Shown piece after piece: positions 1-64,000 of a stretch of 64,000 bases of DNA. The first letter of the stretch is position 1; each line of letters opens with the position of its first letter. This stretch comes from Haplodiscus bocki (lineage: Eukaryota), in the NCBI GenBank assembly GCA_965655095.1, contig OZ296651.1:54994001-55058000 (forward strand), read 5' to 3'. The position numbers and the translations under genes were made by a program. The notes below the pieces were generated by a model. That model searched no databases. It was given only the letters and a program-made list of their open reading frames with translations, and was not told the DNA's origin.

Positions 1-218
1 AGTTCCAATATTCCCATTAAAAAATTATATTGAATAATTGAATGAATAAAAAACAAGACGGCCGGCTAGCACCGGCATATTTTTCGCCCGACTACAAATA
101 TTTTGATCAACTCTTCCAAACGGTTAAAAACAGAACTACACTTTCGATATTAGTTTTCAAAGAGTTTTTACAAACATCAATTTGACCACTGATTTCTGTA
201 CTTTATGCAAAAGGGTAT

Positions 219-780
219 CACGATTTTCCGTTGAAAAATTTTTGTCTCACAGTGCCGAAAAATTTCGTCGAGGAACCTTTCTGTGTTTCGGAAAATCTCT
301 GGTTTCGAAAAATTTTATGGATAAGAGGGGGGGGGGGAGTATCGAGATTTTCTGTCGAAAATTTTTTGTCTCACAGTACCGAAACATTTCGTAGAGGAAC
401 CCTTCTGCGCTGTGTTTCAGAAAAATTCCGGTAGCCAAAAAGTTTATGGCTAAGAGGGGGGTTAGTATCAAGATTTTCCGTCGAAAATTTTTTGTCTCAC
501 AGTACCGAAACATTTCGTAGAGGAACCCTTCTGCGCTGTGTTTCAGAAAATTTCTGGTAGCGAAAAAGTTTATGGACAAGAAGGGGGGAGTATCAAGATT
601 TTCCGTCGAAAATCTTATGTCTCACAGTGCCGAAAAAAATCGTAGGTGAACCCTTCTGTGCTGTGTTTCAGAAAATTTCCGGTTGCGAAAAAGTTTATGG
701 ATAAGAAGTAGGGAGTATCAAGATTTTCCGTCGAAAATTTTTAGTCTCACAGTGCCGAAAAACATCGTAAAGGAACCCTT
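219..780. repeat. Tandem repeat, ~125-bp unit, ~4.5 copies
   Basis: Core 'gattttccgtcgaaaatttttgtctcacagt(a/g)ccgaaa...gaacccttc' recurs at about 221, 345, 472, 596 and 722. Confidence 0.9.
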
Positions 781-837
781 CACTGTTTCACTAATTTCCG
801 GCATCAAAAAATGCTAAGGGTAAATCGTAAAAATATT

Positions 838-910
838 TGGCACGACAGAGACTCGAACCCGGAACCTACTGTTTGAGAACGCTGTTGTCCTAACCATACT
901 GCTATCATTT
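838..910 (-). pseudogene. tRNA-derived sequence (tRNA pseudogene or SINE head)
   Basis: Minus strand reads atagcagtatggttagg...ttctcaa...ccgggttcgagtctctgtcgtgcca: A-box-like and B-box (GGTTCGAGTC) motifs, ending in CCA. Acceptor stem is imperfect. Confidence 0.65.
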
Positions 911-1039
911 ATTTTTGAATAAATAGAGTTGGCAGTTTTGGTCAGATAAAAAAAAATTTGACCCCACTGTACACTGTACTGAATGAATAATTTTTCTTGT
1001 ATATTTATATACGGCGAAAAATAATAATTTGTGTATGTT

Positions 1040-1099
1040 TGTGTGTGTGTGTGTGTGTGTGTGTGGGGTGGGGTGGGGTGGGGTGGGGGGGGGGGTTAG
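1040..1099. repeat. (GT)n microsatellite followed by (GGGGT)n/G-run tract
   Basis: Directly visible. Confidence 0.9.
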
Positions 1100-1438
1100 G
1101 TGAGGAAAGAGATCCCATTAACAACTTAGAACTTAGCTTCAAAACGACTTAATTCCGTCTTCCGGTGCATGGAGGGGTGTATCAAACAGATGGGAAATGA
1201 TTTAAATTAACAAAAAACTAAAACGAATTTTAGGGACTGAACTTTCTGAAACGAAATCTTTGCGATGACTCATTTTGTGAAAAATCACGTTTGCGAGATT
1301 AACTGCTCACGTTATTGACTATTTTCTCAACTATTTCAATTTAAAACTAATTCAGTATTTTTGCACCAGTGAAGGGGATGAACGTTTTATCTAATCACTA
1401 AGAAACTGAAAATGGCAGATTACCAGATAACAACTTAC

Positions 1439-1486
1439 GGTTATGGATGAACGTTTCCACATTTTGATGGTTTTCCAGGAAATTTA
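1439..1486 (-). CDS. Host gene micro-exon (48 nt, phase 1-1): (V)NFLENHQNVETFIHN
   Basis: ttcag acceptor and gtaagt donor on the minus strand; open and in frame with exon 1754-1837. Confidence 0.6.
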
Positions 1487-1753
1487 CTGAACTTTTAAAG
1501 TGTGTGCGACGAAAAGATAGAGTCGGAAAAAGAATAGGATGTGCAAAAGCGAGCAAGGACTAGAAGACAAGAAGTGATGTACCGGTAGTTTGTGCGGAAA
1601 GTAAACAGTTGTTGCTACACTGAATCATGTTTTGTACGCCTTGGAGTCTGAGTTGAAAATGGTGACAGAATTTGTAGATGCTTTGCAGTACAACGATCAG
1701 AATTTTCGAATTGGCTTCTTTCGGATATTGGGTGACTTGATTTTAAGACTCAC

Positions 1754-1837
1754 CAGCTGTTAATGAGATGACACGCCGTGAGTGACGCGACTTTTTCAAG
1801 TGCTTCTTTTTTTCCCACTCATTGTGACTTTTATCTT
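1754..1837 (-). CDS. Host gene micro-exon (84 nt, phase 1-1): (E)DKSHNEWEKKKHLKKSRHSRRVISLTA
   Basis: Long polypyrimidine tract plus cag acceptor, gtgagt donor, open frame. Confidence 0.65.
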
Positions 1838-2334
1838 CTGATGAAGACAGAAGTGGATGAGGAGAGAAGAAGGTGAATAAAATTTCCGTAAGTGAACAAC
1901 AGCTTGGTTCACGTTGCTCTGCAATTAGTTCAATCAGCCATTGACTGGCTCAATTTAACTTTCATTAATAACACACAATCCATTTTTACTAATGAGTTTG
2001 TTAACTGGATTGACGACAGTGTCTACACGGCAAATTTTTATTAAAAATGTATGATTCTAATGTGGAAAAATATGCATAACTTTTCAGTGTATCGTATACT
2101 GGTTTGTCGAGCAACTCAAATTTGTCTGATTTCTGGTAATATATCCCCAAAACCACTATGAACCATTTCGTTTCAACAAAATTTTAATTCAACGAACGTA
2201 TAAAATCACCTTAAAGCATGGGGGCAATTAGCTAATTTCTTGTTCAGCAGAACTTGCTCAACTAATCTTGAACTGCTTCCTTAATCAGGTTAATTAAATA
2301 GGTCGCCACTGTTAAAGAGTTAATCAAAACTTAC

Positions 2335-2338
2335 CCAT
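2335..2338 (-). CDS. Candidate alternative first coding exon (ATG G|gtaagt)
   Basis: ggcATGG then a perfect donor; in-frame TGA upstream; phase 1 matches the 1837 acceptor. Confidence 0.45.
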
Positions 2339-4889
2339 GCCGTCGGCAGTGCCTCAACAGCGCGACATAAATATTTGTTGTGACTGGAAGTATTTTTTGC
2401 ATAATTTTCTTATTCAAATTTTCTCTGAACATAATAGGATCGGGTCCACGGAAGCCAAAAATATGAGCTGGTTGAATTGCCCTAATCTCGTGGTGGGGCG
2501 GGTTAAACTGGGACTTCGAAGTCTTCCAAGGAGTAATACGAGACAATGATTAGCAGAAAATTGCGGACTGATGATTGTAAGTACTGATGATCGAAAAACA
2601 AAAATTGTGAGGGAGTTGTAAGGTGCAACGAGTCTATTTTCATGTTTAAGTCATTTCAAATTGTTGGGTTGTAATTATTCAAGAAAAAAAACTCTGGTAT
2701 TTCTGAATGTGATGAACAGGTTTCGTTTTTTTGGTAGAGTTTTCTGTCTGTGATCACCGAAGCGAAGCACTTCGGATATTTATGTGACCAATTTGAACAT
2801 TCAAAGATTCAGATGCACAAATTTTTACTTTTTTAAGTTGTTAAAGCTGGACAATCCGGCAGTACGAGAACTTGCCACAAGCGTCAACTTGCCATTAAAA
2901 GTAAAAGAAAACAACTCGTCAAACTTTGCCTGCTGTACTTTTTTCAGTGTAATACCTCACAACAGGAAGTTAAAAAAATTCACTTGGTTTACTTGAATAT
3001 GATCCCGAAGAACTGAGGAAAAGTTAAAACTACTGTCTAAAGCAAGATTTCCGTAATAACCAAAGAAACTTTCAACAAAAACTAACTGAATTATCTGTGG
3101 CAAGTTGGTGCCTATAAAATTTTGTGGCAAAATGTCGCCTTTCGGAACAATCCTTTACCAAATGTAAAAATGGTTATAAAAAAGTGGGGTATCTAAAATA
3201 AATGTCTTCTCACTTTGTGCTTTGGTTCTTCGGCGGCGAGTTAGTAAGTGAAGCTTCATCATTTAATTGATGCCCTGGTGATTCTAACGGTGCCTATGTT
3301 GTTGCTAAGAAGTTGGCTAGAAAAGTAGTGACAAGTTTAAAGTTCAACTCGTTTAGAGATTAAACTTGTTCTCTTTTGTCCGAAAATATGCCGGTTGCAT
3401 ATAGTAACAAGTATTTGGACCCCTGAACAAACACTTAGCAATACCTCCTCGTAGGATGTTTGAACAAAAAGTGCAATGTTGTTTTCCTGTTATGACTCAT
3501 AACTAATGTAGAGACCTAATGACGAAATGAAACCAAACCACTAACTAATCTGATCTAAAGTGTTTAGCGAATAGTTTGCTTGCTCATTGGCCCGCCGCGT
3601 TTTTATTTACCGCAGCTGAAGTTTAAACTTGGCTTATTTTCTAAATTTATATTACGGATTACAAAACTGTGTCTTCATAAAAGATCCAGGAAGTCACACA
3701 TCCGTGATTCGAGTTAAAGGTTTTCTGCCGATGTCACTTGGTCAATAAGCACACAACATGTTTCGCCAGCTTATCTGGAAATAGATTGTCATTCAAACAA
3801 ATGCGTTACGCCACCGATCAGCAGTTTGCACTTCGGATTACAATACAGTGTACTAACTGCCGGCTCAAAATTGCATAATTGTTACATAATAGCTACTTAC
3901 TGTTCCATATTATTACGTCATGAAGGCAATCATCAGTGACATCGACAAGTTCTCAAAGCCTGTGAACTGGGGTCATTATACAAATATATGCACAAAAATC
4001 TTGATGAAAATTTTTTAATGAAATGCGCGTAACCAGAAACTATTAGGAACGATGGTAGCTCAAAAAACGGAGACTGAATAGATTGAAAAAATTCATTGAA
4101 ATGTCGACCTTAAACTCAGCAGAGCTGAAAATATTTATGAGTATCCCTCAATTTTCGCAAAATTTATTTGGCGCTGAAATGACTCATTTTGCATTCAACT
4201 GAATCAGTTTGCACATTCTCATTTTTGCTGAAAACGTTTATGTATATTTTTTCGGTCATCATTCGATATCGTGTTCGATGATGACCAAATAGTTGCATTT
4301 ACCATCGCATTTGTCTATATAATTCTCCGGTAATTATTTCAAGTATTTTCAGTAATTAGCGCAGTGAGCTTTTGATTAGAGGTCGGTCAATTTCTTATGA
4401 TCAACTGCGCTCCTTAAAAACCGAGAGTGCTATACTTAACGAGATTAAATTTGAAACGGGCCGAAACGTGTTTTACATAAAGACACGTATAATAGTAACT
4501 GATAGTTACAGTACATTAAGTTATGAAGCGAAGAAGAGTCATCAGTTTTGAAGACGATTGCCTGAAAATATGCACGTACAAATGTGGTGGCTTAATGATG
4601 GACAGAATTGTGTACTGAGTTGGAAAGCGACAAGTTTAAAAAGAATCTCGTATACATGATCTATAATGACAAGTGACGTCACGAACAATCAGCTGGTTCT
4701 GCTCGAACCTGTTAGAAAAGTTAGAAAGGCTAATGATTGAGTTGTTCGAAACTGGCATATTGCAATTACTACTAGACAGTAACTGCTCATTTTCGTGTGC
4801 ACGGATAGGACTGGTAAAAATGATTTCAAAAAGAAGTCAGTGAAGTCTCAGATTGACGATTCCCATAGGGTGCAATGTGAGTTAGGAGG

Positions 4890-5395
4890 TATCATGAGAA
4901 TTTCCTCAATAAAAGATTGGGATCTTTTCTTTTAACTCCAAACATACCCCCCCCCCCCACCAGTAGTAACGAGAATTTTAATCCCCCCCCCCCCGCGCGG
5001 AAGCTAAAATTCACTAGCGCATGAGTTGGATCATTACGCTGCTTATTATTTCGCATAACCATTGTGGTGTGTGTGGGGGGGAGGAGGAGTTAACGAAAAC
5101 TATCCAAAGTTTGTGTTGCAAATTTCTAGTCGCTCCTAATTTTTCAAAGTTTCAGGATCTTCTCTGTCATTTTCCACCTTCCTGTCCCCCCCCCCCCCAA
5201 CCCAACCCAACAAAAAGGGTATGCGAAATAATTAGCGGCGTAATGGTTTAACGCGCGAGTGAATTTTTTAGCCAAAGAGCTCGCTTCCGTGTTGGGGTAA
5301 TTTTTCGTTATGCTAGTAGGTGGCGGGGGATTTAACAGAAGAGATACAAGTTTGATTCGTGTCAACGGGGGTTATCAAGAAATTTTTGGTATAAG
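4890..5395. mobile_element. Degenerate foldback/MITE-like element with C/G runs
   Basis: gctaaaattcactagcgc (~5002-5020) is inverted against gcgcgagtgaattttttagc (~5253-5272); further imperfect inverted blocks lie outward. Confidence 0.45.
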
Positions 5396-7028
5396 TGAGA
5401 TTGAAGTTACATTTGCGTACTGTAATAATCGGGCACTTTTTATGATTAAGTACTAAGGGTAGGTAGCGATACAAATCGTAGCATCTCTTGGCATTGTGGG
5501 AGAAAACACTTCAAAAATTTGCATGAGAATTGATTCTCCGGATGACTTACAACTCCATCTCACATTTTGAAAAAGGAGCTTTCACTGCAAGAGTAGTAAC
5601 GACTCAAGCATTTTTGAAATGTATTCCATTCCAAGAATTTAATGCTCTTCTTTGAAAAATATTGACAATAAAAATCCGGTTTGAAGTGCCAAACAGTATA
5701 GCACTGATTGTGAGAAAGAACATGAATTACATCTATGTGAGAGCATCGAAAGGTATTAACGGAGTCATCGATTGGTAGATAAAATTACAGAAAGTGGCAT
5801 CCGAGTCTTGAAAAATCTGTTACTCTGTTTTTTTTTCGCGGAAGAACTTCTGAAAGAAAGCTTCTGAAGTCCTACTAACTGGACTGACCTACGATAAATG
5901 GCCGGCTATCACTGGCGTATTTTCCACCCTCCAATTTTGTTAATGGTGCTTTTTAAAAAGATGAAAGCGAAAAGTACTCTTTATATTTTCTAATTTTTCC
6001 AATTTTTAAAATCTGATTTTTTTTGCCAAAAAAACCTCAAATAAGGTGGACAAGACATTTTCAAGAAATAATATCAGTTGATACGCTTTTATCATTTGAT
6101 ACGCTTTATACATCAATTTGCCACCTTTACCGATTCTGAAAAAGTTTTTTTTATTAAAAAAGCAACTTTTTTTCAAAAAAAACATTTCGTACGTTTTTGA
6201 GAAATCTCACTTTTTCACTCGCATTCTACGGCAAATTTGCTATAGTTTGGTGATAAAAATGTTCCTATTCAGAATCGTTCGGACATTTTCTAAAACTCAA
6301 TTTTAATCTAAAACAGGGTGGGTTTCCTTTAATTGTAATCGAATGTCGAAATAGTTTGTCTTGCTATTAACCTGTTTATATTTTCAAATACTGAATGCGG
6401 CCTACACTTCTTATCCTTTGACGGTTAATATTGACTGCCACATTATTCATCAAACCATAAATGGGCATTTAATAAACGCATCGCGGTTAGAAACAACATA
6501 AGTTGAAAAAGTCAAATAATGACGAAACGTCATCATTTTGACTAATGATTGTAACGACTTGCTTATTATTTACAACCTATATAAAGCTAGTGACAGCGTT
6601 TCTGAAGACTTGCGGGGCCCAATATATGTAATTACATGAATCCGACTGATGATACTTCAAAAAAACCTGCTAGTCCGTTAAAAATCAGCTTCCGAAAGGT
6701 CAGAAAAACGGGAAAAGCGAACTACAAGACCGTCAAATGCATCTACTTGCAACCGGATTGCGACTGAGGAACTTTGTAAGATACTTCAAATCGAATACAG
6801 AGTACATGTATATTCAGTGCTTAGTATTTCGCAAAATAAATTGCGACAAAAAATAGAGCAAAAACAAAACTTCTTGCATCTTTGGGATTACTGGCTAGTA
6901 ATTTGAGAATATTTCTGGTGTTAATATCCCGTGTATTCGGGAAGTATCAACCTGGGTGTTTGATACAAATGGCGGTGGTCTTTAGTGTGCGAAATTTTGA
7001 ATGAAAGTATATTTTAAAATTTCCTTAC

Positions 7029-7152
7029 CAACATAATTTGGAGAGTACATGTCATCGTAGGCTTCGTCTTTAACGGATTCGTGAAACTGTTTTCGCTCTG
7101 CTTCAAGGTCGTATTCCTTCTTTCGCTTCTTGAGGAGAAAAAAGTTCGGCAT
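7029..7152 (-). CDS. First coding exon with SNAG-like N-terminus (Ovo/Snail/Gfi-type transcription factor candidate)
   Basis: MPNFFLLKKRKKEYDLEAERKQFHESVKDEAYDDMYSPNYV then G|gtaagg donor (phase 1). MP-x-x-FL-x-KK matches the SNAG pattern. No zinc fingers found in the window. Confidence 0.6.
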
Positions 7153-10100
7153 CTTTCTTCAGCCAAAGGTGCTTAGGACGAGTGCTGCAACGTCAATTTT
7201 ACGTCACGGGTGCAAACTTGTCAGTAATGAAATGTTCTGTTCCACCGGAGGTGCTCCAGTTAAACGATCGGGTTTGCTGTTGGATATTAAATAATGGTTG
7301 ATTAACTTCACTACAACTGGTAATCTAGCTAAGAAAATGGTATTTTGCAAGCTGATGCCAAGTAAAAATAAAATCTGATGTAGTACTGTAAGCCAAGTTT
7401 AAAGTTAATTTATAATTGGTCAATAACGCGTTTGAGCACAGATGAATTTAATTAGCATACCAGCCAAGTGTACTGTACGGTATGATAATTATAATGACAA
7501 TTTTGACTCGTTTCTATGGCTTCAAAAGGTGAATAATGGAGCTGAGTCCAGATCCTATTGCAAGCTGAAATTTGAGGTGCTGAATTGATTAAGCTCTGAA
7601 TTAACTTGATTGTAATTTGTGAACAAAAACGGTTTCCGGCCGAACAATTTGGCGATTAGCTGTCTCTAAACGAAAATAACCCAAAGTCATAACGACGCAA
7701 AATAGACTGGAACTCCGGAAAGTGAGTAATTAACACCGTTTAGTTCTAACGATGCGCACCCGCTAACGCGGAAATGGGGATTAATGTTATCAAGTGTGGA
7801 AATACTGGCAACGTAAAAGCCGATTAACCTTCTCTAACCGGTCACTGTCAAGTGTAATTAACACTTAGCATGCAAGCCAATGTCAAGGCCGATGGATCTA
7901 AACAATAGTTCATTAACAGACCGCAATGATTTACCAACTTATCTCTAAGATTATAGCTCCCCGAGTAACATAATTGTTATCAAGAAAATAATGCAGTCCA
8001 CTTTTTATTCAAATCTGTTCAATAAAGGAAATATTTTGAAAAATGATCATAAAACGAGTGCGCAAAGATTGGCGTAATTGTACACTGAACTTCAAGTTTG
8101 TAAAGTACTTGAATTTTCAATTATAATTTGACTACCGTACACCGCTCACTAACGTCTTTAAGGTCTTGAAATATTCTGTCAAGTACATGTATTCTCTGTG
8201 ATGCGAACAGTGGAATTTTGGCTGGCGAAATGAAACTTGAGAGTAATGAAATGCTTGAGAAATGCGCCCCACAGCTCAGTTGACCACGCAAAGCAATATT
8301 TTCGGCTTCATTGAAAATACGTAAGTTTGAAAATTAAGTCATGACACATTCTTCTACAAAAGAAATAAATTTTGACCTCATCCAAATGAAACAAAATATT
8401 TGATGCGAAAATGTACACAGCCTTGAAGTGTTTTTAAAATACTATTATGATCGCATTTTGACTACTTAATTTTATGATTAGATTCGAAGTTACTTTAGAT
8501 TCTTGACAAATATAACATTAACTGATTGATGTTTGAAACAAGCAAGTCAAATAACTTCGACTGGTCCCGGTGAAACAAAATTGTTCGACTTTGAGATCTG
8601 CTGACTCAAAAAAAAAATGCAACTCCCAACTCCTCTTACTTTCAGAAACTTCTAAAATAAGACATTAGCATGCACTTAAAACTGGAAGGTTTAAATGCAC
8701 GTCAAAAATGTGACTATTTCGCAATCCGATCTTGCTGCTGATTTTTGATGAAATGGAACTTGAAAATGTCTTTGCTTTTTCCCAGATTTTGATTACATAC
8801 ATACTGATGATAATTGAATTCACACTTGCCCCATTGATATGCCCGGCATGATATCGGAGGAACTTGAAGTCGGCAAAAGCATTACGTAATAGAACCAAAG
8901 GGAACGTACAATTAAAACCTGGTCTCTCATGATACACTAAATGAATCAAAAATGTGATTAAAAAAATTTGGTTACATTTGGCAAATGTCTGCAATTTCTG
9001 AGTTTTTACCAGATTTTGGAAACTTCATTTTAAATTACAATATCTTTGTGTTCGTGGGCAAAAATTCGTCTACTTTAATATTATAATAGAGACACGAGTT
9101 TTACAAAATTTCGCCGGATTTTGAGAGCGCTTTCCAAAAATTTCATGCTAGTTCAACTAGAGTATAATTCAGATAGAGTAGAAAGTAGCCGCTGTAGTTG
9201 ACGTTGCGGGGAAAATTTTCATGAACTTGCATGGTTCCAAACAAACTTTTCCAAACTTTCCATGATTCAGGTAAAAACAAAAAGTTTTGTCCGATCCAGG
9301 CAAATTTTTCCAGATTATTTCATGCAAAATGGAAAACTTCCATGAACTCTGATTTCGCTGCTGTTCCAATTTTGGTCGATAAAATTTTGAATCTATCTCG
9401 GAAAACTTTCCGTGTATGTTCTACATTAATACGTGCAATCATAATTTTGTTATAGTATAATTGCAGCTAAAATGGTAAATTGGAAGGCAAAAGAATCCAA
9501 ACTGTAAAAATAGCTCAATTAAGCATTTTTATGGGTGACTTGAAAGCATTTAAAAAACTATTTTGTACGGAAGCTTCAAAACTACAATAGATCGATGAAA
9601 ATTGATCAAATTGTGTTTAACTGAGATGGATGAGTAGTCAGGAAGTTGATTTGCCGGTCAAAGAAGCCAAAGTTCCTGCAATCTCGCCAAACTGGCTACT
9701 TTCGCTGTTTCTAAAACGCTGAAAGATGTTCTATTGTGAAAAGTCTAGCTTTGCATATGCGTTTGCTGACTATGAGCTTTATGAAAAATTTTCATGAAAT
9801 TTCAGCCAACAAAATTTAGAACGCAAAAGAAGGAATAAAACCAGAAAAACTTGGAAAAACTGGCTTTTTGTCTATTATTATGAAGCATACAAAAATTATG
9901 CTGGTTCGAAATTTCCGATATTTTGTGCTTTTCCAATGTATTAGTAGTTGATACCAGCATCCTGAAAGCTGATTTGGAAAACGAAGTGCAATAGCTATTT
10001 TGAAAAACGAAACGCCATTTGAACCACTGGGAAGGCTCAACGGAAGCTTTTGCAAAGATTCTGCTGCATTTTGCTAGATTACTTGTAAATGGTAATAGTT

Positions 10101-12028
10101 TAGCCTAGTAGTTCGAAAGTTGACATGGAAATCAAAAATTCAGAGAATCTGAAAAAGTACTAAAATGGGATCCTTTCGGATTCCTTCAAAACATCGAAAC
10201 ACCAACTTCTATAGCAAATTTCCAAAATTTCCGGTCGAAGTTAAAAAATTCAACCTTTGGTTTTGATTTATGCTGGTTGCGTAGTTAAGACTGGAGTTAA
10301 GAAGAAGAAAAAAATGTGAAAAGTTGGGAAAATACTGAAATTAACTGTTTGCGTATTTTGAAAACACCAATTGTTTCAACAAAAAAATTATTATTTTCCG
10401 AAAATTTTACGTTTGTCTTAACTTAATCACTGGTAAAAGACCTTTTGTTATACATAAAAACCTCAGCCATTGGCGTTTTCTGCTGGAAATGGGTGCTTTT
10501 TTTCAAGAAGTGTACATTAGTACTAAGTTGAGTAAATTCTGCAGTAGAAGTTGTCTTGGTAGGTAAAAATTGCAAAATCGGGAAAAAGTAGGAAGATTTA
10601 CAAGTTAATGCCTAGTTTTTGCTTGGTAAAAACGGCAAATCTGTAAAAAAAATTGGGCTAGTTTGTAAATTTTCTAGTAATTTAGGTTTTTGTATCCAAA
10701 ACTCTGATCAAAAAGGCCTCCGGCAAAGCTGCTAGTAATAAAAAATTCGTTGGAAAATAGCTTGCAGTGGAACGTATTTTTACTTCGTTTAAAAATGTGA
10801 CAGGAAAAAAATACGACAAAAGTGTTAACAATAGAGATCGTACGATTTTCGATTGCTCACTTCTAAAAAAGTAAAAAAAAAATTGAATTGAGCAGTTTTG
10901 AAAACACCATGTAGCGTTGCCATAAGCCGCCTTCGCTATCGCTTCGCTCGCCGAAACAACTTATTCGCAAACAAGGTCTATATTGACCAGGTTGTTTGTA
11001 ATTTTTTGACAATTTATGTTAGTTTGAAAACATTTGAAGTCGCCGTGTTAGTACAACAAGCTTTAATAAATTAGTGAATTTTTCATTGATACGACTCAAT
11101 AGTACTCAATGTTGGTGAGGTAAAATCACTTCTGTGACTTAACTATGGGCTTAACAAATTGGTTTGCTAAATGTTTCCAAAGTGTCCAATTTGGTTAAGT
11201 CAGCCTGTAATTTGACCAGTTTTTATTAAAGCGTATTCCAATTAAAGTCTCTCATTCAAAAGCTCAGAAAATTATTTTCCACAAAAATCGCACATCTTTG
11301 AAAGTTTCGGCATACAGCAAGAATCCATTACCGTTTTCGAAAATTTGAAGGAATTAGCCGTCGGTTTTCGAGACTACATGCCAACACAAAAAGTCTTTTG
11401 AACCTTCAGTGTCCTTGGCTTATAGCTTCCGCATATTATGGACAGAAATGGACTTGCGGTTGTCACTTTAAACGTGAAAATGCGTGACAATAGTTGTTTT
11501 GGAGAGCGTATGGCTACACTTATATGTTTCGGCAATTCAGTCGTTTTTATCTGCCATGAACTTCCAGATACTGATTCAATTGGACAAATGTCGCTTCATA
11601 CAAGAGTGTTGGAAAGCAACGGCTGTTATGCGTTTTACCCCAGACTGCAAAGAAGTATTTTTTGCTTGATTCATGCCCTATTACCTTCGGGAAACGGTTT
11701 TGGTTCGAAATCGCTTTCACATTTCTGACCACATTTTTCATGTATTATACCGAATGCACATTTTGAACAACGAAAAAAGTAAAATATTTGGAGTTCCAAA
11801 GGTGGTCCCTTGCGATAGCGGAATAGTTTTTAATCGACACTTCTCACCAAAATTTTTTCGGAAAAGTTCAATTTCGGAGGTTCAATCGCCTGCGGAACTG
11901 TTCAGACCTCTTTTATGCATCTTTCCAGCGAGAAGAGCCAGTGCCTCATGATATCCTTCAGCGTTGCAATAGGCACTGTTGAAGCCCATCTGATGTACTC
12001 TTTGCGACGTAGTATTGACGGAAACATT

Positions 12029-12240
12029 AGTATATGTCAAAATCAACTACGGGGACAAAACAGGACAAAAACAATGAAAATCAATGGAAAACAGTGAAGA
12101 CTAGCCAAAATAACTCAAAATCACATTAAGTAGAATTGAAACTTTATAAAAAAAAGCCATTGCCGTAGTTTGCCCCATAGTATGTAAAAAATCTTTTTAT
12201 ACAATATCAAAGGGGTACACAGGAATGAGGATTTGAAAAC
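12029..12240 (+). repeat. Left TIR of Polinton
   Basis: agtatatgtcaaaatcaactacggggacaaaa...atatcaaaggggtacacaggaatga is the reverse complement of 27841-28054. Confidence 0.8.
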
Positions 12241-12930
12241 ACTTAAAAGAAGGAAAAAAAGAAAAAATATATAAAAAATTAAAAAATAAAAATTTTAAAA
12301 AACTGTACTATATCAATGGGGGTACACAGGAAAGAAAACTAAAAAAACAAATTGAAAAAAAAAAGAAAATGAAAAAAATCTACAATAATTTTACTTTATC
12401 AATAGCGATAAAGAAGAATGATGATTAAAAAAATTTACAAAAACTAAAAAATTAAATCGATTAAAAATTTAAAAAATTGAAAATGAAAAAAACTTAAAAA
12501 ATGAAAAAAAATGAATAAACAAATAAATTGAAAACTTCGAAAAAAATTAAAAATAAAATTGAGAAAAGAAAATAAGAAAAAAATTGAGAAAAAACAAAAA
12601 GAAATGAAAATTATACAAAACTGATTTTTACAAAAGAATGAAAAAGTGCAAAAAAAGTTAGGAAAAATTAAAACCTTAAAAGAAAACGAGAGATTTGCAA
12701 GGACACAAAATTGTTTAAATAAAATGTTCTACAACCTTCACAATTAGCTTAACAAAATGAAATCGAAAGGAAAACAATTCAATAGAATAACCCTTTAGAA
12801 AAAAATGGAGACTTGCACAACTTGTGGTTTTTTCTAGAAACAATCCAATAAATCTAACCAAACCTCATCTCTTAGTAAATAACCAATATTATTGCCGCCA
12901 TTGTAAAATTATTAAAATCAGCTGATAAAA

Positions 12931-14165
12931 ATGCATATTTGGAATATGATGAACATGAAAATAATAAAAAAGTGTAGTATTGTGATATATGTGAAGGAGA
13001 GGAATATTAATACTAAATCAACGCACAAGAGTTCTAATACTCATATACACAGAAAAGAACATGGTAACTTCGTTAGAAAACATGAAAATATTAAAGCAGA
13101 AAATGATGAAAAAAAAACAGAGATGATATTAAAGACTGTAGAGAAAGAAAAACTTTATACCTTTTAAGATAGATGTATCTATGATATTAAAATTACGAAT
13201 ATGGTAAATGAAGTAATTTAGTTCACAACTATTAAAGAGTTTATGCGTTTCAAATCTGAATTCTAAAGTTTGAAAGAAAACGCTAAATTTATAAAACAAG
13301 GATCAGATTCAATGAAATAATGAAATTAACATTAAAAAATGGTTCAAATCTGTCAAAAATAAACATTCGTTATTTTTAAAAAATGCCAAAACCACAATTG
13401 CAAGTAGATTTTTAAGGATAAAATCCGAAGACCCCACTTCCATTACATATACCAACAGCATTTTTGAAGATATGACACATCCACTCATTCATGCATATCG
13501 ACAGTGTATTTTATTCACTACATAAAAATGATTAGCTCAAAAAAATATAGTTTTTCCACAAGTAAAAAAACATTTGAATGAAATAAAGCTATTACAGTGG
13601 AGAGTTGACCGAATTGTAGTTTCAAATATAAACGGAAAATTGAAAAAAAACGAAGTAAACAACGCCCAGCTTGCAGCAAATAACCAAAACTATTGCTAAC
13701 AAGAGAAAACAATAATAACTCTAGCAGATAAAAGATCCCATTTACAATCCTATGAACAAAAAAAATGTTTTGTGAGGCATGTAAAAAGGATATAAGTAAT
13801 GCAACTAAATCTTCCCACAAAAACCTAAAACGTATGTAGAAAAAACTTTTTTCTAGAATAAACACTAACCTTATAGATAAAATACATACATATCTCAATC
13901 CAGAATTCGATCAAGTAGATGATGCAGTTAGAAGAGCTACTGACGATTGTACAAAATATTTCCACAGACTCAACTATACATGTGTATTTTTTAAAACAGT
14001 TATTCATAAAACACATGGCACCAATTCTTATTTTACATTATCAAACAACTTTTGAAATCAATATGAGGAAACAAATGAGACAAATGAAGAAAGTAACCAA
14101 AGTTACGAAATTTCACAAGATGAAAGTGGTTAGAGAATTGAGATTTTTACAAAAGTACCAATAAT
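12931..14165 (+). pseudogene. Polinton ORF remnants with C2H2-like zinc-finger motifs
   Basis: Frameshifted YCDIC...KSTHKSSNTH (~12980) and MFCEACKKDISNATKSSH (~13765). Confidence 0.45.
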
Positions 14166-14179
14166 ATTGTTCACAGACA

Positions 14180-17100
14180 ATGATAAAAGAGCATCTACTT
14201 AATGCAAAATACCTAAACGATCTTGCAATTCGAAAATTATATAGTACATACAATATGATGATAACTATTTTTTCTTGTGGTGTTTTTGGCTCTTAAATAG
14301 AAGAAAATAAACACCATCAAAGAGTATCACATTGAAAACATATTTTAGCGAACTTCATCAGGGCGAGATACAAATTCCTGTAAAAATAAAATATAAACCA
14401 ACAATTGAGCAATTGAGTACTCTAAACAAAAATGTTTTTAAGTTATCAACATCCTCTAAAAACTTTTCACCAAAAAATATCAGAAAAACTCTTATGAACA
14501 ACAAATAGATCTTGTACTTTTGAAAGTCTCCATTGTTTAACAACTGATTTAACAACTTGTAGAACTATTGAAAACTATAAACACGTATGTAGAAAATGTT
14601 CAATTACATATGGAGTTCAATCAAAGTTGGAAGGAAATATGTTACCTTGTATTGACCGAGAAGTTTGTATTTGTAACGTATCATAATTGCACCCAAACCA
14701 AAAGACGAAAATTAATGATGATTAAATAAAAATGGACCCACCAATATGCATGTCTGCTGATTCTGAATGTATGAATGGACCTGAAAAATTTAACAACGAT
14801 AATTTTAGAGAAGTTGTTTCTAAACGAACCAGTTGCAATAGGTTATATAATAGAAAAAAAACTGATTTCGATAACTTGTTTTTAGAAAAATATGTACACA
14901 TCAAATAAGTTGTTGAAGATTCTTCTGAATGGTTTTAAAAAGAGATGTGAGGAATAGACACAAATTTGAAGGATTATTGCGAAAACATTATTGAATTAGA
15001 TCTTAATGCATTACCAGAGAACGCGGACTCTGCCATTGTTGACTCTGCCGGCAAAGGTTGGTTTTGCGAAAAACAATTTGGAAAAGAAGTATATGTTACA
15101 GAAGCATTTCCTCCAATTCGTGATAAAGATTTTTGCTAGAACAATTGTTAAAAGTCTTGGCAATTTAACGGGGAGATTCAGTGGATTAGCACGTAACAAA
15201 TGGAACTTGAGTACACGAAAGGCTCACTGCTCCTTTGTATCAATACTTTTCAAAAACGTTTCCGGATATGGTTGTCTTCTGTTATTTGAGAAATTAGTTA
15301 ATATCGCTATCGAAAAAGGTATTGAGACAAGAGGAGATGATTTTATAGCAAAATCATCAGAAAACTAAACTTTTGTAAAATTCAGACTTTCAAAAAAATT
15401 AGGTTCTCACAGATTTTTGCTAGCTAGTTTAGATGAAATATCTACAAAAATTACAACTTTTGCATCTTTAGATGCAAATGGAATGGAAAATGAACTTTTT
15501 AGAAAGAAAATCGCCTATCCATATGAAAAAAGTCAAACGATTGAATCACTCTGCAAAACACTTAAATTAGGAAGAGAAGATTATTTTTCTGCTATAAAAC
15601 AATCTTTTCCAGATTTTCAAGTAATAATAAGGACACAAACTACAGTTGTAAAAAAAGCAATTTAAAACAATATTTAATTTTGTGTTTGAAAAACGATGTA
15701 TTCTTATTAACGGATATTTTCCAAAGTTATCTAGATACATGTAGAAAAAGACTATTGTTTTAACCCATTTCAATCAAATAGTACACCGGACTTCACAACA
15801 CAACATAGTACACCAAAAATCACACAAACCAGGTTTAAAATACACTAGAGTAAAACTAGATTATATAACTGACAATAAGTTTAGAAAATCATTTGGAAAC
15901 AATATGCGAGAAGGACCTTCACCTTGCATGGGCAACTGCCATTTGAAACGAGGAGGAAGGAAAATACTATGAAGGAATGAATAACGTAGATGGCTAGAGT
16001 ATGTTACATTATTTTTCAAATGGAGATTTTCAGGTAATTGATTTTACCATGAGAGATAAAACAAAATTAATGAAATCTTTTTTAAGAACTCCAGATGGAA
16101 ATAATTGAAGATACTTATTAGAAGGTGAATGACAATATTCATCCCATATTTTTGAAAAAACGGAGCCTTTCCCATTTTGTCTAGATAACAAAACAAATAA
16201 AAAGGAAAACTTTTCACCTTATATGATGCAAAATAAACCAGAGAAAAAAACCTACCGAAAAAGTGAGTTTGGATAAAGGAAACAAACAAAGTTTTTTCTT
16301 ACATTATAGAGATTTCAAATTCTACTTAAGACATGGAAACAGAATTATAAGAATACACTCTGTTCATCGATTTAAACAATCTCCTTGGTTAGCAATGTAA
16401 ATTTAACATGATACGGAACAAAGAAAAGAAGCAAAAACTGAATTCGAAATCCTTTGTACAAAAATTTTGAATTATTCTTTTTACCGAAAAACGATCGAAA
16501 TGTTTCTCCGACGTCTGGACATTGATTTGATAGATAAATCACATATCCGTGCAATTTTAAACCGAAAATTGAAAGTCTTTTTGATGACAAAATTGAAAGA
16601 GAAATTTTTTAATTTACATTCATTCAATAGGGAAAGTATTAAACTTATAAGATCTTAATATTGTGGATTTTGCATATGAAAATTATGAAAAATAAAAAAC
16701 TATGACTGGTATTATAACAGAATGCAATCTTCTTTTGACGAACACAATTTAAAGTAACAACACATGGATACTCATTCTTTTGAATTTTCATCCAAACGAA
16801 TTAAAAACTTAACCGAAAGTTCAAAACATTGTCCGGAAAATTTAGATTTTCAGGAGTTAGATCCATCTCAAGAACTATCTTCAGAAGATAATGAAAATAT
16901 TTTGGCAAAAAATAAATCAAAAACTGCTCCACATTTTGACTTAGAGGAAGCAATTTTTTTAAAGAGTAAATCTTATTCTACCAAAATGAAACCATTTGAA
17001 AATAAAACAAAACAAGCCAGCCAAGCTGACAGTTTGCGATGCAAACAAAGGAGTGCACGATCATAATAAAAACACTTTAGAAGATCTTAAAGCTTTTGAA

Positions 17101-17230
17101 GACAAAAATGAAACTAAATACGGTGTTAATTATTCTCCTAGATGTAGAAAACATGAAACTTCAATGGTAAAACAAAAAAAAGAAGGCTTTAAATACATTT
17201 GATGATAAAGATGATATATTGATAAACAGA
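14180..17230 (+). pseudogene. Protein-primed DNA polymerase B (pPolB)
   Basis: Degenerate motifs in the expected order: SADSEC (YADFEC), LTGRFSGLARNKWNL, FKNVSGYG, RKKIAYPYE, NMREG, LNYSFYRKT, MDTHS (DTDS), LKSKSYS, KGV. Many stops and frameshifts. Confidence 0.85.
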
Positions 17231-17289
17231 ATACTGTACCAAGGGGCTGTAATCCTAGCTCATAAACCATTCAGAGAGCAATCAGTATT

Positions 17290-18150
17290 TTTTAAATTTA
17301 ATATCATCCCACAGCACGAAAAAAAGTATATCACCCATAAAACCAATGTTGATAATAAAATCATAAAAATGACACTTGGAGTTTGGATAATTTTTAATTT
17401 TTGGATTACGTTCCCAAAAAAACAGTGGTTGTAGATATGTTTTGGTAGTATTCGATAGTTTTATCAAAATCAGTTGAACAGTTTCACACAAAAATAAAAT
17501 TAATCGAACAATAAACTCACCCAAAAAACATTTTCAAGCCCTCAAAGAAAAAAACGAATTTTGAAAAAAACAAGCGGTGGATCAGAATTTGTATAGTACT
17601 TTTTTTAATGGTCCCTTAATCAATATTAATATTGAATGAAATTCTAGGAATACGCTTTTAGGAGCACTATTTTGTGAAAGGTTCAATCTTACCATTAGAG
17701 ATCTTCTCAAAAAACCTGTTTTTGAAAAATGCGTTGCTAATTCGGTAGATGTCTTCTCTACTAAAATAAAGCAATATATTGATAAAAAACATTCTTCTAC
17801 CAAATTAACACCAATCCAAATTCTTCAGAAAAATATGAAGGATTTGGTTACCAGATTTTATTAGACAGAAGAAAGAAAGTGAAATCAAAATATAAAATAC
17901 ACGACCTCCTCAGACTATCAGATTTAAGGAAAACGTTCTCGAAAGGAGATTCAACTAGTTGGTCAGATAAATCAGGTGAAATTACAGAAGATGTTAATGA
18001 TACAAAATCGAGTTTTTGCATTTTTGAATTGGTGCAGCCAGCGTGATTCAACAGAGCAACAAACTCGACCAATTTCACGGAAGATACAGTGAAGTTTTAC
18101 CGAAAAAGGAAAAGTTAACAGTGAAAGAGAATAGAAATGTGATGAAAGCG
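17290..18150 (+). pseudogene. Polinton DDE (rve) integrase
   Basis: Remnants RYVLVVFDSF, ERFNLTIRDLLKKP, HSSTKLTP and KTFSKG. Confidence 0.8.
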
Positions 18151-18199
18151 TTGGTGAAATCTGGATAGCTCCACATCCAACGAAGAGATTAGCATAAAT

Positions 18200-19473
18200 C
18201 AGGTTTATATCAAATCAAAATGCTTCTGTCCATCACTACTCACACTAACCAGTTTATTTGTTTATACTAAAGCGTACCGATTAAAAATTATAGGAACAAC
18301 TCCAACAAAGTTAAATTCTACCCTAAGTGGTTGGGCAACTGTGAAGTTTGCTTGATACCATATATCAAAAACTTATAACTTTTAACCAACGCTAATGTTA
18401 TCCTCTCCAACATCATTAACTTTGATTGATGTAAAGTCATGATCAGATTTATATGGTTCAAGGATATCATCTTTTCTTAGAGCTCTAAAAGCTTTTTTAA
18501 TTTGACAAAATCCGTTTAGAGTAATCATCGTCTGGATGCCTCTATAATTTTCCAGCATCAGGATATCTCTCGGTATCTCATATGCAATGAGCACTAATAA
18601 CAAGTAGTCTATAGAAGGTATCATTATTTAGATTTTGTGATCTCTGTCTATTTCTTTGTCAAAATCCTTCAAGTATCAAGATAGGAACAATTTTTTCTTG
18701 TTGGGATCCTAATTCAGAAGCCCATAAACTTTCATCATTTGCATCTTTCATAAAGTCAGATCTTTTAAAGTATCGAAGTTCCGTGGGTGTCTTACCTAAA
18801 ACTTGTTTTGACATGATACCTTGTTGAGGAATTGAAGGTGTATAATGGGGTACATTCCAATGGATTTTATCAATTCTAATTCTAGCATCGGGGATTGTTC
18901 CAGCTTTGTTCAAAATAGCATCGTTATTTTTCTTGTTAGTGTCAATTTATAACCGAGATCGAAAGTAGCCTTTTTTTAAGGTTCTGCAAAAGCAAAAACA
19001 CTTTTGAGCATAATTTTAACACCGTATCTTCCATTCCAACTTTTCAAAAAAGTTAAATCACGCTGCGTCCTATCACAATCGCGGTCGAATCCTTCTGACA
19101 AATATTCAAAATCTTTAGCACTAGTTAAAAGTTCGAGCAATAAAGTAACTATGTGCGCTTGACTGAGATCTTCTAGGTGATTAAAACTAGATGTCATCAA
19201 TTTTTAAATACTGAACAACGCAATTGGGCCTAATCTGACTAATTTTCTATTATTTTTGAATGCTTCTCTGGAATTATCAGTTTTTTTGATATTTTCAATT
19301 TTTTAATTAAGATAACTATTTAAAATCGAAATAACACAATCTTCTCTGGGCATTTTAATATATGTTTAATATTTAGTAGTAGTTTTTTTAGATGCTTCTG
19401 CAGGAGAAATTCTTTTAAAATCACAATTCCTGATACTGCGATCTACGTCATACTTTTCATTTAGTTTAGTCAT
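18200..19473 (-). pseudogene. Probable Polinton major capsid protein
   Basis: Collinear fragments (LNEKYDVDRSI..., IDKIHWNVPHYTPS..., WASELGSQ...VPILILEGF); size and position typical. Fold not verified. Confidence 0.6.
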
Positions 19474-19479
19474 ATAAGT

Positions 19480-20300
19480 AGCAAAACTGCATTGTTTCGT
19501 AGATATACGTTTGTGTTTTATTAGTTTGTCTGCTATAGCAACACTTTTTGCATTATATAAATTAGAATAATTTCCCGATTTTTCTTCTCTTAGTATTAAA
19601 TTTATTCCATCAGAAAGTTCATTAGGATCAGATAACAGCCATTTGGTTTTTGATTGTTTAGAGATGCTTCTCTCTTTTACAGATCCTGGCATGATAGCAG
19701 ATGATTTAAGCAACCTGGTGAGAGTTTTCTCTCAATTGCTGTTATAACGTAAAGCATTTTCATCAAAATACGAGTTCTTTGCAAACTGAAAAAAATAGTT
19801 TTAAATCCGTTACATTAGCAAGATCAACATTGCACTTTTTCAAGTTATCAATTCCAAAAGATCTCTTTTAAACTTGAACTTTTCATCTGTAACACGGAAT
19901 GTCATCAAATTCTCATATTGAGTAACGGATATTGTTTTACTTATTTAAAGAATATTGAGTCTATTTGACTTAGGATCCGTTTTTGTTTTGAAATGAAAGG
20001 TATGTTCGGGGATAGTGTTTTTACATAAAAGAGATAGCATATAGGATGGTAATATACCACTAAAAATCTTAACTTCTAAAAATTTGTCGTTTATACCTGT
20101 AATTGCTTTGTTGTTCTCTTCTGATGTTGCCATCATGATTTCTGTTACATCTTCAGAAGCAATTTTAAAGGTTTCACTAACGGTTTCAAATACTTTGATC
20201 TTATCATCATGAAAGTTTCGCTTGCCTGGTTTTTCTTGTAATCTCATTTTTTTTACTTGATGTTGTAAAGATGTTAACTCATTCAATTTTTCCAAATCAT
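19480..20300 (-). pseudogene. Conserved Polinton protein of unknown function
   Basis: C-terminal LSDPNELSDGINLIL..EKSGN...AIADKL matches the recurrent Polinton 'DPNEL.DRL.LL....AGN' motif. Confidence 0.55.
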
Positions 20301-20479
20301 CTCTTTAATTGAATAAAACCCTTTTTGGCTCTGAAAAAGAGCCAGCGAGTGTTTTTGCACTCTCATTAGGTTTGAAAGCTCAGAGATTGTTTTTGCACTT
20401 TTCTGACTCTGACAAGGTCAAAATGGCAATGAAATCAGAAAAGTATTGTTTCGGGCGTACAATTAATGTAGTTGTTTTT

Positions 20480-21090
20480 GCTTTCATCACAAACACAGTA
20501 TCTCTTTTGATCTTTTTTTTTGGATCTATCGATATGTAGAGAGTTTTACCCTTCTTCGCAAAATTTTCTGCATAAGTGTTTAAATTCATCATATCTCATA
20601 CCATATCCACCAAGGTCTCTACATATAATTTCTAAATTATTTGAAGTTTGACTAAACAAAATTATTTTGTTTCTATTTTTTCTTCTAATGGTTTTTGGTA
20701 AATCAAATTAAGATTGTGATGGATAAAAAAATCTAAAGTATTATGAAGTCCTCTTATGAAAAACTGATCTTTATTTTTGGTGTTTGGTGAACGTGAAATA
20801 TCACCAAAAACTCAACGATCTCTAAAGCTGTTCCGGGATTTTCAAAACGTTTTCTGCTATCTTTTTTGATGCATTGAGTCCTTTCTTACCTAGATTCTTG
20901 AGAAAGTCACCTAATCGTTCCTCTCTGTTTGTGTTATCACTAACAGGCAAAGTTTTTTTCTAATATATGTTGAACAATGGCCCATAATCTTTTTTCCAGT
21001 TTTTTTCAGAATGTTTTATCACCAACAATGTTTGTGGTAGCAGAGTGGTGTTTACCACCAACGCTGAATGAAATAGTTTTTGGATTTTTG
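20480..21090 (-). pseudogene. A32-like packaging ATPase
   Basis: Degenerate Walker A (IVG...GK), Walker B (VFGD) and DQFFIRGLHN (RGRH motif). Confidence 0.65.
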
Positions 21091-21169
21091 AAACTGATTT
21101 AGATAGCATAAAAGCAATAAAGTTCCAAAGACAATCCTTATAACATCTGAAAGGTACCAGTTTCTAAAT

Positions 21170-22250
21170 TTTCACTAATTTTAAACTAAATGTAAACGTT
21201 TCTCCAATGAAGTTAAATCCATTGTGATTTTCATCTTCTATAGAAAAAGTTATAGTCTTTCAAAGAGTTTTGTTCATTTTTATTCTAGTGTTTTGTTTGA
21301 GGCTCACAAAATACTTTATAACCGGGAACTTTATCTGAAACGAAACTGAAAAACATGGGCTCCGTCACACCGTATAATACGGAGCCATCAGTAGCATCAT
21401 ATTTTATTTGAATTTCAACGATTGTACTCGAAATTACAATGTTTTCACTCGTGTAAAAACGTGCGAAACCAGCATGTATTGCATAAGTGGGTTTATAAAC
21501 CCAAGATGAAATGAAACCTAATTGAATAATACAAAAGGATTCTTTATCAGATCTTAGCACCCCAAAGAGTTCACCAAAACGGTTCAAAGAAAATTTTGTT
21601 TTCATGCTAGCAACGTCACATTCAATTTGTAGTCTCTCTTCATGAACAATCATGATGTACATGGCCTCTGAAACATCTACTATTGAGTAAATGCCTGGAG
21701 GTTTTCCGTAAGTGTTAAAAGCAGAATTATATTGCTTCAAAACCATTTGAATATCATCTTCATCCAAACCAACAAAATTTCTAGAAAAACTGCCAGAACC
21801 TCGAAATGGAGATCGAGCACCACCCAATAATAACATGTGAGAACCAACAGTCTGTCTGTTTTCTGATGCTAATTCCTTATTGTTTTTAGCAGTATATAGG
21901 CCCATTGTTCCCTGTAGAGCTTTGTTTGTAATAAGCGAAACATGACGAAGGATGTCCTCGAGCTCGTTCTTTACTTCTGCAGATGAAAACACATCGAAAA
22001 TTTTCGTATAAACTTCGATTTGATTTTTTTCTATTGTTAAATTGAAAAGGGAATTTCATACATCTGAATTTGTTTATCCAAACATCCATTTGGACTCGGG
22101 ACCAAAATTAACAGATGGTGTATATGAGAAAGTTTGCCTAGGTTGGGTAAGCCTAGATTCAAGTGTTTCTTGTGGTCTCGTATGAGCTTGTTTATTAAGT
22201 GTTTCTTAACTTTAATTATTAAAATTAACAGATCTTCGCCTTCATTTTAA
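21170..22250 (-). pseudogene. Probable minor capsid (penton) protein, copy 1
   Basis: IQIKYDATDGSVLYGVTEPMFFSFVSDKVPGYKVFCEP followed by ITFSIEDENHNGFNFIGETF. Confidence 0.6.
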
Positions 22251-22269
22251 GGTCTAGACCAATCTAAGT

Positions 22270-23370
22270 TCATTTAAAAGGTTTGATTAGATACTTTTAC
22301 CAATTGCCAAGAAAAGATTACCGTTTCTCTGTTAAAATCTTCTGGCTTGTGATCATCATCCTCTAGATAACATATGATATGGGATAAAACAGATATATTA
22401 TTTTTTAAAAGTTTGATTCTTGGTTCATTGTACATTTAAAGCCATGAGGGTTAATCAAGGGCAAAACCATACAAAATAGGTTTTCGGATACCAATAACAT
22501 TAGGTCCATTAATACAATCTTTTTTCAAATGATTTCTATTACTTCCGGTAATATTAATGAGGTTCTCGTTTTTGTTTGATCCCGGATTTTTTCGAATGAA
22601 TCCCTGTCAAAGATTGTTCAAAAGACTGAAGTGTGATTGGGTATAAGCTAAAAATAAAAAAAAAGACTTTTTAGTAAGAGTTAACTGTTTCATTAAGTGT
22701 CAAATTCGGTCCTAGTCTAAATTCATCAATTTAGTTTTTAATTTTGCCTCATCGGGAAGTAAAGGCTCAGAAACCTAGTCAAGATCATTAATTTTATACA
22801 TTCCAGGAGGTAGAGTATAAATTGTGGTTTTTGGGCCAAGATACTTTGTATCAAACCTACCTGCAACTTCGCAATTTGTTATATCCATTCCAAAAACCAT
22901 ACCTCCGAGATCAAATTTTAAATTTTTTTTTGGTTCGAATGTTCGAAGTTTATGAGTCTCAAGATCTGCCGAAAAAAATCTTTTGTGATGGCAACGCGAA
23001 GTGACGATGAAGTTGACGTTAATATCAAGCCTATTTTTTTCGACTTCTTTCACTTGTTAGTCAAACACATACTGAGATCTAAGTTCTAAAAAATTTTGTA
23101 GTTTGTTATTAGTGTCTGCACCACCTATGGAAAACCAATGCCCTCATGTAGTAATTGCAAAACTACTGTGTTCAGCAGTTTTTTTAAAAACTGAGCTGGT
23201 TGCGTCAAAAAATGTGACTACTAATAACAATTTTTTCCGGAAAGTTTCATTGGCAGATTGAATGAAGAAAGTTCCATTTTCTTTTTGTATTTAACTTCTA
23301 ATGTTTCGTATGGTTTATTTTTTGTTTGCTCAATGATTGTATCAGTATGTTTTAAAAAAAGTAAAAATTC
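22270..23370 (-). pseudogene. Probable minor capsid (penton) protein, copy 2
   Basis: YTLPPGMYKINDL and C-terminal YLEDDDHKPEDFNRET parallel copy 1. Confidence 0.55.
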
Positions 23371-23629
23371 GTTACTGATTATTATTAGAATATTCTTAAA
23401 AAGTATTAATACTATTGTTAAAAAATTCTAGGTTATTCTCATTATATATTTGATGAATGTTTTTGTATTTTGTTTCTCCATTTTGTTTTCGGGGAAGTGA
23501 AGCAGTCTTCCGTTTCGGAGCGCTTTCGGAGGAGAACAAGATCCAGTCCGCGGAACAAGTTCACTTTTATCAATTGTTATTTTTCCTAACGTCAATTAAT
23601 TCGAAGAAAATTTTCGTATCGTTTGATAG

Positions 23630-24100
23630 TAACAAATTATGAAGGCAGAATTAATATTCACTGCTACGACTTTTGTCAAATGAAGTTCATGTAAACAATA
23701 GGCAGCACTATAAGAATCTCTTCCATGTCTAATACTTTGGATTTTGTATTCAAAATTTAAACAATATCCATTCCGTTTTATGACGACGCAAACAATCGGC
23801 GAAGCCGACAATAAAAAATTAGTTAGTTTCTTTGGTGGCTGGTATCCATATGATTCAAACTATTTTTGGTTAAAGTATGCAACTCAATGTTTCCTCTCTT
23901 TTGGGTGTAGATTTACCACCTCCTTTTTTTGCTGAAACGGGACCATTTCTCAAAGAGATGCCTTCATCAATCAAAGACAAAAAGGATTTGTTGAGTTTTT
24001 ATTTTCATTGTTGTCTTTTTTATTAAACTGTATTTAACAACTAAATCATTGAATAACAATACATTTAATGGATCCATATCAGGTCTACATCTTCATTTAT
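23630..24100 (-). pseudogene. Adenain-like cysteine protease
   Basis: VNLHPKERKH*VAY (HW motif), FESYGYQPP (FDSYG), IQ...DSYSAAYCL (catalytic Cys region, mutated). Confidence 0.7.
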
Positions 24101-25149
24101 TTTTAATAGGTAGATGATATTTTATTACTTCATCCGCATTTTCATGTCTATTGAAGTGTCCTTTATTAAAAAGTGTTTGTATAGTCGCATTCACGGCCTT
24201 TTCAAAGAAAAGCTCATCAGATTGCTTTTTGCTATGCAATTTATATTCAATAAAGTTATTCTCTATAAACGATATAATAATTTTTATTTTGGATAGTTGA
24301 GATGAACATCCGGATGAGCTTTTTTTACAACGTCATTATCATTAGAAGGTTCAATTTTTGTTGCTATCTTTTCATTTTCATTTAGGCATCTTTTAATCTG
24401 AGTTTTAACTGGTGAAGACTCAAATCTTGCACTCTGTCGTTTGGAGAAACATTATTGGAAAACTCACTTCTCCATATTTTATCATAACATATATAAGCCC
24501 TTTAGTTGTTGTTCCTTTGTTTGTTTTTCCATTCTTGCCATAACTAACTTTGCTCTTTGTTGTCATTAAACTGTTTTAAAAGTTTTGCTTTAGATTCCTC
24601 TGCCAAATTTTTATCGCAAGGAAGAACCTAATTTTTTTCATATTTTCAATTTCTGTAGATAAATCTGCTATACCATCATACGTTACATCAAAAGCTTTTC
24701 AAATGGCAGGTTTCATGGAAATTAACTGTTGTGCTTTTCTAAGTTGTGTCGCTAGAAAATGTGAGTTTGAATTTTTTGAACCTTGATCTGTATTACTTCT
24801 TGCCGGTATTTCATCGCAGATAGTTTGCATTGCTAGTTCCATTTAGATAGCACAAGATCTGAACTACCTGAAATTGGAATACTTCAACTCAATCTTTTCA
24901 GGCGGCTATTAGGTTGCAATACAATCCTCGTGGGCTCTGAAAAGAACCACTGATTGTTTTTACACCCTTATAAATTATTTTTTTGAAAAATTTCATTTAA
25001 ACGTCATTAATATCTTGAATCTCCTTCAGAGAACCAGCTTTCATTTTTTTCTTTTTCACAGAGTCGGCTTTCAAAAAAGAGGTATAACATATTTGCTTGC
25101 GGAGCGAAATTGATGGGTAAAATCAGCCATTTTTGGAGAAGAGGTCATT

Positions 25150-25430
25150 TGAGTTGTTTTACGTTCATTTGAGGTCTTTTCAATTCTTTCGGGGTCGTTT
25201 GATCTATAGGTACTTTGCATTTTTATATCATTTTCACTTTGTTTAAGTATACTATCAGAAAAACCTTATTTTTCGCTGCTTGTTTTTGTGTTAGTTTTGG
25301 GTTATTAGATTCTATCTCCATAAATCCTGACATTATATCTACTTTATGTTGTCGTACTATCAAACTAGCATCAAGATTTCCCGTTTTAGATACTTGTTCA
25401 AAACAAAAGTACTGCTTCAGGAAAAGATAA
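25150..25430 (-). pseudogene. Small HTH-like Polinton protein
   Basis: FMEIESNNPKLTQKQAAK resembles an HTH helix start; frameshifted afterwards. Confidence 0.4.
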
Positions 25431-25894
25431 AGGAAAAACCAAAAAAACATAAATAATAAAACTATAATAATTTTAAAGTTAATAATTTTTTCTGAGTCAC
25501 AAGATTCATAATGTTCGCGAAACGAATTGTCGACAAAGTGGACATAAATCTCAAGTAAGTTCGTTTTATTGTTCAATTTATTTGGAGAAGAAAAGTTTCT
25601 AGTTAATAATGTTAACTTAAAACAATTAATTTAATTTTCAATTAATAACAGTTAACTTAATTTTCACGTCGAACATTACGGTTTTCCTCAACATTTATTC
25701 AGTATGAACGGTGTCTGAGTTTCTAGTTTCGATCTTTCAGAACAAATAAGTGTCGGTTGGTATATGTTTTATGCAACAAAATTTTTAAGCTCGATAGTTA
25801 ATGAGAATAGAAAATCAAGAGTTAAACATTTATAAATATGAAACATGCAAGTTTAAAGAACCATTTTGAAGTTTAAAACCTAATAAAACAATTC

Positions 25895-26621
25895 TTGAGA
25901 AAAAAACGGATTTGTAGAATGACCGAAATGTCCGGAGCTGGTGATAATCTTGACGTTGATGGTAATAGTCTTTTAGTGGAAAACAATGAAAAGGAGTGTT
26001 GTTTTGGAGAAACGCTTCAAACAAAACTTGAATTTGTATTAATTTCTGGATTTGAAATTGTCAACTTCGCTACAGAAGATAAAAATGTAGACTTCATAAA
26101 TGATATCGGTAATAAAATGATACCGCATTCGATAACTGTTGGAAAAATAAACACATAATCTTTATCTGACCAATATAAATTCCTTGAAAACACAAAAATT
26201 GAACCAGGAAGTTTATTAAATAGCGCAGATCATAGAGTTGATCCAAATGATTATCATGAGCCAAAGTGAGGTGAAAATGCGTTTACCAAATTCAGATTAG
26301 AAATTAATTTTTGAATATGTTTGATGATGAAGATATTTGGCGCGCTCGAAGAGCCTCAGCGGAAATGGCTCCTGAAATGGGAAATGTGGATGGAATTGAT
26401 TTTGAATTTTTTTTGACGGAACTAACGAAATAGTGAAAACATTTGATCAGAGGTGTACTATATGTTTTGAAAATTTTAGTGTTCGTGCATTTGCTCAGTG
26501 TCGTCATCAGTGTGTGAGTGAAAATTGTTATGCCAGCTGCTTTAAAGCAGCTGACGGTACACAAAGTGTGCATAAGAATTCAAATGTTGAAATGTTAATG
26601 TGTGCAGTTTGTCGAAATTAA
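25895..26621 (+). pseudogene. C-terminal C3HC4 RING finger protein (IAP-like spacing)
   Basis: CTICFE...QCRHQCVSENC...CAVCR immediately before the stop. Confidence 0.7.
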
Positions 26622-27050
26622 AAATTTTGACGATAATAGTTTCAGCTGACGTTTCAACATTTACTAATAGATTGGGGTTTTCAAGACCTTTCCTGTGATA
26701 TATATTACTCTGCTAAAATTAAAGGTTTTCCATGACATACAATGTTGCAGGCTTATTTTTAGGATTTTAGGGTTTTTGATGGTAATAGTTTCGGCCAGTT
26801 TTCCGGGAATTTTACTACGGGATTGGTTTTTTCAAGACTTTTCTAATGATAAATAGTACCCCACTTTTTTAAAAAAGTTTTTCATTGCCGCACCACGTTC
26901 AATGGTTACTTTCAGGTATTTTTGTATTTATGATGGTAATAGTTTCAAGCAACGTTTTCAAAAATTTTACCAGTGAAGAGTCGAGTCCTTTCCAAAAACT
27001 TTCTCATGCTACATTATACTTTTCTGTAGCTCGGAAAATCTTTAATTTCA
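26620..27050. repeat. Three degenerate ~150-bp tandem units
   Basis: tga(c/t)g(a/g)taatagtttc...tttcaagac recurs near 26628, 26777 and 26931. Confidence 0.65.
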
Positions 27051-27840
27051 TAATCTTGACAAGATAAAGCGACCGTGGGAAAGTCTGAATGGAAAATGAA
27101 AAAGTTTTCACCTAAGCGGTTTTTAATTACTTTTAGCCCTCTGATATTTTTTCAAAAATTGCATTTCTCGGAAACTATAATAGATATGAAACTCAAACTT
27201 TCAGTGTAGACTATGTAGACTATGAGCTATTGATTTCAATTAAGACCGCCAACCTCTGATCAAACCATGGTAAAATGGTAAGTTCTATTTTTACCATGGT
27301 AAGATGGTAGGTCCTATTTTGTTAGAACTTTTTTAGGTACAAAAATCCCAATTCAAGGAAGAGTACGACAGTTTTCAACTCTGGAGACAGCAATGGCAGT
27401 GCCAGCATAAGTTGGCGAGTCCGCGTGGCTCATAGAGTCCGCATTTGACATCAATCGAGTTAGCATTTAATAAGATATCTTTAAAAACTAAGTGCCACTC
27501 ATCATGCTGGCTTCGTCAACAGTTCACATCGTGAACATTTATTTTCAAAAATTCAGTCAAGCAAAGACAAAATTTCACTGGCCAAACTTTTATTTTCCTT
27601 TTTTCAATTTCATAAAATTCACATTCCATTGTCTGTCAATTTTTTTTTAAAAAAAGTAAAAAAAAGTTGACGCTCATCGAAAATGCTTTGGGTAGTGGCT
27701 GTTCAGTGGGACGTAAAAGTGCAAGTATAGTACTTCTTTTTCATTTCAAGTCTACCACCAACAGTTGAAGCGATGACGTTAAAAGAGGAAAAAAGTGGTG
27801 AAATGAATTACTTAGTCATGTTTTTTCTATCTTTCAAAAT

Positions 27841-28054
27841 TATTTTTCAATCATCATTCCTGTGCACCCCCATTGATATGCCTTCAAAATGAAATATTTT
27901 TTACACTTTTTGATGCAAACTACGGCGATGGTTTTTTTTGTATTTTTTTCACTATGTCTCAGTTAAGTTTAATGTAATTTTGTTTGAATTCAACTTGTTT
28001 TTTCAACTGTTATTTTGCCCTATTTTGTCCCCGTTGTTGATTTTGAAAAATACT
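27841..28054 (-). repeat. Right TIR of Polinton
   Basis: cattcctgtgcacccccattgatat...ttttgtccccgttgttgattttgaaaaatact. Confidence 0.8.
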
Positions 28055-30248
28055 AGCACTGTCTGAAATTACAGATCTCTACCAGAAGTAGATTTTACAA
28101 TGACACCTACGTCAATATTTTTGCCAGTGCGCAGTACTTCCTAGGAACTTTAATTTTGTATCAGGCTGGAGGCACAGCTAGCAAAAGCGCCGACCCAGGA
28201 TTTCTTCCCCAGAACTTATTAAAAAGGCCTTGACTTTCTGCGATTTTTTTTCAACAGTCCTTTTCATGAATTCGATCTCGTCAGCTTCCTTATAAAAAAT
28301 TTTACCTGCTACTTCTGCAGCCGATGTGTGTTGTTTTTTATCAGTTTATCCAATTTCGAAAAGTGCTTTTCTCTTTCTATTCTGACTTCGAGAAAAACTA
28401 ATTTTTCAACAATATTTTTAAGGGGCTGCATATATTTAGTTGAATTTTGTGAAAAAATTGGAAATACTGAGACAACCGTCAAAATTTCTAACTGAAAAAA
28501 AAATGCTAGGAACATACTTCCTTGTTTCTACAGTTAAAAGCTAAATATTTGTAGTTTTCATGGCGGAAAAATTGAAAAAATCCGCCCTAATCACGTTACT
28601 CGTCATAATCAGCGTCAACACTTCGGCAGCTAAACCAAAGTGGTCTTGAAATCTTCTGAAAGTGAGCTGAATTTTAATCAAAATTTCGGAGAAAAGTGAT
28701 GAACAAAACCAAAAGCTAGAACTTTCTGCATGCCGCGCTTTAGTTCGAGGACGCCGAAAACGGCAATTGAATAGTCAACCTGTCACATAAGGAAAACCAA
28801 TCCATCGCAAATGCCTTAATTCGAATTGCTAGTTGTGAAGGTGGCACTTAAAATAATTTTTTGAGTAATATCGTACATTTTTTTCGATTCAAACTTTTTG
28901 TTGACGCATTTTTAACGAGAATTCAGGTCCAAGTCAAAATCAGGTCCAAGTCCTATATCTCATTCAAATCACAATATTTTTTTAAAGCCGACATAACGGT
29001 TACGTCGACACACCAATGATTAAGTTATTTGGAATAGCCAAAGTGCATGCACTGATGATGTCACCTGAAGGAGATCAATCAAGAAATAGGCGTCATCTTC
29101 ACAATTTTCAATTCAAAATGCGGGTTATAAGTACTTGTACTCAGTTCTTCTGATTTTAATGAAATAGAAAGTGGAATAATGAGCTGATGTCAAATCATTA
29201 ATAGTGTTAGAAGCTTGTTATTTTGGCATCAAAATGGCGATTAATTGGAACTATAGATAAGGAAATTAAATTGCGCAACTTAAAACGGATTGAATTGTTG
29301 GAGGCGCACGCTGGTTCAATAAGAATCCGCTGCTCCGAGGATAGGCTTGACAGACAATTCAGATGTGCCGTCACTTCATTTTGGATGCCTACACGTTCTG
29401 GAATTGTACTCAATAGAATTTCAGTTGTTCGGTGCTGTACATGTTTTCTTCATATTTCAGAACTTATGTAGAAAAAGCTTCTGATGCGTTTCCGGTCGAA
29501 CTTCCACCCTGCCTGAAGGATTGATCCCATTCCGATTTTGCGTATCAACAGTTACTAATGTGCAATATTGTATCTTTATCATTCTGACCCTTCAAAAATT
29601 GCCACACCAATGCAGTTGAAAATAATTCGCCTGTCTGCGGTGCTGTTGCGTCTAAAAAAGTTGAGCAGCAAGTCGTCGACATTAAAAATAGCTCAATCAT
29701 TTCATCTCTGAACAACAAAATTTCTCCTCTTAATTCATATCCCTTCTTCCTTGCTATTGACGAAATGGTTAAACGTAAACCTCTAGGCTCTGGTAGCAAA
29801 ATTTTCACCAACTAGCTTCGTTACCTGCCTTGTCAGTTTTTTTCCCGTTTCCCAAAACCACAGGACTTCCGAATTTGGTCGGACTGAGGGTGAGTTCATT
29901 TTAGATGCCCCATTTTGTGAAAGTAGGTATTTGTTTCCTTCCCTACACCAAAATACTTTAGTTGATTCCTTTCTTTCTAACCAAATAAAAATTCAGATTG
30001 CACTTTTGTCCTCGAAGGCCCATTTCTCTCTACATCTGAAGCTGTCAAATTTGACGTGCCATTCTTTCTTCTAGATTCCAATCCCTCAGTTGGAGGTCAT
30101 GTCACCAGAGACGCATATCTGATTGATAGTACTAAAGAAAGCTTCTCCCCCTGTTTAAACACTCGCAAAAACGTTCCATGCTAGTTTTCCAAATTCCAGC
30201 CTCTAAACATCTCTCAGCAAACACTAGCTATCCACCTCGCTTTTAGAG

Positions 30249-30494
30249 TGTCGCGCGGTCTAGTACTTTAAATTTATTTGGTTCAATTTCCAAGTTGACA
30301 AAAGTCCTTCACTTGTTGGTGTGCGGCCGTTGCTATTTAAACAACTTAAGTCTCAAAATTGCCTTGCCGGCCCGCGTGAACAAAGTATTGCGTGAATTCG
30401 CTGGCAAGGACTTAGTGGATTGCTATGAAGTGGATTAAGAATTTGCAGAGAATTTATTCAGAGTTAACAGTTATAATATTGAAATAAAGTTATG
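30249..30494 (-). repeat. Partial LTR (246 bp)
   Basis: Matches 31314-31559 except two substitutions. Confidence 0.9.
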
Positions 30495-31313
30495 TCCAGG
30501 GGCAGTTGAAATGTGGTATTTCGTCAATTCTCTCGTCACTGAGAGTATTCCAAACAACCGGGCATTGATGGGCCGGATGTGGAATTCAAATATGATCGTT
30601 GAGTTCTTTAATCAGTTGCATAAGTTGAACTACAGATAAAAGATATCCGGGTCCCAAAAGTAGAATAAGAATTGCAAGAGACGGGAAGTACAAAATTAGG
30701 ATCAAATTCTGTCTCATTAAAAAGGGTTGAAATAAAAGGATACACAAAGAATTGATATTTTGAAAATCCAGGAGGTCCACCTTACCGAAACAATCTTATA
30801 GTACGTTACCCAAAAAAGAAAGATCCGTAGTTTTGTAGGAAATAGTGTCCCAATTTGCAAATGAGAGGTGAAATAGGTGGGCGTTGAACTCGCTTCGTTA
30901 GATGAGCAGGATAGGTAGGTCGTCGTTCATCGAATATCAGGAATCACAGTCCTGTCCAAATATGACCCGTTCCAATCGTATCACAGCGAGAAGATAAGGT
31001 GGTGTCAATAGAAGTGCCACTATTGTCAACAGGAAAAAGTAGAGAGCCACAATCAAGTCACGTCTCATCCACGGTGACTCAAGTCAAATTCGTACGTGGT
31101 CACTTGGAGAAATCCGGTGTCGAGTTAAAATATTCAGTCTTACTAGCACCAAGAATAAAGATCCAATAGTGATTATATTATTCACAGTTAAAAAAATAAC
31201 CAAAATTGAAATTAAGATGCCTGGAGAGAGTAGCACAATAGAATTAAAAAACCCGTAGACTTCACTCATAGCATCATCATAAAAAATTTTTGGCCTCACT
31301 GGTCGCACCAGTT
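30495..31313 (-). repeat. Duplicate of the 5' leader including the PBS (819 bp)
   Basis: Matches 46963-47781; one difference noticed. Confidence 0.95.
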
Positions 31314-33178
31314 TGTCGCGCGGTCTAGTAGTTTAAATTTATTTGGTTCAATTTCCAAGTTGACAAAAGTCCTTCACTTGTTGGTGTGCGGCCGTTGCTA
31401 TTTAAACAACTTAAGTCTCAAAATTGCCTTGCCGGCCCGCGTGAACAAAGTATTGCGTGAATTTGCTGGCAAGGACTTAGTGGATTGCTATGAAGTGGAT
31501 TAAGAATTTGCAGAGAATTTATTCAGAGTTAACAGTTATAATATTGAAATAAAGTTATGGCTTCAAATACAATACTAGTAAACTTGGTAGGGAGTGCACA
31601 AAGGTGATGGTACTGTTCCAGCGTAGAAGATTTAGTTCAAATTTCACTCTATTCCAGTTTCATTCAAAGTAAGGAAGTTAGCAACTGTATTATCCAGAAT
31701 TATTTGCTCAAAATTTATCAATACCCAGAGATTTTTATGACGGAATTACAAATTCAGATTTTTAAGATGAATTTCAACAGAATATTGTTGCACGCGTTTT
31801 AATTCGTTTGACCATAAGATATAAAATCAGTAAAATCACAGTAGCATTGATTATGATACCTTTTCTAACCTCATAGGAGATGAGTCGTCGTTGAGCACCA
31901 CCAACCTGGTAAAAGTTACGTTGGGACGGAAAATACAATTGTCCATTTTTTCTAACAGTTCATTTTACAAGTAATCCTCTAAGTCAATTTTACTTTTAAT
32001 TCAGCTTCGATCAGAGGTGTTAGGTTAGTAGCTAAGACACGGTAACTCAGCTTACGCGTAGCAACCGAGCGATTTCTCCTAAGGTCAGGAATTTAAAACA
32101 TTGAGTAAGAATCAATGTGCCTCTGACGTTTATTTCTGATCGAGGACTGGGTTAGTGTTAGTTTTTATCTAAGACTCGGCATCATTTCACTTTAATGGAG
32201 GCAGCCAACAAAGGGCACAACCCCAAACGGAAGTAGCCACTGAGGAAATTTTCTTAGGGTTCGGGAACTCAGTTGAGTCTCACACGTCCTTTTAGGATCG
32301 TGGTCATCCGTTAGCTCTTCTTTAGAGTATATGATAACAGGCCCGATCTTAAATACTAAGTTTCCTGGCGAGATATACTCTGTCAGGGGTTAGTTATTTT
32401 AGATAATAACATTTTGTTCAATACTTTCAGAATTTTTCAATACGCTGCCTTCGATTCCTTTCGTTTGGCTGTTTGGTCTTTGGATAGTAGTTTTCTTTTT
32501 CTTTGTGAATAGTAGAATTATTCCGTCTTTGAAGAAGTTTTGGCCAAATTTTAGGAAGATTGGAGTTTTGTTCGAAACTTATAATTTTCTGAAGTTTTCG
32601 ATGGTTCTTGTAGGGAAAATTAAGAATTTTAGTAATTCCGCTGTTTTGGAGGTGGTAGTCGACGGTAGGCAAAAAGGAAAGTTTTGATTCCTTCAGTTGG
32701 TGGCCGTCGCTCAAATTGGCGGAGCTCTCGTACTTTTCAAGGCTATTACCAAGTACGGTAGGCCGTGCGCCAAGGAGCGCCAAATATGGTGATCTGTCAA
32801 AAAGTGTCAAAAATTTGAACTAAAAAGAGCAGGGTGTGCAGTTCGGGAAGCAATAAAATTAAGCTTCCGAGAGCGGGGGGTAACAAATAGGAAAGCTTCG
32901 TTTTATCAGTTTGAAGCATGGCAACGAAATTTTGAAGCTTCAAACTGTGCAATTCCAACTTTGTTACCGCTCCCTTCAAACGGTAAGTTGCTATTATTAC
33001 TTCTTTTACGTCATTGCTAAATTTAGAACTAGCACTCTTTAATACTATGGCTACTGGTTAGCGTTATTGCTAACGTAAATTTAGGACTAGCACTCTTTAG
33101 CAGTATGGACTGTTTAGCGTTAAAGCTTTAGTTTAACGTTTACAGTTATGGTTGTTTAGCGTTAGGTCTAACGCGACA
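31314..33178 (-). repeat. 3' LTR (1865 bp)
   Basis: TG...CA with TGTCGCG/CGCGACA inverted ends; adjacent to the PPT. Confidence 0.95.
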
Positions 33179-33192
33179 ACTCACCCCACCGA
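33179..33192 (-). promoter_or_regulatory. Polypurine tract
   Basis: Minus strand ...ggtggggtgagt directly before the LTR TG; conserved at 61934. Confidence 0.75.
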
Positions 33193-33218
33193 CAAGGTGT
33201 TGAAAATGATTGGGGTCT

Positions 33219-34145
33219 CTACGGAAAAGGAAAAAGTAGAGAAGACTGGGTAGGTGGTTTTGGGGGGTCAAAGAAAGAAACATCAAAATACATAATGTCA
33301 TTATGAAGGTAGCCATTGGTTTCCTCAAAAAGTTTCGTATGCGGGAAGAAATACGGGTACCGAACGGTTGGTACTGTAGAAAAGTCAGATATTGTGGGTC
33401 GTGTTAATTCTCCGCGTTCGATGGTCTGGCTCCAAACATTCAGAGGGTTAAGTTGGTCACGTACTTTGATTTGAATGGTTTTAGAGACCGGCCAGGGTAG
33501 AATGTCATGATATTCACCAGGAGAGATAGAAGGTGAAAGAGAGAGCCAAGTCCCAATAGCAGCAGTGAAACCATAAGGATACAATTCCAGATAGAAATTA
33601 TAGCCATAGGGGTGAGACCTGAAAAGAGGGCTTCGAAGTCGGGTGGTCGGTGCATTTTCTCGTCCAGGCTTTAAATACCAGAGTCTGGCAGATTCGAATA
33701 CAAATTTGACAGACGCTACCTTCCACAAAATAAAATTACAATTACTATGTTCGAACTGACAAATTAGATCGCTCATGGTAGATAGCTGATGTTGAAAGGT
33801 ATTAAGCCTCGCATTGTACCTGCACGTCTCAGTGGAGAGACGTTTTTCTAAAAGTTTAATTCTGTTTTCAAGAGAGGCTAATGGAGAGGACTTTTTTGCG
33901 GTTTGTTGGTCAAGTACTTCAATGTGAGTTTGTAAAAGAGCAAAGTCTCGTTGAAGACGTTGTACAAGTTGCTTGAGTGTAGTCCGCTCCAATTTTTCCG
34001 TCTCCACGTGTGTACGCAATTGCAATAGGGTGGAATATATAGCTCCATCAGGTGATAAAGTTCAATTGCCATCTGTAGGAAAAGTTTGGATAGAGGAGGT
34101 AGGTTCCTCGGGTAATCCCAAAAATTCAGGGAGGAGGTAATTCAT
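33219..34145 (-). CDS. TRAF-like protein (coiled coil + MATH/TRAF-C, no RING or zinc fingers); one in-frame TGA near the 5' end
   Basis: ILWKV, SPLFRSHPYGYNFYLELYPYG, LSL...GEYHDILPWP, RDQ, RPT and YLHND match the TRAF-C pattern, with heptad repeats upstream. ATG at 34145 is in frame through one stop. Confidence 0.85.
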
Positions 34146-34433
34146 TACTCACAGATTATTAAGTGAACAGTTAAGCAAATTCAAGGTGAGTAATTTAACA
34201 TTTAAATCAATGCTGAAGATTAGCTGTAATAGCGCACAGCGGAACAACAAGCCGCTGAGTGGGAAGAAGTGTGTTCTGTATGGTGAATTCCTGTTGCTGG
34301 CTGTCCCAAAAAACTAACTTCTACGAGAAATATTCTGGTTTCAAACTATAACACAAATGGGGGTTGAAACGAGGTTTCTTCACGGCCTTCGCTAGTTGTG
34401 CGAAATATTCCCGTTTGTGTTGGCGAGCAAGTG

Positions 34434-34818
34434 TTAGTCTGCTCCTTTTTGGAAAGCTTTGCTGGTGTGTCGTTGCAAATTTCGAACTCGTTTTTTCGGT
34501 CGGGCACGTGCGCGTGCACGGCGAGAGGATAAGTTCTTGGACTTAGCGTTTCCAACAGAAGATGCAATAGTAGAAATTTGTGGCTGGTCAGTAGTGAAGA
34601 TAGCAACTGAACACCCCGTAACCGAAGATAGTCCCCGCGTCGTTGAAGCTGTGTCTGATTGCTCGTCGGGTGAAGCAGGGTTTGATGGAATACTCATCGA
34701 AGAAGGTGAGAGAAGAGTTACAACTGGCTCGGCTGGTTGTTCCAATGCTGATGGCGTTAAAGTTGGAAATATGATAATCCAAATCTGTTAAGATGGGCAA
34801 AGAGTCGTCGCTCTCCAT
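34434..34818 (-). CDS. Ser/Pro-rich accessory ORF with Arg-rich motif (probable frameshift near 5' end)
   Basis: SSRRARARARPKKRVRNLQRH; ATG at 34818 shortly after a tttag acceptor-like site. Confidence 0.45.
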
Positions 34819-34902
34819 TGATTGAGAACCTAAACACTAAGAATTAGTACCGTGTTATATTAAAAAAATTTTATACCGGTGATAATGGTAGTGTTGCCGT
34901 GC

Positions 34903-37020
34903 TCATCGCAGGGTAGAGGTGCTCGTCTTTTTTTTCACTTCCTCTTTCACCTCATGCATATCATTTTCGACACATGGACTTACGTCCATGTGCTCAACAG
35001 CGGCTATCGCCGGAGCACGTGGGCTATACATGGAAGTTAAGACACTTGTTAAGGAAATTTTGTACGAGGCACTCAAGAGGGTCTCACCAAACCCTAGAGT
35101 TGAACCAGTTAACTTATCTATTTCCATGTAGCGCACGATCATAACTACCATATCAATTAAGAGCTTAATGAACAAAAAGACTGAGAAGTAAATTCCGCAA
35201 TGCTCAAGTACATAAACGACAGGTCCAAACGTGTCCAAGAATTGATCTTTGAAATACCCAGGCGAAATCATCTTATCCACAAAGAACTCGGTTCGTGGTG
35301 TGTAATAATGAGAGCTGTCTGTTCCTTCTTTAGCGGTGGTGGTGTAAACAATAAGATTTTGTGAGAACTTCTTAAGCGCAGATCTCGAAGCGGCATTAAT
35401 AAGGATACTATCCCAAAATCCTTTAAGCTCATTACGAGTATACATGCCCGCGTCCTGTGATCCAGTGAAAGTAGGGGAAGCAACTGGACTAATATCTTGA
35501 GGTCCAAATATGGCAGGTTTGTCTTGATGTACAATACCAGGTTTCAGAGTGTACAAGGACTCTTCCTGATCCATGTCAAGTTGAAACAGGTTCTTGATGC
35601 GATCAGAACAATTTTGAGTCATGGCATGTGGATAGGTTTGTCGAGTTATTGGGTCAACAAACTGAATTTGTCCTCTGTAAAGAATTGGAATTTTGTCAAA
35701 GCACTGGTTCATTGTGTGGAGAGGCGAGTGAACTTTCGGGCAGTGATAGAGCCATGCTACACTCCCATCTGTTTCTAGAAACATCGATCGATTACCAGTG
35801 AGCATGTAACCGGCCAAACGCGGGTTCTCAAGAGCGAGCATGAGATTAGTTAGAATTCGGGTACGTTCTTGTTCGCATTGATTCTGCAGTAGCTGTATTT
35901 CCGTAGCTTGGAGTAATCGCGAGCTTTGAAAGAATAGATAATCGATTTTCGTTCCAAGATGAATTTCGTAATCAATGTTCAGATAGTTGTCAGGGTCCGC
36001 TGTTTGTACTTTTTGTGTTCCTTCCAACTTAGGATTATGAGCATATAGTTGACCGAAGTCGCCTTTCTCCTTTGGTCCCAGGTATTGTAAGATCTTGGTT
36101 GCTCCGTTTGGATCACGACCCCGGTTTCTCCCGGTGTCCATGTCAAAACCTTCACTTAAACGATCCATGTACAGTGACTCGTAGTTTGTAGGATAAATAG
36201 ATGTTGGCTTTCCACAATGCTTCTGAGGGTTGTTCTTGACTTCAAATACAAATTTAGAGCTGGATTCGGCTCCACTGATAACGTAATATTTCTTTCCTTG
36301 TTTCACCATATTGACTTCTTCCGTTCAAAGTATTGAAAGCGCACAGTTGTCGGGATAGTCCCAGATGTAGGCGTAAGGGTCTAATGAAGTAGTTTCGCAT
36401 CCCAGTTCTTCTAGAGCGCATGGTAAAATTAAACCGCTATCGGATAAAACTTTTCCGTTTTCTAAAGTAACTTTCAGAGTTGTTGTCTGCATGTGAGGGA
36501 GGAAGGTGTCACGAGTGATCCAACCTTTACCGTCACATTCATTCCTGTAGTCATCGCTGGTGTCACCATAAATTTTTACAATAGGATCTTTTGTATCAAA
36601 ACCAAAGTTTATAGAATGTCCAAGCAAGGTAATATCTTTTCCTTTTGCTAACGTTCGGCATTGTTCTGGAGAGATAACAATGTCACTCGTAATTCCTGCA
36701 ATAGTATGATCAATGCTGCTATGATCATGGTGTCCGCAGTGCCATTCTTCTCGTTGGGGTTGTACTCGGCATTTAGTGGCGTTCAATTTCTTTCTGAAGT
36801 GTTTGGTGTAGAGCACAACTTTGGCCTTACTTTTTTCCAAGTCTTCAGGCGTAATATGGCATGGTCGTACCTGATTTATGGCGCAAAGAGTATTTTCAGT
36901 CATCTCACTGCAATCGAAATGAGCTACTTTAAGGGCTGGCGCAACCTGGTCTTCATCTGGAGTTAAATTGAAAAGTACCTCGACAGTAGGTGCGAGGATT
37001 TGAAAGAACAATAGCTTCAT
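34903..37020 (-). CDS. env: Envelope glycoprotein, chuvirus-G-like (class III fusion type); one in-frame TGA at 36325
   Basis: ORFs 36325-37140 and 34903-36309 share one frame. Hydrophobic N-terminus, HFDC, Cys-rich ectodomain, CFDKIPILYRGQIQFVDPITR and a C-terminal TM helix. Confidence 0.8.
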
Positions 37021-37296
37021 CGCTAATTGAGTTAGCGGAAGTCCCATTTGTAGAGGGTAGCTAAGAAAAATGAACCGTAAAAAGGTAAGCCGTAATATCA
37101 AACCGGCAGCTTTGTGGGCACTAAGACAAAGCGGGAGCAAAAATCTTATAGTAGTTGCTCCACTACTGTAAAACGACGTCGAGATTTTTATGAAGGGCGC
37201 TGGACCGAACCCAGTATCGTCAAAAAGGGACGCCGGACTAAAACCGGATCGTTAGAAAAAAGTGCCAATTGGGGTTTTCTAACCTGAGTTGAAGCT

Positions 37297-37638
37297 CTAA
37301 TAACTAGTCTTAGAACGTTTCGAACTGGATTGTCCGTTGTCGTTAGTCAGTGACTGACAATGAAGAATAAGTTCTGTCACCAGATGTTTTTGTAGTGGGT
37401 GAGCTTGAGCAAAGAAGGGAAACTTGTTGAAGTCTACCAGAGACGACAGGAGGTTGATCAGGTCTTCTGTGTCTTAATTGATAGGTATCTTCCAAGTTCC
37501 AGGCTGAGCTTGTCGTAGGCTTCAGACTGTTATTATATTTGGCTTTTCAACTCCTCCCCAAACAATTTTTGTTATCTCCAGATGGTTTCCAGTTACAGGA
37601 TGTTGCCAGATACACTTGAGATTGAGCTCGTAAGTCAT
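37297..37638 (-). pseudogene. Small accessory ORF C (113 codons, two internal stops)
   Basis: MTYELNLKCIWQHPVTGNHLEITKIVWGG...; starts 7 nt after the ORF B stop. Confidence 0.45.
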
Positions 37639-37645
37639 GAATTTT

Positions 37646-37869
37646 CTACTCAAAAATTTTGTTTATACTCTTTGTGTTTCCGGGTGCCGGGTTAAGGTAG
37701 AGGTTTTTAATAAAAGAATAGTGCTCTGATTCTTCGGGACACTTGAAGTTAATTCTTCCCAATCACCAACTCTTTCTGTAAATACTGTAAATACTTTCGT
37801 TTCTGAATTATAAGTTAAATGTTCAAGAAGATAAGAATCGTTATTAATTTCAAGAAAAATTGTGGTCAT
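37646..37869 (-). pseudogene. Small accessory ORF B (~74 aa, 1-nt frameshift), paralog of ORF A
   Basis: MTTIFLEINNDSYLLEHLTYNSETK...KCPEESEHYSFIKNLYLNP. Confidence 0.55.
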
Positions 37870-37886
37870 CTGTTCTTTGTAATTTC

Positions 37887-38108
37887 TTAGATAATTCGTT
37901 TGCGGCTTTTTTTTTCTGCTGATGGAGGGTTTTTGTAAAGACCTTATATAAAGGAATAATATTCTGATTCTTTGAGGCACTTGAAAGTCGTTTGTATTCT
38001 AGTGTCGACATCTTCTAATTTTACGTCAAGACTTTTTGTAGTTGAATCGTAGGTTATCTTTCGTAGCATGAAAGTGTCTCCGTTGATTTTGAAGAATATG
38101 ATTGTCAT
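37887..38108 (-). pseudogene. Small accessory ORF A (73 codons, one internal stop)
   Basis: MTIIFFKINGDTFMLRKITYDSTTK...KCLKESEYYSFI*GLYKNP. Confidence 0.55.
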
Positions 38109-38653
38109 CTGTTTAATAGATTTCCCAATTGGTTGAGTGTTAGGTGTTTGTTGTCAGTCGCTGGATGGGATATCAGTTGCGTTGAGCTGCTTCGTACCGT
38201 TCTGAGTGCATATCACATCTGAGAACGATGTTTCAATTTAGAACCAAGTTTTAAACATTTCGTAAGATAACTAATTAATAATTTAAGAGATTCATTGAAA
38301 ATAAGTTTAGGATAAAATAGTTTTATTCAAATAAATTAGGTTCAAATGTAGGCTGAATCGTGCAAGACTAATAGACGGAGTCGTGCAACAATATTCTATC
38401 TTCTTTTTTCTTTTTCCCAATCTTTCTTCCGTTCTGCTGTGGCTTGTCACAGCAGGGCCTTCCGGGGAAAAATTGCAGAAACTTTTGGGTAGGGAATAGC
38501 TGAAGTTGAGAATGAAGTAGTAAAATGATGGGTTGCAGATCAAAATTGAATGTAGAAGTCGGGTAAAAATTCTGTTTTCCGGGGGATTTGTTGGGTTTCA
38601 TTCCAATTGTTGGTCCATTCGAATTTGTGTTACATTCCAATTGTTGCTACAGG

Positions 38654-49670: not shown

Positions 49671-52165
49671 TTCGTTTCACCTATGGTTCTCTTGGTTTCG
49701 TATTTGTACCGCTAGGGCTGTTTCCGGCCTTAGTTTTATTCGTCCGTTTAATCGTAACCAATAGTTTGTAAAATGACAAAACAATTTCCGTTGGTTATTT
49801 CGTTTATCTGATTTCGGTGCAATAATCATCAGTTTTAGTACTACTGTGTGCTTATTTTCTTTGGTTACATCAGATATGATTAAATGATTTTGGCCGTATC
49901 CGCTGGCAAATTGGGGGTGTAAAAAATGATTAAGAAAAATCCTCTTCGTTTTCATTCGTTTATGTCACCATTTTGATTGACAAGCTCTTTTAGTTGATGT
50001 GTCAGCTATTCTAATTGTCGCGCAGGATCAATTATCTCAGAACTAAAGGATTAAATTTCTTCTCTAACCATTCCCATCATAATATCCATGCAAAAATAAA
50101 TGTCCGAAAAAAGGTGTAATTTTTTACTAGAATTCAAAAATTAATATTGTCTATCATAAAAAAATGTGGGTATAACTTGAGCACACTTTTACATGCAATT
50201 TTTAACGTAGTTTTGGAAAATGTATTTTGCAAGTTAGTTTTTTATAATACTCTTGATCAGAAATTGCGATTTTCTGCAATTAATCAAAAATCATTTTCCG
50301 AAAAATCCTTATTTTGGTCAATTTGAGGTCATTTTTGCCAAGGTAAATAAATTTTTTTCAGGGCGGAAGTGGTTATTTCCTGTTAGCACATTTCAAGGGC
50401 CGTGTTTCGAAGAAAAGATAAGCTCTCTAGTTGGTTCGAACAAAAAGTTATTCAGTTTCTTGCAACTATACCGATTTTGGCCATTCTTGGCTAACAAGGT
50501 CCACATTCAAAGTCGTTTTTCTCAACGTACAGGATAAATTTGGGAAAATCCACGGTCACTTTCTTGGGAAAGACTGTTGGAAACATTGTGTTAAACTTTG
50601 AGTTTTCCATCTTCAAAACGGTGCGGAGGGGGGCTATCCGCTTTGCAAGCCGGCTTTTTCCAAAATTCATGATTTATCTAGTTATAACTTTGTGGGGCGG
50701 CCATTTGTAGCTTGTTAAGCTCGATCTAATGTTTATTTTGCTTTATCACATTTTTTGATTTTCGATTGGTAGTAATTCAGTTGATTTCTATTAGCTAATT
50801 GTTGATTAAAAAGCGAAAAAATGCGATTTTTATCGATTTTAAACTATTTTGTGCGTTCTTTGGCCATTTCTTCCTTGGTTCTCGACAATGACTGAATATA
50901 ATCAATTCAATCTTCAGAGACATTAGTTCATTCAAACATCTTCCGTTTAACACTGTTTCGAGATTTTGCTGTTGCGGGGTTCCCTCAGAATAAATTTTAA
51001 ACTGAACTCAATTGAGCAATTTCTGCTGTGCACTTTTCGTTTGCAACAATTTTCCAATGTCTAAATTTCGTCGGATTTTGCTCATATTCCAATCTTAAGT
51101 TTTCCTATGGATATAAATTACAATGGTGAAAACGGTTTGTCGATATCTTTTTTCATCTTTGAGAAATAGGGAAGCAACCATTGGGGACCATTTTAAAAAA
51201 AGCTCTAATTCTGATCAGCGACAGCGTAAATATGCTAATACGTGAGGCAGTGGCGGCGGTGTGCGTGGTCAGATATCACTCCAAAAGCACTTCTATTCTT
51301 TTCCTATTGCTTTTATAATAATTTGTTTCCACTCCGCTTGCACTTTTATTCGCTTCTAAAGTTTCAACTGAACTATGAATGAACGATTTTACCATTTCCG
51401 GACCCTAATAATTTTCGTTTTGACTTTTCAACACTTTTTAATAAATAGCATGCGGTCAAAATCAACCACCTTGTTCGTCTTGAAATGTAGTTTCAATTGG
51501 TGAGAACCGTTTTGCTCTATCTATAACAGTCTTTGGGAAATTTCGCGTTACATTTCGGGTTTCAAATAGACCAAACACTAAATCATATGCTGCTGTTAAT
51601 TTGCTATGTTAATACACTTGACACGGTCGTTCTAAAACAAGTAATACTTGCTGCGCTCCTTTTTTTGTTCTAGCGTAATGCTTATTCATTTCAGTGTTCA
51701 CTTTTCACGCATCATTTTTACTGCTAAATTTCACACAATTCGCATGCACTAAAACAGCAAAAACAGTATTGCAAAAATGGCAAATAAGATTGATTTGGAA
51801 TCTAAGCGTACGCTCTCGTTCTTATAACTTCGAAACACATAGTGTAAAAATTTTAAGGCTTATGGAGAGCATTTTTGGTCCTGTGCCTATTAATCTTGTC
51901 AATGTTGAACCTTCAAATATCAAGGAAAACTGGCCCCGTTTTATTATTGTTTTGGATGTTAATTTTACTGTAATCTCTCCCCTCGTCCCAAGTACCTTGT
52001 CTAGTGTTAATGCAAAGCTTACGGGCGTAATTAAATTGTCTTGTGACTATCCTAATTTAACTTGGGACCATGTAAATAATATCTCTTCACGTCCTTTAAC
52101 CAATATTACCAGAAGTCCCCCAGTATGCCGTTACTCGTAAATTTGCATTTTTCATTCAAGCCGAT

Positions 52166-52642
52166 ATGGACTTCAGCCACAGTTCATCACCCTACTGTTT
52201 CCTTAATCACCAGTTGTATGGGATTAATAATAAAAGGACCGTGGTTCACTTTCGCTCATACGGAAATCGGCGGCGGCGCTTCTTTCGCTTTATTAAACTA
52301 GAGAATCAAAATTTGGTGTGCTTCTTCTCCATCTACCGATACTCGCTGCTTCGAACGTTGTTGTCACTCCCCGAAGGCTTTATAGAATTAATGCAGCGTG
52401 GTCCCCGTGAAAGTGAGTCGCTTTATTTGCAGTTTATTCTTCAACGTCTCGGCGATTTGATTTATATTCCCCATCTTCTCGCTCACGCCGTATTAACTTT
52501 GTACACTAGTTCACCAACGATTGTATCTGGATGGGAAGCCGCTACTACTACAAATCAACAAAATGTAATTCAAACATTGGATGAGTATACTTTCGGTGTG
52601 CGTCCTGGTAGGTGGCGCGAAATTTTCCGTAATAAAGGTTAA
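52166..52642 (+). CDS. Hypothetical 158-aa ORF in a cluster of short intronless ORFs
   Basis: ATG-initiated and closely spaced with 51862-52140 and 52661-52843; no motif recognised. Confidence 0.3.
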   Translation: MDFSHSSSPYCFLNHQLYGINNKRTVVHFRSYGNRRRRFFRFIKLENQNLVCFFSIYRYSLLRTLLSLPEGFIELMQRGPRESESLYLQFILQRLGDLIYIPHLLAHAVLTLYTSSPTIVSGWEAATTTNQQNVIQTLDEYTFGVRPGRWREIFRNKG

Positions 52643-54899
52643 TCAGCATTATGAGAATGTGTGTTTTCTCCAGCAACAGGCCCTCAGGCAAGAAAGGAAA
52701 AGATAGAAAAACATTGGCAATATTGGAAAGAACATAGTCTGGACTTCCTAAACACATATATCGAGGGGCCTGTCACGAACAAAAAGGTAAACCGGCGTCC
52801 GCCTATTCAAACAAAGGAATTTGGCTCTGCATATTCTTCTTAATCATCACACACAGGTTATTATGAACATTATTATTTATCCCCCTCTGACTATCAACGT
52901 AAGCAAATATTAAAATTAAAGCGGCATAAAATAAAAAATGATTAATTGTCAGGTTAAATACCAGTTAAAAGAAGTTTTGAGTTATAATGTCATAATACGC
53001 GTTCTGTGAAATTTTTTTAAATTTTTCTTTGATAATGAATGCCACACTGTTCTTACTGAAACCCTAAGTCGTCAAAGTGCTGACCATGTTTTAAAGTACT
53101 TCATGGACAAAGTTTTCCATACTAAGTAAAAGTGAACCAATAAGAATACTGCATAAAGGCGAGCCTTATTTAGAGATTGAGTTTGGGGCTTAACCAAACT
53201 GCTCGAACTCTTCAGTAATTTCTGCAATATGTACCAACTTGTGCACGTGCTCTCTTCCTAATGTTCTCTGACTGAATTTCCAAAGAGGTGCACTATTGTA
53301 GCTGGCCCCCTGAGACGTAAAAATTGTTTCCAGTGATTTTCTTTATCACAATGTGCGTTACAGGACCCCTTAAAATCTCCGAGAACGATCAGAATGACCG
53401 TCCCTGGGTTTGGAAACGCGTCTGCTTCTGATTAAGGAACTCTCACAGCTGACATTTTTGGTGGTGAAACTGATGCTGATCTTTATACATCTTTCGACAG
53501 TACCAATGCCTTAGTAGTCCTCACGTGCCCTCATCATTCAACTTAGGCACTGAAGAGGTTGACCTTCTCAACAAAAATGGGGTGAGTATCTACGTGCCTA
53601 ACTTCCATTCTTTTACGATTTGTCTTACTGATTTTTGCGTCTTCTTATCAAAGTTGATAGAGACGCCGATTTGTCCAAACTCTTAAAAATTCTCTGCCTA
53701 CGTTTGTGGAACGCTCATCATCTTCGGCAGGTAGTCTTTCTTTTTGTATTGAAACTACCATGCAGGGCCCCCTCTGGTGCCGTTTTCCCTTGTTTCGTTT
53801 CGATTCCCATTTTCATAGCTCATCTTTTTCATTTTGATTGACATTAGCTCTCACTCTTCTCAATGATATTTGTCCGGCGCCACTGCAATTTTTAAAGTAT
53901 TTTTTTCTGACTTTTCTAAAAAATGGGAAACAATGTGCTTAATTCAATGCGTTGTATAATCTGCAATTTTTTTCCTCAGCCATTAGCCCAAGTTGGACTT
54001 TAAAAATCTGACACCTGGGTGCTGCTGTCAATGGTAATGATGGCAGTACATTACTATCATTACCATTCGAGCTCATCTGCATAGCATACCCTCCTAGTTC
54101 GCGACCGATATTCAACAATACTTACCAAAGCTAACTGATTGTTGTTGGAGCTCTACCCATATACTGTTGGTTGTTCTCTCAAGAGATTGAAAATGCTTGT
54201 TCGAAAAACCAATGAGATTTCAGCAAAACCAGGTTTGCGCAAAGTTTTTATTCTTAAAATGAAGCGTTTGCGAAGCACGGATTCCATGGATTCCGAAAGA
54301 AAACGCAAATCAGTGAGGGTAATGTCTTACCTCTTTATGAAAGACATTTTTTGTCTACCAAACTGCTTGAGGGCTGTAAAATCTAACAGTCGCGTTTCCG
54401 GCCTGTTTGCTGTATGCAGTATGTGTGTCTCAATTGTTAGTAAGCTATAAAGGTCTGGTTAACCAAGTTAGGATTAGGACATACGTTAAATCAACCCTAC
54501 CAGTTTTAGAATGTCCCTTCGGCTCGTCATTATCAGCTGAATTCTCAAGTGTTTAAGTTTCGATTGTTTCTGGACTCCCTCTCCGGGGGAAATTGAGTTG
54601 GTTGACTAGAAATTTTGGGGCAAGGTAGAGGTCAGGTCATCTTTGGGCACTACTGTTTCATTTGCAGTCAGGTTGTCAATCGGCATGGTGGGCAACAATA
54701 TCTGAGATTTTTTGCGTGGGAACATTCTTGCTGAAAAGCAATCTATATAGGATCTGCGTTCTTGTAATGCCAATTAGCGATATCTGCAGGTTTAGATGGA
54801 CAGTACTTTGAAAAGTATGAAGAATCGAATCCAACGGAAATCTCTTAAGGGATTTTTTGTGGATTTGGTACCGGGTCAAGGACTTCAGAATAAACAATA

Positions 54900-57800
54900 A
54901 TCTTTAAAGAGTTTATGGTTATGGATTGACTTTGCAATGCTTTTAAGATTTTTACTTCATAAAAGTTTTCTTATTCTGCTATTTTTGTTAAAATGATGTT
55001 ATTTTTGGAACCCTTTTCTAAAAAGGACATGAAAAAAATTTTTGCAATGATGTACTTAGTTTGTGTTTTCGCTTTACGGTTATAAACAATATAATAGGGT
55101 ATACGTCCATGGAAAACTCTGAAAAGTACACCTCCTAAAAAGCATGACACTTGTTATTGGGATTGATAACTGCCAGAAATTAAGGCTATTGATATCGATA
55201 AGCACCTTGCAACACTCTGAGAGTAGTTTTGACAGATCCATCCATCCTTTCCACGATTCCGATGTTTTGGGAGTGTTTTGTGGAAACGTGTCGAAGCTTG
55301 ACACCTAGGACAGTCGCAGTTTAGATATATCTTGAGACACACAAAATGGAAACTTTCCCCAGCATTAGAATGGTAGGTAATTGAGTGTGTTTGCATATGG
55401 GATGCAGACCGTTTTGCGAAGGGATTACGGCATTTCGCGCTCTTACTTGGGTTATGCAAAAAGTTAACTTTTCTGGGCAATTCAAAATTTTCTATTCTGT
55501 TTCTAGCTTTGAGTTTTTTTCTTGGCGGACTAATGGCATTTCATGACCCAAAGTTTGATGTATTTGGCCATACATAGATAAGAGTATTTTGATAATTTTC
55601 CGCGATTGGCGTTATCATTATGGGGTGGTCGGAGTTTTTCTACTTGAATGGCATGCAAAATTTCATTCAGAAGTTGTTTTTGCAGAAAGAATTGGTAGTG
55701 TGAGATTTTGCATGTTCCGCATGTAACACGTATTGGTTGATTTCGATTCCTATCTGGTTCTGAATCTATCGCCAACTCCTAAACACAGAGAGAAACTCCG
55801 TTTTACCTGCGCGTACTTTGTGGACAAACGAATTGAGTCATCCCAAACCAAGATCAGTAATCAGTGAAATTTAAATTTTTGCACCGACTTGGAATTGTGC
55901 AAAATTGTTCTGGTTAAATCCAACTATTGATTGATTCACCTGTTGAAATTACATAACGTCGGCAATGTTGAGCGTCGTTTGACTATCCGACGCATGTCGA
56001 TTTACTCACCGTGTTGGTAGCAATCGGGTTCCAGTTACAGTGGCTTTTCGTCTGCAACTCGCGTCGGTTGAATTGTACAATTAGCTCGATTGGCTAGACA
56101 TGAGTGTTATCTGATTGTCCACTTGAATTTTTCAATCACTCCTACTTTGATTTGAAACAATTAGGCTGCCGCAATAATGGTTCTGTGGGTATAACGGGAA
56201 GGGAAATTTTGAATTGAAGCACAAAGTCTTACGCGTTGCTTATGATCTTTGTTTGAAAACATTTGGTGATGGTCATGTCGTCCACGAGTACTAAAAAAGA
56301 TACTGCATTTTCCCATGAAAGTGCACCATTCTGAAAATACAAGGTAAAATGAAGTGAATTCTTTTGCATAAATGCAGTATCTAATTTGGGAGGGTATGAA
56401 TTTTTTGGAATCATTGCTTTTAAGTTTCAAGTTGGAGTTAAAATCAGGGTTACCCTCAGTAGAGCATACCCTCCTGCATTAAGTCTGACGTGAGTCATCA
56501 GTACCATTTGTTTGCTTTTCCGATGTTGTTTGGCAACAATTGTCCTAGCATGTGCTCAGCCTAATAGAGGTCTGCATAAGTTCTGCTGTGATGACAAATG
56601 TTTCTGTAAAGGTCAGGAGAGAGAAAGATGGTGTGAGTTTTTCAAAGGCCCTCAGTTCATTGTTCCTGTAGCAGTTCAAGAATCCAGTGTAACTTTGTAA
56701 CGCTTTTTGGCTTTTATGTGGCCACATGTTCCGGGAGTTTTCTCGCATATTGCTGTTTCTGCAGCAACTCATGCTGATGTCAGTGTTTGTCCCAGAAAAC
56801 TAAACGGTTTTACTGCAGAATGGTATATCGTTATCTCTAATGTGAGTCTTCTTGTTTCTTTGCTTTGGACAGAAACTGTTGAAATGTTTCAGCAGGGTCT
56901 ATAGTATCGCTAGCTGCATTTCCGAAACTTACTTCCTAATTGGTGTTATGGTCTGCTTTGATCATTTGGTCAATTGCCGAGGGTTGATCAATTTCCAGGG
57001 GCTTGGCTCCAACCTGTACTGTTGTGACTGAAAAATCGTCTTAAGACTAATATTTTTTCCCCATTTATCCTAAAAGTCTCTGTCCTCCACTGGGTTTTCG
57101 TTATGCGAAAAATGGACAGGCATATTTTGAGAAAAGTAAAGCTTCTGAATACAAAAATTGTGTACTAGAGCAAAGTCTCTTTTGATGAAATCCTTTACGC
57201 TGAGTGTTATGGGTACTCTATAATTGTACGATGTGTTGTCATCGTTGGGCGTTAGCTGGACGCTTACGACATTGTTCATTCCAGTTTCGAGTGGTGTCCG
57301 GCGAATATATCAAAGATATTCCGCCACAACTTCTTCGGCGTGGCATTTATCTAAATCATGGTTGTCTCATTCCAGCTAAACTCGACCAAGAGGACCTAAC
57401 AAGATTCCAGAGTATCGAGGATTCGTAGTTGCTGAAACACTTCGAATTCCTTGAGATTGCATTTTTTAATACCTGTATGTTTCAGGTTTTTCTGAATGGG
57501 AAACCAATATTGTTCTGCGTCTTTTTTACGTAGTATTAGAGACTCTAAAGAACTAATTAGTGAACTGATCCAGACATTCAGCATATCGGTGTCCTATGGA
57601 ACTGAGTTCTGTCCGTTGTAGAGGCTTGACGTGGTTGATTTGTCCTGGTAAAAGCACCCAAATGTTCACAAGGGGGTGTCTGACTAGAAAGTGAAAAAAT
57701 TGTCTTTGAAATTCAATAATTGCAGTGAGATTGCATTGTTTCCAACCGTGCTTATGGATGATGCTCTGAAAAGTGGGTCTAATTTTTTTGCTGATGGTTT

Positions 57801-59600
57801 TGACATACTAGTAGCGTAATGGTTCATCAAATGATCCAACTTGACTGCTCTTGCTGTAGATTCGTGAAAATACACTGTGCTGCTATTCTGTGGCTGGATT
57901 TGTTAGAATTTTTTTGTTTGTAGTCTTCTGGTTACAATTCAACTGATAAGTACGCAAACGTTTGGAATCAATCTTTCATATCAAAAATAGCCTTGGCTTT
58001 TCCCAGAAGAAAGGGGCTACTAGTAATTGTGGAACTATTTTGATAACAATGGCTTGCTCACTTCTGTAAAACTCATCGAAGTCAAAACGTAACTGTATTT
58101 GTGCTGATGGGTTGATCTATTTGTCTTTTAGCAACCATAAATTTTTGATACTTTTCCAGTATCTATATTTAAAAATGTTTGCTCAATTTGTGATCTGCCT
58201 CTGAAGTTGCACTTGTTAACAGGGGGTATCTAAAAGACTGTCTTTTCTCAGATGTCTGTCTCCGAAATCAACGAGTTTGCAGAACATTTTTCGTTTCCTC
58301 TCCAGTATCATGTTGGTTGAAAGCGCTAGGTCTGTGGTTTTGTTATCTTGGTCGTTTATGAGGTGTTGCTCCAGTTCGAGGTAAATTAGAGGTTTCTTTA
58401 AACGTCTTTACCCAAGTTCTAGAGGTTGAAAATGAAGTCTTTTTCTATAAAAATGAGGATCAAGTAAATTGTGTCGAATACAGGAAGGAGTAGTCAGGAT
58501 GACAATAAGCACACTTAGTCCGCGTCATCATGTGAGAGTTCAAAGCTTGGGAAATGGCCCATGGGTTGGTCCTTATGAAACGGTTTCGTGAGGCTATCTG
58601 TGTGATCTGGTCTGAAGAGTGTATTGCAATAACATTTTGTCTCAAGCGCCCATTGTGTCAAGGTTTCAAAGTAGTGCCTATTTGCTTGTAGTTGAAAGGT
58701 TTACCGATGGCCAATTTATGCTGCTGGTTACGGAGAGTGTGTTCCTGATGATACGTTTTGTTGATTTCGGAACACGTTGTTTGTTGGTTCTTTTTTGAGA
58801 TCAATAGGAACAAAGATTTCATCATTAAATGGTAGTCATAGGAATTCTTGTTTAAACCTTCGTATCATATTTGCTTCCTGATTTGTTTCTGTAAAAAACT
58901 CTCCGGTTTTTATTCCTCTTAAAAGTCAGTTTCTTCCCCCAGTTTGCAATTTTTTCTTCATTTTTTTATACTGGTGTCGTAGTAGCTTGTTTGTCTTGCA
59001 ATAAAGCTCTTCGTCAATTTTAGGGCAGTTTTTGCCATTACTGCTTCTATTTTGCAATATTGTTAGTGCCCAGTTGTGAGTGCGTTATCAGTTCGAAAAA
59101 TGTTGTGTATCTATTTCTGCTTACTGTTTGTTTTTTGTTAAAGTGACTGTCATTGTATGTTTTCTATTTGCTCCAGTGTCTTTAGTTTCATTGCAAGTTC
59201 AGTGTGATAAAACTATCTGTTCTTTTGTGCTATTTTGTTGGAGTTACGCACTTTTAGCTGATTGTATGAAGTCAGGAGAGAAATGGGCGTAAATCAAGAA
59301 TTCAACAGTATGTTGCCCGCGTTTTCCAAAAATACATTCGCTACTTGGTGGAGATCTCCTAAAAACTCGGGTGGAGACAGCTCAGATGGGTTGCAAATCA
59401 ACTTTTGCCGAGCAGGCATTGCAGTTGACACAAACTCTGACTTGAAACTTTTTCGTGGAAAGACAACCAGAATGTCCTCAAAGAAGGTACTTTGGATAGT
59501 ATTGAGGTTTTCATAGCTTTTTTTGCGTCAAAACTTTGTTGGCAAAGTTGATCTTTTAATTTCGTAAGGTCAAGTTTTATTTATAATTCTACTTTAAGGG
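54900..59600 (-). mobile_element. Highly decayed Ty3/gypsy gag-pol relic (different family)
   Basis: LLDT (PR, ~58230), VQLTPNDD (RT start), KSQKALQSYTGFLNCYRN, IYAKEF (RNase H) and integrase zinc-finger remnants. Boundaries approximate. Confidence 0.7.
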
Positions 59601-60004
59601 CACTAGTTGGACCATCTGAAACTTTTCCCCGGCTCTTGTTAATTTTCAACAACTGAAGGTGATGCGAAAAATGAGAAGTTTTATAAACTGACTGAGTGTC
59701 AAAGTTCTAGAACAATGCTTAAAAAGAAAATTTATTTCAAAATGGAAATCATTGAGAGAAATGAGCAACTGATATTCAGCATTCATTCTAATTGATTGAA
59801 GTCTCGGATTTTTTCGGTTGTTCTGGCAGCTGTTTTTTGAGTTGGTTTATCGCAAAGAATATGTCAAATTGATGAATTTTGAATTAAAGTGTCTTTTGAG
59901 TTAGTACATCTCCCTGAAGACAAAATAAAGAAAAGGTTTTTTGAACACTACAATATTATTAGTACACACCTGTTGAACCTTCACGTGGTTGTGTTTAATA
60001 TTGT

Positions 60005-61933
60005 TGTCGCGCGGGGGTTGTAGAATATTATTTTGGTTCAAGTTATATTGACAAATACTTGTCAAGTTCTTAGTGTGCGGCCGTTGTTAACTAAACAACT
60101 TTAAGTCTCAAAGTTGCCTCGCCGGGCCCGCGTGAACAAAGTAGAGCGTGAATTCGCTGGCAAGGACTGAGTGAATAGCTATGGAGTGGTTGAAAGATTT
60201 GTTAGGAATTTATTCATAGCAAGCAATTCTATCACATAAACCGAGAAAGTTATGGTTTCAAATCTAATATTTGTAATGTCAAACTTGGATAACTGGGGGA
60301 ACACCACTAGCTCAGGCACACAAAGTTTGGTTCAAATTTCACTCTATTCCAGTGTTATTCGAAGTAAGGAAGTTAACAGATTTACAACCTTGGAGCTATT
60401 TGAACTAGATTATAAACACCCAACAATTTTATTTCAGAATGACAATTCTAAATTTTTCAACGATATTTTAAGGAAAATAGAAAATATTGTTGCACGCGCT
60501 TTGAATTTCGCAATAATAAAATACTCGAATAGTGGTAGCCCCAATAACCAAAAGTAATACATTTTTCTAACTTTGTAGGAGATGAGTCGCCATTGAGCAC
60601 CATCGATTTGCATTTAGTCAGTTCTAGAACGGATAATCCATTTATCCGTCTTTTGTAGTTGTTTAATTTTTAAAATAGTCCTCTAAGTCAATTTTAGCTA
60701 AGACTAGGTGATCCAAGTAATCGATCAACCTAGCGATTTCTCCTAGGCCAGTATTAGTTGTCAACCTGTAGAATAAAATCTAGGGATTTTATGACCGCTG
60801 GCTCAGTTCCGATCAGAAGTTTGGGTTAGTAACTTAGACCCGACTAACTCGCTTTATGCGTAGCCACCGTGCAATTTCTCCTATCAGGAAATTTCCATCG
60901 GATTAAAACCAAATGGGCCTGATCTGATCAGAACTGGGTTAGTAGTAAATTTTATCTAAGACTCAGCATCACTTCACTTTAACGGAGGCAGCCATTTAAA
61001 ACACAACCCCGAATGGAAGGACCGCTGAGCGATTTTCCTAGGTATCGGGAAGTTTAAATTACTAAGCCCTTGTTCAGAGCAGTCTTCGTGGCATATAAAA
61101 CTCTTTATTTGGAGTAAGCTCACGGGACCCGATCTTAATTAACTAAGTTTTTTGGCGAGATGTACTCTACCAGGGTTAGTCATTTTAGATACTAACACTT
61201 TTTTTGGTTTATTTATAATAGCGTTGCTGTTGACGGTCGTTGTTGGGTTCTCATCACAAAAAAAGTATTTTCCTGATATCCTTCAAATAGTTGAGAATAG
61301 TTGGATCGGCCTCGGAATAAGAAGTTAAAAGATTTGAAGAAATTTGAAGTTTTGCTAAGTTTTGAATTTGGAGAGAATTTTGATTTTCAAGAGAAGAGAG
61401 TTGAGATTTTTAAAGTTTTCGAGTTCAGAGTTGGTAGTTGTCAGTAGGCGATCAGAGAAGTTATGATTTTTACTGTTGGCGGCCGGCCGCTCAAAATGGC
61501 GGAGCTCTCGTACTTTTCAAGGCTATGACCAAGTACGGTAGGCCTTGCGCCAAGGAGCACCAAATATGGTGATCTGTCAAAAAGCGTCAAAAAATGAAGA
61601 AGGTGTGCTTTTCGTGAAGCAAAAAAATCAAAATCCGAGAACGAGGGGGTAACAAATAGAAAAGCTTCGTTTTATCAGTTTGAGGCATGGCAACGAAATT
61701 TTGAAGCTTCAAAACGTGCAATTTCAAATTTGTTACCTCTCTCCAACAACTATCCCTTCAAACGGTAAGTTGCTATTATTACTTCTATTATGTCATTTCT
61801 AAATTTAGAACTTGCACTGGATAACGTTATGGCCCGCTTAGCGTTATTGCTAACGTAAATTTAGAACTAGCACTCTTTAACGTTATGGCCCGTTTAACGT
61901 TATGGCTCGTTTAGCGTTATGGCGAACGCGACA
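60005..61933 (-). repeat. 3' LTR (1929 bp) of a related subfamily
   Basis: TGTCGCG...CGCGACA; collinear with but clearly diverged from 31314-33178; PPT adjacent. Confidence 0.9.
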
Positions 61934-61973
61934 GCTCACCCCACTGACAAGGTGTTGAAAATGATTGGGGGTC

Positions 61974-62490
61974 TCAACGGAAAGGGAAAAAGTAGAGAAG
62001 ACTGGGTAGATAGCATTTGGGGGTCAGAAAAAGAAATTTCTAAAGAAATAGTGTCATTATGCAGGTAGCCATCAGTCTCATCGAAAAGTTTCGAATGTGG
62101 GAAGAAGTATGGGTATCGAATTGTCGGTACAGTTGAGTATTCATTTGCAGTCGGTTTGGTTCTTTCTTTCGACTCAATAATCTGGCTCCAAGTATCAAGA
62201 GGGTTCAGCTGGTCACGCACTTTGATCTGGATTATCTTTGAAACTGACCATGGCAGGATATTATCATACTCTCCCATGGATATAGGAAGAAGATAAAAAC
62301 CCATTTTCTAATAGCAGCGACAAACCGAAAGAAGCAGAAAATCCGATAGCAATTATAACCATATGGTTGAGAGCGAAGAAAAGTTGTTTTTCGAGAGGGA
62401 AAATATGGCATAGGTGATATTCAAATCGAGTTGTAATGCTCCTGGCCAAAAACAATTAACCATATTGCTGCAATCAAATTGTGAACTGTA
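61974..62490 (-). pseudogene. TRAF-C domain remnant of the second element
   Basis: GEYDNILPWSVSKIIQIKVRDQLNP...RYPYFFPHSKLF...SSLLFPFP. Confidence 0.85.
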
Positions 62491-63630
62491 AGCTTCGTGG
62501 AACCTAATCTTCAACTGGAACCAACTTGTGATAGGAACAAAATAGCTAGTTTCACCACCGGATTCCCAAGTGGCAAAAATATCTCCAATATTTCGGAAGA
62601 ACAACTTTTGAAAAATGCCGTAATATCAAACCGGCGCTGTGTGGGCACTAAGACAGAGTGGGAGCTAAAATTTTATAGTAGTAGCTCCACTACTATTAAA
62701 ACGACGCCGAAATTTTTATAAAGGACGTCGGACTAGAACCGATCGTCAAAAAGGGACGCCGGAATAAAACCGGATCGTCAAAAAGGGACGCCGGACTAAA
62801 ACCGGGTCGTCAAAAAGTGCCAAATAAATTCAACCTCTTCCGTAAGTTTTTGTAAAGTTATGAAGTCTGTCAGCCTATTTTCAGGCCGTCTGTCTTGGTT
62901 CTCTAAGAATAAAATAATCTGCTAGGCCTCGTCAGGCTAGATATAATTCTGTCTAGTTGAGAAGTATTGAATAATGAATAAAGTATGCGCGCTTGAGTTG
63001 TTATTCGGATAGAGGAAAAATGCATTTTCTCTTGAAAGAGATTAAATGATTTCACAAAAAGTCAAGAAGATTTTGGCCAGGACTTCAGTTTCTGGCATCA
63101 TAAGATGGAGTCAGAGCCGAAAGCTTGTTGAAAAGTTGTCCGCACTTGGCTAAAGAAAACGGGTGAGATGTTGATCAGTGACACCTCGTGCAATTTCCCA
63201 AGGTTAGTGTCCGTTCGGAATGCTATGCGTAATAGGATTGCAGCGAGTAGATTCTCAACAATCCCGATCCTCACTTTGGAAAAATTTCCAAAATTGGATA
63301 GAAGTGTTCTAAAATTTTCCATGAAAATAGTCTCCCAGTGAAGTGTTAATTCTGCTTGGTTTTTGCTATGGCCAGGGCACAATGTTCGCTCAATTCGTGT
63401 TTCACGTAATCTGCGATACTTTTGCTGTTGACAGGTTTTTCAATCCAAGTCAAATGACAGTGCTTTGGATGCGAAGAATAGATATAAGATTGAAGGTAAG
63501 CACTAAGGAAATTGAATTCAACGATATTGGAGCAGAAGATGTTTGAAATGGCTATAAGACGAAACTATAAAAAGGACTTTAGAGGCTTCAGTAGCCCAAT
63601 GGGAGCGGGTCGGACATCTCATCATCAGAC

Positions 63631-64000
63631 TTACCAGTTAGGGTGAATTATGCCATATTGAAGCTCATGCCATCGGCTCTCAAGTGAATCTTGGTCGTTA
63701 GGGATTAACTCGTTACTTCCCTCTTGCCAGGCTTCTCGTTCAGTAGTGAGGAGTTCATTGGTTGGGTTGCTTTCATCAGTCGAATCCGGAGGTCGGTCCC
63801 TGTTTTGACCGTATTGGGATTCACGGTTAAAATCGCTAGTTCCGCAGTCCCATATAGGAGCAACATCCCTTTTGAGGGACATATCATATTGGACTCGTCC
63901 TATTTCTTCGTCTCGCATTCTTCCGCGACACCAATTTTGAGTGTGTCCGTTGATGCGGCAATAGTTGCAAAACCTTGTAGCGTTGTGTCGGCCTTTTTGG
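63631..64000 (-). CDS. gag: gag C-terminal part of the second element (runs off the window)
   Basis: QKGRHNATRFCNYCRINGHTQNWCRGRMRDEE, intact CCHC, homologous to ~45840-45930. Confidence 0.85.
   Translation of the reverse strand, partial: QKGRHNATRFCNYCRINGHTQNWCRGRMRDEEIGRVQYDMSLKRDVAPIWDCGTSDFNRESQYGQNRDRPPDSTDESNPTNELLTTEREAWQEGSNELIPNDQDSLESRWHELQYGIIHPNW

Follow-up and report, generated by a model that had tools for sequence, protein, structure and literature searches.

The packaging region of MuLV lies just after a splice donor, and the box B of BMV mimics the T loop of tRNA. In MuLV, SL-A to SL-D place several stem-loops and palindromes within about 170 nt, and template switching is biased to the palindromic contacts, so that recombination favors the contact site, as described in the accessible part of the source (PMC5874298). 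A comparable signal of an LTR retrotransposon is that of Ty1, where palindromes (PAL1 and PAL2) are combined with a Gag-bound and Gag-protected pseudoknot, again according to the accessible text (PMC6844567). In BMV RNA3, an intergenic element of ~190 nt lies upstream of the last cistron, and its box B stem-loop selects the RNA for the replication compartment, as far as the available sections describe it (PMC5869524). Structured elements near env that mark intron-containing RNA are also known from the accessible portions of several reports, for example the RRE of HIV-1 with its partner Rev, the CTE of MPMV, the direct repeats of RSV (PMC5035971 for the latter two) and CERV of Cer1. Ancient errantiviruses with an HSV/gB-type env share a Ty3/gypsy gag-pol-env layout and a class III-type env with the elements treated here; however, their description, in its accessible part, mentions no accessory ORFs or non-coding modules, whereas the elements here have several together with a MATH ORF. 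Packaging, dimerization and export signals of env-bearing animal Ty3/gypsy elements are barely described, and a literature search, thin on subscription journals, found no description of the module reported below.

The window, a stretch of 64,000 nt from the 1.5-Gb genome of Haplodiscus bocki, carries an env-bearing Ty3/gypsy LTR retrotransposon on its minus strand. According to Pfam, the minus-strand ORFs of this element encode gag, protease, RT/RNase H, integrase, an env of family PF24664 and a MATH-domain protein. A second element at 62-64 kb, a member of family B of ~7.7 kb, is gag-only and non-autonomous; its order is LTR, gag, ~1.1 kb of decayed sequence, the RNA module, an env remnant and part of the MATH ORF. 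The main parts are listed here.

34903..37047, minus strand: env, a Monjiviricetes-type fusion glycoprotein; PF24664 matches in two pieces, the AUG is at 37047 and a stop breaks this copy.
37089..37268, minus strand: structured RNA module, family A copy, with sharp conservation limits across families.
62617..62821, minus strand: the same module with three units in the family B element; donor-like GT at 62834, acceptor-like AG at 62606.
34210..34818, minus strand: accessory ORF of ~203 aa with an Arg-rich run, likely the "Arg-rich ORF" of the original prediction; frameshifted in this copy.

The layout of the window element is that of a tandem or rearranged insertion. After its 3' LTR (~33179-31314) come a PBS and a leader that match the 5' copy at 99.9% identity (30249-33179 against 46962-48892), and its 5' LTR has an internal deletion.

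The original prediction had placed upstream of env a tandem array of hairpins that co-vary in their stems and are separated by A runs. The units are present, two at 37196-37253 and three at 62724-62811 (TRF reports a 32-nt, 3-copy array at 62723-62817), and the named stem variants (ccgg/ccgg, ctgg/ccag and tcgg/ccga) all occur along with a fourth, TTGG/CCAA, each of them paired. The A runs were read on the antisense strand; because gag, pol, env and the MATH ORF all lie on the minus strand, the RNA of the element carries U runs, and a sense-strand unit consists of a 4-bp stem, a 1-3 nt bulge, a 4-bp stem, a 7-nt loop and then a U run. The array also proved to be only the 5' half of a larger feature. 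The whole module, ~180 nt and sharply bounded from GGCAC (37266-37262) to hairpin P6 (37107-37089), holds one to four or more bulged hairpins, an 8-nt palindrome, an H-type pseudoknot and the hairpins P5 and P6, as follows.

37262..37266, minus strand: P1 5' strand GGCAC, complementary to the P5 loop; invariant across families, pairing predicted by MFE, no covariation.
37229..37253, minus strand: hairpin unit 1, with a 4-bp stem, 2-nt bulge, 4-bp stem and 7-nt loop UUUUAGU.
37196..37221, minus strand: hairpin unit 2, with a CUGG/CCAG stem and loop GUUCGGU.
37174..37181, minus strand: 8-nt palindrome CGACGUCG in a weak A/U-closed loop, a candidate dimer-initiation site.
37134..37167, minus strand: H-type pseudoknot, with an A-rich loop between S1 and S2.
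37163-37167 with 37150-37154, minus strand: pseudoknot stem S1, invariant, with a bulge in families C and G.
37156-37161 with 37134-37139, minus strand: pseudoknot stem S2, with two two-sided pairs.
37109..37132, minus strand: hairpin P5, whose 10-nt loop holds GUGCC (37117-37121), the partner of P1; two two-sided pairs.
37089..37107, minus strand: hairpin P6 (GCCG/CGGC), the 3' limit of the module; stem near-invariant, loop variable, no two-sided change.

The consensus of the tRNA T arm is a GG/CC-closed stem with a 7-nt UUNNANY loop. The loop is UUNNANY in 208 and GUUC(A/G)GU in 29 of the 256 perfect unit hairpins with a GG/CC closure; judged by these letters, the unit hairpins match the T-arm (box B type) consensus. 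T-loops are described in general terms only in the accessible part of PMC4919913. The covariance models of Rfam, those for IRESs, xrRNAs, ribozymes and retroviral elements included, gave no match at the gathering score in the window, and with E up to 10 the A, C and L130 copies returned only chance-level snoRNA and sRNA hits with E above 2. The module is a previously undescribed structured RNA, grouped here with the genomic-RNA signals of retroelements, and it belongs to no named family.

Compared with the systems above, MuLV, Ty1 and the BMV box B are functional parallels. Unlike the module, the MuLV region lies at the 5' end, carries GACG tetraloops instead of 7-nt T-arm-like loops, and has neither a pseudoknot pair nor a closely following acceptor; the module has no Rfam match. 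The Ty1 signal likewise differs in lying at the 5' terminus, with no tandem hairpin array, no env and no surrounding intron. The BMV element belongs to a positive-strand RNA virus and has a single box B and no palindrome or intron; in contrast to the module, it is also not a preferred crossover site, as far as the accessible part of the report indicates (PMC5869524). The RRE, CTE, RSV and Cer1 elements share no sequence or Rfam match with the module, which alone has a covarying palindrome.

The module occurs in five families of the genome (A, B, C, F and G), whose env sequences are 53-95% identical, and was not found in the inspected copies of families D and E or in copy L131. A genome search with the block gave 2315 first-look candidates, which is not a copy number; the depth of contigs from sequencing runs is higher over the block than in neighboring bins, a measure that mixes families and gives no copy number either. 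The number of units varies: two in 36 of 44 A copies, one to three in nine B copies, four in all 30 C copies and one in F, with half a unit in 14 and two units in 8 of the 22 G copies. One B-type copy, L035, has about eight or more hairpin units and lacks the palindrome linker through a deletion. Three env families from another assembly have no close copy in this genome (best 61-64%). The first residues of one of them, P0184, translate the 3' end of the module, a start that hints at a wider spread.

Conservation of the module far exceeds that of its surroundings. Between families A and C the core is 77% identical, against 51-55% in five upstream 110-nt slices (52% when shuffled) and 39-46% at four-fold degenerate env sites (28% by chance). 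The B core is 88, 74 and 91% identical to those of A, C and F; the corresponding values are 56-60% for the env remnant and 49-53% upstream. Within the window, the retention of the block in the 62-kb element was borne out by an 86% match over 172 nt with flanks that do not align, and the rest of 35.5-38.8 kb has no further match to the second element. In copies picked by their flanks (20 of 40 B listed, 19 of 40 A listed), the module is kept in 19/20 B, 18/19 A and 22/22 G, the remaining A copy carrying an internal deletion; a precise loss from donor to acceptor was absent from the A, B and G copies examined in this way. High identity between families may in part reflect recombination instead of selection, a caveat of which the compensatory changes are independent.

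These changes were followed in alignments of 35 and 44 chosen copies, leaving out L040 (same place as L030), the unparsed L035 and L036, and four A copies with no recognizable 5' strand. In the 35 copies, the named structure is paired in 96.5% of cells, against 34-60% when it is slid, and 71 two-sided cells were observed against 26 in shuffles; the 3' core of the 44 copies (39 distinct) is 96.6% paired. Because the count of two-sided pairs is not above column shuffles (425/500 and 456/500) and the aligned copies are related to each other, lineage events are the fairer measure. Across families, two-sided changes fall at ten pair positions. The unit stems account for five of them (two upper, three lower), S2 and P5 for two each and the palindrome for one; P1, S1 and P6 are conserved without covariation. 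Family-wide one-sided changes mostly yield G-U pairs on the sense strand, with exceptions in B and F at the terminal P5 pair, which is broken there, in an F subfamily at one S2 pair and in a G subfamily at the A/U linker stem. One two-sided pair of P5 is found only in family B, in 17 of 29 copies and in 0 of 127 copies of A, C and F; an unsampled autonomous element is a possible donor of this pair.

Energy-based folding was less uniform. The window copy folds no better than its shuffles (z -0.23) and the 62.6-kb copy reaches z -3.57; MFE folds often pair CGUC/GACG between units rather than within a unit, and the within-unit register is favored by covariation in families C, F and G. RNAalifold on the gappy alignment recovered S2, P5 and P6 but not the units. 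A long stem replacing S1 and the base of P5 was rejected as the main structure (94.7% paired, but with one pair broken in 12 of 35 rows) and is kept as a possible alternative fold only. Since the covariation is real and the block is more conserved than its neighbors, the original prediction of a cis-acting structured RNA was upheld, and the module is very probably a real, selected RNA of this type. Several other RNA classes were considered and rejected: HDV-like, pistol and twister ribozymes by inspection against their consensus, a frameshift signal because there is no slippery site and no upstream frame, a non-AUG start after P6 because the frame is not kept, a Pol III microRNA cluster because the stems are too short, and an SL RNA or Sm site because the U run is absent in C and G.

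The palindrome reads CGACGUCG in its main form in families A, B, C and F, with a wobble form, CGGCGUCG, that introduces a G-U pair in 6 of 67 A and 8 of 29 B copies; in family G it is CCACGUGG in 22/22 copies. It is therefore conserved, exposed in a loop and still palindromic after change, in one two-sided event. By our own rough estimate, a two-site change would keep the palindrome by chance about once in 20 cases. Self-duplex energies range from -11 to -13.5 kcal/mol, versus 0 to -2.2 for the local stem. The G change also lengthens this weak stem, and the element contains eight GC-rich 8-nt palindromes.

The same stretch could be viewed at the level of DNA, as an internal promoter with CRE-like repeats, a TATAAAA box and B-box-like loops, or as a neutral repeat homogenized by recombination. 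In families A, B, C and F, most copies have the word TATAAAAA ahead of the palindrome, the unit loops resemble a B box, and swaps between families are evident. This origin is nevertheless highly improbable, as two-sided changes and strand-specific G-U pairs point to pairing in RNA, 16 of the 22 G copies have lost the TATA-like word, and the palindrome changes its sequence instead of keeping a factor site.

In addition to its internal structure, the module has an intron-like frame, formed by the following two sites.

37278..37283, minus strand: putative splice-donor-like site AG/GTTAGA, 15 nt before the module.
37061..37088, minus strand: putative pyrimidine-rich tract with acceptor-like AG (37062-37061).

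An AGGT lies 11-24 nt before the module in 40/44 A, 8/9 B, 28/30 C and 29/30 F copies, against a background of 4-7% of upstream 40-nt windows. The donor-like letters vary by family (GTTAGA, GTTGAA and GTGAGT, with GTAAGA in 21/22 G); in family D the pattern used detected no donor-like site. On the other side, an AG/CTA-type site occurs in 36/44 A, 29/30 F, 6/9 B and at least 25/30 C copies, and G has a long U tract. The pyrimidine tract and AG follow P6 by 12-36 nt, shortly before the env AUG, and the bracketed GT-AG segment measures 168-309 nt. From these sites, the module looks like the content of its own apparent intron before env. Contigs of four sequencing runs over 32000-48380 are DNA-like, and the 15 joints listed out of 292 include no splice joint. 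Trans-splicing has been described in an acoel, as the accessible part of the report states (PMC9911081); by analogy, the acceptor-like site could take a spliced leader if the host trans-splices.

Such a frame would suit a switch in env splicing or translation, in which the folded intron limits its own removal and the retained form blocks reinitiation from upstream small ORFs, so that env would be produced only once splicing has occurred. The module fills nearly all of the GT-AG segment, P6 abuts the branch and pyrimidine region, and the accessory ORFs abut stop-to-start. A switch of this type is unlikely, however, as the structure is maintained and compensated in family B, where env has decayed to a remnant, and a switch would not need the palindrome. 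An IRES, with tRNA-like hairpins and pseudoknots recruiting ribosomes to env on a polycistronic RNA, is a very unlikely alternative: the size, the two pseudoknots and the location, with a downstream cistron whose AUG follows after 20-45 nt, would be fitting, but the donor-like and acceptor-like sites would take the module off the env mRNA, the spacer length and frame differ between subfamilies, the structure is kept under compensation in B without env, and no Rfam IRES matches. Among the three functions originally proposed, env translation fits worst, export is a possible one, and packaging with dimerization fits best.

The relationships of env and module disagree. In comparisons of one copy per family, C and F are 95% identical in env and 76% in the core, C and G 54% and 93%, and A and F 78% and 91%; the similarity of C and G spans roughly donor to acceptor. 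Therefore, the module types A/B/F and C/G have been swapped between lineages as a cassette. A role as a dimerization and packaging signal on unspliced RNA is tentatively favored on these sequence grounds, because it accounts for the palindrome, for retention and compensation in B, and for the cassette swaps. The fold of the sense transcript would mark genomic RNA that is unspliced, so that this RNA dimerizes and is selected into particles. The 8-nt palindrome would start the pairing of two genomes, the repeated T-arm-like hairpins would be multivalent sites for Gag or a helper protein, and the pseudoknots with P1-P5 closure would yield a self-contained folded cassette. Through the donor-like and acceptor-like sites, the module would be spliced out of env and other downstream messages, leaving spliced RNAs unpackaged and env translatable, and template switching between co-packaged genomes would exchange the cassette. 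In this scheme, conservation, covariation, strand, boundaries, retention in B and discordance with env are observed features, from which we infer the splicing, the dimerization and the binding partner. A more specific form is somewhat doubtful, namely a 3'-located cassette in its own small intron, with T-arm mimics, palindrome and two pseudoknots, that is traded whole between families of ~54% env identity and whose palindrome variants set the partners of co-packaging and recombination.

Several points count against packaging. The signals known from retroviruses and Ty1 are located at the 5' end, and the module, instead of occupying a 5' leader near the primer binding site, follows the PBS at a distance of ~10.5 kb and immediately precedes env. 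The support from the palindrome is one lineage-level event, with the change in G also extending the local stem and eight similar palindromes in the element; P1, S1 and P6 are without covariation, the count of two-sided pairs does not exceed shuffles, and families D and E do without the module. If the module is a packaging signal, it breaks the 5'-leader rule and explains gene exchange between distant families; as an export element or a splicing switch, it would still represent a structured RNA family that is new and has no counterpart in Rfam. Its natural covariation, unit-number variants from half to many, two interchangeable sequence types and non-autonomous parasite make these roles testable on a transcript of <250 nt.

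Nuclear export, similar to that by an RRE or CTE, would have the hairpins bind a host factor or an element-encoded adaptor, such as the accessory protein encoded after env; export of intron-containing RNA is also compatible with a packaging role. Consistent with export are the intron-side position beside env and the variable number of hairpins resembling protein sites, and a Rev-like precedent in Ty3/gypsy elements exists in the CERV of Cer1 (accessible part of PMC10309623). At the corresponding place, family D carries an array of other hairpins, and B, which keeps the module without the accessory ORF, would need the protein in trans. Export is nonetheless doubtful, as it leaves the covarying palindrome and the cassette swaps unexplained and no known export element matches in Rfam. 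The suggestion that the Arg-rich ORF encodes the partner was likewise weakened. Families C, G and D have homologues of this ORF, E has a weak one, and none was found in the non-autonomous B; searches of Pfam, PDB and Atlas gave no match to the protein. The Arg run and the NES-like start occur in family A only, although the hairpin loops are shared by C and G, and the part that is conserved is a different, C-terminal domain. Unlike RRE/Rev-type systems, the candidate here thus has no conserved Arg-rich motif, and the accessory protein stays a candidate, not a supported, partner of the module.

Besides the Arg-rich ORF, the elements contain further reading frames. Strings of small accessory ORFs lie before and after env (38230-37300 and 34818-33219, minus strand; L144-L150); in family C they abut stop to start and in D they are separated by 2-12 nt, which suggests reinitiation or trans-splicing on a polycistronic RNA. 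An ORF of ~116 aa directly before gag (upstream part of 47053-45344, minus strand; L125:rc 1916-2266) resembles one of the accessory ORFs before env by eye. The last ORF of families C and G (L145:7703-9013; L184:4445 onward) ends in a MATH/TRAF domain in C and begins with what is presumably a PAM2-like motif, which could bind poly(A)-binding protein. In pol, an insert between protease and RT (44300-43900, minus strand) appears by eye to be macro-domain-like; Pfam reported no macro domain there. An antisense frame of 183 codons (38567-39118, plus strand) with no Pfam match covers a GC-rich stretch between pol and env. Family B copies have no shared open frame after the block. A tandem repeat with a 125-bp unit and 4.5 copies lies at 215-781 of the window. 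In family D, copies L149 and L150 have gag fused to the integrase tail through a deletion of pol, with env open, and represent a second non-autonomous form. The hairpin array of this family (L209-L216, L128 and L149) was found in 10/10 copies within the 800 nt before env. UGGUG loops cap five of its hairpins and UUAAA(C/A)G(U/C) loops four, and the stems of both types are compensated.
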